A stretch of DNA of 64,000 nt from Blastocatellia bacterium (GTDB taxonomy: Bacteria; Acidobacteriota; Blastocatellia; UBA7656). The position numbers were made by a program, and so were the translations under genes. This document shows, piece by piece, positions 1 to 64,000 of the stretch. Within the stretch, counting starts at the first letter, position 1. Each line of letters begins with the position of its first letter. The DNA lies in assembly GCA_963765495.1 (NCBI GenBank), contig CAVXWP010000017.1, forward strand, positions 1 through 64,000, given 5' to 3'. Under the pieces are notes generated by a model. That model was not told the DNA's origin, ran no database searches, and saw only the letters and a list, made by a program, of their open reading frames with translations.

Positions 1-75
1 AGATAACCGGCGCGCTGTGGCCTGCAATGCAAGCGAGACATTGGTATGCGCGTCCGGTTGATGGACCAGTTAGGC
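1..75 (-). repeat. attC site (partial)
   Basis: ATAACCGGCGCGC...GCGCG(T)CCGGTT(G)AT...GTTAGGC(69-75). Confidence 0.9.
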
Positions 76-269
76 GCATTCCACCTTGTAGGTTCAATAG
101 AGTTACTCGTTCCCCTCTGCCAAGGCGCGCCCAGTGTTGATTTGCTTTTCAATCAGCAAATATAGGAGGGCGCGGCGGACTGATTGTGTCAGCACTGTTG
201 GCAGGCAATTAGTCTGATTGCTTCATAGACGAGTAGTATGCCTCTTTTTCACGGATGGCTTTCCTGTGC
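76..269 (-). mobile_element. Gene-less cassette body, family A (short type, diverged variant)
   Basis: Lies between attC sites; homologous to 356-548; no ORF of useful length confined to the cassette. Confidence 0.8.
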
Positions 270-355
270 GCTTAACGCCGGAGATAACCGGCCCGCTGTG
301 GGCTCAGGGATAATGAAGGGTTGGAATGCGGGTCCGGTTGATGGACCAGTTAGGC
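270..355 (-). repeat. attC site
   Basis: GCTTAAC(270-276)...GTTAGGC(349-355); AT-AACCGG-CCCGC pairs with GCGGG-T-CCGGTT-G-AT (two extrahelical bases). Confidence 0.95.
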
Positions 356-548
356 GCATTCCACCTTGAAGGTTCGGTAAAGATACCACTGTCGAAATGC
401 CAAGCCGCGCCAACAGATAGCTTCGACTCAACCGGAATTTATCGGGTAGCGCGGCGCAGTGATTGTGTCAGTACACTTTGTAGACATGTAGTCTGATTGC
501 TTGGTTGACGATCAGTGTGGCTCATTATCACGTATGGCTTCCCTGTGC
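356..548 (-). mobile_element. Gene-less cassette body, family A (short type, copy 1 of 3)
   Basis: Near-identical to 2804-2997 and 3421-3613. Confidence 0.85.
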
Positions 549-633
549 GCTTAACGACGAGTTCAGCGGCGCGCTGTGGGTGGAGGGATAATGAATCGGT
601 GGCATGCGCGTCCGCTGGAATGAGCAGTTAGGC
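549..633 (-). repeat. attC site
   Basis: GCTTAAC...TTCAGCGGCGCGC...GCGCG(T)CCGCTG(G)AA...GTTAGGC. Confidence 0.95.
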
Positions 634-1069
634 GGCTTCCTTCGCCGATTCATCCTTCTTGAGCTTTCCTGATCATAACCCTCCTATTCTTATCTCTCGT
701 TTCTGCACAGTTTCTCTTCTTCCTCACAGGTCATTTCCTCTCTCGTGCGACAGGTGTTGCTCTCTTTCGTCGGGGAAGCTTTTTGATCTGCCTACTTCCT
801 CTTTTCCAAACTCGCCTCTCTGATGCTTGTCTCAACAGGCAATCGGCTGAACAGGCTTCTTCGCCAGACAGGTTTATATGAGCAATGCTGAAAGACTGCT
901 TTGGGAGAAAGAAGTGTCAGATGAAGGAGCAGGGATGAGAGACACAGCAGAGTAGTAGGGGATAAAGAGGCAAGAGAATCGAGCAAGTAGGGGTCCTGGC
1001 GATGACTTGCCTGGACAGGTTTCAACAGCAAGGCAAACTGAGTCGTCTCCCTTTCGTCGGTGATCTGAC
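634..1069 (-). mobile_element. Gene-less cassette body, family B
   Basis: Shares sequence blocks with 1155-1507; pyrimidine-rich then purine-rich on the + strand. Confidence 0.75.
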
Positions 1070-1154
1070 GCCTAACACCGAGATAACCGGCCCGCAGTGG
1101 CCACAGGGATAATGAAACGGTGGTATGCGGGTCCGGTTGATTGAGCGGTTAGGC
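1070..1154 (-). repeat. attC site
   Basis: GCCTAAC...AACCGGCCCGC...GCGGG(T)CCGGTT...GTTAGGC. Confidence 0.95.
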
Positions 1155-1507
1155 GGCCCCTTGAGTGCTTCATTTTCTTGAGCCTTGCTCAATACATTCC
1201 TCCATTTCTCAGGTTCTCTGTTGGATACAGGTTTTCCTGCTATGGTCAGGGAAGCTGCTTGATGCGTGAAGTTCATTCATACCTGGCAGGTCTTCTCTGG
1301 CGCTTGGCTCAAATGGTGATTGCACTGCGAAAGTATCCTTGAGAGGCAGCATTATCATTGAGCCATGCTGAAAGATAGTTTCGGGAGGAACGAGTATGAG
1401 GTAAAGAGGAAAGAGAAGCGAGCAAGTAGCTGTCCTTATGATGACTTACCTGAACATGTTTTCGCATCATCGCTTGAAGAGTCGTATCGTTCCAGCGATG
1501 ATCTGAC
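1155..1507 (-). mobile_element. Gene-less cassette body, family B
   Basis: Homologous to 634-1069; no shared reading frame. Confidence 0.75.
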
Positions 1508-1593
1508 GCCTAACGCCGAGTTCAGCGGCGCGCTGTGGCCTCCGATGCAAGTAAACTGTTGGCATGCGCGTCCGCTGGAATGAGCGGTTAGGC
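1508..1593 (-). repeat. attC site
   Basis: GCCTAAC...GTTAGGC with internal palindrome. Confidence 0.95.
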
Positions 1594-2059
1594 CCGACCC
1601 CCAGTCAAGCCGCTACACATCCTCGCAGTCACTTCCATCGCGGATCACTGCTTCAAATTATCTGTCGAGACAACACCGTCATCTCCGCAGCCGCTCGCTT
1701 CCTTGTATGAATTGGTTTTCTCTCAGAGCCGAGTCGAAATAAGAGCAGGAAGGAGTAATGCATTGGAGTGAAGAGAATAAGGGAAAAGCAAGAATGAGAC
1801 GATCAATGTCAAAGCAGAGAGTCGAAGGAAAGAGACGAGAGGAGAGGAGAAGGATGAGGATCAAGGAGAGGCAATGGAGAGACAGGGCAAGAGAGAAGGA
1901 AGGAAAGCGAAGAAAGAGAGGGCAGGAGATGGAAAGGAACCAAGGCCAGGTCGAAGAGAAGAGAGGGAAGAGCAATGAGGAGATAGAAGAGAAAGGAAGG
2001 AAAAAAGAGAAGAGGAAAGAAAGAAAGACCAATCGAGGAATTGGAAAGCAACAAGGAGG
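1594..2059 (-). mobile_element. Cassette body with a polypurine(+)/polypyrimidine(-) tract; no credible gene
   Basis: About 1740-2059 is mostly A/G on +; the overlapping ORFs are low-complexity and cross attC sites. Confidence 0.7.
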
Positions 2060-2145
2060 GCCTAACGACGAGTTCAGCGGCGCGCTGTGGGTTGAGAGGA
2101 TAATAAGGAGGTGGAAAGCGCGTCCGCTGGAATGAGCAGTTAGGC
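2060..2145 (-). repeat. attC site
   Basis: GCCTAAC...GTTAGGC with internal palindrome. Confidence 0.95.
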
Positions 2146-2717
2146 TGGTTACCAATGCTAATTTTCCTTTCAGGTTTACTCTGTGCTTTCTGATAGTTGC
2201 TTCCCTTTTGCATACCTTTCTTCTTAACTCGGTTCCTATTCTGTTTCCTGATTAGTTTGAATCCTGCCACGAATACCAGAACTATTAATGGTGTCAGACG
2301 AAGACTTCATACGATGGCAACTGGCCTGTTTCAATGCCAGGACCATAATGATTACAGTCATTAGCCCAGCTTGCAATCAGCAGATACCATATTTATTTGG
2401 TCGAGGCCCGGAGATCAGAGGATGTATATTTCCACCAGATAAAATATCGCGGGATCATAGCGATCCTCCTGCCACTCATAAAGGCGTTCAATCGGATTGT
2501 CATTGATGGATCGGTTCTTATTCCATGTGTCGAAATCTCTTTCTCTTTCGCATGGCACAACTCACGAAATATCGAATATCAGTTCAAATACGAAGTGAGT
2601 GTATCAGTACTGTCGGAGGTGAGATAGTCTGAATAGTGATATTTGTATTTGGCGAATTGCTTCGGGAAGGGGTTCCTGAGGCTTTAACTAAATCAGGAAT
2701 TGCGATGAGACTGCGAG
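2146..2717 (-). mobile_element. Unique AT-rich cassette body; no long ORF in cassette orientation
   Basis: Lies between attC sites; only short antisense ORFs or attC-crossing ORFs. Confidence 0.7.
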
Positions 2718-2803
2718 GCCTAACGCCGGAGATAACCGGCCCGCTGTGGGCTCAGGGATAATGAAGGGTTGGAATGCGGGTCCGGTTGATGGACCAGTTA
2801 GGC
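2718..2803 (-). repeat. attC site
   Basis: Identical to 270-355 except in the box contributed by the neighbouring cassette. Confidence 0.95.
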
Positions 2804-2997
2804 GCATTCCACCTTGAAGGTTCGGTAAAGATACCACTGTCGAAATGCCAAGCCGCGCCAACAGATAGCTTCGACTCAACCGGAATTTATCGGGTAGCGC
2901 GGCGCAGTGATTGTGTCAGTACACTTTGTAGACATGTAGTCTGATTGCTTGGTTGACGATCAGTGTAGCCTCATTATCACGGATCGCTTCCCTGTGC
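2804..2997 (-). mobile_element. Gene-less cassette body, family A (short type, copy 2 of 3)
   Basis: Near-identical to 3421-3613, with one extra C. Confidence 0.85.
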
Positions 2998-3085
2998 GCT
3001 TAACGCCGGGGATCAGCGGCCCGCTGTGGGCAGAGGGATAATGAGGCGGTGGCATGCGGGTCCGGCTGAATGCCACCGGTTAGGC
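2998..3085 (-). repeat. attC site
   Basis: GCTTAAC...CAGCGGCCCGC...GCGGGTCCGGCTG...GTTAGGC. Confidence 0.9.
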
Positions 3086-3334
3086 GCGTTCTGATCTTGT
3101 AAGTTCGTTACAGATGAATATTCCTGTCGTTCAAGCCGCGCAAGCTTACTTTACCTAGCGGACTTTGACTCTGCCTTTTCAGACTAGCGCAGCAGTGTGA
3201 GCTATCGCGACGTAGCGTTCTACGCTGCAATCTGAGCCAGTGTAGTCTAACAGCACTGCTTGTAGACAGGTAATATTGTCTGCTGCATCTTGGCGATCAG
3301 TGTGGTTGATTTTCATCGGACCACTTTCCTGCGC
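3086..3334 (-). mobile_element. Gene-less cassette body, family A (long type)
   Basis: Homologous to 3700-3961; shares blocks with the short type. Confidence 0.8.
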
Positions 3335-3420
3335 GCTTAACGCCGGAGATAACCGGCCCGCTGTGGGCTCAGGGATAATGAAGGGTTGGAATGCGGGTCC
3401 GGTTGATGGACCAGTTAGGC
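3335..3420 (-). repeat. attC site
   Basis: Identical to 270-355. Confidence 0.95.
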
Positions 3421-3613
3421 GCATTCCACCTTGAAGGTTCGGTAAAGATACCACTGTCGAAATGCCAAGCCGCGCCAACAGATAGCTTCGACTCAACCGG
3501 AATTTATCGGGTAGCGCGGCGCAGTGATTGTGTCAGTACACTTTGTAGACATGTAGTCTGATTGCTTGGTTGACGATCAGTGTAGCTCATTATCACGGAT
3601 CGCTTCCCTGTGC
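3421..3613 (-). mobile_element. Gene-less cassette body, family A (short type, copy 3 of 3)
   Basis: Near-identical to 356-548 and 2804-2997. Confidence 0.85.
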
Positions 3614-3699
3614 GCTTAACGCCGGAGATAACCGGCGCGCTGTGGCCCCGATGCCATCGAGAAGGTGGTATGCGCGTCCGGTTGATCGACCAGTTAGGC
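3614..3699 (-). repeat. attC site
   Basis: GCTTAAC...AACCGGCGCGC...GCGCG(T)CCGGTT(G)AT...GTTAGGC. Confidence 0.95.
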
Positions 3700-3961
3700 G
3701 CGTTCTGATTTGCAAGTATGTCACAGATAATTGCCTTCGTAATAGCCGCGCTGGCCCACTTTGCCTTTTAGCGAGGCTTTGACCTATCCTATTAAAGAAG
3801 CGCGGCGGAGTGTGAGGCTAACTCGACAGACGAAGAGAGGTCATCGCTGGTTGCAATCTGAGGGCCAGTGTGAGTCAAACAGCACAGCTTGTAGGCAGGT
3901 ATTCTTCGGCTGCGATCTTGACGATCAGTGTGATTCATTCTCATCGACCAACTTCCTGCGC
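3700..3961 (-). mobile_element. First (attI-proximal) cassette body, gene-less family A (long type)
   Basis: Lies between attI and attC 3614-3699; homologous to 3086-3334. Confidence 0.8.
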
Positions 3962-3990
3962 GCTTAACTTTGAAGTAGACTGCCTAATGG
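3962..3990 (-). other. attI recombination site (approximate extent)
   Basis: Minus strand reads CATTAGGCAGTCTACTTCAAA-GTTAAGC: a GTTRRRY core preceded by an A-run, not part of an attC hairpin, lying between the array and intI. Confidence 0.75.
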
Positions 3991-4076
3991 CCGCCACCTT
4001 TTGCGCCTGTTTGGCTGTGTAAGCCAGCCATCGCTTCTTTACCTTCTTTTACTTCAACATTTCCCTACATACTCAC

Positions 4077-4113
4077 TTGCTTACACGCATTCTCTCCCTT
4101 TATATTACACGCA
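4077..4113 (+). promoter_or_regulatory. Putative intI promoter
   Basis: TTGCTT-N18-TATATT upstream of intI, overlapped by direct repeats TTACACGCA at 4081 and 4105. Confidence 0.4.
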
Positions 4114-4152
4114 CCCGGGTTATTCCTTTTCTCTCTTCTGAGGTCCCCTTAC

Positions 4153-5106
4153 ATGTCTAAGCTCCTCGATCAGGTTCGCTCCATTTTACGCACTCGTAAC
4201 TACTCCATCCGTACCGAGCAAGCCTACCTCCATTGGATCAAACAATTCATCCTCTTCCACAATAAATCCCATCCCGCCTCTCTCGGCTCGGCTGAGGTTA
4301 GCTCCTTTTTATCTCATCTGGCCGTTGCGCGCAATGTCGCCCCTGCCACTCAGCAACAAGCCACTTCCGCCTTGCTTTTCCTCTACTACGATGTTCTCGA
4401 CATCCAACTTGGCTGGATCGCCAATATTGAAAGGGCCAAAAAGCCTGCTCGTCTGCCTGTGGTTTTCACGAGAGTTGAGGCACGGAATATCCTCCTTCAT
4501 ATCACAGGGGGGAAATTCTTGATGGCCAGCTTGCTCTACGGGGCGGGACTCCGATTGATGGAATGCCTTCGCCTTCGCGTCAAAGATATTGACTTTGGCT
4601 ACAATCAGATCGTTGTACGTGATGGCAAAGGCAAGAAAGATAGAGTCACTGTACTGCCTGCCCCTCTTATCGAACCACTGCGACATCATCTGGCACACGT
4701 TAAGGCAATCCACGAGAAGGATCTGCGTGAGGGATACGGGCAAGTCTATCTGCCCTATGCTCTTTCGAGGAAGTATCCAAGCGCCGAGCGGGAATGGAGT
4801 TGGCAGTATGTCTTTCCCGCAAACAAGCGAAGCCTCGATCCCCGGACAGGGAAGATACAGCGACATCATTTTGCTGAGACTGCCTTACAAAGGGCTGTGA
4901 AATCGGCGATTCGAGCAGCGGGAGTTCACAAGCAGGCGAGTTGTCACACATTTCGGCACAGCTTTGCAACGCACTTGTTGGAAGCGGGCTATGACATACG
5001 GACAGTGCAGGAGTTACTTGGGCATAAGGAAGTAAGCACGACAATGATCTACACGCATGTACTAAACAAGGGAGGTAAAGGTGTTCGCTCTCCGCTTGAG
5101 CTATAG
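4153..5106 (+). CDS. intI: Integron integrase (tyrosine recombinase)
   Basis: [26 protein letters not shown] and TMIYTHV catalytic motifs plus the integron-specific insert [23 protein letters not shown]; adjacent attC array. Confidence 0.97.
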
Positions 5107-5445
5107 CATCGCAAAAAGCCGGACAACAAAATGAAGACAGACTCAAGTAGCCTGATCCGCATACAACAGGCCCTAGATCGTCATCTTCATTTCGCCACCC
5201 TCATCTGCCGCAAGCCACGGCCTACGGTGAAAGATTAAGCCTCTTCGGGAGGGGGTAACCCGAGAACTTGTCGAGCATCCGGCCAGTCTTGTTCCAATAT
5301 CCCGACTATTGCTTCATCCGTAAGCGACGTTTCATTGCGGATAGTTTCAAATGTCTGCTTTAACTCCGCGATGCGCCGGGCCTTATCATCGTGTTGAATG
5401 AGGCGTTACTGTTGCAATCGCCCTTCGATGATATCCAGATGCTTA

Positions 5446-6443
5446 TAGCGGTTTTCATTTGAGTGAGAAGACATAGCCACAATGCTTGAACCAGCCAATG
5501 ATGTCATTCTCCGTAACCAGGGCAATGGCTTTCGCCAGCGCGTTGTACAATTTCCTTGGCGTCCCCGCTTTGAAACGCCGCAACGCCGCTTTGATCTTTG
5601 AAATGCATTCCTCAAGCGGATTGAAGTCGGGTCAGTAAGCTGGCAGATATAATACTTTGACGCCCGCTGCTTCAATCCTTGCGATAGCTCTTGGCGAAGA
5701 ATGAAACTTGATCTTGTCGAGGATGAGGATCGTCCCTGCTCGCAAGCTGGGCAGCAGCATCTGCTCGACGTATAAATCAAAGATTTCCGAGTTGAAGGCG
5801 CCCTCAATCATCAGCGGCGCTTCGACACCACTCAGGCTCAAGGCGCTTATGACAGAGAGCTTGGTGCCGGGATCAAACGGCTCACTGACCACCGCACGCT
5901 GGCCAATTGGAGCGCGGGCGTGAATGCGGGTCATTGCTAAATTGATGCCGAATTCGTCAAGAAATATCAAATCTTCGACCTTCAACTGTTCTTGTTGTTG
6001 GCGGAACGTCGCACGTGCTTGGGAGTTAGCTTCGGCAGCGAGTTTCGACTTTTTTTTCGCGAAAGGCCACGCGCTTGCAGGGCGCGACAAATGGTGCTAG
6101 TACTGACTTCAAGACGAGATTTCTTTTTCAATTGCTGACGCAGTTCATCAAGTGTGGCGTCAGGAGAAAGGGCAACCAATACAGATAACTTGAGACAGTG
6201 GTCTTGAGTGAGCTTTGCAGATGGGCCGCCGTGAGGCAAGGGGGCAATATGATTGAGTTGGCGCTTTTGGCGCAAGTGTTTGTAAATGAAGGATTCGTGG
6301 ATGCCGAAGAGTTTAGCAATCTCTCGCTTGCTGTTGTCCTTACGCTCAACAGCATCAAGGATTCGTTGTCGAAGGTGTAAAGAATAGGCAGCCATAATTT
6401 TAGTAAAGCGCATTCAATCTATTCGTTCAAGTGCAAACCACTG
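5446..6443 (-). mobile_element. IS630-family insertion sequence (inactive)
   Basis: Imperfect terminal inverted repeats TAGCGGTTTTCATTTGA / TCAAGTGCAAACCACTG with a TA duplication (5444-45, 6444-45); HTH and DDE ORFs. Confidence 0.85.
5455..6395 (-). pseudogene. IS630 transposase: two ORFs joined by an A8G -1 frameshift site, with a premature TGA
   Basis: N-terminal HTH (MAAYSLHLRQRI); FLDEFG, ILDK; YLPAY*PDFNPLEE where the usual motif is YSPDxNPIE. Confidence 0.85.
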
Positions 6444-6445
6444 TA

Positions 6446-7027
6446 GTAAGCGGAACAGTAGCCATTCCAGTAGAATTATCTTTGTAGTACACAAAACCGC
6501 TACTGGTTTCTTTATACAGTATTGATTCTCCTTCACTTTTATCGAAGTGTGGGCGCTTCAATTCAGGCGTGGCGTATTGGAGAAGCTCCTGCACAAGTGC
6601 CTCACTAAGGCTACTCTTGCTTGGCCCTACATTTTTTTGATGCGCTCGGCAAAAAAGTCGTCGAGGCCAACCTTATTGCCACCTGCTGAAGGTGGGAGAT
6701 AGATAAAGAGGACTTCAGCACCTCTGCTGCGTAGAAATTCAGAAATGCGCACGAGAGCTTTGTGGACCTGAGATTTTCCATTACATCTGAGTCGAAAACG
6801 ATGTACACCTTGCGATCATTAAGCGCGATATACTCCCAATCAGGCAGAATAGTTTTCCCGCCATATTGATTTGAGCCGCGAAAGTTCCACACGCCAAGCA
6901 GGGCAATGCAGTACAATTCTTGAGAGATTGCGCTATCAGCCTTACGAATCCCTTCCGTATTGAACAGTGGGACTCGTGGAGCACCGAGCGATTTACGAAT
7001 GCGAGGATGCACATCTACGCACATCAC
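6446..7027 (-). pseudogene. DUF3854/TOPRIM primase-like remnant of a phage or plasmid element, frameshifted and truncated
   Basis: TEGIRKAD...LGVWN...PDWEYIAL.DRKVYIVFDSD motif, continuing in another frame as GNKVGLDDFF; interrupted by IS630; 5' end cut at the tRNA fragment. Confidence 0.7.
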
Positions 7028-7028
7028 C

Positions 7029-7069
7029 CATTCACGAGGCCAGGGGTTCGAATCCCCTCAACTCCACCA
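7029..7069 (+). tRNA. 3' half of tRNA-Ala (fragment; att-site scar, not a complete tRNA)
   Basis: CATTCACGAGGCCAGGGGTTCGAATCCCCTCAACTCCACCA contains the 3' side of the anticodon arm, the T-arm and an Ala-type TCCA-CCA end; the 5' half is absent. Confidence 0.75.
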
Positions 7070-7258
7070 TTATTTTCAGAGAATCAGGGCCACCATCAGG
7101 GTGGCCTAAATTTCGGTGGCCTAAATTTCGCGCTCCCACATTTGTTCCCACATGGGGGAAATTCAGGGACACAGCGGATTGTTTGAAGAGGCTGCCAGTA
7201 GCGAGGAAGAAAGTGCTATACTTCCTTTAACAAAGTTGCGAGACAAGGAAAAAACAAG

Positions 7259-8308
7259 ATGATTAGGACACTCAAAATACGAGGAACCATATTTTGCATT
7301 GCAATTGTATTGTTGCTCGCTACGACACCAGCGCTGTTCGCACAGTCAGCTTCGGTCTATCACATTACCCACTCCTTTACACTTGGCGGCGACGGCCGAT
7401 GGGATTACGTCATACCCGATCCGCCAAATCATCGCCTGTTCATCGGACGGCAGAACCGCGTCATGGTAGTCGATGAGAATGACGGCAAACTTCTCGGGGA
7501 AGTCACCGGCATTGACGGAGCACACGGAGTGGCACTTGTCGATCACACCGGCCACGGATTCGCCACCTCTGGCAATGATGCTTCTGTCGTCATGTTCGAC
7601 CTAAAGACCTTCAAGGTGCTCAGTCGCATCCATGCCGCTGATGACGCCGACGCCATCATCTATGATAGCGTCTCGGACCGTGTCTTCACCTTCAATGGCG
7701 ACGCGCATTCTTCCACCGTAATCGAACCGGGTGCCGGGAAGCTCATCACTAATATTGAGCTTGGTGGAAAACCAGAGTATGGCGTGTCAGGCGGCAACGG
7801 CAAGGTCTACGCAAATATTACGGATAACAGCGAAGTGGTCGAGATAGACACAAAGAGTCTCAGCGTGACGCGTCGATGGTCTACAGCGCCGGCCAAACAG
7901 CCCGTCTCTATGGCGATAGACCTCAAACATCACCGGTTGTTCAGCGGCTGTCGCAATGGGATGATGGCCGTCTCGAACTATGAGACCGGCAAAGTGGTGG
8001 CGACCGTGCCAATCGGCAACGGTGTAGACGGTGCGGGGTTTGATCCCGCCACAGGTAATGCCTTCGCCTCAAACGCGGATGGGACGCTTACAGTGATTCA
8101 TCAAGACGGGGCTGACAAGTATCACGTCGTAGAGAATGTGCAAACAGCAGCAGGGGCTCGCAATATGGGGCTTGATCTAACGACGCATCGCATCTTTGTA
8201 GTCACGGCCAAGTTCGGCCCCGTACCCGCCGAAGCGACGGCAACAAATCCGAGGCGTCGCCCTCCGATAATTCCCGGCTCCTTCATGATGATGGTGATAG
8301 AGCGTTAA
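7259..8308 (+). CDS. YncE/YVTN-family secreted beta-propeller protein
   Basis: Signal peptide; GGDGRWDY, GAHGVAL and GARNMGLD repeats typical of the family. Confidence 0.85.
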   Translation: MIRTLKIRGTIFCIAIVLLLATTPALFAQSASVYHITHSFTLGGDGRWDYVIPDPPNHRLFIGRQNRVMVVDENDGKLLGEVTGIDGAHGVALVDHTGHGFATSGNDASVVMFDLKTFKVLSRIHAADDADAIIYDSVSDRVFTFNGDAHSSTVIEPGAGKLITNIELGGKPEYGVSGGNGKVYANITDNSEVVEIDTKSLSVTRRWSTAPAKQPVSMAIDLKHHRLFSGCRNGMMAVSNYETGKVVATVPIGNGVDGAGFDPATGNAFASNADGTLTVIHQDGADKYHVVENVQTAAGARNMGLDLTTHRIFVVTAKFGPVPAEATATNPRRRPPIIPGSFMMMVIER

Positions 8309-8336
8309 GGTTAGAGAGCGATTTAAGGGATGGATT

Positions 8337-8855
8337 TTATGCAACCTTAAACTCTTGGGTCAACCTCATCTCTTCTTCTTTAAGTCCGTTTTTGAGGTCG
8401 TCCCTGTATTCTCCTATAACTACTTCGCCGTACTTTATCGACCGCAGTTTGCGGTCCGTATTGAACTTTTCAAGTACAAGCATGGTGATCCGTGAAGTTA
8501 CGAGATTTCGCTTACCGGCTGGAATATGGAATACAAGGCGCATCCCTTTGCTGATTGCCGCGATATCCTCCTTGAGGTGAAATCCCTTGTCATCACAAAT
8601 ACTCAGCAGATTGGCTAGCGTCAACTCCTCTCCCAACTGCCCCCCTGTCAGCAGCCCGTTCAACGCTGCCGGGTCTGTCAGCAGGAATCTGTATTCCCTC
8701 TTCTCTGTATAAATCCTTATCAGATCACCGTGATCTAATGAATCTATGGCCACCTCTTTGATTGCCACCTCAGGTCCAGCCAGTGGCCATGTATTTATGA
8801 GCGTCTCGTTCATCATCGGATTGATTGCCGTATTTTCAATACTGGTATTCATCAA
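8337..8855 (-). CDS. Hypothetical protein (paralog of 13542-14000)
   Basis: AAAGGA ribosome-binding site; duplicated ORF with conserved frame. Confidence 0.65.
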   Translation of the reverse strand: MMNTSIENTAINPMMNETLINTWPLAGPEVAIKEVAIDSLDHGDLIRIYTEKREYRFLLTDPAALNGLLTGGQLGEELTLANLLSICDDKGFHLKEDIAAISKGMRLVFHIPAGKRNLVTSRITMLVLEKFNTDRKLRSIKYGEVVIGEYRDDLKNGLKEEEMRLTQEFKVA

Positions 8856-8906
8856 AATATTTCCTTTCTATTTCGGGGTCTTTCTCTCATGCTTGCTTCT
8901 GAGAAT

Positions 8907-9299
8907 TCACAATGCCAGATTCCCCGCTGCGTCTTTTTGTAGCAGGATTGCTCGTATCTCCATCAACGATTCTTTCGCCACATAGTAACTCGCCCCCGAT
9001 TCCTTCGCCTTCTCCCGGAACTTCGCGTCGTCATAGTTGGTTACTATCACTATCTTTGCCTCGGGAAACGCGTCTCGGATGTCACGTGTGGCGGTGAGTC
9101 CGTCTACTCTTTCCATCCTTATGTCCATCAAGACCCAGTCGGGTTGGAATCGGCTGTAGGCGGAAAGCGCATCTTCGCCGTCCACACATTCGGTGATCGA
9201 TTCGGCGATATCTTTTACCAGGCCCCTGATCAGCCGCCGCATATGAAAATTGTCTTCCACGATCATGAGTTTCATTTCCCAACCAGTCTTTCTAAGCAC
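8907..9299 (-). CDS. Single-domain response regulator (receiver only)
   Basis: MIVEDN...VLMDIRM...DGL...VTNY...AK; start probably at MKLMIVED. Confidence 0.9.
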   Translation of the reverse strand: MLRKTGWEMKLMIVEDNFHMRRLIRGLVKDIAESITECVDGEDALSAYSRFQPDWVLMDIRMERVDGLTATRDIRDAFPEAKIVIVTNYDDAKFREKAKESGASYYVAKESLMEIRAILLQKDAAGNLAL

Positions 9300-9305
9300 G
9301 GTCTT

Positions 9306-9395
9306 ATTATTGTGTGAATATGGATTTAAGTGAATGGGGAGTTCTCCCCTATTTCACAGGGTAGATTTCCCCTTTTTATTAGGTAGTTCTACCTA
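9306..9395 (-). promoter_or_regulatory. Promoter with three phased palindromic operator boxes
   Basis: GGGGAGTTCTCCCC, AGGGTAGATTTCCCCT and AGGTAGTTCTACCT with centres 23 and 22 bp apart, followed on the minus strand by TTCACT-N17-AATAAT. Confidence 0.6.
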
Positions 9396-9422
9396 TCAGG
9401 ATGGAGGGATCAGGAGTCAGGG

Positions 9423-10076
9423 TCAGGGATTTGGCATATTCTCAAGCGCGAATTTCAGCAGCGCGTTTCTTCCCTTTAGCTCTAGTTTTTCGCTCATGTT
9501 CTCGCGGTGATGCTCGACCGTGCGCGGGCTGATGTACAACTCGGCGGCGATCTCCTTGCTCGTCTTGTATTCGGCTATCATTTTGAGTATTCGCCGCTCG
9601 GTCTCGGTTAGTTTCACCAGGGCCGACTCCTCGCCTGTAGAGTCGTCGCGGCGGCTCCGGTTTATAAGGTAGTTCGATAATGTCGGCGAGATATAGGTCT
9701 TGCCTTCAACGACTGCCTTGATGCATTTGACTATATCGGCGACGGCGCTGTTTTTCAGGACATATCCCTTCACGCCCAGGTCCATGGCTCCATTGAAGAA
9801 CTGCTCGTCGTCATACATCGTCAGCAGAATCACCTTTGCATCCATCCCTCGATCCCGCACAGTTCTCACAACCTCAAGACCGTCTTTGCCGGGCATCTCG
9901 ACATCGAGCACGGCGACATCGGGGCTGGTCTGGCGCAGCATCTCAAGCGCCGACTCTCCGTCTTCGGCTTCGCCTACAACTTTGAGTTTCGGGTCTGCTT
10001 CGATGATCTCTCGCAACCCCTTGCGGAAGATCGGGTGGTCGTCGGCGATCACTATGCTTATCTCAGGGTTTTCCAT
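9423..10076 (-). CDS. NarL/LuxR-family DNA-binding response regulator
   Basis: IADDHPIFRKGL receiver domain plus LTETERRIL...SKEIAAELYISPRTVEHHR HTH. Confidence 0.95.
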   Translation of the reverse strand: MENPEISIVIADDHPIFRKGLREIIEADPKLKVVGEAEDGESALEMLRQTSPDVAVLDVEMPGKDGLEVVRTVRDRGMDAKVILLTMYDDEQFFNGAMDLGVKGYVLKNSAVADIVKCIKAVVEGKTYISPTLSNYLINRSRRDDSTGEESALVKLTETERRILKMIAEYKTSKEIAAELYISPRTVEHHRENMSEKLELKGRNALLKFALENMPNP

Positions 10077-13000
10077 CTGCGCTTCCTTTCAAAGGCAGTA
10101 ATATTCTGAGAGTCGTCCCCCTTTCGGGAGAGGAATCAATCGTCAGCGAGCCTTTGAGCAGACGAATCCGCTCGTCAATGCTGGCAACTCCGAGCCCTGC
10201 CCTCCGATTGAAGATCGAAGATTCCGGATCGTCTTTGAACCCTTTGCCATCGTCCTTGATCGTTACGCTAAGGATGTCTCCGCCGCAGTCTACGACGACC
10301 AGCGCCTCGCTCGCGTACGAATGCTTGACGATGTTATTAATGCTCTCCTGAATGATGCGATAGAGGTTAATCTCGTATTCTTTGGAAAGCAATCCGTCGA
10401 GCGAAACGATACGCGAAGAGAATTTAATGCCGGAGGCGGATTCGACCTTTTCCATCATGTCTTCGAGCGCGCTCTTGAGACCGAACCGATCGAGGTGCAG
10501 TGGACGCAAATTATAGGCTATCTGCTTCGCTTCGGCGATGGCTTCCGAAACGATAGAGTCTATCTCCTTGAACTGCTCGACGGCCTTGCTGTTGGAGTCC
10601 GACAGGCCAGTGCCTATCATAGCGCGGTTTTTGATAACCAGCAGGTTTTGGCCGAGGCCGTCGTGAAGTTCTGAGGCTATGCGCTTGCGTTCCGTCTCCT
10701 GAGATGAAACCAGCCGGCGCGAGAATGCCTGTTGCGCCGCCTGCGCTCGTTTCAAATTCCCTATGCGAAGACGGTATATGATCGCGACAACTCCGGCAAC
10801 AGATAAAAGTATAAGCACCTGAAACCACCACGTCTGATAGAACAGCGGTATCACTACTATCCTTATTGTCGCGCCTTCTTCATTCCACACTCCATCGGCG
10901 TTGGCCGCTACCACTCTAAAAGTATACGTACCAGCAGGGATATGCGAATAGAAAGCAGAACGGCGGCTTCCAGCTTCGACCCAATCAGCCTCCAGCCCCT
11001 CGATCTTATAACGGAAGCTTGCCGATTCGGGTCTGATGAGGCTCAGGCCCGTATAGCGTATTTCAAGGTTCTGCTGATCCGAAGATATCTCCACCCCCTC
11101 GCCGAAGGCGGTATCTTTGCGGTTGAGGAGGACTGATTCTATGATCACGGGGGGTGGTAGAGGATTAAAGGATATATCTTTCGGGTCGATCTCGACGACG
11201 CCATTCAGAGTCGGAAACCATAATCGCCCGTCGCGCGCGCGAAGGCCAGCGGGCTGGCGACCTCCGTTACATTCCGAATTCTCCATTCCGTCCTTGACGC
11301 CGTAAGAGATCGAAGTGAGCCGATTAAGTTTCCCGTCCGCGAAACGCTCAAGTTGATTTCGGCTCACACGATAGATGCCCTGATTGCTGCTCATCCAGAA
11401 ATTACCTGCGTCGTCTTCGAGTATCTGAAACACTCCGTTGCTGAACAACCCGTCATCGGTCGTGTAGCGGGTGAGGTGTCCATCTTTGAAGCGATTCAAG
11501 CCGCCATCATATGTGCCTATCCATATCGTGCCTTGATGGTCTTCATAAAGCGAGCGGACGCGATTGCTCGACAAACCGTCGCCTTCGGTGTAAGACGTAA
11601 ACTGGCCGTCGTGATAACGAACCAGCCCCCCGTAGGTGCCTATCCAGAGAGCACCCTGTCGGTCTTCGATCATCGCGTGTATCTCTTCATTGGGAAGCCC
11701 GTCTTCTTTTCTATAGCGTCGGCTCTTTCCGTCCTTATTCTCGAACAATCCCTTTCGAGTGCCGAACCAGAGAACGCCTTTATGGTCTCGAAGGATGACG
11801 TTGATGTCGGCCCAATCGCTTGAATCGCCAAGCATAGAGCTCTCATCAGTAAACCTGCCGTCTTTGTATGAAATCAGCGATTCTGTTGCGCCGATCCAAA
11901 TCCGGCCATCGTAATCCTCATATAGCCCCATAATATTATAGTATCGGGAATTGCTTGTTCGATCATTTGGGCTGAGGGTCGGCGGGTAGTATGTGTAAAC
12001 GCCGTCCTTGAATCGGAAGAGACCATCTCCGCCTATCCACAGGTTACCTGCGCGGTCTTCGATCATCGGGTATAAACTCTTGCCTCCAATCCCTGATGTC
12101 AGAACGTGCGATCTGATGATCTGTTTATTGATACGGAACATTCCGTTGCCGTTTGTGCCTACCCAGAGCGTTCCCTCGCGATCTTCGTAAATCGCCACGA
12201 TTTGATTTGATGGAAGCCCTTCCTCGGTGGTGAAGGTTGTGAAACGACCGTCCTGATATTTCACAAGCCCGCCGCCGGAGGTGCCAAGCCAGAGCGTCCC
12301 TTCCCGGTCTTCACAAAAGGTCCTGATCAGGTATGGAGGCAATCCATCTTTAGTGGTGAAGTGGGTCAACTCTCCATCCTTGAGCATGAAGAGATCTGAC
12401 TGCTCGGTGCCTATCCATAGCCTGCCCTCCCTGTCTTCGTAAAGCTGGGGACGGGACTGATCGTCTGTGTCGAACGGAGGGACTGTGTAGTCGGTCACAT
12501 TGCCATCTTTGACACAGCGTAATGTCGTGTCGAGCCTGTACCATAGAGCGGCTGACCCTCCCTCGTAACCGAGTACCGCATCGAAGGATTTCAAATCCGT
12601 AGAGATGGTAGTGAACCGCCCATCCTGCCATCGGGCGAGTCCACTGCTTGTGCGAACGAGAATCTTACCGTCATCAGTCTGGCGCAGGGCGAATGTCCAA
12701 TTGTCGGACAGACCGTCCTGTGTTGTGAAGGAGGTGAAGGTGCCGTCGCGGTAACGGGTCAAACCGCCGTCTTCGGTGCAAATCCACAGATTCTTGTCGC
12801 GGTCTTCGAATAGTTTTGTGAAACGATTGCTGTTGACCCCTTTGGAATTTAGTTTGTTGAAAACCTTGAATCGGACGCCGTCGTAACGAACCAGCCCGTC
12901 GAGGGTCGTGATCCATAGATACCCGTCAGAGGTTTGCAGAATCGAGTAGACTGAGTTTTGAGGCAGGCCGCTGCCCGATGTCCAGGAATCAAAACGATAA

Positions 13001-13092
13001 CGGGCTGTGTCGCCAAGAACGGGCTGGCTACCTGCGAGCAGCAAACATGAGAAAGCTACCAGAAGAATGATGCTTGGACGATCTCTTATCAC
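10063..13092 (-). CDS. Sensor histidine kinase with periplasmic beta-propeller and Y_Y_Y domains (HisKA_3 type)
   Basis: EDRxGxLWIGT/GLxSN repeats, a transmembrane helix, ERKRIASELHDGLGQ, QESINNIVKH and DDGKGF. Confidence 0.95.
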   Translation of the reverse strand: MIRDRPSIILLVAFSCLLLAGSQPVLGDTARYRFDSWTSGSGLPQNSVYSILQTSDGYLWITTLDGLVRYDGVRFKVFNKLNSKGVNSNRFTKLFEDRDKNLWICTEDGGLTRYRDGTFTSFTTQDGLSDNWTFALRQTDDGKILVRTSSGLARWQDGRFTTISTDLKSFDAVLGYEGGSAALWYRLDTTLRCVKDGNVTDYTVPPFDTDDQSRPQLYEDREGRLWIGTEQSDLFMLKDGELTHFTTKDGLPPYLIRTFCEDREGTLWLGTSGGGLVKYQDGRFTTFTTEEGLPSNQIVAIYEDREGTLWVGTNGNGMFRINKQIIRSHVLTSGIGGKSLYPMIEDRAGNLWIGGDGLFRFKDGVYTYYPPTLSPNDRTSNSRYYNIMGLYEDYDGRIWIGATESLISYKDGRFTDESSMLGDSSDWADINVILRDHKGVLWFGTRKGLFENKDGKSRRYRKEDGLPNEEIHAMIEDRQGALWIGTYGGLVRYHDGQFTSYTEGDGLSSNRVRSLYEDHQGTIWIGTYDGGLNRFKDGHLTRYTTDDGLFSNGVFQILEDDAGNFWMSSNQGIYRVSRNQLERFADGKLNRLTSISYGVKDGMENSECNGGRQPAGLRARDGRLWFPTLNGVVEIDPKDISFNPLPPPVIIESVLLNRKDTAFGEGVEISSDQQNLEIRYTGLSLIRPESASFRYKIEGLEADWVEAGSRRSAFYSHIPAGTYTFRVVAANADGVWNEEGATIRIVVIPLFYQTWWFQVLILLSVAGVVAIIYRLRIGNLKRAQAAQQAFSRRLVSSQETERKRIASELHDGLGQNLLVIKNRAMIGTGLSDSNSKAVEQFKEIDSIVSEAIAEAKQIAYNLRPLHLDRFGLKSALEDMMEKVESASGIKFSSRIVSLDGLLSKEYEINLYRIIQESINNIVKHSYASEALVVVDCGGDILSVTIKDDGKGFKDDPESSIFNRRAGLGVASIDERIRLLKGSLTIDSSPERGTTLRILLPLKGSADGKP

Positions 13093-13541
13093 AATTCGGC
13101 ACTCGAAAGATTCCGCGTATTATGTAATCCCTGATAAACCATCGAGCCGGCTCAGATGGGATTGCAAATTCCAAACCTGCGCCAGAGGCTGTGAGTAGTG
13201 TATCATTTTTTTCTGTACTGTATAAAACAGATCACCAAAAATCGTTTGCCTCAGAGAGCCTCGATTGATCTGGCTTGCGGCGATTTTGTGACAAATATTT
13301 TTAGCTACCCGATGGCGTAGAGTGATATTCACATCTGGCTGATGGCTGCAACTTGCTGAAGAGGTAGTCACATATTATTGTGTGTCACTAAAATAAGGAA
13401 TCATTTGGCTGCCTTCTCCGCCTCGCCTTTGGTTGATACTACCCTGTTGAATTTACCTGTGTAGTAGCGGTTGGTAGCAAGGTTGTGCCCGCCATCAGCA
13501 AGGCTATAGATAATAACCCCACGATGATTTTCTTCTCTGTG

Positions 13542-14000
13542 TCAATCCGCAGTTTTATCTCTATTCTCCTTCACAATTGGGGGGTGCGAGGCCGCCTTTT
13601 TACATTCGGTCTTTTCAAGTGCAAGTCTGGTAATCTTCGAAGTTATGAGGTTTCTCTTTCCGGCTGGAATATAGAACAATAGGCGCATCCCTTTGCTGAT
13701 TGCCGCGATATCCTCCTTGAGGTGAAATCCCTTGTCATCACAAATACTCAGCAGATTGGCTAGCGTCAACTCCTCTCCCAACTGCCCCCCTGTCAGCAGC
13801 CCGTTCAACGCTGCCGGGTCTGTCAGCAGGAATCTGTATTCCCTCTTCTCTGTATAAATCCTTATCAGATCACCGTGATCTAATGAATCTATGGCCACCT
13901 CTTTGATTGTCGCGTCAGGTCCAACCAGGGGCCCTGAGTTGACGAGTCTGCCATTCATCATCGGATTGATTGCCGTATTTTCAATACTGGTATTCATCAA
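13542..14000 (-). CDS. Hypothetical protein (paralog of 8337-8855, different C-terminus)
   Basis: Part of the direct repeat. Confidence 0.65.
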   Translation of the reverse strand: MMNTSIENTAINPMMNGRLVNSGPLVGPDATIKEVAIDSLDHGDLIRIYTEKREYRFLLTDPAALNGLLTGGQLGEELTLANLLSICDDKGFHLKEDIAAISKGMRLLFYIPAGKRNLITSKITRLALEKTECKKAASHPPIVKENRDKTAD

Positions 14001-14545
14001 AATATTTCCTTTCTATTTCGGGGTCTTTCTCTCATGCTTGCTTCTGAGAATTCACAATGCCAGATTCCCCGCTGCGTCTTTTTGTAGCAGGATTGCTCGT
14101 ATCTCCATCAACGATTCTTTCGCCACATAGTAACTCGCCCCCGATTCCTTCGCCTTCTCCCGGAACTTCGCGTCGTCATAGTTGGTTACTATCACTATCT
14201 TTGCCTCGGGAAACGCGTCTCGGATGTCACGTGTGGCGGTGAGTCCGTCTACTCTTTCCATCCTTATATCCATCAAGACCCAGTCGGGTTGGAATCGGCT
14301 GTAGGCGGAAAGCGCATCTTCGCCGTCCACGCATTCGGTGATCGATTCGGCGATATCTTTTACCAGGCCCCTGATCAGCCGCCGCATATGAAAATTGTCT
14401 TCCACGATCATGAGTTTCATTTCCCAACCAGTCTTTCTAAGCACGGTCTTATTATTGTGTGAATATGGATTTAAGTGAATGGGGAGTTCTCCCCTATTTC
14501 ACAGGGTAGATTTCCCCTTTTTATTAGGTAGTTCTACCTATCAGG
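13681..14545. repeat. Direct repeat copy 2
   Basis: Matches 8536-9400. Confidence 0.95.
14052..14444 (-). CDS. Single-domain response regulator (same protein as 8907-9299)
   Basis: Identical translation. Confidence 0.9.
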   Translation of the reverse strand: MLRKTGWEMKLMIVEDNFHMRRLIRGLVKDIAESITECVDGEDALSAYSRFQPDWVLMDIRMERVDGLTATRDIRDAFPEAKIVIVTNYDDAKFREKAKESGASYYVAKESLMEIRAILLQKDAAGNLAL

Positions 14546-14716
14546 GAGCGGGGGGCGGGGTCTGGTGTATTATATTTCACAGGCGTCAGATTACTTTCGC
14601 CTGTGGACGCTTATGCCACAGTCAGGACTGTTACAAGGCAGCTTTGACCGGCTTATTTTTTTTCGGATCTGGAAATTTACGCCGACCCGATCAAAGCAAA
14701 TTACATTGAAGGGAAG

Positions 14717-14773
14717 CCACGAATTGCCACGAATAAAAACAACCAGCGTGTGAGAATTCGCTTAATTCGTGGC
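14717..14773. repeat. Palindromic intergenic repeat (GCCACGAAT x2 ... AATTCGTGGC)
   Basis: Nonamer tandem plus inverted copy downstream of the protease gene. Confidence 0.6.
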
Positions 14774-14804
14774 CTCCCTTCCGAGAGCCCGTTCAAGACT
14801 CGCG

Positions 14805-17800
14805 CTAATTCGGATATGAACAGTTGCAGGAGCTATCACTCAGATCACGATCAGTTATCGTGCAGAGCACCTTGCCCGGAGGGCTCTGTATCGAGCCGCT
14901 TCCTTTCTTAGTCGACATATCCACTGTTATGTTTATTCTCCTTGTCGGTTCGTTGGTTGTCAGCGTACACACGCATCCTTTCTTTGTCGCTACACCCGTA
15001 CCCGTGTATTTCTGTCCGTTGAAACACAACAGGTACTCTCCGGTAAAGCTGTTAATCAGAAGCACTGTGTTTGCGTTCGAATCATCCTGTAAGCATATAT
15101 CGAACACTCTCACCTTAAATGTGCAGGTTGCTTTGTTGCCGCTTGTGTCGGTTGCTGTGCAAGTTACCACTGTCGTGCCAACCGGGAAGAGACTGCCTGA
15201 CGCTTTCGAATAGGTTACGACCACACCAGGGCAGTTATCGGCCGCAATCGGCGCGGGGTAATTCACAACTATTCCAGTCGAACTGAAAGGACACTGCGGA
15301 GGCACCGCCACAGTTATATCCGCCGGACAACTTATCGTCGGCAACTGTGTGTCATTGACGGTCACGGTGAAACTGCAAGTCTGTCCGCCGGGGCTAACCG
15401 TGCAGGTGACGGTCGTTGTGCCCTTCGGGAAGAAGGAACCCGATGGAGGGCTACAGGCCACACTGCCGCATCCTGCAAGTGTGGTTGGCGTAGCATAAGT
15501 GACCACGGCCCCACATTGATTCGGGTCGTTGGATTTGACTATATTGGCGGGGCAGACGATTGCTCCGCACACGGTAAATGTGAATACGGCCGGTGTTTTC
15601 ACACCGTTCACGGCTGCATTGACGGTAAAGATACCGCCTGTAGAGTTGGCAGTCAGAGTCGGCGCGGTTGCCTGACCATTGATATTCGTCGTGACAGTGG
15701 CCTGCGTGACGTTGCCTGGGAAGGTGCCTCCGCTGCCGTTGTTTGGCACGACTGTGAAAGTTACGCTCACGTTACTGACGGGCACGTTGCCGCTGTCACG
15801 CACCGTGGCCTGAAGCGGAGTGGCAAAGGCTTGACCGGCCTGCGTGACCTGCGGGGTGCCTGCCGTGGCGGTGATGGTAGCCGGAGGGCCCGTATTGGTA
15901 AGGCTGAAATTGACCGTCGGGAATGCCGGGCCGATGCCCGCCGTTACATTGTAGGAGCCGGTTGTGCCGTTGGCAGTAAAGGTTGGCGAGTTGACTATAC
16001 CGCTTGCGTTTGTCATTCCCGTGGCGGTAGCCGACGCGCCAAACAGCCCGCTCGGCCCGCTTCCCGGCGCTGTGTAAGTTACCGTCACTCCATTGATCAG
16101 GTTGCCGGACTCTGTCACAGTTGCCTGCAACAACGAGCCAAATGCAGTGTTGATGACGGCCGATTGCGGGGTGCCCGCGGTTGCCACCAGAAGGTAATTT
16201 GCCTCAACCGCGCCGATATCCGCCTGCCCCCCTACGACTCGCTGCAAACTTCGCTGATCAAGACCCATGGTAAGCCCCGTATCGCCGGTATTGATGACCG
16301 GGCTGTTGGGCGCGGGCAGAAGCGAAGGCGTAGGTCCGCCATAATTTCCAAGAGGGAAAAGGTTCGGGCTTACGCCCGTGATGTTGCTGCCTGTGGTGCC
16401 GGTGATCGTACCGCCTGCGGTTGTTTGTATCAGGTTGAAGCCCTGCGAACTGAAGCTTGTACCGCTGATGTCAACACCCGATCCGCCGACTCCCGTCAGC
16501 GCGCCGCCGGCGATGATATTGTTCTTAAAGGTAAGCGTGCCACCGCCTCTGAAGATGTTGCCGCCCACATTGGCGCTGTTCCCAAAGACGGTCGAGTTTG
16601 TCAGTGTCATAGACGTGAAGAACGCGATTCCGCCGCCCGCGCCAAACGGCCCGCAGACGTTTCCGCTGATCGTGCTGTTATTGATCGTCATCGATGTGCC
16701 TTCATTGAACACACCGCCGCCGAGATAAAAAGCGCCGTTGGAGGCTATGTTGTTTGTGATGGTATTGTTTGTGATCGCACAACGTGTGATGGTCACAACC
16801 CCACCCTCGTTATCAACACCGCCGCCGCTTGGATTCCCTGAATTTGTGGCGCTGTTGGCAGTTATCACAGAGTCGATTAGGTTCACCGTGCCGCTTTGGA
16901 TAAGCACGCCCCCGCCGCCGAAGAAATCGGTCCCGTCTGATTTTGTCGATCCCTCTTTTATAGTCAGTCCCGATATTTCGACCGTGTTGCCAGCGCCCGC
17001 AGCGATATTGACAACACGGCTCTGGTGATTGCCGCTGATAGCCAGCACGCCTGCGCCCGGCCCTGTGATTGTGATTGCCTTGCTGATAGTCAGTTCGTCG
17101 CCGGTTAAAGTGATGGTCCCGGTGACGGTCGGGTCAAAGGTGATGACAGCGCCTGCGCAGGCATTGGTGATGATGTCGCGCAATGTGCCCGCCCCGCTGT
17201 TGCCGTTATTGGTGACCACAAAATTCCCCGGACAATTGTTTGTGAGGTTGAAACTGACCGGCGGAAGATTATTGACCGTAGCCGTAACCGCATAACTTCC
17301 GGCCGTCGTATTCGCGGTAAAGGCAGACGCTGTCGCTACTCCACTGCCGTTGGTCACAACGGTCAAAGTCGAAACGCCGCCCGCAAACGTGCCGCTCGCC
17401 CCACTGGACGGCGCGGTAAAGGTTACAGCCACCCCGCTCAGAAGATTTGTATTGCCGTCACGAACAGTAGCCTGCAACGCGGTCGGGAATAGTGTGCCCG
17501 GAAGCGTTGACTGGCCGTCGCCCGCTGTCGCCGTAAGCGATGCGGGTATCGTTCCTGCGATCACAAGCGTGTAGCCCATCGTGCCTGCCGGGCATCCGGC
17601 AGCATCACTGGCCGTTATCGTTATTGAGAAACTCCCCGCCTGAGTCGGGGTGCCGGATATGGTATTACCGGAAAATGTCAGGCCCGCCGGCAACCCGCCT
17701 GTGAGCGAGAAACCATAAGAACCGCTGCCGCCTGATGCGTTGAACGATTGAGTGTAGGGCACTCCGATTGCCCCGCTTGCGATCACGCCGTTGGTAATCG

Positions 17801-20800
17801 TTACGGGAGAGCAAACGGGTCCGCCTGCACAACTGCTGAGCGAGACCGTGAGCGTATAGGCGGTTGCTCCTGCGGTCCCACCGGTCGTGGCATCGTATAT
17901 GACCGTCGTAAATGATTCCCCGCCGGGCACCGTGAACGAGTAAATCATCGTAGCGGCCCGTGTGCCGGGGTCGGCCAGATAATTGGTTCCCGCGTTCAGG
18001 CTCGTAGCCGCGACAAACCCGCTGTTGTTGAACGTCGCCGTCTGGAGATTATTCGCCGAACCGCTGGTCACAGTGGCTGTAACGCACTGGCTGGCCGCGT
18101 TCGGATTAGTAAAGGTGAAAGCCACATACCGCCCTCCGGCGGTTGCTGAAAACCCCGTTCCCGATAGCGGCGCGGGTTTAACGTTGGCGCAGGTCGATTG
18201 CACGCCGTTACGGGCAAGCGTCCCTACCTTTGTGCCCGAAGTCGCCGTATAGCCCGTTCCCGCAGGGGGTGACACATTCAAGGTTGACGAGATCGTTGCC
18301 GCAACACGATTGCCTACATTGACGCTGAAACTCGAGACAAGCGGGCTGCCGTTGGCAAGCGTCGCCGTCAGAACCAGATTGATACTCGAACCGCAAGGCA
18401 CGGTTGATGCCAACCCGATTACAAAAGGCGTCCCCGTGTTGCTGCCGCTGCTGCCCGCATTGATTGTCCCGTAACTTGCCGACCCTTGAATCACGGTGAC
18501 GCCCGGGGTCGAAGTCTGCAACGTAGCGTTGACGTTTATCGCGGCAGCAAGCGACGGGTTGTTTAGCTGTACGACGATATTGCCGTACTCGCCCGGCTCG
18601 ACAACGGTATTGCCGTTGCTGAATGCGCCCTCTGTGAGCGTGACCGTTCCAGCCGTCAAATCGGCCTGCTGCGTCATCACAGCGGCTATTGCCGCGCTGG
18701 CATTGAGAATGCCGACACCCGTCGCATTATCTATGCCTGCGGTTTCGATATCTATGGCCGTCGTAACCAGAATATTTCTGATCTGCGCGGGCGTAAGCGA
18801 AGGATTGGCCGACTTGATCAACGCGGCTATGGCCCCGGCATGAGGCGCTGCCGCCGATGTTCCCGAAAATGGGTTCAACCCGGAGCCAAGCGAATTGCCG
18901 GATGTCGCTACCCCGTCGGCGGCTGTGATGTCGGGTTTTTGTCGAACGACTCCGCCGTTTGTCGCAAACAAAATATTGCCCGGCGTTACGGGTGTGCCGT
19001 TTGGATTGTAGAAGATTCGACGCGGGCCGTCGGAACTGAATGTCTCGACCCTGCTCGCCGCCGTAAACAGACCGCCCACGGTGTTTGCCGTAGATGCCGC
19101 AGCGGCAGCTACACCGAATCCGTCCGCCGCGCAGGAATGGCCGTGTGTGTTCCCCGGCGTAAAGACTGTCAGGCGGCCCCCCTCTGCATTCAGACTGAGA
19201 GCGCGCACGGAAGCATCGCTCGATTTGAAGATAACCAGACGGTCGCCGGTCTGACGTGTAAAGGCCGTAGCGCCTATCTCTTCGTGCGGGTCTATCGTGC
19301 CGTCTTGAATATTAGTCGAGGCCGCCTTGACCGTCGTTCCCGCCGTGTTTACTACAAACAGATCGTAATCGTTATTTGAAGCGCCAAGCGGGTCGGACCA
19401 ATCCAGCGAATAAACAAATCCGCTGGAGCTTAAAAGAATGTCGCCAAGAACCGGTGTGGCCACGGTCCCGAAATTATGGACCGTCCCCGTCTTAGTATTA
19501 CCGGGAATCGTTATTGAGCCGCCGTCAACAAAGTCGCCTTCCCAGACGCTTGCGGTACTTCTCTGGACCGAGCCTTCGTTGCCCGCCGATGAAAAATAGA
19601 GGCCGCCGCTGGCCGTCACATAATTCACCGCCTGAGCGACTATGCTGTCTTGAAATACTCCCTCATCGGAATACGAGACATCGTCAATAACGATATCGCA
19701 ATTATTTGGAGCGTCGCGTAATCGCTTGATATTGGTCGCAAAACCGGCTTCGCTTATGAAGGCGCTTGCAAAGAAGAGTTGCGCCTTTGGAGCCAGATCA
19801 TGAACGATCTGCACCATGGCTCGCCCTTCATCCGAGCCGGTAATGATGGGATTTGGATTTGGCAGGTCCTGAACTACGGTAACGGGCGTAGTATTGCCGA
19901 AAGGGTTTCCGGGGCCGGGCAGGTCTCCGGCGGCAACATCGGCCGCCGCGCCTCCACGGTAGTTAAAACTGTCGGACATAACACCGATCCTGATTCCCTC
20001 GCCCGCGAAACCATACTGAGAGCGGGCGGTATCGGCCTGATGAGCCTTGTCGCCTTGCGAGGTCGCTCCGCCAATCAGCGGGGCTGCTGCCCTTGAGGCC
20101 AGCGCTCTTATCAATTGAGAGCGCACGCTGGCAGCACGCTCGGCGAACGAAAGATGTCGCGCCGCCCCCGGATTGATTGTATTTGACAAAGTAAAAGGAC
20201 TGATCATCCGTGCAGGGTTACCGGGGCTGAAGGCGTCTATGATATCGGCATCAGTCACTCGATTTGTCTTTGCCGGCGTCGCCGACCGTATAAAAGTAAC
20301 TTCGCGATAACCTGCAATCGTCTCTATTGATGAGAGCGGGACTTGCGCCCGGATAGCGCCGTACTCTTGTGAGGCGAAGATTATCTCGCCGCCGAGTTGC
20401 TGAATCTCAGAAATCAATGTCTCGCTGACGGCAGCCTTGATATCAATCAGAACCATGCCGGAATCGCTTACATTGACGTTTGCGCGCTCCAGTGGAACGC
20501 CTGCGGCCATCTGCTGGCCGCGTGATTCCCTGATAGCCTGTAGCAGCTGAGAGGCCAGCTTTCGCTCCTGCGGGGTTCGGGATTCTTTCTCAGCCAGAAG
20601 GGCCGCGATCTGCTGCATAGCCTCGGTCGATAAAGTATTGCCTGCTGAAGGGCTGTTTACCTGTGCTGCTCGCGCAGTCGGGACAACCTTGTTCAGCAGT
20701 TTTTTCAACCCAAAAACACCGTTGAAGCGATAATTGGAAGATGACGCCATTGAAATAAGCGTCAGGGTTCCCAGACCAATAAAAACGGCGCATAACCTCG

Positions 20801-20834
20801 TAATTGAAATCCTTCTCTTTTCCCACTTCTTCAT
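14805..20834 (-). CDS. Large secreted S8/S53-like serine peptidase with Ig-like, beta-helix and HYR domains
   Basis: GVMSDS, SDEGRAM...VHDLAP, SAGNEG and FSGTSAAAPH; Ig-like repeats; GNYGGPT anchor-Q-like segment; HYR repeats SGSxFPxGTTTVTCT. Confidence 0.9.
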   Translation of the reverse strand: MKKWEKRRISITRLCAVFIGLGTLTLISMASSSNYRFNGVFGLKKLLNKVVPTARAAQVNSPSAGNTLSTEAMQQIAALLAEKESRTPQERKLASQLLQAIRESRGQQMAAGVPLERANVNVSDSGMVLIDIKAAVSETLISEIQQLGGEIIFASQEYGAIRAQVPLSSIETIAGYREVTFIRSATPAKTNRVTDADIIDAFSPGNPARMISPFTLSNTINPGAARHLSFAERAASVRSQLIRALASRAAAPLIGGATSQGDKAHQADTARSQYGFAGEGIRIGVMSDSFNYRGGAAADVAAGDLPGPGNPFGNTTPVTVVQDLPNPNPIITGSDEGRAMVQIVHDLAPKAQLFFASAFISEAGFATNIKRLRDAPNNCDIVIDDVSYSDEGVFQDSIVAQAVNYVTASGGLYFSSAGNEGSVQRSTASVWEGDFVDGGSITIPGNTKTGTVHNFGTVATPVLGDILLSSSGFVYSLDWSDPLGASNNDYDLFVVNTAGTTVKAASTNIQDGTIDPHEEIGATAFTRQTGDRLVIFKSSDASVRALSLNAEGGRLTVFTPGNTHGHSCAADGFGVAAAAASTANTVGGLFTAASRVETFSSDGPRRIFYNPNGTPVTPGNILFATNGGVVRQKPDITAADGVATSGNSLGSGLNPFSGTSAAAPHAGAIAALIKSANPSLTPAQIRNILVTTAIDIETAGIDNATGVGILNASAAIAAVMTQQADLTAGTVTLTEGAFSNGNTVVEPGEYGNIVVQLNNPSLAAAINVNATLQTSTPGVTVIQGSASYGTINAGSSGSNTGTPFVIGLASTVPCGSSINLVLTATLANGSPLVSSFSVNVGNRVAATISSTLNVSPPAGTGYTATSGTKVGTLARNGVQSTCANVKPAPLSGTGFSATAGGRYVAFTFTNPNAASQCVTATVTSGSANNLQTATFNNSGFVAATSLNAGTNYLADPGTRAATMIYSFTVPGGESFTTVIYDATTGGTAGATAYTLTVSLSSCAGGPVCSPVTITNGVIASGAIGVPYTQSFNASGGSGSYGFSLTGGLPAGLTFSGNTISGTPTQAGSFSITITASDAAGCPAGTMGYTLVIAGTIPASLTATAGDGQSTLPGTLFPTALQATVRDGNTNLLSGVAVTFTAPSSGASGTFAGGVSTLTVVTNGSGVATASAFTANTTAGSYAVTATVNNLPPVSFNLTNNCPGNFVVTNNGNSGAGTLRDIITNACAGAVITFDPTVTGTITLTGDELTISKAITITGPGAGVLAISGNHQSRVVNIAAGAGNTVEISGLTIKEGSTKSDGTDFFGGGGVLIQSGTVNLIDSVITANSATNSGNPSGGGVDNEGGVVTITRCAITNNTITNNIASNGAFYLGGGVFNEGTSMTINNSTISGNVCGPFGAGGGIAFFTSMTLTNSTVFGNSANVGGNIFRGGGTLTFKNNIIAGGALTGVGGSGVDISGTSFSSQGFNLIQTTAGGTITGTTGSNITGVSPNLFPLGNYGGPTPSLLPAPNSPVINTGDTGLTMGLDQRSLQRVVGGQADIGAVEANYLLVATAGTPQSAVINTAFGSLLQATVTESGNLINGVTVTYTAPGSGPSGLFGASATATGMTNASGIVNSPTFTANGTTGSYNVTAGIGPAFPTVNFSLTNTGPPATITATAGTPQVTQAGQAFATPLQATVRDSGNVPVSNVSVTFTVVPNNGSGGTFPGNVTQATVTTNINGQATAPTLTANSTGGIFTVNAAVNGVKTPAVFTFTVCGAIVCPANIVKSNDPNQCGAVVTYATPTTLAGCGSVACSPPSGSFFPKGTTTVTCTVSPGGQTCSFTVTVNDTQLPTISCPADITVAVPPQCPFSSTGIVVNYPAPIAADNCPGVVVTYSKASGSLFPVGTTVVTCTATDTSGNKATCTFKVRVFDICLQDDSNANTVLLINSFTGEYLLCFNGQKYTGTGVATKKGCVCTLTTNEPTRRINITVDMSTKKGSGSIQSPPGKVLCTITDRDLSDSSCNCSYPN

Positions 20835-21857
20835 ATTTCTATCCTTTCAATAAGCTGCGATATTCAATCCGATACTTTGATCCTCCCGAACGAATCCCAA
20901 ACACCGTCGCAAGTCGCCTGCTCGGCGATCTACCTGTTTTATGCTCTCTTACTTCTATAAAATGTCTGGTTGTATTTACAGTAGGGTGGGTGATTTAGCT
21001 CAAATCTCTAGCTAACGAAACTGACGGAACGGTTAGCGACACAAAACGACAGGTCGCATTAAGGGAAAGAGGTGTGAATAGTTCGGTGAAAGTCCTCACA
21101 CATTCTTTTAATCGTGTAGCTAATAGATATCGTTTGAAACTAGCAATTCAAGCTATATACAGCAATTCCCGATCGGCGCGGAAGCCCGTTCAAAAATAGA
21201 AATTGCAAAAACGTTTTGCGAACTTTCAGGGCCTACAACGATCCCGACCGGGAATTGCTAACACTCATAAACCTAATATGTAATAACACAATTTATAGAG
21301 CATTGAATCAATTCCACTGTTTCAATGCCTATATACTGCCCAGACCATACAATATCACTATTGTGCATCAGCGCTTATACTATAAACCGTTCAAATTATG
21401 CAAGCTGTAATTTCAGCGAGTCGGGTCGAAAAATGGCATCTGCCAGGGTCGTTCCGTTTTCCAAAATGCAGGATAGGAAAATAGAAAAAGTTCGAGGATT
21501 AGAGAGGCCGGGCGGATCAACGCGGATATGACCCGTTATGAGCTAATCCGTGCTCATCCGTCCGACACGTCTAATCACCTGACTGTTTCTTTTCACCATG
21601 TTTTGGAGACGCTAATAGATTCATTTGTGCCGATCTTTTACGTTTCGATTTAGATCATGTAAAAAGAAGTAAAAGTTGTGCCGCCTCTGCAAAAAGCCTG
21701 TCGGGAGGCAAACTCTACACGCTTGAATACTGTAGTATTTGCCGGGAAGAAAACCGTAAAAGGCAACCCGGATTTGAACTCAGAGACAGGCTGCCTGATA
21801 TTGGAAAGCACTGGCAAGCACCGGCAAGCACGACAGGTTTTCATCCATGCTTGCTGA

Positions 21858-23204
21858 TTGCCATCCGTTCTTTCAGCAACAGGAGGCGATATGAAACAGC
21901 ATTCCACTTTTGATTCAACAACTGAGACAGACACGACAGAACGTATCGAGAAATCCGCCGCGTCCGGGTGGCGTGCCAGCAAGGGGGCCATAGGCTTTCT
22001 TAGAGCGGCGCTATTGCTTATCGTTTTCGCAATACCAGCGATCGGTCAGGAGGCTCAAATCAATGGAGCGCTGACGGGCCTCAAGATTCAGTCAAAGGTC
22101 ATGGGTGAAGAGAGAGTGATTCTGGTTCGTACGCCGCAAGGCTACGAAACAAACGAGGTGCGTTATCCTGTCCTTTATATGACGGACGGTAACGCTCACA
22201 TTGCTCATACGAGCAGCACTATAGATTTTCTGGCTCGAAACGGGCGCATGTCCGAGATGATCGTCGTAGGTATTTTGAACACCGACCGCACTCGCGATTT
22301 GACGCCTACCCATGCGTCGATGCCCCAGCCAAACGGCGACCCCATACAGTTTCCGACAAGCGGCGGCGCTGACAAGTTTCTGAAATTCATAGAGACCGAA
22401 GTGATCCCAATGATCGAAGCGCGCTATCGCACGCAACCCTATCGAATATTTGCCGGTCACTCTTTTGGCGGCCTCTTTGCAATAAACGCGATGCTTACGC
22501 GGCCCGACCTCTTCAACGCCTACATTGCCGTGAGCCCCAGCCTTCAATGGGACAATTTTATTATGGTGAAGCGTGCCGATGAATTCTTCAAAGCCCGCAA
22601 GGAATTCAACAAGACACTATTTATCTCGCTCGGCAACGAGCCGGGAGACATTACCGAAGGGTTCAACCAATTCAAGGAGGTTCTAACCAAAAACAAGGTC
22701 AAGGGTCTGGATTGGGATTCCCAGATGATGAAAGACGAAGATCACGGCTCGGTAGTCTTGCGGAGTCACTATTTCGGCCTGCGAAAGATTTTCGATGGAT
22801 GGCAGTTGGCCCGCAACTCGGAAACGGGAGCGATAGTGGGAACCCTTCAAGGTGTGGAAGACCATTACAAAAAGCTTTCCCAGAAATTCGGCTATCAAAT
22901 CCTGGTGCCCGAAGCCCTGATGAATCAGATTGGGTATCAACTGCTCGGCGCGGGTCGAAGCGATGAGGCTATCTCGGCCTTCAAGAGCAACGTCGAGCGT
23001 TATCCTGCTTCCGCGAATGTATATGACAGCCTTGCAGAAGCCTATGAAAAGAGCGGGCGGCTCGATCTGGCGAAACCCAATTATGAGAAAGCCTTTACGC
23101 TCGGAAAGCAGAACAACGACCCGAACGTAAATGTCTACAAGACAAACTTTGAAAGGGTGAGCGCAAAGACGAGTGAAGGCGATTCGGCAATGAAGAAGCA
23201 GTGA
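21858..23204 (+). CDS. Alpha/beta-hydrolase esterase (IroE/Fes-like) with C-terminal TPR
   Basis: YPVLYMTDG, RDLTP, GHSFGG nucleophile elbow, EDHGS; TPR NVYDSLAEAY; start probably 21891. Confidence 0.85.
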   Translation: MPSVLSATGGDMKQHSTFDSTTETDTTERIEKSAASGWRASKGAIGFLRAALLLIVFAIPAIGQEAQINGALTGLKIQSKVMGEERVILVRTPQGYETNEVRYPVLYMTDGNAHIAHTSSTIDFLARNGRMSEMIVVGILNTDRTRDLTPTHASMPQPNGDPIQFPTSGGADKFLKFIETEVIPMIEARYRTQPYRIFAGHSFGGLFAINAMLTRPDLFNAYIAVSPSLQWDNFIMVKRADEFFKARKEFNKTLFISLGNEPGDITEGFNQFKEVLTKNKVKGLDWDSQMMKDEDHGSVVLRSHYFGLRKIFDGWQLARNSETGAIVGTLQGVEDHYKKLSQKFGYQILVPEALMNQIGYQLLGAGRSDEAISAFKSNVERYPASANVYDSLAEAYEKSGRLDLAKPNYEKAFTLGKQNNDPNVNVYKTNFERVSAKTSEGDSAMKKQ

Positions 23205-23226
23205 TGCATGTTTGAGAATCGTATTT

Positions 23227-23273
23227 TTTGACAGGATAAACAGAATCCAATCTAATCCTGTTTATCCTGTCAA
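23227..23273. repeat. TTGACAGGAT palindromic element, possibly a bidirectional terminator
   Basis: TTGACAGGATAAACAG...CTGTTTATCCTGTCAA between convergent genes; related copies at 27063-27141, 33153-33191 and 59339-59405. Confidence 0.7.
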
Positions 23274-23289
23274 AGTCTTTTGCCGATTA

Positions 23290-24513
23290 CTACTCGTATC
23301 TCAGCGCGTCTATCGGGTCGAGCGCGGCTGCCTTGCGGGCCGGGTAATACCCGAACATGATGCCCACGACGGCTGAGAAAATCACCGAGATAAAAATAGA
23401 AGACGGAGAAACGAGCGTCGGCCAGTTCAGGGTCGAAGCTATCGTTATCGAAGCGGTGATTCCAAGAATCACGCCGATTATGCCGCCAAGCAGTGAAAGC
23501 GTTATGGATTCAATCAGGAACTGGCGGCGTATAACTCCACTGCGAGCGCCAATTGCCATGCGGATACCTATCTCGCGCGTGCGCTCGGTCACGCTGACAA
23601 GCATGATGTTCATAATGCCGATGCCGCCCACCAGCAAAGACACACCGGCAATCGAGGCAAGCAGATTGGTCATGATCTTGCTCGACTCATCGGCCGCCTC
23701 CGCAATATCGGTGAGGTTGCGCACGCTGAAATCGTCTTCTTCATTCGGAGCCAGATGGTGACGCTGGCGCAGAAGCTCTCCGATCTGGCGCTCGGCCGTA
23801 AAAGTTGCCTCTGCGCTTACGGCCGATACCATAGCCATCGGGACGTGCGTTATTGAAAGCAGTTTCTTTTGCGCCGTTGTGTAGGGAATCAGCACCGTAT
23901 CATCCTGATCCTGCCCAAACTGGCTCTGCCCCTTTGGCGAAAGTACGCCGACCACGCGGAACGGCAGATTGCGAATCCTGAGCGTCTGCCCTATGGGGTC
24001 CATCCCGGCAAACAGATTGTCGGCAACTGTCTTGCCGAGCACGGCCACTCGCGCTGCGGTCTTCACATCAGTATCGGTGATGAAGTCGCCAGAAGCGATT
24101 GGCCAGGCGCGAATCTCTGTAAACTGTTCGCTCACGCCGTTGATGCCGCTCGATGCCGACCAGTTTTGATTGCCGAAGACCAGTTGCCCGCTTGCGCGAA
24201 TGTTTGGGCTCACGGCGCGAACCGAAGGAATCTCATTCGCTATCGCGTTTACATCGTCAACCGTAAGAGTCGTCGCCGTCCCCGCCCCGCCGCGCAAACC
24301 ACCCGAGCTTGTCGAACCGGCCGAGACATAAAGCATGTTGTTGCCAAGCTGCGAAATCTGCGATTGGATCGAAGCCGATGCGCCCTGGCCTATGCTGACC
24401 ATCGCAATCACGGCCCCGACGCCAATGATGATGCCGAGCATCGTCAACGACGAGCGCATTTTGTTGCGCGCCAGCGCGCGCAGGGCTAATTTGAAGGTCG
24501 CAAGCATGTTCAT
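23290..24513 (-). CDS. MacB-type ABC transporter permease
   Basis: RSSLTMLGIIIGV, GGIGIMNIMLVSVTERTREIGIRMAIGA, LDPIDALRYE. Confidence 0.95.
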   Translation of the reverse strand: MNMLATFKLALRALARNKMRSSLTMLGIIIGVGAVIAMVSIGQGASASIQSQISQLGNNMLYVSAGSTSSGGLRGGAGTATTLTVDDVNAIANEIPSVRAVSPNIRASGQLVFGNQNWSASSGINGVSEQFTEIRAWPIASGDFITDTDVKTAARVAVLGKTVADNLFAGMDPIGQTLRIRNLPFRVVGVLSPKGQSQFGQDQDDTVLIPYTTAQKKLLSITHVPMAMVSAVSAEATFTAERQIGELLRQRHHLAPNEEDDFSVRNLTDIAEAADESSKIMTNLLASIAGVSLLVGGIGIMNIMLVSVTERTREIGIRMAIGARSGVIRRQFLIESITLSLLGGIIGVILGITASITIASTLNWPTLVSPSSIFISVIFSAVVGIMFGYYPARKAAALDPIDALRYE

Positions 24514-25358
24514 TCGTCGTCGTCCTCCTCTTCAATAAGAGGCATATTCTCAAGTTCCGCGCGAGCCGAGCGCGGGCTGTCAACCTTGTAATCGCGCTTT
24601 ATGCGCCCGTCTTTGAAGACGATCACGCGGCTGGCATATTCGGCGATGTCGGTCTCGTGCGTGACAAGGGCTATCGTGATGCCGCGCTCTCGATTTAGCC
24701 GCTGAAATATATCCATCACCTCTACTGAGGTGCGGCTGTCGAGATTTCCGGTAGGCTCGTCGGCCAGTATGATCGCCGGATGATTCACAAGCGACCGCGC
24801 GATGGCTACGCGCTGTTGCTGCCCGCCCGATAGCTGATTGGGCATGTTGTGCATTCGGTCGGTAAGGCCCACCATCTCAAGCGCCTCTGTGGATCGCTTT
24901 AAGCGTTCGGCCGGTTTCAGGCCCAGATAAAGCATGGGAAGCTCTACGTTTTCGAGCGCCGATGTGCGAGACAACAGATTGAAACTTTGAAACACAAACC
25001 CGATTTTTCGATTTCGAATGTCGGCAAGCTCGTCTTTAGAGAGTGTGGATACGTCCTGATTTTCTAAGTAATAATGGCCCTTCGTTGGACGGTCCAGACA
25101 TCCGAGAATATTCATCGTGGTTGATTTACCCGAACCGGATGCGCCCATTATGGCTACGAACTCGCCGGGGTAAATCTCAAGCGACACGCCGCGCAGGGCG
25201 TGTATCTGGACATCGCCCATCTGATAGGTTTTCGAGACCTGATCGAGCGCAATCAGCGCATCGCCCGTCTCGGCGGGAAGATACCCGCCGAGATGCGTTA
25301 CATCGCTTTGCTTACTGAAATCGGTTCGTTGAAATTTGTTTATGATCGGTGTTGCCAT
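24510..25358 (-). CDS. ABC transporter ATP-binding protein (MacB/LolD type)
   Basis: GASGSGKST, LSGGQQQRVAIAR, ILADEPTGNLD; start set at the ATG after GAGGAG. Confidence 0.95.
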   Translation of the reverse strand: MATPIINKFQRTDFSKQSDVTHLGGYLPAETGDALIALDQVSKTYQMGDVQIHALRGVSLEIYPGEFVAIMGASGSGKSTTMNILGCLDRPTKGHYYLENQDVSTLSKDELADIRNRKIGFVFQSFNLLSRTSALENVELPMLYLGLKPAERLKRSTEALEMVGLTDRMHNMPNQLSGGQQQRVAIARSLVNHPAIILADEPTGNLDSRTSVEVMDIFQRLNRERGITIALVTHETDIAEYASRVIVFKDGRIKRDYKVDSPRSARAELENMPLIEEEDDDE

Positions 25359-25377
25359 CACAATCTCCTCGCGTCTC

Positions 25378-26919
25378 TTACCTTCGGCCACGGCCTCCGC
25401 CTCGGCCAAACGGCGAGGCTGCCGGTTGCTGAGTCGTAGCTGCGTTACCGTCGTTCTGCCCGACCACAATCGTCTCGCCTTCCTGGAGATTGCCCGAAAC
25501 AACTTCGGTCACTCTACCATTGGTCAACCCTGCGCGCACGAAGCGGGGCTCAATCTTCTTGCCGTCCACCAAGACCCAAACCGTCTGTCCCTGCGGCCTC
25601 GAAGAGTTGGCTTCTCCATTCTGGTTGGGAGCGCCCGCGCCCTGTTGTGCGCCCTGTTGTGCACTCTGTTGGGCGCCCTGTTGCGGAGATTGCTGCGCGC
25701 CTTCCTGCGTTCCCTGCCCGGCTTGCGGCTGCCCCCCTCCGCCACGGGCGGCGCGTTGGTCGCGGCGAGCCTGCATCTGATCGCGAAGCTGTTGCTGCTC
25801 GGCTTCCGTGAGGTTAGGCTTGAATCGAAGAGCAGCGTTTGGAACCGTCAATACGTTTTCGCGCTCCGCGACAGGGAAAGTTATGGTAGCCGTCATACCG
25901 GGTCGAAGTTTCAAATCGGGATTCGAAACCTCTATCACAGCCGTGTAGGTCACGACATTCTGCAAAGCCTGCGCGTCGAGCCGAATCTGCGAAACCGTGC
26001 CCGTGAAAGAGTCTCCGGGAAACGCGTCAACCGTGAAGTTGGCCTTGATCCCCTGACGTATCTGTCCCACATCCGCCTCGTCAACCGAAGCCAGCACCTG
26101 CATACGAGTCAGATCATTGGCGATTGTAAAAAGCGTAGGCGTCTGAAGACTGGCAGCGACGGTCTGACCTACGTCCACCGCGCGAGAAACGACAACGCCG
26201 TCTATGGGCGAAGTGATGACCGTGTGGTTGAGGTTTACCATGGCCTGATCGAGTTGCGCCTGAGCCTGCGCCAGTTGCGCCTTTGCCTGATCAAGCCGTG
26301 CCCGTGAACTCTGAACGGTGGCTTCGACCTGCGATACCTGCGCGCGAGCCTGCACGACGCGCCCCGAGGCGGCGTTTGCCTGCGCCTTCGCCGATTCTAT
26401 GTCACGCGAGGCGACTACGTCGGCCAGTTCTTTATAGCGATTGGCATATGCGGCGGCATCGTCGCTCGTCACTTGAGCGACTTGAAGATTTGCTTTTGCG
26501 GCCTGAAGATTTGCGTTTTGATTTGCAATATCAGAGACCGCCGCGGAAACCGCCGCCTGAGCATTTGCTACGCTGGCGCGGGCGTTTTCCACCTGCGCTT
26601 CAAACGTAGAGGAATCAAGCCGCGCTATTGGCTGCCCCTGCTTTACCTGGGAATTGAAGTCTACCCCGATCCACGATACGGTGCCCGAAGCCTGCGAGCC
26701 TACCTGCACGGTGGTCAAAGCCTGCACAGTGCCCGTAGCCGAAACTGTAACCTCTACAGAGCCGCGCTCAACCTTCCCCGTGATGTAATCCTTCGCGTCG
26801 GCTTTGCCGTTCCAGTAGACGGCAGCAAAAATCGAGACTGCCGATAACACAACGAGCGTCGCCAGGATACCTCGCCGCTTCCTTAGCGCCTGAATGAACG
26901 TCTTATATTTCTCTTTCAT
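25378..26919 (-). CDS. MacA-type periplasmic adaptor (membrane fusion protein)
   Basis: VQVGSQASG, coiled coil, ITSPIDGVV, LRPGMTA; Gln-rich insert. Confidence 0.95.
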   Translation of the reverse strand: MKEKYKTFIQALRKRRGILATLVVLSAVSIFAAVYWNGKADAKDYITGKVERGSVEVTVSATGTVQALTTVQVGSQASGTVSWIGVDFNSQVKQGQPIARLDSSTFEAQVENARASVANAQAAVSAAVSDIANQNANLQAAKANLQVAQVTSDDAAAYANRYKELADVVASRDIESAKAQANAASGRVVQARAQVSQVEATVQSSRARLDQAKAQLAQAQAQLDQAMVNLNHTVITSPIDGVVVSRAVDVGQTVAASLQTPTLFTIANDLTRMQVLASVDEADVGQIRQGIKANFTVDAFPGDSFTGTVSQIRLDAQALQNVVTYTAVIEVSNPDLKLRPGMTATITFPVAERENVLTVPNAALRFKPNLTEAEQQQLRDQMQARRDQRAARGGGGQPQAGQGTQEGAQQSPQQGAQQSAQQGAQQGAGAPNQNGEANSSRPQGQTVWVLVDGKKIEPRFVRAGLTNGRVTEVVSGNLQEGETIVVGQNDGNAATTQQPAASPFGRGGGRGRR

Positions 26920-27166
26920 CCTTGTCTCTCCACCATTCTGTTCTGAACAAGTAAGGCTCTTGACCGCCGCTTCTTACCGCCGGCTTTTCTCAAGAGCCTT
27001 CATAGGTATAGACACCATTTGGCCCACTCCGGTTACAACTATGAAAGAGAGGTGAAGGAGTCTTAGACAGGGTTGACAGGATTTACAAAATAAAAAGATA
27101 TTCTTGTCGAATCCTTAAGAATTTTGTTAAATCCTGTCAAAAGAACCGGGCTCTCGTCTGAGAGGA

Positions 27167-30049
27167 TCAAAACCTGAAGCTCAGCGAAGCTTCAATCCGG
27201 CGCGAAGCCTGCGCGCGGTTTGCGGTGCCAAAGAAAGGCGATGTCAACACTCCGTTAAACCCGGCGAGATTGACCGTATTAAAGAGGTTGCGCGTATTGA
27301 GGCTCAGGGTCAGGCTGTATTTCTGACGCGAGTCGCCGCCGCCTCCGCGTCCGCCCCTGCCACGGCCCCCTCTGCCCATACGCGAAAGCCGCCTGTTGAT
27401 TCGGGCCTGCTGCACCTGTTGATTAACGGCTCCCCTCGCCGAAAACCCTCGTTGCGGGCCAAACCCGAATGTCTTTGAAATATTCAGATTGACGCTCACC
27501 GACCCCGGTCCCTGCCCGAAGTTTCTCGGGATGATCTGATCGCCCGGCTGCGGGTTTGGATTAAAAACTCCGAATCGGGTGACGACGGCATCCGGGTCGC
27601 CCGGGCTCGCAAACGCGGGGCGGTCGCTAAAGAGCGTATCCTGATTATTGTCGCGCCCGGTTGTGATATTGAAAGGTCGCCCGGAATTCGCGTTTATATA
27701 AGGAGCAACCCTCAAATCCCACGGCAAACTGATCGACCCGCCTATGAAAAGCTGATGCCGGGCATCGCGGCTTGAACGCCCCCACTCCGGCCCGAGGTCG
27801 TAGGAGTTGGCAGGAGTTTGATACGCGCTATCGGTGTTGCTGTGCGTGGAAGAGAGCGTATACCGGCCAAACAGATTCACGCGACTGATATTTGTCCTGA
27901 ATCCGACCCAGAATTCGTGCCGGGTTGAAAGCCCGGTTGATTCGAATTCCAATACCGGCCCCTCATCCGAAAGCGGCTTTACTGGAATCTGTTCCTCTCC
28001 GACAAACAGGGGAGCGTTGACATTGCGCGTGCGCAAGAGATGAACCCCGCGAGTCCATGTGTATCCGGCAGAGGCAAAGATATTGGCGGGCAAGAGCCGC
28101 TCATAACTCGCCGTAGAGATAATAGAATACGGCGAGTTCAGGTGCTCGCCTTTCACGCGAATCGTAGGCTGTCGCCTGACAGCCCCTTCGAGCAGGTCGG
28201 GAATCCCGGGGAAAAAGCCGGGCTGCTGTATGACGAATTGCTGCTGCCGAAATCCATCCAGGCGCAGGGCATCGAGCGTGATCCCATCATCTATGTAATC
28301 GTAAAATATGCCCGCTCCAAATCTCAGCGTGCTCTTCCCTTTGCCGTCAGGTTGCCAAGCAATCCCAAACCTCGGCGCAAGGTTTAACTTGTCTTCGAGA
28401 TTGGTCTGAAACTCGTGCCTCAAGCCGTAAGAGAGAGTCATCCGTTTGGAAATGCGCCAGTCATCCTGCGCAAACCACCCCATCTCCCACTGCCTGACGC
28501 TCACAAAAGGATCGCCCCGCGCAATCAGGAATTGTGATGGTCGATAACCGGGCTCGCCTGCCAGTACCCGCCGATAAAGTTCAAGGGCCGAGATGGGAAT
28601 CTGATTTCCTCCCGCGTCAAGCACAGGTATCCCTGCGGAATCTCGCTCCACATCGGTCCCAAAAGTAAAGGTTCCGCCAAAGTTCGCCTGATTCAAAATC
28701 TCGTTGCTTTCCCCTTCGGCCCGCAACCCGAATTTGAATGCGTGCTTGCCGTATGTGTAGGTGAGATTATTTGAAAGCTCAACTTCGCGGCTCGTGTTGT
28801 CGGCAAACAGAGAACTCTGATTCCCACCCGAGCTGAATGCGTCCAGCACGATCAAGGCCGGAGCGTCCGTAATCGCGCGCGTCTGGCTTGCGCGGCGGCT
28901 CAGTTGCAGCCTGAATTCATTGACCGCGCGTTCCGAGGCTATCGTTGTCAGGTAAACCCTGAGCGAGCTATTGCTTGACGAGCGGTTGTAAGCCCGTTCC
29001 GGCAGATCGAATCCTCCGCTCAGCCCTTCGTTCAACTGCTCTCTTTTTGAATATCTGTATCGAACTCCGAGCGTGTTCTTAGGGTTTAAGAGATAGTCCG
29101 TCCTTAATGAAAAGCCGGTAGACCTTGTAGGCGTCAGCACCGTATCAACAAAGACATCGGGCTCAAGCGTGGCGGGGTTGAGTATCGTAGCGTTGACAAC
29201 CTCATTCTCGTCCTGTTCCCGGCGGTCGAGGCTCAGAAAGAATCCCCAGCGATTGCCTATTATCGGACCGCTCAGATGGCCGCTGTAGTTTCTCGTCTGT
29301 AACGGCGCGCGCGACGGGGCAAAGGCGTTGCGGGCATTGAGCGATTCGTCGTTGAAGTTGAAACGGAACCCCCCGTGGAATGCATCCGAGCCGGGTTTTG
29401 TGATTATCTCGATCCGGCTGTGGCCGGGTTCGTTAAACTCGGCAGAAAACGGATTCGTGTTCAACCTGACTCTGAGGATTGCTTCTTTGGGAGGGATATC
29501 GCCGCTTTCTCGAAAACCGTCCACATAAACAGAGGCCTCATCGTTGCCGCCCGTGGCTCCGGCCATCGCTCTCAGCGTTTCCAGCAACTCATCGGGATCA
29601 TCCGGCAGGGCCTCGAGATCGGTCTCTGTGAGAACAATCGCCGATAGGTTGCTTTCAGGCTCGGCCGATATTCCCGCCTCTTCATCGTTGACTTCGATCT
29701 CTTCCGAGATGAAGACTTTCAGCGACGCATCGACAGTAGCAGTCTGATTATTTGAGAGATCAACCTGCTGGCTGAATGGCGCAAAGCTTTCAAGCTCTAT
29801 CTTCATTGTATAAGGGCCCGGCGCGAGATTTGCGAATCGGTAACGACCAAGCTCATCGGTTTGAGTCGTGATCTTCTCTCCCCCGGGGTTTTCGAGCGTG
29901 ACCGAAACAGCGGGCATGAGACCGCCTGCTTCATCAGTCACGGTCCCGCGCAATTCAGCCCGATTTTGCGCACCGAATGATGCAAAGGATATGGATGGAT
30001 TTATTATTACAAGAAAGACGCTGAGCGCCAGCGCAATGCAGTTTTTCAT
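27167..30049 (-). CDS. TonB-dependent receptor-like outer-membrane protein with N-terminal carboxypeptidase-regulatory-like domain
   Basis: Signal peptide, GTVTDEAG, FAQDDWRI, APRFGIAW and C-terminal Phe. Confidence 0.85.
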   Translation of the reverse strand: MKNCIALALSVFLVIINPSISFASFGAQNRAELRGTVTDEAGGLMPAVSVTLENPGGEKITTQTDELGRYRFANLAPGPYTMKIELESFAPFSQQVDLSNNQTATVDASLKVFISEEIEVNDEEAGISAEPESNLSAIVLTETDLEALPDDPDELLETLRAMAGATGGNDEASVYVDGFRESGDIPPKEAILRVRLNTNPFSAEFNEPGHSRIEIITKPGSDAFHGGFRFNFNDESLNARNAFAPSRAPLQTRNYSGHLSGPIIGNRWGFFLSLDRREQDENEVVNATILNPATLEPDVFVDTVLTPTRSTGFSLRTDYLLNPKNTLGVRYRYSKREQLNEGLSGGFDLPERAYNRSSSNSSLRVYLTTIASERAVNEFRLQLSRRASQTRAITDAPALIVLDAFSSGGNQSSLFADNTSREVELSNNLTYTYGKHAFKFGLRAEGESNEILNQANFGGTFTFGTDVERDSAGIPVLDAGGNQIPISALELYRRVLAGEPGYRPSQFLIARGDPFVSVRQWEMGWFAQDDWRISKRMTLSYGLRHEFQTNLEDKLNLAPRFGIAWQPDGKGKSTLRFGAGIFYDYIDDGITLDALRLDGFRQQQFVIQQPGFFPGIPDLLEGAVRRQPTIRVKGEHLNSPYSIISTASYERLLPANIFASAGYTWTRGVHLLRTRNVNAPLFVGEEQIPVKPLSDEGPVLEFESTGLSTRHEFWVGFRTNISRVNLFGRYTLSSTHSNTDSAYQTPANSYDLGPEWGRSSRDARHQLFIGGSISLPWDLRVAPYINANSGRPFNITTGRDNNQDTLFSDRPAFASPGDPDAVVTRFGVFNPNPQPGDQIIPRNFGQGPGSVSVNLNISKTFGFGPQRGFSARGAVNQQVQQARINRRLSRMGRGGRGRGGRGGGGDSRQKYSLTLSLNTRNLFNTVNLAGFNGVLTSPFFGTANRAQASRRIEASLSFRF

Positions 30050-30386
30050 TTCTAAATGCCTTTCATTTTTTTAGCCTCCTGCACAAATGTTCCGGCTCAG
30101 AGACAAATTCCTATCTGCTTAGACACCCGAGCCGCCGTTGCGGTTACGCCTTATCGAAAAAAAATGCGGATTATTGCTCGATGAAAAATCTTGGTGACTT
30201 AGCATACCTCGCGACTTTGCGAGAAATAGACCCGCGCAAAGACGCAAAGTCGCAAAGTAGGCAAAGGTTTTCCTGAGAATTTTGTGACCCCGTATACTGC
30301 CTGATTGTCTGCACTTCATTCTGATCGCCACTTGACAACCCTTCGATTTAATGAGCTTATTAGTAACGCGCGTTAAGGAGAAATCT

Positions 30387-31370
30387 ATGAAGAAAAAAGA
30401 TGCTTTTCGAGTTTGGGGCCGCATATTACAGGGTCGCTATCCGCTCTTATCAATAGAAATCACCCGTGAATGCCCGCTGCGCTGCCCGGGCTGTTATGCC
30501 TATGAACCGGAGCATCTTCATCAGGTAGGACCACTCAGAAGCCTCGCCGATTTTAAGGGTCAGTCGCTTGTTGATCGCATCCTGGAACTTGTCGAACGCC
30601 ATCGCCCCGTCCATCTTTCCATAGTCGGCGGCGAACCGCTTGTTCGATTCAGAGAACTCGATATCGTGCTGCCGAAGTTGAGCGACATGGGCGTAGAGGT
30701 TCAGCTAGTAACAAGCGCCGTTCGTGAAATCCCGAAAGCGTGGAGCCAGATAAATGAACTTCACATAGTCGTCTCGATTGACGGCTTGCAGCCCGAGCAC
30801 GATGTCAGAAGAGCGCCTGCCACGTATGAGCGAATACTGAAAAGCATTCAGGGTCACTCGATCACTGTGCACTGCACGGTGACGGGCCAGATGGCTGACA
30901 AGCCGAATTATTTCGATGAGTTTCTGACCTTCTGGTCCGCAAGACCCGAGGTCAACAAGATATGGTTCAGCCTCTTCACTCCGCAAATCGAAGCCGAAGG
31001 GGAAGAGATACTTTCGCTTGAGGTGAAGAAGCGAATCCTGAAAGAGCTTGCCGGATTGCGCCCCAAGTTCGCCAAACTGGATTTGCCGAATTCCGTAATT
31101 CAAGGGTATCTCGATCCCCCGTTGACCCCGAAAGAGTGCATATTCGCAAGAACCACGTTGAACTTTACGGCCGACCTCAAGAGCAGAATTACCCCGTGTC
31201 AGTTTGGCGGCACACCCGATTGTACTCAATGCGGCTGCATCGCTTCGGCAGGGCTGAAGGCTGTGGGGGATTATCGTTTGATGGGGTTCGTGCCTCTGAA
31301 ATCCATCTTCAAGATGTCTGAACTCGTGGGTCAGGGGACAAACAAAGTTCTCAGAAGACAATTTGAATAA
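30387..31370 (+). CDS. Radical SAM protein
   Basis: CPLRCPGC, GGEP, SIDG and C-terminal PCQFGGTPDCTQCGC; AAGGAG before ATG 30387. Confidence 0.9.
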   Translation: MKKKDAFRVWGRILQGRYPLLSIEITRECPLRCPGCYAYEPEHLHQVGPLRSLADFKGQSLVDRILELVERHRPVHLSIVGGEPLVRFRELDIVLPKLSDMGVEVQLVTSAVREIPKAWSQINELHIVVSIDGLQPEHDVRRAPATYERILKSIQGHSITVHCTVTGQMADKPNYFDEFLTFWSARPEVNKIWFSLFTPQIEAEGEEILSLEVKKRILKELAGLRPKFAKLDLPNSVIQGYLDPPLTPKECIFARTTLNFTADLKSRITPCQFGGTPDCTQCGCIASAGLKAVGDYRLMGFVPLKSIFKMSELVGQGTNKVLRRQFE

Positions 31371-31404
31371 ATCGCTGTCGGGCTAACGCCTGCTCGACAG
31401 ACGC

Positions 31405-32244
31405 TCAATCCAGCTTGAAAATTCGTTTTGCATTCTGCCCGAGGAAAGCGGCTCGCGCTTCATCAGACAGGTCGAGCCCGCCGGTCTGCTCTACGCATTT
31501 CTCAAGTGAGAGTTGAGGAAAGTTCGTCCCGAACAATACCTTTTCCCTGCCATAAGTCTTCATGTAATGGACGAGTTGCGACGGGTAGTAGCGGGGCAAA
31601 TACGCCGAGGTATCGATAAAGACGTTCTCGTGTTTCCACGCGAGCCCTATCATCTCATCCGTCCACGGATAGCCTATGTGTCCGCCTACGATCTTCAATT
31701 CAGGAAACGTGAGCGCCACTTCATCGAGATAAGGGACCGGGCGGCCCGTCTCCGACGGCATAAGCGGCCCGGTATGTCCGACCTGCGTGCAAAACGGAAT
31801 ATCAAGCTCGATACATTTTACGTAGAGCGGAAAATATAGCCTGTCATTGGGCGGGAGTTTCCACAACCACGGGACCACACGCAGCGCCTTGAATCCAAGC
31901 TCGCTGACAGCGCGGTCAAGCTCGCGCACCGCTTCGACAGGCCGTTCGAGATTCACGGCGGCCACGCCCGCAAATCTGTCAGGAAATCGCCTTACGAGCG
32001 CGGCGACCTCATCGTTATGAATCACCCACTGGCCGGGGCGATGCCAGGCCGAAAGCAGCAGCATTTTTATGCCCGCTCTGTCCATCTGAGCGACGATCTG
32101 CTCAGGCGTGAGGCCCGTCTCAAGGATCTGCGCCGATCCCGATTGCCGAAAAAGCCGCGCTATCTCAGGCATCTTCTCGAAGGCATTGGCAAAAGTCGGT
32201 TGCGCCCATGCGTCGATCACTTCAAAGTCTGTTTGCGGTGCCAT
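31405..32244 (-). CDS. Amidohydrolase_2 family protein
   Basis: GGHIGYPW, FIDTSAY, VLFGTNFP. Confidence 0.9.
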   Translation of the reverse strand: MAPQTDFEVIDAWAQPTFANAFEKMPEIARLFRQSGSAQILETGLTPEQIVAQMDRAGIKMLLLSAWHRPGQWVIHNDEVAALVRRFPDRFAGVAAVNLERPVEAVRELDRAVSELGFKALRVVPWLWKLPPNDRLYFPLYVKCIELDIPFCTQVGHTGPLMPSETGRPVPYLDEVALTFPELKIVGGHIGYPWTDEMIGLAWKHENVFIDTSAYLPRYYPSQLVHYMKTYGREKVLFGTNFPQLSLEKCVEQTGGLDLSDEARAAFLGQNAKRIFKLD

Positions 32245-32276
32245 TTTACTCTTCTATTTGTGAGAAAAAAGAGGGC

Positions 32277-33092
32277 TCACTCGCTTTTCTGCTGCCACAA
32301 TTCCTCAAACAACCGCACGGTCGCGGGCGAATGCCCCGCGTAATGATTGTTGGCAAAAGCAAAGATCGAGACCCCGCGCCCGACAAGCTCACGGCAAATA
32401 TCCACCCATTCCTGCAACTCCCTGCTTCTGTCAATGATCGTCTTATCCCAGGTCTTGGTTTGCTCTTCTATACCTTTGCGGTCCCCAAGCCATCGAATAT
32501 ATGTGAAATCCGCTGTGATCGGGTCCAGCCGCTCAAATATCTCGTCGGGTCGTGGCATCCAGGAATGATCTATCAGCGCGAGCGCGATGTTGTGCTCTCC
32601 GAGTATTTCGACGAGGCGCGGCACTATCCAGCCGCGATTGCGAATCTCCACGGCAAAGCGATAGCCCGAAGGCAGGTCGCCCGTAAAGGCTTCGAGCCTG
32701 TCCAGGAATTCATCAGGCTTCGAAAACGCCTTCTTGTTGAAGTAGGGAAACTGGAACAACAGGGGACCAAGTTTTTCTTTGAGCGCATCCATCGTAGAGA
32801 GAAATCTTTTCAGGTCATATTCGCACCCGACAAGGACCCGCTCGTGAGTGATGACCTGCGGAATCTTGGCCGCGAAACAGAAATTGCCGGGCGTCTTTGC
32901 GTACCAGTTCTTGACCGTCTTCGGGTCGGGAGTTCTATACCACGTGCTGTCTATTTCTACGGTGTCGAAGTGCTGAGAGTAGTAGGCAAGATAATCGCCC
33001 GGTTCGAGGTCTGCGGGATAGAAAGTTCCCGGCCACCCGGCGGCGGTGAAAGCAGATGTTCCTAAGCGAATCTTTTCATCAATCATCAGCAA
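32277..33092 (-). CDS. DUF72 domain protein
   Basis: GTSAF, TVEIDSTWY, KIPQVITH, AVEIRN, FANNHYAG. Confidence 0.9.
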   Translation of the reverse strand: MLMIDEKIRLGTSAFTAAGWPGTFYPADLEPGDYLAYYSQHFDTVEIDSTWYRTPDPKTVKNWYAKTPGNFCFAAKIPQVITHERVLVGCEYDLKRFLSTMDALKEKLGPLLFQFPYFNKKAFSKPDEFLDRLEAFTGDLPSGYRFAVEIRNRGWIVPRLVEILGEHNIALALIDHSWMPRPDEIFERLDPITADFTYIRWLGDRKGIEEQTKTWDKTIIDRSRELQEWVDICRELVGRGVSIFAFANNHYAGHSPATVRLFEELWQQKSE

Positions 33093-33187
33093 TGTATTAT
33101 ATCACGCCTCTTATATCACGCCTCACGCTGAGTCATCGCAAAGCAGGGTTCTTTTGACAGGATTAACAGGATAAAAAAAGAATCCTG

Positions 33188-35083
33188 TCAAAGTTCGATT
33201 TGAATCCCAAGTTCGACAACCCGATCAGGCGGAATAGAGAAAAACGATGTCGCACCTCGGGCATTGCGCGACATCCAGCCAAACAGCTTTTCCCGCCATA
33301 TAGCCATGCCCTCACGCGGCGTTGCAAGCAATCGCTCGCGGCCCAGAAAATAGATCATCTCATCCGGGTTCCAATAAAACCCTGTCGCTTCTATGCTCGA
33401 TAGCGCCAGCGGGATATTCGGGTCCTCCATGAAACCATAGCGGACGATTACCCTGTAGAACCCGCCCTTGATACGGCTCACTTCGAGCCGTTCGTCTTCG
33501 GGGATGTGCGGCGCTTCTTCCGTCTCTACGGTCAGGATGATCGTCTGCTGGTGAATCACCTTGTTGTACTTGAAATTATTTCGCAGCGCGGGCGGCGTAA
33601 AATTTGAATTGCCGTACATGAAGACAGCCGTTCCCGGCACGCGGGCGGGCGATTCGGCTTCGACCTGCGCGATGAATTCCGACATCGGGATAGCCTTTTC
33701 CTGAAGGCGTTCGCCGAGGATTTGCCGCCCTTTTTTCCACGTAGTCATCAATATAAAAACACCAGCCGCGATTATCAACGGGAACCAGCCTCCGTGCGGT
33801 ACCTTGATTATATTCGCCCCGAAAAACGAGAGGTCAATCATAAGGAACAGTCCGCACAAAAGAATCGCCGGGGCCAGACCCCACTTCCAGCGACCCCGCG
33901 CCAGAACGTAAAACAGCACCGTCGTTATGACCATCGTCGTCGTTACCGCAACACCATAGGCGGCGGCTAGATTGCTCGAAGATTGAAATCCCAGCACAAG
34001 ACCTATGCAGGCCAGCATGAGCGCCCAGTTAACCAGGGGTATATATATCTGCCCCATCTCTGTCGAGGAAGTATGATCTATTCGAAGGCGCGGGCTGTAG
34101 CCAAGCTGTACCGCCTGCATAGTGAGCGAAAACGCGCCGGAGATAACCGCCTGCGACGCGATTACAGTAGCCGCAGTCGCCATAATCACCAGAGGATACA
34201 GGGCCCACCTGGGGGCCATCTGATAAAAAGGATTCGCCGCAGTCGCCGGATTGGCGATCAACAGCGCACCCTGGCCGAAGTAGTTCATCAAGAGAGCAGG
34301 CAAGACCAGTGAAAACCACGTCAGACGGATCGGTCGCCTCCCGAAATGCCCCATGTCGGCATAAAGCGCCTCGCCGCCCGTAACGACCAGGAATACCGCG
34401 CCCAGCACCAGAAAGCCGTGCCAGCCGTTGTGAATAAAAAACATTATTCCGTAATAGGGATTCACGGCAGCAAGCACGGAAGGCATCTGGAAGATGTGAT
34501 AGATGCCCAGAATTGCAAGTATGAAAAACCACACCAGTGTTACAGGTCCAAACACCGCGCCGACTCCGGCGGTGCCTTTGCGCTGAAACATGAAGAGCCC
34601 TATCAGAATAACTATGGTCAGAGGGATAACATAAGGCTCAAAAAATGGGGTTGCTACATTTAGCCCTTCCACCGCGCTCAATACGGAGATGGCCGGAGTG
34701 ATCATGCCGTCTCCATACAGCAGGGCCGCGCCGAACAGCCCCATCATTATGAGGAACCAGCGCCCTCCTCTGGCCTGCGCGCGCACCGGCGTCACAAGCG
34801 CCGCAAGCGCCAGTATTCCTCCTTCGCCCTTGTTGTCAGCCCTCAGGATAAACAACAGGTACTTGATCGATATGACTATGATCAAAGACCAGAAGATCAA
34901 TGACAGCACACCTAAGACATTATCGTGAGTAACATGTATGCCGTGCTCGCCGTAGAAGCATTCACGCATCGCATAGAGCGGGCTTGTGCCTATGTCGCCA
35001 TACACTACCCCGAGTGCTGTGAGTGAGAGCAGAAAAAGATACCGGCCCTGTGGCTCGGCGGAGTGTAAATTAGTTTTGGTCAA
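33188..35083 (-). CDS. kup: KUP/HAK/KT potassium transporter
   Basis: GVVYGDIGTSPLY, GDGMITPAISVLSAVEG, GGEALYADMGHFG. Confidence 0.97.
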   Translation of the reverse strand: MTKTNLHSAEPQGRYLFLLSLTALGVVYGDIGTSPLYAMRECFYGEHGIHVTHDNVLGVLSLIFWSLIIVISIKYLLFILRADNKGEGGILALAALVTPVRAQARGGRWFLIMMGLFGAALLYGDGMITPAISVLSAVEGLNVATPFFEPYVIPLTIVILIGLFMFQRKGTAGVGAVFGPVTLVWFFILAILGIYHIFQMPSVLAAVNPYYGIMFFIHNGWHGFLVLGAVFLVVTGGEALYADMGHFGRRPIRLTWFSLVLPALLMNYFGQGALLIANPATAANPFYQMAPRWALYPLVIMATAATVIASQAVISGAFSLTMQAVQLGYSPRLRIDHTSSTEMGQIYIPLVNWALMLACIGLVLGFQSSSNLAAAYGVAVTTTMVITTVLFYVLARGRWKWGLAPAILLCGLFLMIDLSFFGANIIKVPHGGWFPLIIAAGVFILMTTWKKGRQILGERLQEKAIPMSEFIAQVEAESPARVPGTAVFMYGNSNFTPPALRNNFKYNKVIHQQTIILTVETEEAPHIPEDERLEVSRIKGGFYRVIVRYGFMEDPNIPLALSSIEATGFYWNPDEMIYFLGRERLLATPREGMAIWREKLFGWMSRNARGATSFFSIPPDRVVELGIQIEL

Positions 35084-35272
35084 CGATTCTCCGTTCTCTT
35101 AACGAGAAATTTCAAAGTGAACCTTTTACTTCCTACCGACCCCGTATGTCAAATGCCGCGCCACGCGCGCAAAACCCGACACGCGCCCTTGCTCAACAAC
35201 GAAGACCTCTACACTTTACATTATTCTCCGGTCGAATGTCGGTCTCGATCAGGTCACAAGTCGTCGCTCGGA

Positions 35273-35875
35273 TCAGCTCTCCTTGTTTCTTATTTGCAAA
35301 TCGTTTTTGACATCAAAGACGCCAAAGACCGTGCGCGCACGCGTTTCGGCCAGTTGCTTGTCGAGTTGGGAATCAACCATACCTTTTAGCGTCACATGCC
35401 CGTTTTCAACCAGGATGTGAATGGTGTGCAGCGAACCTATACCATAGCGAAACAACGGCCCGCTGTAGATCGTGTAATAGAGGGCTTCACGCAGCCTGTC
35501 ATCGGAAGGCGAAGCGGGCAGAACCTCGATTCTATTGATCACATTCGTGACGCCTTCAACATCTTTAACCGCCTTCTCGGCCCTCGATTTCGTGTCGGGC
35601 GGTGAAACAACCTTGCCTCGCAAAACGACACTGCCATCCGATTTGACCTCATACTCGATCCAGTCAAATACATTGTAGTAAGGCAACGTCAACAATTCGT
35701 GACGCACTTCTCTGGCTATGCCCGCCACGGGAGATGTAGTATCCACCCGCCGGGTCGTTTGCCGCGTATAATTCTGGCTTCGCGCAACCGCTTTCGGCGC
35801 AATCATCGCCGGTATGAAACAGATCGGAAGTATAAGAACCACCAGTCTGGTCAACAGCTTCTTACAACTTTTCAT
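35273..35875 (-). CDS. BON-domain protein
   Basis: Signal peptide; two BON repeats (VVLRG...GVTNVINRI; VTLKG...GVFDVKNDL). Confidence 0.9.
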   Translation of the reverse strand: MKSCKKLLTRLVVLILPICFIPAMIAPKAVARSQNYTRQTTRRVDTTSPVAGIAREVRHELLTLPYYNVFDWIEYEVKSDGSVVLRGKVVSPPDTKSRAEKAVKDVEGVTNVINRIEVLPASPSDDRLREALYYTIYSGPLFRYGIGSLHTIHILVENGHVTLKGMVDSQLDKQLAETRARTVFGVFDVKNDLQIRNKES

Positions 35876-36090
35876 ATGCCTTTCTCTCCTTTCTTTTGAA
35901 TAACTTCATACGCCCGCGCCCTGACCGAGCCAGCGAAACATTCGTGAGATCGGATAGATGACATCGAACAGGTGTTCGCTATAGAGACAAGACATGTGGG
36001 AAAGTAAGACACTTCTCAATTTCCGACGCGTCTGTTCCCGCTCTAAGCGCGACATACTTATTATTAAACGCAAATGAAGTGCCAGCGATA

Positions 36091-36208
36091 AGCAGTAGGC
36101 AGTAGGCAGTAGGCAGTTATCGGAGTCGGGTACCACCCATTCATATGCATACCCGAGTCCTCGTTAGCAGTAGTCGTCAATTCAGTATCAACTGCCTACT
36201 GCCTACTA
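36091..36208. repeat. MITE-like element with GCAGTAG heptamer inverted ends
   Basis: (GCAGTAG)n-core-(CTACTGC)n; the core is homologous in reverse complement to that of 62868-62990. Confidence 0.8.
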
Positions 36209-37234
36209 TCAAGGTTTGGGAGTGATGTCAGGCGGCAGGGCTTGAATATCTTCCACACTATTGTTGTTGTTGCCGGACCTGGTCGCGACTACGGCAGTAG
36301 TAACTCCGGCTCCGGCGGCGGCGGCGATGATTGCGATAGTCGTTCCGCTTAATCCGCCCGCCGCTGAGCCGATGGAAACTGTCCCGGTCCACGTGGCGTT
36401 GGTTCCCTGTACGTTAGCGGTAATAGAATCCGCCCCCGGCACGTCTCCGGCCGTAAAGCTTGCGGTCGCCACTCCCTGCGCGTTGGTCGTCACCGTTACG
36501 CTTGATGCCGTAACCGATCCCGCGCTCAAAGTGCCGCCTCCTTTACCGCCGAGCGAGATGATCACAACCGCATCCGGCACGCGTCTGTCGTGTTCATCCG
36601 TGACCTGAAATTGAATCTGCCGGGTAGCGCGCGCCCTCACACTGAGCGTAGACCCGAGCCCTATCGGGCGAATGACATAATTGCGCTGTTGCGCCGGGGC
36701 ATCCTGCGCCACGCTTCCCTCTTCGGTTTCAAGAACGGCTTCCCCGTCTCGAACCTTTAATCTGAAGCTTGCGCCAGGGGATGCCGAAAAGGTCTCTCCG
36801 CCCGCTTCGATATAAGCGCCCGCGTCCTGTTTGAGCCTGATTGACATGTTCCCGCTCACAAGCGAGGCGATCAAAAAGAACCGGCTCGCATCGGTGTCAG
36901 ACGCGCCTCTGGCGCTTGTCAGCCTCACCAGGGAATGACCGGCCAGCGTTACCTCTCCGATTGATTCCAGCGAGACGTGCGCTCCCCGAGTACCGGCCCT
37001 GAGCATCTCTCCACCCCATAGGAATTCTTCACCACTGAATGCCCTCCCGTTAATCTCGATCTCGCCCACAGGCAACACCTGACCAATCGGACCCGCTGAG
37101 GCCGTGGCATAAAGCCGGAGCACTTTATCCTCTCCACCGCCTCCGGCAGCCCACCCGGTCCTGACCAGCAGGCCACAGGTCAATACCAGAACCATACACA
37201 GGCGAACTTGATAGCTGCTCGTTTTTATCATCAC
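36209..37234 (-). CDS. Secreted or membrane protein with Ig-like (Big_1-like) domain and hydrophobic C-terminus
   Basis: Signal peptide; VTTNAQGVATASF; C-terminal hydrophobic Ala/Gly stretch. Confidence 0.7.
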   Translation of the reverse strand: MMIKTSSYQVRLCMVLVLTCGLLVRTGWAAGGGGEDKVLRLYATASAGPIGQVLPVGEIEINGRAFSGEEFLWGGEMLRAGTRGAHVSLESIGEVTLAGHSLVRLTSARGASDTDASRFFLIASLVSGNMSIRLKQDAGAYIEAGGETFSASPGASFRLKVRDGEAVLETEEGSVAQDAPAQQRNYVIRPIGLGSTLSVRARATRQIQFQVTDEHDRRVPDAVVIISLGGKGGGTLSAGSVTASSVTVTTNAQGVATASFTAGDVPGADSITANVQGTNATWTGTVSIGSAAGGLSGTTIAIIAAAAGAGVTTAVVATRSGNNNNSVEDIQALPPDITPKP

Positions 37235-37249
37235 ATTCTCTCCTGTTTT

Positions 37250-40200
37250 CTAGGGCTTCGTACCGTTCAATCTCCTCTCAGGCGGATGAATGGTAACACC
37301 GGGGCGCATCCTGAGCGATTGCAAACGGACGGCGGCAGAGGCTGATCCTATGTCGCTGGAAATAGCCGTTGTGCTTCCTTCCCCGTCGAATACAGTTACC
37401 TGAACTCGTTGAACTTCGGGGTGAGAGTTTGCGCCGGTAAATCTCTGTTCAACCGTGAAGCTCTGTCCTCTGACAAGATTTAGCGGATCAAGTGAAGAAG
37501 CGAGATTCACCTCTATAGGCCCGCCCACCGCACGACCCGTCCCGTCGAGGAACTGATAAACAGCGCGGCTGACGTTAAGGTTAGGATCGAATACCGAATA
37601 GCGCAAGATGAATTGGTCGCCTGACCGTGTGAGCGACAGCACGGGCAGTTGTCGCGGGTTGTCGGGATTGATAAAGACTGCCTTCGCGCGCACGATGCCT
37701 AACAAAGATACAGCAAGCGTCTGGCTTGAGTTCACACGGAATATGATATTCGATGTTATCTCTTCGGGCACGACATCTGTAGCCTGGAGCCCCGAGTTTG
37801 TATCGGCCACGGGCGGAAACAACGGGCGGAACCGCACGCAAAATCTGACGCTCCCATTCGCCGGGACGGTGACGGGCGTCGTAGAATCAATCGGCGTCTC
37901 TGATCCATCCGGGTTTATCAGGCTGATTGCGAATATCTCGCCTTCGCTCAATTGAGTGATGGTTCCGTCCTCGACATCCGGGCCGGTCCTCATAATTGAT
38001 ACGAGCGTGAGGAGGACCGGGCTTGAGCCGGTATTTTCCACGTTAAAGAATGAGCACTTCGGCTTCTTCTTTTTCACCTTGCGGTGTGGGCGAACCGGCT
38101 TGTCGGTCCCAAACGTTACGCTGGCCTGCCCGTCGGGTATGACCACTCGCACCGTCGGCAGACCTGTTACGGTGATGGTGAATGTGCATACGGCCTGATT
38201 TCCGGCAGCGTCGGTGGCAACGCACGTAACCGTCGTCACGCCGACGGGGAAAGCCGTACCCGAAGGCGGGTTACACGTTACGATCACATTCGGGAAGTTG
38301 TCGTCGGCAATCGGAAGCGGATAATCCACGATGACGGCACTCTGCCCTCCCGCGTCTCTGACTATGTTGGCCGGGCACTCAATTGTTGGCGCTTGACTGT
38401 CGTTTACCGTCACAGTGAACGTGCATACGGAAGTATTGCCCGCCAGGTCTCTGCCCGTGCACGTCACGGTTGAAACTCCCAGAGGGAATCTCGTCCCCGA
38501 AGGCGGAATGCATACGACTGTAGCCCCGGGGCAGTTATCCGTGACGCGAGCCAGAGGATAATTGACAACCGTATCCTGCTGGCCCACCCTGATTGACGTT
38601 GTTATGTTGCCGGGACAGGTAACTTCTGGCGGCTCGGTGTCTTGCACTGTTACGGTGAATTGACACGCAGCCGTAGTCTCTCCGTCGGTAGCCGTACAGG
38701 TCACAGTGGTAGTGCCTTTTTGAAACGTCGAGCCGGAAGGCGGAACGCACACCGCAGGGCCGCCGCCCGTTACGACCGGCGCAGGATAGGTCACAACTGC
38801 CGAACATTGACCCGGATCATTCGCCCTGACGATATTGGCCGGACAGGAGATGGTCACCCCGCCTCCGCCCTGTACCGTTATCGTGAATGTGCAGTTGGCG
38901 CTGTTACCCGATCCATCCATCGCCGTACAGGTGACCGTGGTCGTGCCTACGGGGAAGCTCGACCCCGAAGGCGGCACGCAGGTGACACCCGGTAAGCCCG
39001 AAGGAGAAGGCTGCATGCTAAAACAGTTATCCGTGACTGTCGGATCGGGGTAATTCACGACTGCCGAACCCTGCCCCGGGTCGCTCTGCACGACTATATC
39101 GCTCGGGCAGGTGATGACAGGCGGCTCGGCGTCGTTTACCGATATTATGAAGCTGCAACTCGGCCCCGCGTCGGTCGTGCAGGTTACTGTAGTTACCCCT
39201 ACGGAGAAAACCGACCCCGAAGGCGGATCACAGACAACCGTACCGCACGTAATGTCCGCTGTGGGTGGCGGATAGGTGACTACGGCAGAGCACTGGCCCG
39301 GATCGTTTGGCACCGTGAAGCCATTCGGACAGGTGATAGTGCAGGTCGCGGGAGTTACCTCGACGCAGGCGGAGAACTCTGACGTGTTGTTTGTGGGGTC
39401 GGTAGCCGTGGCCGTGACAAAGTCCCCCGTTTGAACCGTTACGGGGAAAGAGGCGTTGATCTGAGCATTCCCGCCGCTGTCGGTCGTCACAGTGATCATG
39501 CCGATTGGATTTTCGCCTTCGCCGTTTCCCGAACTGTCACAGTTGCCGTTTGAAAAGAATTCTATTATGTAATCCGCGCCTGGCGCGCTGTCGAGCGTTC
39601 CCTGAATAGTAATTGTGCCGCTGCCCGATTCAGCCAGGGTCAGGACGGGGAAATTTTGCAGGTTGTTTGGCCCCGTGTCGCTGTCCCCCGGATCGTTGGA
39701 TGTCACCCCGTCGCCTTGAAGGTCTATTCCCAGCCCGTCATTTGAAAAGATCTGGTTGCTGATCACCCGGTTGCCGGTCGCGGTGTTGCCTTCGATAACG
39801 ATCCCGACCACGTTGTTTGCGATCAGATTGGTTGGGCCGCCGGGAATGACCTGGGGAGCGAATCCACCTTCGGGCTCCGGCGCGGGCGGCTCGCCTATCG
39901 CATTGTCGGGCGCGTCTAATATGCGTACTCCCGCGTTTGTATTGCCAAGCGGGTCGGTACCATTAGAGGCAACCCCTATGAGGTTCCCCTGTACGAAATT
40001 TCGCGTCGTGGCCGCGCCGTTTATCTCGACTCCGTCTCCGGGCGTGTCAGGAAATTTGTCGAGACCGTTACCCGATATGACGTTTCCGGCATTGGCAAAC
40101 ATGCCTCCGATTTGGTTGTCGCTAGCGCCGTTCAGAATCCCCACTCCATCATGGAAGTTGGGAAGCGACGCCGTGCCGCTTGCGTCCGTGCCTATCAGGT

Positions 40201-42412
40201 TGCCCTGAACGATATTCACATCCGACCCCGCGCCGGTAATCGTTATGCCGTTCCCGAAAGCCCCCGAGATCAGATTTCCCTGGCCTGCACCCTGCCCGCC
40301 TATGGTCCCGGCCCCGGAGCCGGATTCGATGCTGATGCCGCTCCCATCACTCCCTAAATGATTCTGGCCGCTGATGTCAGTTCCAATAAAATTGCCCTGA
40401 ACAAAATTCCCGCTCGAAAAAGCGTTCGAGAGAGTTATGCCGTTCCCGAAGGCCCCCGAGATCAGGTTCCTCGCCTGAACCGTCGCTCCACCAATCATGT
40501 TGCTCGCGCTGTTATTGGTAAAGATATCGCTTCCAGAGTTGTTTATGCTTGTCGTGCCCGTCCTGTCGGTCCCAAGGAAATTGCCTTCGACGATGTTGCC
40601 GTCATTTGTGACCATCTCAATAGCGTTTCCAGGTATGCTATTGATTACAAAGCCCCGCAAGGTGCAGCCGCCGGAGCTGATCATAAACCCACTTGTAGGT
40701 GGCTGCATTCCGTTCCCAATCTGGCTCCCTCCTCCGGCTGTAATCTCCACAATCGGAGTGCCTGAAAAGGCCGGTTCCGTAGTGCCGTCAAGCACGACGG
40801 GGTCTGTTATCGCGGGAAGGTCTGTGTCTAAAAAGACCGTAGGCATAGACTCCATAGTTACAAATTCGATTGTGTCCAGCCCCGGATTCATATTGGCGTC
40901 AAGGATGGCCTGTCTGAGCGTGCCGGGGCCGCCACCCTCCGTACTGGTCACCTGAAACACCTGAGACGGAGCGGTGAGACTCACAGTAGGAGCTACCTGT
41001 CCGCGCCTGAGAACCACAAGATCGTTGAGCGCGTCCGTGTTCAATCGCATAGGCAGGACGGCTACGGGGTCGCCTTCGACTTCGAGCGATACAAAATCCG
41101 ATTTATCTCGACGGGGGGCGGAATCTTTCATCGCGATATGGATTTGATGGTTATCCGGGTCAAGCACCAGGAGGTCTTCACCGGGCAGGCTCGATGAGCG
41201 AGCGCAAACAAGCGCCGAAGCTTCTGGCCATCGGGCTTTGCCAAGCGTTTCAGCCTTCCAGCTTTTTATTCCTTTATTCTTTTTCTTCTGCCCGGCTTTA
41301 GCCTTTCCCCGGTTGAGCAATTTGATCGTTCCGTCTTCCAGGAGCAGGGCAACACCCGGGTTGTGATCGCCATGAAAATCGCCCATGACGAGCGACTTGA
41401 TCGAGTAAGCAAACGAGCGCCTGCCGATAATGGGTTGAGTCGTTTCGGGTCTCTTCACACCACTCCGCGATATATCGCGAGCGCGCCCCTCGATAACCAG
41501 CAATTGATCTTTCGCCCCAACCGCGAGGTCTATCATGCGGTCGTCATCCATCTGCCCGAGCGCAAACGCATCCGCCTCAGCGGGCAGGGCGATCTTTTCA
41601 GGCGTGGATCTGAGCGCGCCTCTTGCGCCTTGAAATATCAGGGCCTTCGGCCCTTCGGCGCTCGCGATGCCGACTATGATGTCTGCAAGCCCGTCGGCTC
41701 GATTGATCTCTCCTGAAACGAGCGCCGTCACTCTGCCGCCGAGCGCGAACCGCTTCGTCGCGCTCAGGCTTCCCTTCCCGTCTCCCGGCATAAAATAGAG
41801 CGCATCGCCGCCACGCGCGGCAGCCACGATGTCTTTGTGACCGTCGCCATCGAAATCGCCTGCGGCCAGGAAATCTGCCGACACGGGCAATTCGAAGGAA
41901 TCCGCAAGCGAAAGAAACGGCGAGTTTGTGAACTGTCCGGCTGCCTTGCGGGTGCGCGCTTCGGGACTGTTGGGATAGATGGCATCCACGTTGCCGCGTT
42001 GGAGTGTGAGGATGCCGCCCGACGAACCGGCGTAGCCGCTTATCAAATCCTGTGTGCCGTCTTCATCGAAATCCGATGCGGCAAGCGCGAGCCCCTGAGC
42101 CTGATTTTGCTCAAGACTTTGCCGCAACCCATCCGGTCCCCGGTAAGTTGTAGACAGATCATGTCCGTCAGCGAGCGTGATTTGAGGGCGGCCTGCCGTG
42201 TGCAGCGTTATCTGTTCGCTCAACCCGGCACCCATTGCGTTTGTGCCTCGATTATTTGCTGAAACCCGAGTCCTGACTGACAGGTGTGGACTAATCAACC
42301 CGAGGCCCGGCGCAAGCAGGAGCGAGAGGGCCGCGATTGACAACATCAGCTTTCGGATTTGTGATAACGAGAGTCGAACAGATCGCGCAGGACGAGGCGC
42401 GGAAGAGATCAT
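37250..42412 (-). CDS. Large surface protein with FG-GAP repeats, beta-helix repeats and multiple HYR domains
   Basis: DFDEDGTQDL/DFDGDGHKDI, GNFIGTD repeats, five PPSGSxFPVGxTTVTCT-type repeats. Confidence 0.85.
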   Translation of the reverse strand: MISSAPRPARSVRLSLSQIRKLMLSIAALSLLLAPGLGLISPHLSVRTRVSANNRGTNAMGAGLSEQITLHTAGRPQITLADGHDLSTTYRGPDGLRQSLEQNQAQGLALAASDFDEDGTQDLISGYAGSSGGILTLQRGNVDAIYPNSPEARTRKAAGQFTNSPFLSLADSFELPVSADFLAAGDFDGDGHKDIVAAARGGDALYFMPGDGKGSLSATKRFALGGRVTALVSGEINRADGLADIIVGIASAEGPKALIFQGARGALRSTPEKIALPAEADAFALGQMDDDRMIDLAVGAKDQLLVIEGRARDISRSGVKRPETTQPIIGRRSFAYSIKSLVMGDFHGDHNPGVALLLEDGTIKLLNRGKAKAGQKKKNKGIKSWKAETLGKARWPEASALVCARSSSLPGEDLLVLDPDNHQIHIAMKDSAPRRDKSDFVSLEVEGDPVAVLPMRLNTDALNDLVVLRRGQVAPTVSLTAPSQVFQVTSTEGGGPGTLRQAILDANMNPGLDTIEFVTMESMPTVFLDTDLPAITDPVVLDGTTEPAFSGTPIVEITAGGGSQIGNGMQPPTSGFMISSGGCTLRGFVINSIPGNAIEMVTNDGNIVEGNFLGTDRTGTTSINNSGSDIFTNNSASNMIGGATVQARNLISGAFGNGITLSNAFSSGNFVQGNFIGTDISGQNHLGSDGSGISIESGSGAGTIGGQGAGQGNLISGAFGNGITITGAGSDVNIVQGNLIGTDASGTASLPNFHDGVGILNGASDNQIGGMFANAGNVISGNGLDKFPDTPGDGVEINGAATTRNFVQGNLIGVASNGTDPLGNTNAGVRILDAPDNAIGEPPAPEPEGGFAPQVIPGGPTNLIANNVVGIVIEGNTATGNRVISNQIFSNDGLGIDLQGDGVTSNDPGDSDTGPNNLQNFPVLTLAESGSGTITIQGTLDSAPGADYIIEFFSNGNCDSSGNGEGENPIGMITVTTDSGGNAQINASFPVTVQTGDFVTATATDPTNNTSEFSACVEVTPATCTITCPNGFTVPNDPGQCSAVVTYPPPTADITCGTVVCDPPSGSVFSVGVTTVTCTTDAGPSCSFIISVNDAEPPVITCPSDIVVQSDPGQGSAVVNYPDPTVTDNCFSMQPSPSGLPGVTCVPPSGSSFPVGTTTVTCTAMDGSGNSANCTFTITVQGGGGVTISCPANIVRANDPGQCSAVVTYPAPVVTGGGPAVCVPPSGSTFQKGTTTVTCTATDGETTAACQFTVTVQDTEPPEVTCPGNITTSIRVGQQDTVVNYPLARVTDNCPGATVVCIPPSGTRFPLGVSTVTCTGRDLAGNTSVCTFTVTVNDSQAPTIECPANIVRDAGGQSAVIVDYPLPIADDNFPNVIVTCNPPSGTAFPVGVTTVTCVATDAAGNQAVCTFTITVTGLPTVRVVIPDGQASVTFGTDKPVRPHRKVKKKKPKCSFFNVENTGSSPVLLTLVSIMRTGPDVEDGTITQLSEGEIFAISLINPDGSETPIDSTTPVTVPANGSVRFCVRFRPLFPPVADTNSGLQATDVVPEEITSNIIFRVNSSQTLAVSLLGIVRAKAVFINPDNPRQLPVLSLTRSGDQFILRYSVFDPNLNVSRAVYQFLDGTGRAVGGPIEVNLASSLDPLNLVRGQSFTVEQRFTGANSHPEVQRVQVTVFDGEGSTTAISSDIGSASAAVRLQSLRMRPGVTIHPPERRLNGTKP

Positions 42413-42730
42413 TATTTATTCCTCCTGGGCGAAGCCCGTGTTGCAGCTGACTGATTTATACATTTCCCTTATTGGTTCGATCCACTACGTATCAGAGGCC
42501 CAAGAAAAGCCCTAAAAAGGCAATAACATGTAATCAAGCCCCGGCAAGATGGATTCGTACGCAAGTAAAGAGCATCGGACACACAAGTTGCTTTCGGCAC
42601 TGAAGCTCGGATCAAATTATCAGAGTTTCTTTGAAGGTATTACCGCCCGAAGAATCCTTCCAACCAGCGGCTATCTTAAAGGCTCATAAAATCACAGGTC
42701 AAGCAGAAATGGTTTCATGCAAGAGAGATA

Positions 42731-42839
42731 CGTGATGCGTTCACGTGATGCGTGATGCGTGATGCGTGACTTTCAGACACATGGTTGTTATCAAGTAAGC
42801 GCGTATTTCACGAATCACGGATCACGATTCACGATTCAC
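42731..42839. repeat. MITE-like element with CGTGATG/CGTGATT heptamer inverted ends
   Basis: Tandem heptamers, a core, then inverted heptamers; core start resembles 56989-57101. Confidence 0.75.
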
Positions 42840-43669
42840 ACGTATGAGCCGCCCGTTACAAGCAGTATGTGACCCGTCACGTAATCGGCAAGCGGCGAAG
42901 CCAGAAACAGCACCGGCCCGGCCGCTTCATCCGGGGTTCCCGCTCTGCCCAGGGGGATAAAGTTTACAGCCATCTGCCGCATCGATTCGGGGATGCCGAG
43001 TTCGACCTCTTTGCCTTCTCTTTCGATCTTTTCCTGCTTCTCTTTGGCCTGAGTCAACCGGGTCTCTATGAAACCATAGGCGACCGCGTTTACGTTGATG
43101 TTGAATCGCCCCCACTCTTTGGCCATCGTCTTTGTGACGCCTACGATGCCCATCTTGCCCGCCGAATAATTCACCTGCCCCGCGTTACCGGCTACGCCCG
43201 ATGTGGACGAAACATTGATTATCTTTCGATGCACAGGGCGGCCTTCGGCTATCTCTTTTTTGGCCGCGTCGCGCATGTAAGGAGTGGCCGCTCGGATGAT
43301 GCGAAACGGCGCGGTCAGGTGGACTTCGATCATCGCACTCCATTGTTCGTCGGTCATATTTTGAATGACCGCATCCCACGTGTACCCCGCGTTGTTGACT
43401 ATAATGTCCAGACCGCCAAAGCTTTCGACAGCGGTCTTGACCAGCCTGTCTGCGAACTCGGCATCCGTGACGCTGCCCGAACAGACTACGGCATTGCCGC
43501 CCGCTTCGATTATCTCTTTGGACGTAGCCTCGGCCACGTCTCCGTCAATGTCATTGATGACTACGCTCGCGCCGTGGTCGGAAAAGAGTTTGGCGATGCT
43601 GCGCCCGATGCCGCGACCCGACCCCGTGATGATGGCTGACTTGTCTGTAAGAAGCCTGTAATCTGACAT
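42836..43669 (-). CDS. SDR-family oxidoreductase (3-oxoacyl-ACP reductase-like)
   Basis: TGSGRGIG, NNAG, YSAGK. Confidence 0.95.
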   Translation of the reverse strand: MSDYRLLTDKSAIITGSGRGIGRSIAKLFSDHGASVVINDIDGDVAEATSKEIIEAGGNAVVCSGSVTDAEFADRLVKTAVESFGGLDIIVNNAGYTWDAVIQNMTDEQWSAMIEVHLTAPFRIIRAATPYMRDAAKKEIAEGRPVHRKIINVSSTSGVAGNAGQVNYSAGKMGIVGVTKTMAKEWGRFNINVNAVAYGFIETRLTQAKEKQEKIEREGKEVELGIPESMRQMAVNFIPLGRAGTPDEAAGPVLFLASPLADYVTGHILLVTGGSYV

Positions 43670-43715
43670 AAGAAAATCCTTTCGATGTTATGAAACCTCT
43701 TCGGGGCAACCCCCT

Positions 43716-44150
43716 TCAGGGCACGCACACGACCGGAATGCGAGCGCCGCGAAGCACCTTGTCGGCCGTGCCTCCGAAGAGTATCTCTTCGAGCGGGCTG
43801 CTCCCGCCTCGAATCCCCATCACTATCAGGCTGAAGTCCAGGTCTTTTGCCACTTTCAGGATTTCAACAAAGGGGATGCCGATGACGACCATCTTATTGA
43901 GTTTTGTCGCCGCCGATTGATTATCCGCGATAATGGAATCGAGATTTTCATTGGCCCTGGCCCGCATGCTCTCTATCGCATCGTCTTTATCGCCAAGCCC
44001 GAGTTCATCAAATTTATCTGCCAGTTCTTTATCTATGACATTGAGCAAATAAATCTCTCCGTCGGGCGCAACAAGAGACATGGCCATTTCCACCGCCTTC
44101 AGCGAACAGTCGGAAAAGTCCGTAGGAACTAAGATATCATTGATCTCCAT
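43716..44150 (-). CDS. Universal stress protein
   Basis: ILVPTDFS...IVMGIRG...FGGTADKVLR..PVVCV. Confidence 0.9.
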   Translation of the reverse strand: MEINDILVPTDFSDCSLKAVEMAMSLVAPDGEIYLLNVIDKELADKFDELGLGDKDDAIESMRARANENLDSIIADNQSAATKLNKMVVIGIPFVEILKVAKDLDFSLIVMGIRGGSSPLEEILFGGTADKVLRGARIPVVCVP

Positions 44151-44251
44151 TATGCCCTCCCATCAAAAACCTTTTATGGCCGAATGATACACGACCAACT
44201 CTCTGTGTGCCAACGAGGTAAAAATGAATTTGAATTAGGGACAGGCGGTAA

Positions 44252-44371
44252 TGATGCGTTCACGTGACGCGTCACGCGTGATGCGTGAGTCGTGATTCGT
44301 GATTATCGAGTGCTCGGCGCTCACAATGCTTTTGCTGTCCTCATAATCACGAATCACGACTCACGCATCAG
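44252..44371. repeat. MITE-like heptamer-ended element
   Basis: Core is the reverse-complement homolog of the cores at 45664-45772 and 49994-50119. Confidence 0.8.
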
Positions 44372-44386
44372 CTATACTCTCATCGC

Positions 44387-45649
44387 TCAACTGCGGATAA
44401 AACCTCGGAAGGTTGATTCTGTAGGATTGAAACCCGGGAAGATACTTTGCAGATTTCCCGTTCGCATGTGCCGCGAGGCCACCTCCGCAAACACATCGCG
44501 GAAATCTGTTGTAAGCGCCAGATCGCGCCCTTCGTAAAGCTGGCCGGTAGAAAGACCGGGCCATTTCCCATAAACCTTGCCGCCCTTGACCGACCCTCCG
44601 AGCGCGAACAGGCAACTCGCGTGGCCGTGGTCGGTCCCGCCCGATCCATTCTGCCGGATTGTGCGTCCAAACTCCGTCATGGTCAGTATCACGACGTTGT
44701 TCATTCGGTCGCCTAGATCGCGGTAGAGCGCCGCTATCGCCTGAGAGAAATCCTGTAAGCGATTGGCAAGCTGCCCCCGAGAATTTCCCTGATTGGCGTG
44801 CGTATCCCACCCGCTCACATCGGTAAAGGCTATTTCGAGCCCGATGTCGGATTTGATCAACTGCGATATTTGCAGCAACGACTGGCCAAAGGGAGAGCGC
44901 GGATAATTCGCCCCGTTTGCCGGGCGATATTGCTGGGGGTTTGCTTGCTTGAGCATCTTTACAGCCTCAAAGGCTTCCTTGCCTGTGCCCTGAAGCATAT
45001 CGCCTGCGCCTTGCGCGTAAAGGGCTTCGAAACTCGCCGCGACCTGATTATTGCCGCCGGCCTGAACGCCGAAATCGCGTATGTTGGTCATAGCCACGGC
45101 CGAGGCAGCGCCCATCAAACTGCGCGGCATGTTGGCCGTCAACGACACGGCGCGGAAAGGTGAGGGCCTGGCCTCGGTCTTTGCCGTCATCAGGCGGTTG
45201 AGCCAGCCTGATGATGTCGCCTTGTTGCCGGGGGTGCTCGATTCCATGTAATCCTGCGCATCGAAGTGCGAGCGCGTATTGTCGGGCGAGCCGACCGCGT
45301 GGACTACGGCCAGATGCCCCTCGTCATAGATAGGCTTGAAAGAGGCGAGCGACGGATGCAATCCGAAAAACCCATCGAGGTCAATCGCCGAATCCGCGTT
45401 GCCGCTCTTCGGCTCAGGGATCGCGATATTGGGCCGCGCTCCGCGATAGCCGCTGTCGCCGAATGGAACTACCATCGAAACGCCGTCAGCCGCTCCGCGC
45501 TGGAATATGGCTATTATGATGGGGCTGTCTTTGCCCGCTTTCCCAAGCTTCTGAGCCAGCGCCGTCCGCGTCAGGAAAGAAGGGGCTGCGGCAAAACTCG
45601 CCAGCGCCAGCCCACCTGATTTGAGAAAATATCTTCGTGTTACTGCCAT
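44387..45649 (-). CDS. DUF1501 domain protein (Tat signal)
   Basis: TRRYFLK, FQRGAADG, RSHFDAQD, GWDTH, TEFGRT, GTDHG. Confidence 0.9.
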   Translation of the reverse strand: MAVTRRYFLKSGGLALASFAAAPSFLTRTALAQKLGKAGKDSPIIIAIFQRGAADGVSMVVPFGDSGYRGARPNIAIPEPKSGNADSAIDLDGFFGLHPSLASFKPIYDEGHLAVVHAVGSPDNTRSHFDAQDYMESSTPGNKATSSGWLNRLMTAKTEARPSPFRAVSLTANMPRSLMGAASAVAMTNIRDFGVQAGGNNQVAASFEALYAQGAGDMLQGTGKEAFEAVKMLKQANPQQYRPANGANYPRSPFGQSLLQISQLIKSDIGLEIAFTDVSGWDTHANQGNSRGQLANRLQDFSQAIAALYRDLGDRMNNVVILTMTEFGRTIRQNGSGGTDHGHASCLFALGGSVKGGKVYGKWPGLSTGQLYEGRDLALTTDFRDVFAEVASRHMRTGNLQSIFPGFNPTESTFRGFIRS

Positions 45650-45663
45650 CGTTTTTACTCCCT

Positions 45664-45772
45664 GCGTAATGCGTTCGCGTGATTCGTGATGCGTGATGCG
45701 TGATTATGAGGTTAGCAAGAGCATCGCGAACCTCGAAGACTTGATAATCACGCATCACGCATCACGAATCAC
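45664..45772. repeat. MITE-like heptamer-ended element
   Basis: (CGTGATG)n-core-(CATCACG)n. Confidence 0.8.
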
Positions 45773-45775
45773 TAA

Positions 45776-47899
45776 TTACCTTCTCTGAAATTCGGGTGAG
45801 CCGAGTACGAGGCCGAAAACCTTTGCCAGTTGCGGATCGTTTGCCGTTTGGTCGAGTCTTCTTGCCCCGGTAATGGACCAGCCGTACCGCTCATCGCGCT
45901 TTTCGGCTCGCGCCCCCGGAAAACCTTTGCCACCTTTGGCGGGCCTGCGGATAGGCGCGTCTTCCATCATCATCGTATCGCCGTCGGCGGCGTCGGCCTC
46001 TTCGCCCGTGGCAATCTTTGGCAACTCGCCCAGTTCCCCTTTCACACTCACACCCTCTTTTAATTGCCTGTCGAGTATGGCCTGCGTCTGTGAAGAGATT
46101 TCGCCGTTGAGCAGCACCGCTATGGCGCTCTGCATCACGCGGTGGTTGTCAGCCGGATCAAGGTCGGGCACAACCTTCTCCAGATCAACCGAAGTTCCCC
46201 GCACGCGGTTTGCGCTGAGCGCCAGCCCGAAATTGAGCCGTTCAAGCAGCGCGCCCGTGTTTACCCATTGCTCGGCGCGATCTGGATAGCCCGTGGGCGG
46301 CTGGTAGAGGTAAAGCGGCTGGCCCATCTTTGCGATAAACTGGCTCGTCTGCTGCACGCCGTGTGTCTCTCCGCCAAGCGCGCGAATTGCCGACACGGCA
46401 AGCTCGAACGGCGATTTGATCTTTGCCCGATAGCTTTCCGGCGCGTAGAACTCTTTCGATGTAAAGATGGTCTTGAGCATCGCGCTGATGTCGCCATCGG
46501 TCTTCAGATATACGCTCGTCACCTGATCTACAAGCGATTGCGGCGGGTTGTCGCTCACAAACCGGCGCACCAGTTTGGTAGAGATAAATTTCGCGGTGTT
46601 CGGATGATGCGCCAGTATCTCTATCACCTTTTCGCCGTCCTTCATTCCGCCCTCTGAAATCCGGTGGCCGAGCACAGTCTTTTCGCCTTCGTCGTGCATA
46701 AAGGAGCGGTAAACGAATTTGCCGCTTCGGCGCGGCGCTTCGATGCTCCAGCCGGTAAAGGCGCGAGCCACTTCCTGAACATCCTTTTGAGTGTAGCCGC
46801 CGTCTACGCCCAGCGTGTGAAGTTCCATAAGCTCGCGGGCATAGTTTTCGTTTATGCCGGGTTTTCGGTTACGGAATTGGTTTGCGATCTGCTGGCGGCG
46901 CTGCTGCTCCGGGGTCATCTGGCCCTGATCGCCCATCTGGCCGCGCTCCTCGTCGCGCTCAAGCCTGCGCTGTTGCTGCCCTGTGTTGCCCTGATTGTTC
47001 AAGTTGCCGAACCTGGGATTATTCAGCCGCTTGTTCCGCTGAAACCGGCCACGGCGGCCATTTCCACGTCTGCCGGGAAGTTGCGCGTCGGGTGAGCTTG
47101 ATTGGAAATTATCGAGATAAAAGAGCATAGCCGGGCTTTTCGCCGTGGCGAGCAGGAGGTCTTCGAACTTGCCAAGAGTGTGAGGCCGGATGGTATTCAT
47201 CTCGAAATCGGATGTCATCCACCTGTCGGCCCCCTTGCCCCAGAATATGTTGAAATGATTAAACCAGAAATCGGTCATCACCTCCTGTAACTGGCGCTCG
47301 CTGTAAGTAGCGCGGATTATCTTCTGCGCCTGAAGTTCCTGCAATAATCGCGCGGGCGGCCTCAAACCGTTCTCGGCGTAATAGGCAAATACCTTTTGGC
47401 GCATCTCACGTTTGTCCTGTTGCGTATCCGCCTGATCCCCCTGAGAAGCGCTCGCAGTCTGGTCGCCCGGCTGTTGATCTGCCTTTCCTCTCTGGCGCAG
47501 GCCGAGTTGAACCGCGACCAGTTGAGGCGCGGGATATTTCTCGTACAACTCGGTAATCCCCATATTGATGGAATCAAGCCCCTTGAGCCGTGCCTCGACA
47601 GCCGAATCATCTATCCTTTCAGGGTGCAACTGCTGTTCGATGAATTTATCCAGCCCCATTCGTTTGACTCGCTCAAGATCGCCGGGGCGCGGGCCATAGC
47701 CGATGCGGTTGAGCAGGTGCAGCGCCTTCTGGTCTTCGGTCAGCCGCGTGCCGACTGTCTTTGATTTGCTATCGGCAGATGCGGGCATGAAGCCCGCAAA
47801 GATCATCGAGGCCGCAACCGTCAAAGCAATCGCAAGCGACACGGCGCGCCTCCCGGCACCGGAAATGCTGAAAGCGATCTTCCTATTGTAGTGTTTCAT
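45776..47899 (-). CDS. DUF1800 domain protein
   Basis: FWFNHF, PAMLFYLDN, NENYARELMELHTLG, SPEFQRR. Confidence 0.9.
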   Translation of the reverse strand: MKHYNRKIAFSISGAGRRAVSLAIALTVAASMIFAGFMPASADSKSKTVGTRLTEDQKALHLLNRIGYGPRPGDLERVKRMGLDKFIEQQLHPERIDDSAVEARLKGLDSINMGITELYEKYPAPQLVAVQLGLRQRGKADQQPGDQTASASQGDQADTQQDKREMRQKVFAYYAENGLRPPARLLQELQAQKIIRATYSERQLQEVMTDFWFNHFNIFWGKGADRWMTSDFEMNTIRPHTLGKFEDLLLATAKSPAMLFYLDNFQSSSPDAQLPGRRGNGRRGRFQRNKRLNNPRFGNLNNQGNTGQQQRRLERDEERGQMGDQGQMTPEQQRRQQIANQFRNRKPGINENYARELMELHTLGVDGGYTQKDVQEVARAFTGWSIEAPRRSGKFVYRSFMHDEGEKTVLGHRISEGGMKDGEKVIEILAHHPNTAKFISTKLVRRFVSDNPPQSLVDQVTSVYLKTDGDISAMLKTIFTSKEFYAPESYRAKIKSPFELAVSAIRALGGETHGVQQTSQFIAKMGQPLYLYQPPTGYPDRAEQWVNTGALLERLNFGLALSANRVRGTSVDLEKVVPDLDPADNHRVMQSAIAVLLNGEISSQTQAILDRQLKEGVSVKGELGELPKIATGEEADAADGDTMMMEDAPIRRPAKGGKGFPGARAEKRDERYGWSITGARRLDQTANDPQLAKVFGLVLGSPEFQRR

Positions 47900-48074
47900 A
47901 TCTTGTTTCCTCGGAAAGTTCCTGACTTTTTATGCCAATAAATTACCACGACTTTGCATCGTCATCATTCAAATCTGATTTCAAATACTTAGACTGAGGC
48001 CGCCGCCGTTTGGTTTGAAAATCATCCGGTTTGAAATTATCGGGCTACTCTGAGCCGGGGTGGAATCTCAAATT

Positions 48075-49130
48075 TCAAATTTCAAATCTGAGGGGGACGT
48101 GCGGATCGCAGACCCGCGAGGCGTGTTCGAGGTGCGATGTAGTGTGCGCTTTTATGGTCTCAAGATATCGCCAGCGTATGCCGTGAGTCCGGCGGAAGAG
48201 CCGGATTTTCAAATGCGCTATTTCGCTGTTTATGCAATAGAGCGGTTCCCCGTCCGGGTCTCGATACTCTACCTGCAACATATCGCGCAATCTGCACTGG
48301 GCCGTCCCCTCTATGCGGACGTGGCTGTTTGCGGCTTCAAACGACCAGTAACCTATGCCCAGATTACGCTGCCACTGGTCGCCGAGCCGCAACCGCGTAA
48401 AACGATGCTCCTCGCCTCTGTGTCGCAGGTAGAGGCATTGAACCGTCGGGAGCAAACGACCAAACCGCTTCTGCCGAACCGCTACGGCTTCAAAGACCGT
48501 GTTCGCCTGCTTCTCGAACGCGTTTGAATGGACCCACACCCATTCGTCTACCTGTTTGCGACCCCAGATATGAGCCTGACACCCGGGTTCGTCATCCAGA
48601 GTGATCTGTCGGCCATCAACTTCGATAAGACCGCGAAATCGCGTGTCGAGATTGGGCAAGCAGACATAAGCGCGAGGCCGGGCTATCAGCTTCAGCGCCG
48701 ACGGCGAATGATGAAAAGTCTTTTCATTCGGGGTGAAATTCAGGTTCCAGGAGATGCGGTGGTCATCGCTTGTGACCGCCCCTGTTGCGCGCGCAGGCGA
48801 TAACAGTCCTTCGCTCAGGTTCAATTTAAAATCCTCGCGCCCCGCGAAGCGGAAGCTGTCAATAGCGTGTTCCTGCCGGATGACGAAGTTTCGCTCCGGT
48901 CTCCGCCGATCAAAGATAGCGCCCCAGAGCGCGGCTCGCGGTTCGGCGTTTTCCAGACTGTTTGAAGGCGACACAAGAGTATATCGAAACCAGAAACCGA
49001 GTTGCGAGGCCCGATGGTTGAGCGTCAAAAACCACACCTCGAAATGATTCGCGCGCTGGCCATCCCACCGGCAAAGGTTCCCGGCGAAATTCGCAGTCAC
49101 ATCCGAAATGGGTTTGAAACTCACCGCCAT
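48075..49130 (-). CDS. Tocopherol-cyclase/AttH-like protein
   Basis: FEVWF, GFWFRYT, QAHIWG, YRDPDG...CINSE. Confidence 0.6.
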   Translation of the reverse strand: MAVSFKPISDVTANFAGNLCRWDGQRANHFEVWFLTLNHRASQLGFWFRYTLVSPSNSLENAEPRAALWGAIFDRRRPERNFVIRQEHAIDSFRFAGREDFKLNLSEGLLSPARATGAVTSDDHRISWNLNFTPNEKTFHHSPSALKLIARPRAYVCLPNLDTRFRGLIEVDGRQITLDDEPGCQAHIWGRKQVDEWVWVHSNAFEKQANTVFEAVAVRQKRFGRLLPTVQCLYLRHRGEEHRFTRLRLGDQWQRNLGIGYWSFEAANSHVRIEGTAQCRLRDMLQVEYRDPDGEPLYCINSEIAHLKIRLFRRTHGIRWRYLETIKAHTTSHLEHASRVCDPHVPLRFEI

Positions 49131-49431
49131 CGGCTAATCGCTCCTGGGGCTTGTAAAGTAACAGGGGAAGTCGAATTCGCACCGTAAATCCCGGCCCGGC
49201 GCGGATCGTTGAAATGTGCCGGGCGTGTTGCAGATTGTCCTTATCCCGGCACCCGCCTTGATCGCCGGTTACAAACTTACAATATTCGAGGGCTTCCGGC
49301 AACTCCAACACTCGATCTGCGCATCTGTAGGTCTCGGGTTTGCTCGAAATCAGCATTGACTCGCGCCCCGGTGTACGTGAATAATTAGCCTTTGTTTTTG
49401 CCGCCCGGAAGGGCGCAGATAATGGGCGTTT

Positions 49432-49998
49432 ATGAGCACAACTCTCGAGACCGAAGTAAAGCTTGCCTGCGATGATCTGGACCGTATTCGCAAGGCGGGG
49501 TTCGAGTTGACGTTGAGCGAGCCGCGCCATTTCGAAGATAACTGGCTACTTGATACAGCGGATCACAGGCTGTTGGAAGAAGGGGCCGCCCTGAGAGTGC
49601 GAAGGGTTGACGGACGCGGGCTTGTCACATTCAAAGGGATGGTTCGCTCGAGCGCCACTTCACCGATAAAAGTCAGGGAAGAGATCGAAAGCGAGACGAG
49701 CGAGCCGGAGCGGATGATAGAGCTATTCGAGCGGTTGGGATTTCACCGCGCATTTCGCTATCAGAAATATCGTACGACCTACAGTCTTACGGTCGAAGGC
49801 CACGAGCTTGAAGTTACATTCGACGAGACGCCAATGGGCCGGTTTATCGAGATAGAAGGGGATGAATCAATGGTCCTGCGCGTGATCGAAAGAGCCGGGT
49901 TTTCCATCGAAGAGAGTATTCGCGAAAGCTACCCGGAGCTTCAGGCCAATCGTTGCAGGGAGCGCGGCGTCCCGCTCGAAGATTTGATTTTTGAGTGA
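49432..49998 (+). CDS. CYTH-domain protein (class IV adenylate cyclase-like)
   Basis: ETEVK, LRVR, REEIE, YQKYR, FIEIEG. Confidence 0.9.
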   Translation: MSTTLETEVKLACDDLDRIRKAGFELTLSEPRHFEDNWLLDTADHRLLEEGAALRVRRVDGRGLVTFKGMVRSSATSPIKVREEIESETSEPERMIELFERLGFHRAFRYQKYRTTYSLTVEGHELEVTFDETPMGRFIEIEGDESMVLRVIERAGFSIEESIRESYPELQANRCRERGVPLEDLIFE

Positions 49999-50119
49999 TG
50001 CGCGATTCGTGATGCGTTCAAGTGATGCGTGATGCGTGACTAAGAGGTCAGCAAGAGTATTGTGAGCGCCGAGCACTTGATAGTCACGAATCACGAATTA
50101 CGAATCACGAATCACGAAT
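49994..50119. repeat. MITE-like heptamer-ended element
   Basis: Fills the whole gap between the CYTH stop and the next ATG. Confidence 0.8.
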
Positions 50120-51121
50120 ATGAAAGCAGTCATTCTAGCAGCAGGGTTCGGAACAAGGTTATGGCCGCTCACAGAGGATCGCACCAAACCGGCTATCCCT
50201 TTCCTCAATCGCCCGCTTATAACCTATTCGGTTGACTATCTGGTTTCGCACGGCATACGCGATTTGATCGTCAATCTTCATCATCAACCCGATTCCATCC
50301 GAAACGCGCTGGGAACCGGCTCTGACCTCGGAGCCAGCATCCGCTATTCGCACGAAACGGAGATTCTCGGAACATCGGGCGCGCTCGACCGCGTACGCGA
50401 CCAGTTGACGGATGAAGATTTCGTAGTCATCAACGGAAAGATCGTCACCGATATAGACCTGAGCGCCGCAATCGTGCGGCATCGCAAGAGCCGCGCGCTC
50501 GCCACGCTCGTGCTGAGAGAGAACCCTGCGCGTGACCATTTCAGTATAGTCGAAGTGGATGAACGCGGATGGATAAAGCGATTCGCAGGCTTTCCTGAGC
50601 CTCTTGCCTCTGAGGCTTCGACATCCGAGATGGGCGCAAGTATAGCTTCGGGGAACGGATGCCCGCCCTTTATGTTTACCGGGATTCAGGTGCTCTCGCC
50701 TCGCATATTCGAATACATCCCTCGCGACCGCTTTTCGCACTCGACGGTCGATGTTTACCCTCGCGCGATGGAAGAGGGCGAGGCCGTCATCGCACACGTA
50801 GCCCCGGGGAAGTGGTACGAGATGAGCACGCTTTCGCGCTATCTGGAAGCAAGCCTTCTTTTCATGTCCAAGCAAAGGCAATCGGTGATTTCGGGCGAAG
50901 GATGTGTGATCGAAGACGCGACTACGGTGCAGGATTCTATTTTGTGGCGGGGCGTAAAAGTCGAACGGGGCGCGCGGGTGCGTCAGGCGATACTCGGCGA
51001 CAACGTGCGAATACCGGCCGGTATGGAGATCGAACGCGCGACCGTGGTGCGGCACGATGTGGTGAAAGTGATCGAGCGCGGCCAGATAGTAGGAGAAAAT
51101 CTTATAGTCCCCTGTGATTGA
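50120..51121 (+). CDS. NDP-sugar pyrophosphorylase (MurU-like nucleotidyltransferase)
   Basis: ILAAGFGTRLWPLT..KP; overlaps the downstream phosphotransferase gene. Confidence 0.85.
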   Translation: MKAVILAAGFGTRLWPLTEDRTKPAIPFLNRPLITYSVDYLVSHGIRDLIVNLHHQPDSIRNALGTGSDLGASIRYSHETEILGTSGALDRVRDQLTDEDFVVINGKIVTDIDLSAAIVRHRKSRALATLVLRENPARDHFSIVEVDERGWIKRFAGFPEPLASEASTSEMGASIASGNGCPPFMFTGIQVLSPRIFEYIPRDRFSHSTVDVYPRAMEEGEAVIAHVAPGKWYEMSTLSRYLEASLLFMSKQRQSVISGEGCVIEDATTVQDSILWRGVKVERGARVRQAILGDNVRIPAGMEIERATVVRHDVVKVIERGQIVGENLIVPCD

Positions 51122-52226
51122 TATGGCATCAACTGTAAAGACCGATATTTCGGCTCATGTCATCGAGCTTTCCGCGAGCATTCTAAAGGCGAGTGCGGGT
51201 GAAGTGACCCTTGCGAGGCTCACGGGAGACGCCTCGACTCGCTCTTATTTTCGCTTGCAGGCGGATGGCCGAAGCCTTGTCGCCGCGCTTTACGATAAGC
51301 CGTTCGATGAAACCGAAAGCGCCACAAGCAGGCTCTCGCGATTCGAGGCCGAGAACCCTGCGGCCCGGCTCTCATTTGCAAACGACCCCTGCGCTTATAT
51401 CGAAGTGACAAAGCTGCTGATCGGTTCAGGGCTTCCGATTCCACCAACTCTGGCCACCTCGGGCGGGGATGCCGTTTTGTTGATCGAAGATGTGGGCGAC
51501 ATCAAACTGCAAGACTGGCTTGTTGATAAATCAGACATCGAGATAAAAGACGCATACGCCTGCGCCATAGAATTGATAGTCAGGATTCAGGAATCAACCG
51601 AACGGGTGGGAACAGACTCCATATGCTCGCGTCTGGCATTTGACGAGATGAAACTCAAATGGGAGCTTGGTTTCTTCTTTGCAAATTACTTCAATCGTTT
51701 TCTCGGATTGAAGCTCGACGCTCGGACGGCAAACGGCGTGCAGGAAGATTTCAAAGCCATCTGCTCGGAGCTTGCCGCCCGCCCGCGAGTGCTCACTCAC
51801 AGAGATTATCACGCCCGCAACCTGATGATGCACGAAGACCGGATGTTTATCATAGATCATCAGGACGCGCGAATGGGGCCAACCAGCTATGATCTGGCCT
51901 CGCTCGTTTACGACCCGTACACAGAGCTTGACCCCTTGATTGCCCGCGAAATAATCGAGCGATTCATAGAGATGAAATCGGCTTCAAGCGTGCCAATCGG
52001 TGACGAGGATCAGTTCCGCCACGAGCTCGAGCTTATGACCGTACAGCGGATGCTCAAGGCCGTAGGCACATATTCATATCAGGCGGCGGTGGCCGGGAAC
52101 ATAAGCTATTTGCCGTACATCGAGCCGGCCATAAATCGCGCGCTAAAGGCGATGAGCGCACTTGGCAGATTCCAAAACACCCGTGCGCTGCTTGAAAAAA
52201 GCGGGCCGCACGCATCCGGGATTTGA
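51114..52226 (+). CDS. Aminoglycoside-phosphotransferase-fold kinase (AmgK-like)
   Basis: GDASTRSYFR, HRDYHARNLM, IDHQDARMGP..YDLASL, QRMLKAVG. Confidence 0.85.
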   Translation: MIDMASTVKTDISAHVIELSASILKASAGEVTLARLTGDASTRSYFRLQADGRSLVAALYDKPFDETESATSRLSRFEAENPAARLSFANDPCAYIEVTKLLIGSGLPIPPTLATSGGDAVLLIEDVGDIKLQDWLVDKSDIEIKDAYACAIELIVRIQESTERVGTDSICSRLAFDEMKLKWELGFFFANYFNRFLGLKLDARTANGVQEDFKAICSELAARPRVLTHRDYHARNLMMHEDRMFIIDHQDARMGPTSYDLASLVYDPYTELDPLIAREIIERFIEMKSASSVPIGDEDQFRHELELMTVQRMLKAVGTYSYQAAVAGNISYLPYIEPAINRALKAMSALGRFQNTRALLEKSGPHASGI

Positions 52227-52272
52227 GATTTGAAAGTTGAAACTTGAAATCTCAAACCCCGGATTATTATGA

Positions 52273-52791
52273 CTATTTGATCTTCTTCAGCTCGGCCAGC
52301 AACACATCGTCGAGCGGTCTCACCTTGTAATCGTCGGCCACATAACTCCATCGAACAACGCCTTTTCTGTCGAGGATAAAGACCGAGGCTCGCGATATTT
52401 TGCCCCCGGAATCGAGTATGTCGTATCGGTCTATAGTCTTATGACCAATGTCTGAGAGAACCGGGAAAGGAAGCTTGAGTTTTTCTATAAGCTCGCGGCT
52501 CTTTTCGGGAGGGTCTACACTGATGGCGATTACTTCTGCGCCTGCGGATTTGTACTTATCGTAATTAGTGGCCAGACTGGCCAGTTGTGTACGGCAAAAC
52601 GGTCACCAGTAGCCCCGATAAAAGACGAGCACAAGTTTTGATTTGCCTGCGTAATCGGAGAGCGAAACCGTGTTTCCACCCGCCGATGGCAGACTGAATT
52701 GGGGCGCGCTATCGCCCACCTTCGGGACAGAACCTGCTGCTGCCAGCGAAAGAAATCCCATAACCAGAAACAATCCCTTCATTCGCGCCAT
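52273..52791 (-). CDS. Peroxiredoxin/AhpC-TSA-family selenoprotein (UxxC) with in-frame TGA at 52603-52605
   Basis: VGDSAPQFSL...LVFYRGYW-TGA-PFC...VIAISVD...FPVLSD...FILDRKGVVRW continues in frame to TAG 52273; hairpin 52569-52583 just 3' of the TGA. Confidence 0.85.
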
Positions 52792-52896
52792 TATCTCCTC
52801 CTTCGTTTTGATTAATCATCAGAGAAGAAAACTCTCCTCTAAAGGGTAAATCTAAAATAGGGGCGGGAATATTCCCAAAAGGGTGAGGATGGACAA

Positions 52897-53003
52897 GTGA
52901 TAAGTGATGCGTGAAGAGTGATGCGTAACACCAGTAAGTAATGATCTTACAAACAGCCATCCAGCCGATAATCACTCTTCACGTGTCACGCATCACTCTT
53001 CAC
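52897..53003. repeat. Heptamer-ended intergenic element
   Basis: GTGATGC/GTGAAGA repeats and their inverted copies. Confidence 0.7.
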
Positions 53004-53004
53004 T

Positions 53005-54141
53005 CTATTGCCTTTTATCAATCGAAACATATTCAAGGCCGCGTGGGCCTACATATTCGGCGCGCGGGCGAATGAGCCGATTATTTGCATACTGTTCGAG
53101 CACGTGAGCGGTCCACCCTGATATACGGCTACAGGCGAATATCGGCGTGAACAGATCGGTAGGGATGCCAAGCGCATAGTAAGTCGAGGCCGAATAGAAA
53201 TCCACATTCGGGTTGAGGCGTTTCTCGCGCATGATCACCTCTTCCATCTTCCGCGACATCTCGTACCATTTCTTCTCTCCGGTGCGCTCGCCGAGTTGGC
53301 GAGACATCTCGCGCAGATGCGTGGCGCGCGGGTCTTCCGTACGATAAACCCTGTGGCCGAATCCCATGATTTTCTCTTTCCTTGCGAGCGCGTCTTGCAC
53401 CCAGGTTTCGACCCCTTCGACGCTGCCTATTTCGAGCAGGTTTTTGATCACCCCTTCGTTTGCTCCGCCGTGAAGCGGTCCCTTCAGCGTGCCTATGGCC
53501 GAAACTATCGCCGAATACATATCCGAAAGAGTCGCGGCGGTGATGCGGGCGGCAAAGGTGCTCGCATTCAACTCGTGATCGGCGTGCAGGATAAAGGCCA
53601 GGTCCATTGTCCGCGTAGCGATTTCGTCGGGCTCCTCTCCCTTGAGGGTGTAGAGAAAATTGCCCGCGATAGAGAGGTCTTCTCGCGGTTGGACGGGTTC
53701 GAGTCCGTTACGAACCCGCTCGAAAGTGGTAACAATAGTCGGGAATTTGGCCGTGAGTCTTATGGCCCTGCGCACGTTTGCTTCGCGTGACATATCCGCG
53801 CCGTCCGCGTCATAAAACGACAGCGCCGATACTACTGTGCGCAGCATATCCATAGGGTTCACACCCTCGGGTATAGTCTTCATGAACGCTTGAATATCCT
53901 GCGGGAGCCCGGTTTCTCGCGCAAGTTGTTCTTTCAGGCTATCGAGTTCTTTTTGTGTTGGGAGTTTCTGATTCCAGAGCAAGTAGATGACTTCTTCAAA
54001 GGTGGAATGCTCGGCGAGGTCGTGAATATCGTATCCGCTATAAATCAGCCGGCCTTCCTGGCCGTTAACATCGCTGATGACCGACTGCGCGGCAACGACT
54101 CCTTCGAGGCCAGCCTTTGCAACATTGGCTTCACTCGACAT
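53005..54141 (-). CDS. gltA: Citrate synthase
   Basis: GLEGV, LHADHELNASTF, GPLHGGAN, MGFGHRVY, PNVDFYS. Confidence 0.95.
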   Translation of the reverse strand: MSSEANVAKAGLEGVVAAQSVISDVNGQEGRLIYSGYDIHDLAEHSTFEEVIYLLWNQKLPTQKELDSLKEQLARETGLPQDIQAFMKTIPEGVNPMDMLRTVVSALSFYDADGADMSREANVRRAIRLTAKFPTIVTTFERVRNGLEPVQPREDLSIAGNFLYTLKGEEPDEIATRTMDLAFILHADHELNASTFAARITAATLSDMYSAIVSAIGTLKGPLHGGANEGVIKNLLEIGSVEGVETWVQDALARKEKIMGFGHRVYRTEDPRATHLREMSRQLGERTGEKKWYEMSRKMEEVIMREKRLNPNVDFYSASTYYALGIPTDLFTPIFACSRISGWTAHVLEQYANNRLIRPRAEYVGPRGLEYVSIDKRQ

Positions 54142-54309
54142 CTCTTATTTTTCCTTTCAGTTTATTTCATCGATAGAGACCCTTTGGGGCTAATGCCCGA
54201 TATTCAAGAATAGGCGACTGACGAATGGCTGTCAACGATTCGGACCGAAGCGATGCGGGATTCCTGCCCGAAAATCACGCATCACGCATCACTATTCACT
54301 ATTCACGCA

Positions 54310-55125
54310 TCACGAACCAACCACCTCGACTTCCATGCCTCTGCGGGCCTGGATTATCCGGGCGGCCTGCTGGCGAGCCACCCCCAGTTCCAAAAATCCC
54401 GCGCTGCCGAAATAGGCGAACAACTCATTTTTGTTCGCCTCGGCAAAGTATTCGAGCACCCGTGTGGCTTCGTGACTGCCTATGCGCACGCGGACGCCCG
54501 CGCGCACTTGCTCTTCGGTCAGTTCCGCCTGAGTGATGTTGGTAATCAGGTTTCCGAAGCGATCAATGTGAATGACTGCGCCGCGAATCTGTCTTTCCGA
54601 AACCACGGGCGCGGGAATGTTGAACCTGACGGGGTCGGTTATCTCTTCGCCCATCTGCCGCCAGTCTACCAGCTTCGACACATATCCGGCGCAGGGAGCG
54701 AATATATCACGCCCGTGAAATGTCTTTGAAACCGGCGAGCGAAAGTAATGCTCGGTCTTGAGATGAACTATGCGATTTACGTGCTCGCGCTCATAGATAT
54801 AGCTGAAGACGCCGTTGTCCGGGCCTATGAAATTGTAATTGTCGGTCATAACGAGGATGGGGCGGCGCGAGGAACCTACGCCCGGATCGACTATGACCAG
54901 ATGAAGCGACATTCTGGGGAAATCCTTGTAACAGCACATCAAGGTAAAGGCCGCCGCATAGATGTCGTGCGGCGGGATCAGATGAGTCACATCGACGATC
55001 TCGACGGCCGGGTTGACTGAATACAACGCGCCTTTTATCGCAGGCACGAAGTAATCGGATTCGCCAAAGTCTGTCGTGAGCGTTATTATCGGTCTTTTTT
55101 CAGCCATTTTCATCTCCGGTATCAA
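54310..55125 (-). CDS. SAM hydroxide adenosyltransferase / chlorinase-fluorinase family (DUF62)
   Basis: ITLTTDFG, VDPGVGSSR, GPDNG, TFHGRDIF, IDRFGNLITN. Confidence 0.92.
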   Translation of the reverse strand: MIPEMKMAEKRPIITLTTDFGESDYFVPAIKGALYSVNPAVEIVDVTHLIPPHDIYAAAFTLMCCYKDFPRMSLHLVIVDPGVGSSRRPILVMTDNYNFIGPDNGVFSYIYEREHVNRIVHLKTEHYFRSPVSKTFHGRDIFAPCAGYVSKLVDWRQMGEEITDPVRFNIPAPVVSERQIRGAVIHIDRFGNLITNITQAELTEEQVRAGVRVRIGSHEATRVLEYFAEANKNELFAYFGSAGFLELGVARQQAARIIQARRGMEVEVVGS

Positions 55126-55543
55126 ACAGGGAAGCGAGAATTTTCTTGTCTCGGTCGTAACTTAGTACCTCTTGCGCCTCTGTCACATCGAACCATTCCG
55201 CCCGGTCCACTTCATCGCCTTGAATCTTGAATCTTTTGCGCTTTGACTCCATCAAAAAATAGTAGACCACCTTCGGGCGGCGAGCGCCTTTGCGAGTGCG
55301 GTAAATATAGCTGGTAGATAAAAGCGCGCGCCTGATGCGGCACTCGATGCCTGTCTCTTCCTTCACTTCGCGCACTGCTGCCTGTTCCAGTGATTCACCT
55401 TCATCGACTCCGCCCTTTGGAAACGACCAGTCATCATAGCGCGGGCGATGCACAAGAAGCACGCGCGGTGCGCCCTCCTTTGGAGTGTCTATCACTATGC
55501 CGCCCGCGGCCATTTTAACTTTCTTGCTGACAACCTTTCCCAT
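55100..55543 (-). CDS. NUDIX hydrolase
   Basis: HRPRYDDWSFPKG...AVREVKEETG Nudix box. Confidence 0.92.
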   Translation of the reverse strand: MGKVVSKKVKMAAGGIVIDTPKEGAPRVLLVHRPRYDDWSFPKGGVDEGESLEQAAVREVKEETGIECRIRRALLSTSYIYRTRKGARRPKVVYYFLMESKRKRFKIQGDEVDRAEWFDVTEAQEVLSYDRDKKILASLFDTGDENG

Positions 55544-55630
55544 ACAAGCGAACTTATCACATCGTCTGGATCATTGAAACTGAGAATCAAAATTGACACC
55601 CGTCGAGCCCACGGCTAGGCTCATGAAAGT

Positions 55631-56044
55631 ATGACTGAGCCCAAACCGGAAAACGAAACAACTGCGCCGTGTTCAGACCCGGCGATCAGAGTAGTCCTCA
55701 TGCCCAAGGATACCAACGCGCACGGGACCATATTTGGCGGCGTCATCCTGAGCTATATCGACCTTGCGGCTGCGGTCGAAGTCCGCAAACACACGCTGAA
55801 GAAATTCGTCACCGTCGCCATGCACGAAGTGGTCTTCGTAGCGCCGGTCTTCGTGGGCGATATAGTCAGCTTTTACACCGAGCTTATCAGAATCGGGCAC
55901 ACATCGATCACCGTAAAGGTCACGGTCGAGGCCGATCGCGTGAGCAGCCCCGGCGCGAAAGTGCGCGTCACCGAAGCCGAAGTGGTTTATGTCGCCGTGG
56001 ACGAAAACCGCCGCCCGACTCCCGTTCGAGACTCAGACCTCTGA
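55631..56044 (+). CDS. Acyl-CoA thioesterase (hotdog fold, YciA-like)
   Basis: [19 protein letters not shown]. Confidence 0.92.
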
Positions 56045-56087
56045 GCCCTGTGATTTGAAATCTGAGATTCGGATTCGAGACCTTCAG

Positions 56088-56990
56088 ATGAGAGCATTCT
56101 ACTCAGACCGTTATGTGATCAAACTGCCGGAGCGCCACAGGTTTCCGATCGTCAAATACTCGATGATACGAGAGCGGCTGGTAAAGGAAAACGCGCTCCG
56201 GGCTTCGCTTATCTTCGAGCCCGAGCTTGCCTCGCGTGACGAGATTTTGCTCGTACACACGGAAGATTATTACTACCGCCTCGCAGGGGGACTGCTGAGC
56301 GAGCGAGAGATTCGCCGCCTGGGCCTTCCGTGGTCTGATGATCTTGTCAGGCGGTCCCGGTTTTCCGTAGCGGGTACGCTCGCGGCTGCGCGTGCCGCGC
56401 TCTCAAACGGCATAGCGGTAAACCTCGGAGGCGGAACCCACCACGCCTTCAGCGATCACGGCGAAGGGTTCTGCGTGCTGAACGACATAGCCGTTTCCAT
56501 CCGCGTGCTTCGCGCCGAAGGCATGATTTGCCGGGCGGCGGTCGTCGATTGCGATGTTCATCAGGGCAACGGAACAGCCGCAATATTCGCCGACGACCCG
56601 GAGGTCTTTACACTCTCACTGCACGGAGAAAAGAATTATCCGCTCGTCAAACAACAGAGCACGCTCGATGTAGCACTCGCCGACCAGACGGCAGACGAAG
56701 AATATTTAAACATCTTAGAGACTCACCTCTTCCCTGTACTCGACAGGTTTCGACCCGATATTGTTTTCTATCAGGCCGGCGTAGACCCTTACGAAGGCGA
56801 CCGACTCGGTCGTCTCTCGCTCACGATTGAAGGTCTGAGGCGGCGCGATTTGCTTGTATTCAGAGCGTGCAGCGAGAGGTCGCTCGCCTGCGTGATAACG
56901 CTCGGAGGCGGTTACGGCCACGATGTCGCGGATACGGTCGAAGCCCATTGCAACACTGTGCGCGCCGCCCGCGTAGTATTTGGAGAGTGA
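56088..56990 (+). CDS. Histone deacetylase family protein
   Basis: HRFP, GGTHHA, GFCVLND, DCDVHQGNGT, AGVD, GGGY. Confidence 0.92.
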   Translation: MRAFYSDRYVIKLPERHRFPIVKYSMIRERLVKENALRASLIFEPELASRDEILLVHTEDYYYRLAGGLLSEREIRRLGLPWSDDLVRRSRFSVAGTLAAARAALSNGIAVNLGGGTHHAFSDHGEGFCVLNDIAVSIRVLRAEGMICRAAVVDCDVHQGNGTAAIFADDPEVFTLSLHGEKNYPLVKQQSTLDVALADQTADEEYLNILETHLFPVLDRFRPDIVFYQAGVDPYEGDRLGRLSLTIEGLRRRDLLVFRACSERSLACVITLGGGYGHDVADTVEAHCNTVRAARVVFGE

Positions 56991-57101
56991 GACGTGACGC
57001 GTGATGCGTGATTCGTGATTCGTGACTGTCAGACAGAGGGTTGATTTTAGGCTGATTGCATTTTCATAATCATTACTTCACGAATCACGCATCACGAATC
57101 A
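56989..57101. repeat. MITE-like heptamer-ended element
   Basis: (CGTGAxx)n...(TCACGxA)n. Confidence 0.75.
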
Positions 57102-57130
57102 TTTAAGATAGAAATCAGGAGTAATGACCA

Positions 57131-58108
57131 ATGGTAGGAAAATTAGAGGAATTGAGACGACGGGCGGAAGAAGCGGCGCGCGAGCTAAACGAAAAGTACG
57201 AGATCAAATCGAAAATTGACAGGGGCTCGCGCGCGGCAACCGACGCGCTCAGAAAAGGCGCGGAGGTAGCCACTTCCGGCCTTGACTCGGCTCGCGAAGA
57301 GATTTCCCGCATAGACCGCGAACACAATATCAGCGCGACCGTGACCGAGACAGCCAGGCGGGCGGCCGACAAGGCCGAAGATGTCGCCGAGCGAACCGGC
57401 GCTAAAAAAAAAGCCGGTGAGGTAGTTGAAGACGCAAAGGCTACGGCATCGGATCTGTTTGGCGATGCCCGGCGCTACTACAAAAACGCATCGGGCGCGG
57501 CCCGCTCAAGCGCCTCCGCCGCGCGACTGCCGTCGTCAGTGACGGGCGCTGTTCGCGCTGCCCGCGTGTGGGTTAAAGAAAATCCCGGCAAGGCAGCTAT
57601 AGTTTCGCTATCGCTAGTGGCAGGCACTCGCGCAGGCTCGGCCTTTTCGGCGCTTGACGTGACGCTGCTCGGAGCGGGAGGGGCGGGCAACTGGTTGTTT
57701 CATTCCGCCCTGATTCCTTACGGCCTCAGAAAGCTTTCACAGAAATACGAAACTTATCTCAAAAACCAGGAAGAATTGATAAAGGAAGGCAAGCTGTCGG
57801 AAGCCGACCGCTCACGCGTTAAATTCGAGCGTGATGTTGCGAAATATGTAGGCGCTCCGCTGCTTGGCGCGTTCAGCGTAGCGGCAGGGGCGGGGCTGGT
57901 ATACGAAGCCTTCACCGGCGCGGCAGTCACGGGTGTTCCGATCAGCCTTGTTCTGGGCGGCAATCCACTGCTTTCGAGCATCTGGCTATTCGGCAACGGC
58001 CTGATCTGTTTTCACAACGGCTACAAATTTTTCATGATGGCCGTGGGCGATAAGGAAGAAGTCAGTCGAGTTGTACGCGACATAAAAGGACTGCTTCCTG
58101 AGGGATGA
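57131..58108 (+). CDS. Hypothetical protein with amphipathic helical N-terminus and membrane C-terminus
   Basis: Long ORF with CAGGAG ribosome-binding site; Ala/Glu/Lys/Arg-rich N-terminal half; hydrophobic segments. Confidence 0.75.
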   Translation: MVGKLEELRRRAEEAARELNEKYEIKSKIDRGSRAATDALRKGAEVATSGLDSAREEISRIDREHNISATVTETARRAADKAEDVAERTGAKKKAGEVVEDAKATASDLFGDARRYYKNASGAARSSASAARLPSSVTGAVRAARVWVKENPGKAAIVSLSLVAGTRAGSAFSALDVTLLGAGGAGNWLFHSALIPYGLRKLSQKYETYLKNQEELIKEGKLSEADRSRVKFERDVAKYVGAPLLGAFSVAAGAGLVYEAFTGAAVTGVPISLVLGGNPLLSSIWLFGNGLICFHNGYKFFMMAVGDKEEVSRVVRDIKGLLPEG

Positions 58109-58258
58109 ACGAAGGGATGAGGGATGAGGGATGAGGGATGAAAAAGAGTTTAAGGAAAATTCAGATTAATTGGTTTAGCTATTAACCGAATTGTTCCCTC
58201 ACAGTCCTTTTCATCCCTCATCCCTCATCCCTCATCCTTCCAGAAATCCCTCATCCCT
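58102..58258. repeat. GGGATGA heptamer-ended element
   Basis: (GGGATGA)n ... (TCATCCC)n. Confidence 0.75.
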
Positions 58259-58319
58259 TAAAGCGGGGGCTTTCACACGCACTCATGTGAGATTTGAAAT
58301 CTCACATCTCAAATTTTCT

Positions 58320-59324
58320 ATGGGAGAAATCAAAGTAGCGATTCTCGGGCTTGGCAATGTCGGTCGCGCATTCGTCCGCTACGTTGAGAAAACAGGCAAC
58401 GGTCAGAAGACTGAAATCCGCATATGCGCGATGATGGATTCGAGCGGCGGATTTTTTATTAATAAACCTGAGCAGATCAATTCCCTTCTCGCCTACAAAG
58501 ATAAAGGCCGTTCGATCAGAGATTTCGCGCCCGGTGATTTTATAAGCGAACCCCACAGGTTTATCGAATCACTTCAACAGGCAGGCGTATCTGTGCTGGT
58601 TGAGTCGTTGCCTACAAATCTGAAAGACGGCCAGCCCGCGCTCGATCTTGTTAAGCAGGCGCTCGGCCAGGGAACCAGTGTTGTGACTGTAGACAAAGGG
58701 CCGCTTGCGCACGGGTTCGATGAACTGATAAAGACAGCGCAGGCAACGCGGGCGCGGCTGGGTTTCAGCGGCACTACGGGTGTAAAGATACCGGCAGAGA
58801 CTGCTCAGACCCGGGTGCTTGAGATTCGCGGCATCCTTAACGGGACTACAAATCACATCCTGACCGAAATGCAGGAGGGATCGCTGTCATACGACGAGGC
58901 GCTTTCCGACGCGCAGGCAAAAGGTATTGCCGAGCCCGATGCTTCGCTCGATACGGAAGGATGGGATACGGCCGTGAAGATACTGATCCTCGCAAAGGCA
59001 TTGATGGGAGCCGACGCGACCGTCAATGACGTCTCTCGCATAGGCATCGGTCCTGAAACCGAAACGCTGATTCAAGTCGGACGCCGAAGCAATCGAATAG
59101 TGCGATTGGCCGGGCGCGCCCGAATATGGCAGGGCCGCGTGCGAGTCAGCGTAGCGCCGAAATTATTGAACCCCGACTCACCCTTTTATGCCGTCCGAGG
59201 CACGTCGAAGGCGGCTCTCTTCAGGACCGAAAATCGGGGCGAGCTATTATCATTTGCCCGCTCAGGCCGCGACGCGATCTCTCAAATCATCCTTGATGAT
59301 ATTCGAGCGCTACGTGAAGAGTGA
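58320..59324 (+). CDS. Homoserine dehydrogenase-like protein (no ACT domain)
   Basis: GLGNVG, GILNGTTN, GIAEPD...D.EGWDTAVK. Confidence 0.8.
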   Translation: MGEIKVAILGLGNVGRAFVRYVEKTGNGQKTEIRICAMMDSSGGFFINKPEQINSLLAYKDKGRSIRDFAPGDFISEPHRFIESLQQAGVSVLVESLPTNLKDGQPALDLVKQALGQGTSVVTVDKGPLAHGFDELIKTAQATRARLGFSGTTGVKIPAETAQTRVLEIRGILNGTTNHILTEMQEGSLSYDEALSDAQAKGIAEPDASLDTEGWDTAVKILILAKALMGADATVNDVSRIGIGPETETLIQVGRRSNRIVRLAGRARIWQGRVRVSVAPKLLNPDSPFYAVRGTSKAALFRTENRGELLSFARSGRDAISQIILDDIRALREE

Positions 59325-59382
59325 TGCGTGAAAAAGCCACAGACAGGATTTCGCAGGATAAAAGAGAATCTTGTTGAACCTT

Positions 59383-59730
59383 CTAAATCTTGTTAATCCT
59401 GTTAAAAAAATCGTCGAATGATAGCTGCGGGCTTGGCGGCTGATTATCGTCGGCTCCGGGGTCTTCTCCATCGGAACTGGCGCGGGATGCGTTTGTAGGA
59501 CGCAGGGATTTCTGCACGTCCCGAAGGTTGAATCTTATGAGCCGGTCTGTGAGCAGAATCGCAGGTATGCGGCCCGAGCGGCGAAGCCGATGTACGGTAG
59601 ATTCGCTGATCTGTAAAACCTCGGCGAGTTGCCGCGCGGTCAAATACTCGCCTCTTTTGTCTTTAGAGGTTTCGGCAATATTTTGCTGGGCAGACTTTTG
59701 CTCGATTCTCTTTTCCTGTTCTGCGGCCAT
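59383..59730 (-). CDS. Helix-turn-helix DNA-binding protein (excisionase/HTH_17-like)
   Basis: YLTARQLAEVLQISESTVHRL..SGRIP....RLIRF. Confidence 0.8.
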   Translation of the reverse strand: MAAEQEKRIEQKSAQQNIAETSKDKRGEYLTARQLAEVLQISESTVHRLRRSGRIPAILLTDRLIRFNLRDVQKSLRPTNASRASSDGEDPGADDNQPPSPQLSFDDFFNRINKI

Positions 59731-60375
59731 CTATTTTTTTGAGATCTCAAGCGAGAAGGCTACCGGGACCGATTCGTTTTCGCCTACATCGACGATCTTG
59801 CTTTGAGATGTAAACCCGTCTCGCGAAGCGGTCAACTCGTATCGCGCCTGCTCGCTCGGCAGGCGGAAAGCGAACTCGCCCTGCCGATTCGTCACATAAT
59901 CCATGCTCAACTTCTTAAAACGCTTTCCGCTCTTCTGTTCTTCTTCGCTCGGAACGCGCTTGAGCTTTACCTTTACGCCGGGAAGCGAAAATCCTTCCGA
60001 AGTAAAGACCGAACCTCGCACGAGCGAAGTTGGTTTCTTAGCCTTTTCTAACTGTATGGTTCTGACCTCGGTCTGTTTGCCTTCCTCGACCTGTTGCATG
60101 ACGGTGAGCGTCACGCCTTGAAAACCTGCTGCTTCGAAACTGAGTACGTAATCGTCCGGCGCAAGCTCGAATGAATAAGCGCCCGTTTCATTTGTCTGAG
60201 TCTCTTCTGTAGAGCGAGTGCGGCTGCTCATCGCGTGGATGACGACTCCGGCAACGGGTCTGCCCTTTTCATCTTCGAGTTTCCCCTTTAGCGTGCCTTT
60301 GGCCTGTACCACGGCCCAGATATGCCCCGTCGAACACAAAACAACAAACGTGCTTATAATAACCCTCTTGATCAT
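59731..60375 (-). CDS. Secreted protein with two carboxypeptidase-regulatory-like domains
   Basis: Signal peptide; GKLEDEKGRPV/TNETGAY and GSVF..PGV/TNRQGEF repeats. Confidence 0.8.
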   Translation of the reverse strand: MIKRVIISTFVVLCSTGHIWAVVQAKGTLKGKLEDEKGRPVAGVVIHAMSSRTRSTEETQTNETGAYSFELAPDDYVLSFEAAGFQGVTLTVMQQVEEGKQTEVRTIQLEKAKKPTSLVRGSVFTSEGFSLPGVKVKLKRVPSEEEQKSGKRFKKLSMDYVTNRQGEFAFRLPSEQARYELTASRDGFTSQSKIVDVGENESVPVAFSLEISKK

Positions 60376-60520
60376 AAATACCTCTAGAACAATTTGCGGT
60401 CAGTCCGTAACTTCGATTTTCCAATTTTCAGCCGAGGGCCGGGAATTGTCAATCTATCGAAGGCAAAATCGCCTCTGGCCAGACCAGTCACGATTCTCTA
60501 TTATCAAACAGAGAGGCATC

Positions 60521-61072
60521 ATGAGAGTGATCGGCGGAGCATATCGCGGCAGGAGTCTGAAAACACCCAGAGGACTTGAAGTGCGCCCTACATCCGACCG
60601 CCTGAGAGAAACTCTTTTCAATATTATGGCCCGGCAGGTTTCAGGCAGCCGGGTTCTGGACATCTGCGCCGGTTCAGGCGCTGTAGGCATCGAGGCGCTC
60701 AGCCGGGGAGCGGTCCTCGCCGCCTTTATCGATAAATCTCGTCGCTCTTGCGCCGCCATTGAAGATAATCTGGATTCGCTCGGCATCACGGACGAAGCGC
60801 GCATAATCAACCGCGAAGCGATTTCGGCAATAAGGCACCTCGCCGCCGCCGATGAGCAATTCGATATAATTTTCTTCGACCCGCCCTATGCATCAGACCT
60901 TTACCATAAAGTCATGGAATTTATCGGAGCAAACGCCTTGCTTGCCGAAGGAGGCACTCTTGTGGTCGAGCATCGCACAAAGATGCCGCCCGATATCCAA
61001 TACGGCGACCTGCGCGCTTACCGCGAAGTAAAACAGGGCGAGTCTTCGCTGGCTTTTTTTGAGCGGATTTGA
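60521..61072 (+). CDS. rsmD: 16S rRNA m2G966 methyltransferase
   Basis: MRVIGG...RPTSDRLRETLFN, AGSGAVGIEALSRGA, FDPPY; upstream of coaD. Confidence 0.93.
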   Translation: MRVIGGAYRGRSLKTPRGLEVRPTSDRLRETLFNIMARQVSGSRVLDICAGSGAVGIEALSRGAVLAAFIDKSRRSCAAIEDNLDSLGITDEARIINREAISAIRHLAAADEQFDIIFFDPPYASDLYHKVMEFIGANALLAEGGTLVVEHRTKMPPDIQYGDLRAYREVKQGESSLAFFERI

Positions 61073-61183
61073 TCGTTCTATAACTAGAATTGATCGGGCC
61101 GGTACTGGTCACTGACCGCTTTTATATGCTAGTATCGCTCGACTCAAACTATAACCTGCATGCATTCAAAAGGAGATGGTAAA

Positions 61184-61657
61184 GTGGCGCGCCGCGCAAT
61201 CTATCCGGGATCATTCGACCCCATAACGATGGGGCACCTGGACATCATAGAACGTTCGGCCCGGCTCTTTGACGAGGTGATAGTCGGCGTGCTCCTGAAC
61301 ATTTCCAAGCAGCCTATGTTTTCGCCCGATGAGCGAATCGAGATGATCGCGTCGGTCTGCCGGAAGTGGCAGAATGTGCGTGTAGACACTTTCGAGGGGT
61401 TGCTGGTCCATTACGCCGTAGAGCAAAACGCGCAGGTGATAGTGAGGGGGATACGCGCGGTGTCGGATTACGAGTACGAGCTTCAGATGGCGTTGATGAA
61501 TCGCAGACTCGAACCATCGGTTGAAACGGTATTCCTGATGGCCGCCGAAGAGTATTCTTATCTGAGTTCGCGGCTTATCAAAGAAGTCTTCAAGCTGGGA
61601 GGCCCGGTATCGGGACTGGTTCCCGAACTGGTCGAGCAAAGAATGCGGAACAGGTAA
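61184..61657 (+). CDS. coaD: Phosphopantetheine adenylyltransferase
   Basis: IYPGSFDPITMGHLDII, RGIRAVSDYEYELQMA; GTG start after AAGGAG (alternative ATG at 61160). Confidence 0.97.
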   Translation: MARRAIYPGSFDPITMGHLDIIERSARLFDEVIVGVLLNISKQPMFSPDERIEMIASVCRKWQNVRVDTFEGLLVHYAVEQNAQVIVRGIRAVSDYEYELQMALMNRRLEPSVETVFLMAAEEYSYLSSRLIKEVFKLGGPVSGLVPELVEQRMRNR

Positions 61658-61668
61658 CAGGAGGAATA

Positions 61669-62880
61669 ATGGCTACGCAGGAAGTCGGCAAAGCGGTCTT
61701 TACGGAATCTGTTTATGTATCTGATGTTGAGGTCTCTTCTACGCTCAAGGTGTTGATGGTGGCTGAACGGCTTCGCGCAGAAGGAATTGACCTTGTGGAC
61801 CTGGGCGCGGGCGAGCCTGACTTTCCCACTCCGCGAAATGTGAAAGACGCCGCCGAGCGGGCGATTGAAGAGAACTTCACGCGCTACACTTCTACATCGG
61901 GAATCGCCCCGCTCAAACGAGCCATCATCGAGATGATGCGGCGCGATTTTTCGGTGGATTTCAAACCATCGGAAGTGATAGTGACGGTTGGCGGCAAGCA
62001 GGGCATCTTCAACGCGATGGCCGCGCTGCTCAATCCCGGCGATGAGGTGCTCGTGCATGCGCCTTACTGGGTGACCTTTCCTGAAATAGCCAAATTTTTC
62101 CGCGCTACCCCGGTCACGATAGATACACGCGCGAACCAGTTTCTTCTGACCGCCGATATGGTGCGCGAAGCCATAACGCCGCGCACCCGATTGCTCATCA
62201 TAAACTCTCCAAACAATCCGAGCGGGCGCATAATACCGGCTGATGAGTTTCAAAAGATCGTGGAAGTGGCCGCAGAGCGGGACGTGTGGATCATCAGCGA
62301 TGAGTGCTATTTGTACTTCGCCTATCCGCCCGCCGCGCCCTTCACGGCCGCGCAACTGCCCTCGGAGTTGCGGTCGCGGGTGATGATAAGCGGATCGTTC
62401 TCAAAATCTTATGCGATGACCGGCTGGCGCATAGGTTATGCGCTTGGCCCCGAAGAGTGGATTCACGCAATGCTAAAGGTGCAAAGCCATTCTACATCGA
62501 ATGCCACGTCGATATCGCAAAAGGCGGCCCTAGAAGCCGCGACCGGGCCGCAAGACACGCTCCGAGCCATGATCGCCGAATACCGGGCGCGCCGCGACTG
62601 GATCATCCCGGCCCTCAACGAAATCGACGGCATAGAGTGTTCCATGCCCGAAGGCGCGTTCTACTGTTTTCCAAATGTGGAGAAACTATTTGGCGACCGG
62701 GTAACAAACTCCGCCGAATTTGCAGACCTCTTGCTCGAAGAAGCTCAGGTGACGGTAACTGCCGGGTCGGCCTTCGGAGTCGAAGGCCATATTCGAATCT
62801 CATACGCCAATTCGCTGGAAGCAATAAAACGCGGTGTCGAACGAATAGCCGAAACAGCGGCCCGACTCAGTAGGCAGTAG
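61669..62880 (+). CDS. PLP-dependent class I aminotransferase (aspartate aminotransferase-like)
   Basis: GEPDF, NSPNNPSG, SDECY, SKSYAMTGWRIG. Confidence 0.93.
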   Translation: MATQEVGKAVFTESVYVSDVEVSSTLKVLMVAERLRAEGIDLVDLGAGEPDFPTPRNVKDAAERAIEENFTRYTSTSGIAPLKRAIIEMMRRDFSVDFKPSEVIVTVGGKQGIFNAMAALLNPGDEVLVHAPYWVTFPEIAKFFRATPVTIDTRANQFLLTADMVREAITPRTRLLIINSPNNPSGRIIPADEFQKIVEVAAERDVWIISDECYLYFAYPPAAPFTAAQLPSELRSRVMISGSFSKSYAMTGWRIGYALGPEEWIHAMLKVQSHSTSNATSISQKAALEAATGPQDTLRAMIAEYRARRDWIIPALNEIDGIECSMPEGAFYCFPNVEKLFGDRVTNSAEFADLLLEEAQVTVTAGSAFGVEGHIRISYANSLEAIKRGVERIAETAARLSRQ

Positions 62881-62990
62881 GCAGTAGGCAGTAGATACTG
62901 AACTGACGACTACTGCTAAAGAGTGTACGGGGCATGCATATGAATAGATGGTGCCCAACTCCGTCACTGCCTACTGCCTACTGCCTACTG
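62868..62990. repeat. MITE-like GCAGTAG element between convergent genes
   Basis: Inverted heptamer arrays supply the TAG stops of both flanking genes; core homologous to 36091-36208. Confidence 0.8.
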
Positions 62991-64000
62991 CGTAGAGTAG
63001 ACCTTCAAATCACGCTCGCCGATTATCTTCCAGGTTTCGTTTATCCGCGCAAGCCAGACTCTCTCCTGCACCTTGCCGGATGAGCGGTCCTGGCCTGAAA
63101 AATTCCAGCGCTTGTCAAAGGTGACAACAGCCCGACGGCCCGAATTGTCTACGGCTATCTCCACATTGCTCAATTTAAAATCCATGTTCGAATAAATGGA
63201 TAAGGCGCGCGCGCGGTCTGACCTCACAAAATCACGACTCACGCCGGTCTTCAGGTAATACCTCTCAAGGCGCGGCGCGTAATGGTTTATGTGCGCTTCC
63301 AGGTTGCGGTTTTCCAGACTCCCGGTCCAGTTCGTCAAGGTCGTTCGTATCTGCTCTCGCGCCTGCGCCAGATCCGACTCGGGCGCAGAAGTGGAAACCT
63401 CCTGACTTTCAGCAGGCGGCTCTTCAGCGGGCGGAGATGAGTTTCTGTTTTCAGCCTGCGGCTTGCCTGCTTCGCTCTGCGCCTTCTGGCCGGGCTCAGA
63501 CGCAGGCGCGGTTCGCGTGCTCAAAACCATATAGGCGATGACGCCCGCAACCGCTAAGAGAACTATCATCAACCAGGCTATCGGCCAGACCTTTTTCTGC
63601 TTCTCACCGTAGCCGCTGGCATCGGAGGGAACCGGCGGCGGATGCTCATTATAAGATGTTTGAGCAGGTTCGATAGGGGATGTGTTGACAGAGGGGGTAT
63701 TTAAGTCGGAGGGGGATTGCATGCGAACAAGCGTGCTTTCCTCCGCCCCCCCCTTGCGTAAAGGGTCATGGTCGGCAAGCGGCACACTGATGCGCGTAGA
63801 AGGCTCAGCCCGGATTTCCGCGCTGTTCTCTTTGTCGTGGAGCCCCGCTACGACTTCAAATTGCCCGGATAACTCTCCCGCGCTCTGAGGTCGCAGGTCC
63901 GGGTCTTTTTCGAGAGCCTGCATGACGACCGCTTCTATTTCGGGCGACAGGTCGGGCTGTATCTGTCTGAGCGGTGGCGGCGGCTCTGTCATGTGCGCCT
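62985..64000 (-). CDS. C-terminal part of a membrane Ser/Thr protein kinase with extracellular NTF2/SnoaL-like domain (5' end outside window)
   Basis: HMTEPPPPL...ALEKDPDLRPQSA (kinase subdomain XI), a transmembrane helix, and a C-terminal W.....HY...FDK domain. Confidence 0.8.
   Translation of the reverse strand, partial: AHMTEPPPPLRQIQPDLSPEIEAVVMQALEKDPDLRPQSAGELSGQFEVVAGLHDKENSAEIRAEPSTRISVPLADHDPLRKGGAEESTLVRMQSPSDLNTPSVNTSPIEPAQTSYNEHPPPVPSDASGYGEKQKKVWPIAWLMIVLLAVAGVIAYMVLSTRTAPASEPGQKAQSEAGKPQAENRNSSPPAEEPPAESQEVSTSAPESDLAQAREQIRTTLTNWTGSLENRNLEAHINHYAPRLERYYLKTGVSRDFVRSDRARALSIYSNMDFKLSNVEIAVDNSGRRAVVTFDKRWNFSGQDRSSGKVQERVWLARINETWKIIGERDLKVYSTQ

Follow-up and report, generated by a model that had tools for sequence, protein, structure and literature searches.

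What an integron carries when the cassettes next to its integrase contain no genes is the question raised by the locus described here. The window, which is the whole 64-kb stretch of DNA that was analysed and begins at base 1 of contig C17, contains within positions 1–5106 an intact intI gene, a putative attI junction, and ten cassettes delimited by ten attC sites. A preliminary description had reported this arrangement correctly; it had also regarded the entire visible array as non-coding and had seen in it a candidate for an undescribed system, which may shuffle small RNAs, promoters or terminators, or DNA-structure units.

The intI gene (4153–5106, plus strand) is intact and encodes an integron integrase of 317 aa, which scores 478.2 bits against TIGR02249 (cut-off 265), covers 313 of the 315 profile positions, and has the Pfam domains Phage_integrase (PF00589) and Phage_int_SAM_4 (PF13495). 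Between it and the first cassette lies the attI region and platform (3962–4152, minus strand), assigned by sequence reading and by alignment with the platform of a second integron on contig C6; the two platforms align over their full length, up to the same junction between ...CTTCAAAG and TTAAGCGCG. The putative attI junction is the GCTTAAC at 3962–3968, a crossover-type GTTAAGC on the minus strand at a distance of some 185 bp from the start of intI, and no partner hairpin follows it. The array lies on the strand opposite to intI, which is divergent from it, and in cassettes of 450–1500 bp across the genome the median ORF cover is 0.71–0.79 of the body on the sense strand versus 0.25–0.30 on the other; the sense strand of the array is therefore the minus strand of the window. 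Because the window begins at the first base of its contig, the truncation of the array is due to assembly and not to biology.

The attC sites were recognised as imperfect palindromes bounded by RYYYAAC ... GTTRRRY. Sequence reading gave ten sites of 85–88 nt with boxes GC(C/T)TAAC ... GTTAGGC, one of them cut by the contig end, and the sites were recovered with an HMM built from nine of the ten. All are on the minus strand. The site at 1508–1593 folds into a hairpin in which the outer boxes pair and one bulge is present (DNA z-score −2.6), and the fold of the site at 3335–3420 is less clear (z-score −0.28). The bulge is located in the 3′ arm of the plus strand, which we take to be the bottom strand of the attC.

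From the contig end inward, the nine bodies between attC sites measure 194, 193, 436, 353, 466, 572, 194, 249 and 193 bp, which matches the range of 193–572 bp given earlier, and the tenth, attI-proximal body is about 262 bp. Eight of these ten cassettes are family members: four of F0 (~193 bp), two of F1 (353–437 bp) and two of F2 (~261 bp). All lie on the minus strand and are numbered from attI. Cassette 1 (body 3700–3961; attC 3614–3699, from sequence reading and HMM) is a gene-less member of F2; its 3′ half aligns with F2 members, and its body and the first cassette of the integron on C6 align over their whole length. Cassette 3 (body 3086–3334; attC 2998–3085, HMM) is the other F2 cassette. 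The F0 cassettes are cassette 2 (body 3421–3613; attC 3335–3420, HMM and folding), which is one of eight identical copies in the genome, cassette 4 (body 2804–2997; attC 2718–2803, HMM), cassette 9 (body 356–548; attC 270–355, HMM), and cassette 10 (body 76–269; attC 1–75, HMM, cut by the contig end), which is of a second subtype and one of six identical copies. F1 is represented by a short form, cassette 7 (body 1155–1507; attC 1070–1154, HMM), and by a long form with two extra blocks, cassette 8 (body 634–1069; attC 549–633, HMM). The singletons are cassette 5 (body 2146–2717; attC 2060–2145, HMM), whose longest sense ORF is 55 aa and which is possibly a decayed remnant, and the low-complexity cassette 6 (body 1594–2059; attC 1508–1593, HMM and folding), with some 330 nt that are pyrimidine-rich on the sense strand (purine-rich on the plus strand).

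None of the ten window cassettes has an ORF running from the cassette start to attC, and the ORFs of 60–158 aa listed for the window cross attC sites, both as noticed before. The longest sense-strand ORFs in the bodies are 25–79 aa, with the exception of a 117-codon open frame in the body at 1594–2059. By the criterion of Blanco et al. 2024 for gene-less cassettes (no ORF of at least 70 aa with an ATG, GTG or TTG start), the sense ORF is below 70 aa (25–55 aa) in seven of the nine window bodies scored; the attI-proximal body is outside that table and has listed ORFs of 50–68 aa. The two bodies above this length are 634–1069 (79 aa) and 1594–2059 (117 aa), where the open frames are a low-complexity artefact. 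Genome-wide, the sense ORF is shorter than 70 aa in 82 of 102 family cassettes. The criteria of Boucher et al. 2006 for non-coding cassettes are no ORF above 150 bp, no protein match, and no codon-like pattern of substitution. There were no Pfam matches among ten window ORFs, and in families F0–F4 the synonymous share of single-difference codons is 0.16–0.36 across six frames, versus 0.78 when the three intI paralogs are read in their true frame as a control, a comparison of homologues that bears out the earlier non-coding reading. Open frames switch between family members, as had been noted, and paralogs differ by indels whose lengths are not multiples of three. By ORF content, substitution pattern, Pfam, and unkept frames, the ten visible cassettes are non-coding.

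The window is one part of a much larger complement. Across the genome (54% GC) we find three intI genes and no fewer than 247 attC sites; the arrays, interrupted by contig ends, add up to about 178 kb. Five short paralogous families, F0–F4, account for 102 of 222 cassette bodies (46%), with 34 copies of F0 and 30, 14, 14 and 10 of the others, and their cassettes are very short (262–520 bp, attC included). About 120 of the 222 cassettes fall outside these families, and gene-less cassettes are interspersed among coding ones across the arrays, with as many as five F0 cassettes in a row and with ten consecutive gene-less cassettes. The reading of a wholly non-coding integron array is thus not supported: what the window shows is the opening 4 kb of a system that is broken into pieces. 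We conclude with high confidence that the window holds the end nearest the integrase of a large, sedentary chromosomal integron system, in a genome from a soil metagenome, and that its ten visible cassettes are truly gene-less.

Identical copies occur in sets of eight, seven and six, each set in different contexts: the eight identical F0 copies have eight different cassette contexts and the seven identical F3 copies have seven. That identical copies stand in eight of eight different contexts indicates movement as single cassettes, the mobile unit being, as judged from context, a body with its own attC that IntI would excise and re-insert singly; such re-insertion would scatter identical copies among unrelated neighbours. 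The search for cassette bodies suggested in the preliminary description found families within the genome itself and no homologues elsewhere, with no matches among 40 relatives, 400 genomes of the phylum, and 101 integron loci of other genomes, or in a metagenome pattern scan. The cassette families appear lineage-restricted.

In F0, conserved blocks are separated by hypervariable segments of roughly 22, 37 and 25 nt. Its longest invariant run is 8 columns, whereas shuffled columns give 4.0 on average (P = 0.0055), and there are three invariant runs of at least 5 columns where 0.26 are expected; the column-shuffle test gave no block-wise constraint in F1 (P = 0.28). The F0 subfamilies, 53–65% identical, keep invariant internal blocks far from attC that recur in F2 and F3, and the three families have in common an invariant GC-rich inverted repeat.

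Our best guess, offered tentatively, is that the gene-less cassettes, amplified by IntI, act as expression modules within the array. Transcripts of the sense strand would begin in such a cassette and continue across its attC into promoterless cassettes further downstream, remote from Pc. The start signal proposed for F0 is TGn(T/C)A(C/G)AAT, a conserved motif of extended −10-like type; 7 nt downstream of it stands an invariant GC clamp (CGCCGCGC ... GCGCGGC), from which the transcript would derive its 5′ hairpin. Hexamers resembling TAnnnT lie upstream of the same clamp, at 9 nt in F2 and 5 nt in F3; in one F0 member the sequence is TACAAG and the TG is missing, and no −35 matches the F0 hexamer. 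A sigma-70 consensus scan gave no sites in 1–4200 (3.3 ± 1.5 in shuffles) and no enrichment in a 15-kb array (18 sites versus 13.6 ± 4.1). The constraint on F0, the start motif, the interspersion with coding cassettes, and a Vibrio precedent would all favour a promoter role. That precedent comes from Vibrionaceae superintegrons, in which gene-less cassettes are likewise interspersed in long arrays: most of 29 such Vibrio cassettes had sense-strand promoter activity, measured by reporters, RT-qPCR and 5′-RACE (Blanco et al. 2024; PMC11014356). Promoters driving downstream cassettes are thus demonstrated there and proposed from sequence here, and gene-less cassettes are a small minority in those genomes (9–13 selected per genome), unlike here; since such promoters are, according to the same paper, not predictable in silico, promoter inference in our arrays is limited. 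Promoter activity of ORF-less Treponema and oral-metagenome cassettes is summarised in a review (PMC8876359, section 2.4.3), as are ORF-less Xanthomonas cassettes encoding regulatory RNAs. All of these resemble ours in having a normal attC, no ORF, and a proposed regulatory role; as that review summarises them they are single cassettes, whereas here there are multi-copy families, and the Treponema promoters are antisense and sigma-70-like, whereas no sigma-70 consensus site was found in 1–4200 here. Besides the unenriched sigma-70 sites, the missing −35 and the F0 member that lacks the TG, several points weigh against a promoter role: F0 runs as long as five and ten consecutive gene-less cassettes exceed promoter needs, F1 has no block-wise constraint, the analogy is drawn from AT-rich Vibrio arrays whereas the present genome has 54% GC, and the invariant GC clamp lacks covariation support.

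A close rival, possible though on balance somewhat unlikely, is that the cassettes are purely selfish: minimal attC-bearing units with no host function that over-replicate through excision and re-insertion by IntI, an idea already raised for Vibrio (PMC1382264). The high copy numbers, the identical sets in different contexts, tandem runs, short cassettes, apparent lineage restriction, and unconstrained F1 all agree with it, and the conserved blocks would then reflect features of the cassettes' own recombination or gene conversion between copies. The invariant F0 blocks far from attC tell against it, since their recurrence in F2 and F3 points to selection on internal sequence. The sole candidate link between body and attC also fails: of the 34 F0 copies, just 16 have an 8-bp stretch complementary to the attC loop, and it does not covary.

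An improbable alternative is that the cassettes encode small RNAs acting in trans, or structured non-coding RNAs of another kind, in which a conserved scaffold would carry the hypervariable F0 segments that specify targets; the alternation of blocks in F0 and the Xanthomonas precedent (PMC8876359) favour it, although evidence of RNA structure of our own was not found. Neither the 64-kb window nor 51 kb from other arrays gave an Rfam match at the gathering score, and matches at E up to 10 were no better than chance. Folding stability shows no excess over shuffled sequence on either strand (z-scores −0.81 to +0.80). RNAalifold found in the way of covariation only an invariant 5-pair GC stem with no compensatory pairs, which, being invariant, lends no covariation support, and in F1 and F4 no conserved structure and one compensatory pair. 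ARAGORN predicted no tRNA or tmRNA genes in 1–4200, intrinsic terminators were not found after the cassette bodies, and the F0 variable segments have no complementary genome targets beyond chance (matches outside the arrays are at most 22 nt, with E of at least 0.03 in all but one). The small-RNA or DNA-structure library envisaged at the outset is not borne out by these results. Quite doubtful, too, is a broader version in which the integron of this lineage is largely a shuffling platform for non-coding modules and F0/F2/F3 form a superfamily of regulatory RNAs or decoys. An invariant 7–8-bp GC clamp and a GAACC..CAAG box would be the scaffold displaying hypervariable inserts of about 22–48 nt, the specificity would lie in the variable segments, and the diversified regulatory RNAs or protein-binding decoys would be selected and reshuffled by IntI.

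That the cassettes are ordinary genes broken by assembly indels or recently decayed to pseudogenes is very improbable: the genome is a metagenome assembly, the body at 2146–2717 has overlapping short ORFs in different frames, and a 47-aa ORF in it (2415–2558, minus strand) has two weak database matches, but intI is intact, no family has a synonymous excess in any frame, open frames and paralog indels behave as described above, the two matches are to a 20–36-residue motif repeated 6–10 times in two repeat proteins, which inflates the E-value, no homologue of the 60-aa ORF across F0 and its attC was found among proteins 33–105 aa long, and the normal sense-strand ORFs of the 450–1500 bp cassettes, with their strong strand bias, show that assembly error is not the cause.

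The closest counterparts are the Vibrio arrays of Boucher et al. 2006 (PMC1382264), in which 6–49% of cassettes are non-coding, so that the usual expectation of gene-less cassettes as a minority does not always hold; these authors weigh selfish and promoter-bearing readings. Up to half of the cassettes are non-coding in both cases, with 107 of 219 (49%) in V. vulnificus CMCP6 and 102 of 222 in the five families here, and both have highly paralogous families (45 and 34 copies there, 34 and 30 here), no homologues found outside the lineage, and substitution patterns that are not codon-like. The present case differs in its host lineage, a soil-metagenome genome of 54% GC, in attC sites of 85–88 nt and of another sequence type, in its three intI genes, and in families unrelated in sequence; a counterpart of the invariant F0/F2/F3 inverted repeat is not seen in the available part of that report. 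Given this earlier description, the array is a new example of the gene-less cassette families known from Vibrio, and not the new kind of system first suggested.

Arrays rich in paralogous gene-less cassettes, documented so far in Vibrio, thus occur in an unrelated soil bacterium. With at least 247 attC sites and three intI genes, its cassette complement is presumably among the larger ones. Because the families are short and multi-copy, with identical copies in different contexts, they are convenient substrates for the question of whether such cassettes are promoters, RNAs or parasites, and they are also suited to the measurement of cassette turnover.

The ten cassettes left of the integrase gene belong to an assembly of 7.30 Mb in 17 contigs (contig GC 52–55%), in which the stretch opens contig C17 and covers 64 kb of it; the sole sequencing run matching it is a soil-metagenome DNA run, with 0.49 of words present. 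The integrase gene intI (4153–5106, + strand) is intact, scores 478 bits against TIGR02249 (cut-off 265) and carries the two expected Pfam domains. Its closest relatives share no more than 68% identity and are spread over many phyla. To its left are ten attC repeats of 85–88 nt with the form GC(C/T)TAAC ... GTTAGGC, the leftmost truncated by the contig end. An attC HMM trained on nine of these sites recovers all ten in the window; they enclose bodies of 194, 193, 436, 353, 466, 572, 194, 249 and 193 bp. The predicted attI junction, GCTTAAC at 3962–3968, lies ~185 bp from the intI start; it has no partner hairpin and is conserved in the paralogous platform (the attI region between the first cassette and intI) on contig C6. 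The anatomy proposed in the preliminary description—an intI gene, an attI-like site and ten cassettes with bodies of 193–572 bp—is therefore correct.

An IS630-family transposase (5632–6413, − strand) adjoins intI and is read in two overlapping frames, an N-terminal ORF of HTH_Tnp_IS630 type and a C-terminal ORF matching DDE_3 at profile positions 1–115 of 146; the gene carries either a frameshift or a truncation. Directly past this element is an ORF matching DUF3854 (6611–7027, − strand; E = 1.3e-12).

The sense strand of the cassettes is assigned to the minus strand of the window on three grounds. The array and intI are divergently oriented; bodies of 450–1500 bp genome-wide have a median ORF cover of 0.71–0.79 on that strand versus 0.25–0.30 on the opposite one; and a folded attC has its single bulge in the + strand's 3′ arm, which under the attC model presumably makes the + strand the recombined bottom strand.

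Across the genome, three intI genes score above the family cut-off (on C3, C6 and C17), and there are 247 attC matches, 223 of which fall in arrays of at least five sites with a total span of ~178 kb. Array fragments are found on C2, C3, C6, C9, C12 and C17, and most end at contig ends, so the arrays have been fragmented by their own repeats: the cassette complement is unusually large, and its repeats break up the assembly. Cassette bodies were defined as the intervals between neighbouring same-strand attC matches (n = 222) and clustered, and 102 of them fall into five short families: F0 (34 copies, 188–194 bp), F1 (30 copies, 353–437 bp), F2 (14 copies, 249–264 bp), F3 (14 copies, 176–179 bp) and F4 (10 copies, 338–363 bp). 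Four F0, two F1 and two F2 members, together with two singletons, make up the ten cassettes of the window. ORF-bearing and gene-less cassettes are intermixed in all arrays, with F0 runs of up to five, so the window is a gene-less stretch within a mixed array and not an integron whose array is wholly non-coding.

Eight identical F0 copies occur in eight different upstream/downstream contexts, seven identical F3 copies in seven, and six identical copies of a second F0 subtype in five; such identity in differing surroundings suggests that the cassettes move singly and have moved recently. The C17 (window 3690–4170) and C6 (264495–264975) platforms are paralogous, with attI regions that align and an identical junction, and the first cassette of each is a gene-less F2 member, near-identical in the two, so that the pair appears to stem from a segmental duplication. 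In its attI region, the platform on C3 is unrelated to these two.

Within the bodies of the window, the longest ORF on the sense strand measures 25–79 aa, except for a 117-codon frame in the singleton body 1594–2059. Open frames shift in frame and position from one family member to another, and indels between paralogs are often of 1, 2 or 5 nt. The original non-coding call was tested on these paralogs using codon pairs with one base difference: the synonymous share is 0.16–0.36 over the six frames of F0–F4, versus 0.78 in the true frame of three intI paralogs that served as a control (0.07–0.12 in their other sense frames). None of ten window ORFs matches Pfam at E ≤1, and no homologue turned up among the 33–105-aa entries of a large protein collection for a 60-aa ORF that covers the 3′ end of F0 and its attC. 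A short leader ORF running from a conserved ATGAA near the 3′ end of F1 and F4 into attC was rejected, as the gap to attC of 19, 20 or 23 nt does not preserve the frame. These are genuine cassettes that lack genes and move individually; that they are ordinary genes broken by assembly indels, an alternative named in the preliminary description, is very improbable, since intI is intact and the longer cassettes have a normal ORF content.

The singleton body 2146–2717 may be the decayed remnant of a gene; matches of its 47-aa ORF (2415–2558, − strand) are limited to a 20–36-residue motif of two repeat proteins, occurring ten times in a 1534-aa protein (HYR_4C, Por_Secre_tail) and six times in one of 282 aa, and may reflect either a repeat-protein remnant or chance. 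Body 1594–2059 contains ~330 nt in which the + strand is nearly all purine and the sense strand of the cassette pyrimidine, a bias that yields stop-free low-complexity frames on both strands; neither a family nor a function was found for it.

Representatives of the F0 subfamilies are 53–65% identical, yet keep the invariant blocks CGCCGCGC, GCGCG.CTTG and GAACC..CAAG, separated by hypervariable stretches of ~22, 37 and 25 nt. This clustering of invariant columns exceeds that in column shuffles (P = 0.0055); block-wise constraint is absent from F1 (P = 0.28). F2 and F3 have in common a GC-rich inverted repeat, here called the clamp and also present in F0, around a 37–48-nt variable spacer. Seven nucleotides upstream of the clamp, F0 has a conserved TGn(T/C)A(C/G)AAT, an extended −10-like box, and TAnnnT-like hexamers lie 9 nt upstream of it in F2 and 5 nt in F3. 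F1 and F4 have their ends in common, as well as a purine-rich 3′ part and the ATGAA motif.

It had also been suggested that the cassettes might be small-RNA modules, which is improbable given that support for a structured RNA was not found. Rfam gave no match at the gathering score in the window and 51 kb of other arrays, and relaxing E to as much as 10 added chance-level matches only. Folded as single sequences on either strand, F0 and F1 are no more stable than dinucleotide shuffles (z-scores −0.81 to +0.80). In the F0 and F2 3′ halves RNAalifold recovered just a GC stem of five invariant pairs, free of compensatory changes, and in the F1/F4 5′ region no consensus fold. A tRNA-like fold, suspected from a GGTTCG-like box, was negative with ARAGORN. 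Three further candidates were discarded: a long hairpin pairing the pyrimidine-rich half of F1 with its purine-rich half does not surpass shuffles in stability; a hairpin between body end and attC loop, as a recombination attenuator, is found in only 16 of 34 F0 copies and without covariation; and guide-like targeting by the variable segments meets matches outside the arrays of at most 22 nt, all but one with E ≥0.03. The strong matches of these segments are additional family copies at array edges.

Integron integrases above the cut-off are present in 27 of 41 genomes (relatives, with this one counted). BLAST with the F0 body found no homologue in the 40 relatives, and nhmmer with F0–F4 found none in 101 intI-bearing loci from other genomes (1.16 Mb). 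A comparison of the whole array with 400 genomes from the phylum, weak because just two candidates were scored per genome, likewise gave no F0–F4; scans of metagenome contigs gave no match to the F0 pattern and five loci with the attC pattern, none with F0–F4. Spacings below 300 bp make up 24 of 159 in the 101 loci, as estimated by a crude hairpin scan, versus 66 of 222 bodies here. One of these loci, L079 (14400–16500; a MAG of another phylum), has three consecutive identical 175-bp spacings between attC-like hairpins, as well as related units of 214 and 454 bp; this genome is thus not alone in having repeated short cassettes.

A cassette need not contain an ORF (Cury 2016, PMC4889954), and gene-less cassettes and multi-copy non-coding families are already known. 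The passages of Boucher 2006 (PMC1382264) drawn on here report a non-coding share of 6–49% in Vibrio arrays, with families of up to 45 and 34 copies and with non-coding cassettes that lack homologues beyond vibrios, and a review (PMC8876359) cites, in its section on such cassettes, Treponema promoter cassettes and Xanthomonas cassette-borne regulatory RNAs. The claim of an undescribed system is accordingly not sustained, and the present genome adds another case of a known type.

Boucher 2006, in the same passages, weighs selfish elements against functions such as promoters. Purely selfish cassettes, a close rival reading, are rather unlikely here. Negative consensus scans and long gene-less runs weaken the case for a role in expression. 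Most of 29 gene-less Vibrio cassettes have sense-strand promoter activity, and prediction of such promoters in silico is held to be impossible, according to the relevant parts of Blanco 2024 (PMC11014356). On this precedent, and on the interspersion of the cassettes and their conserved −10-like box and clamp, we tentatively propose, at a confidence just short of probable, that the gene-less cassettes would act as internal sense-strand expression modules.
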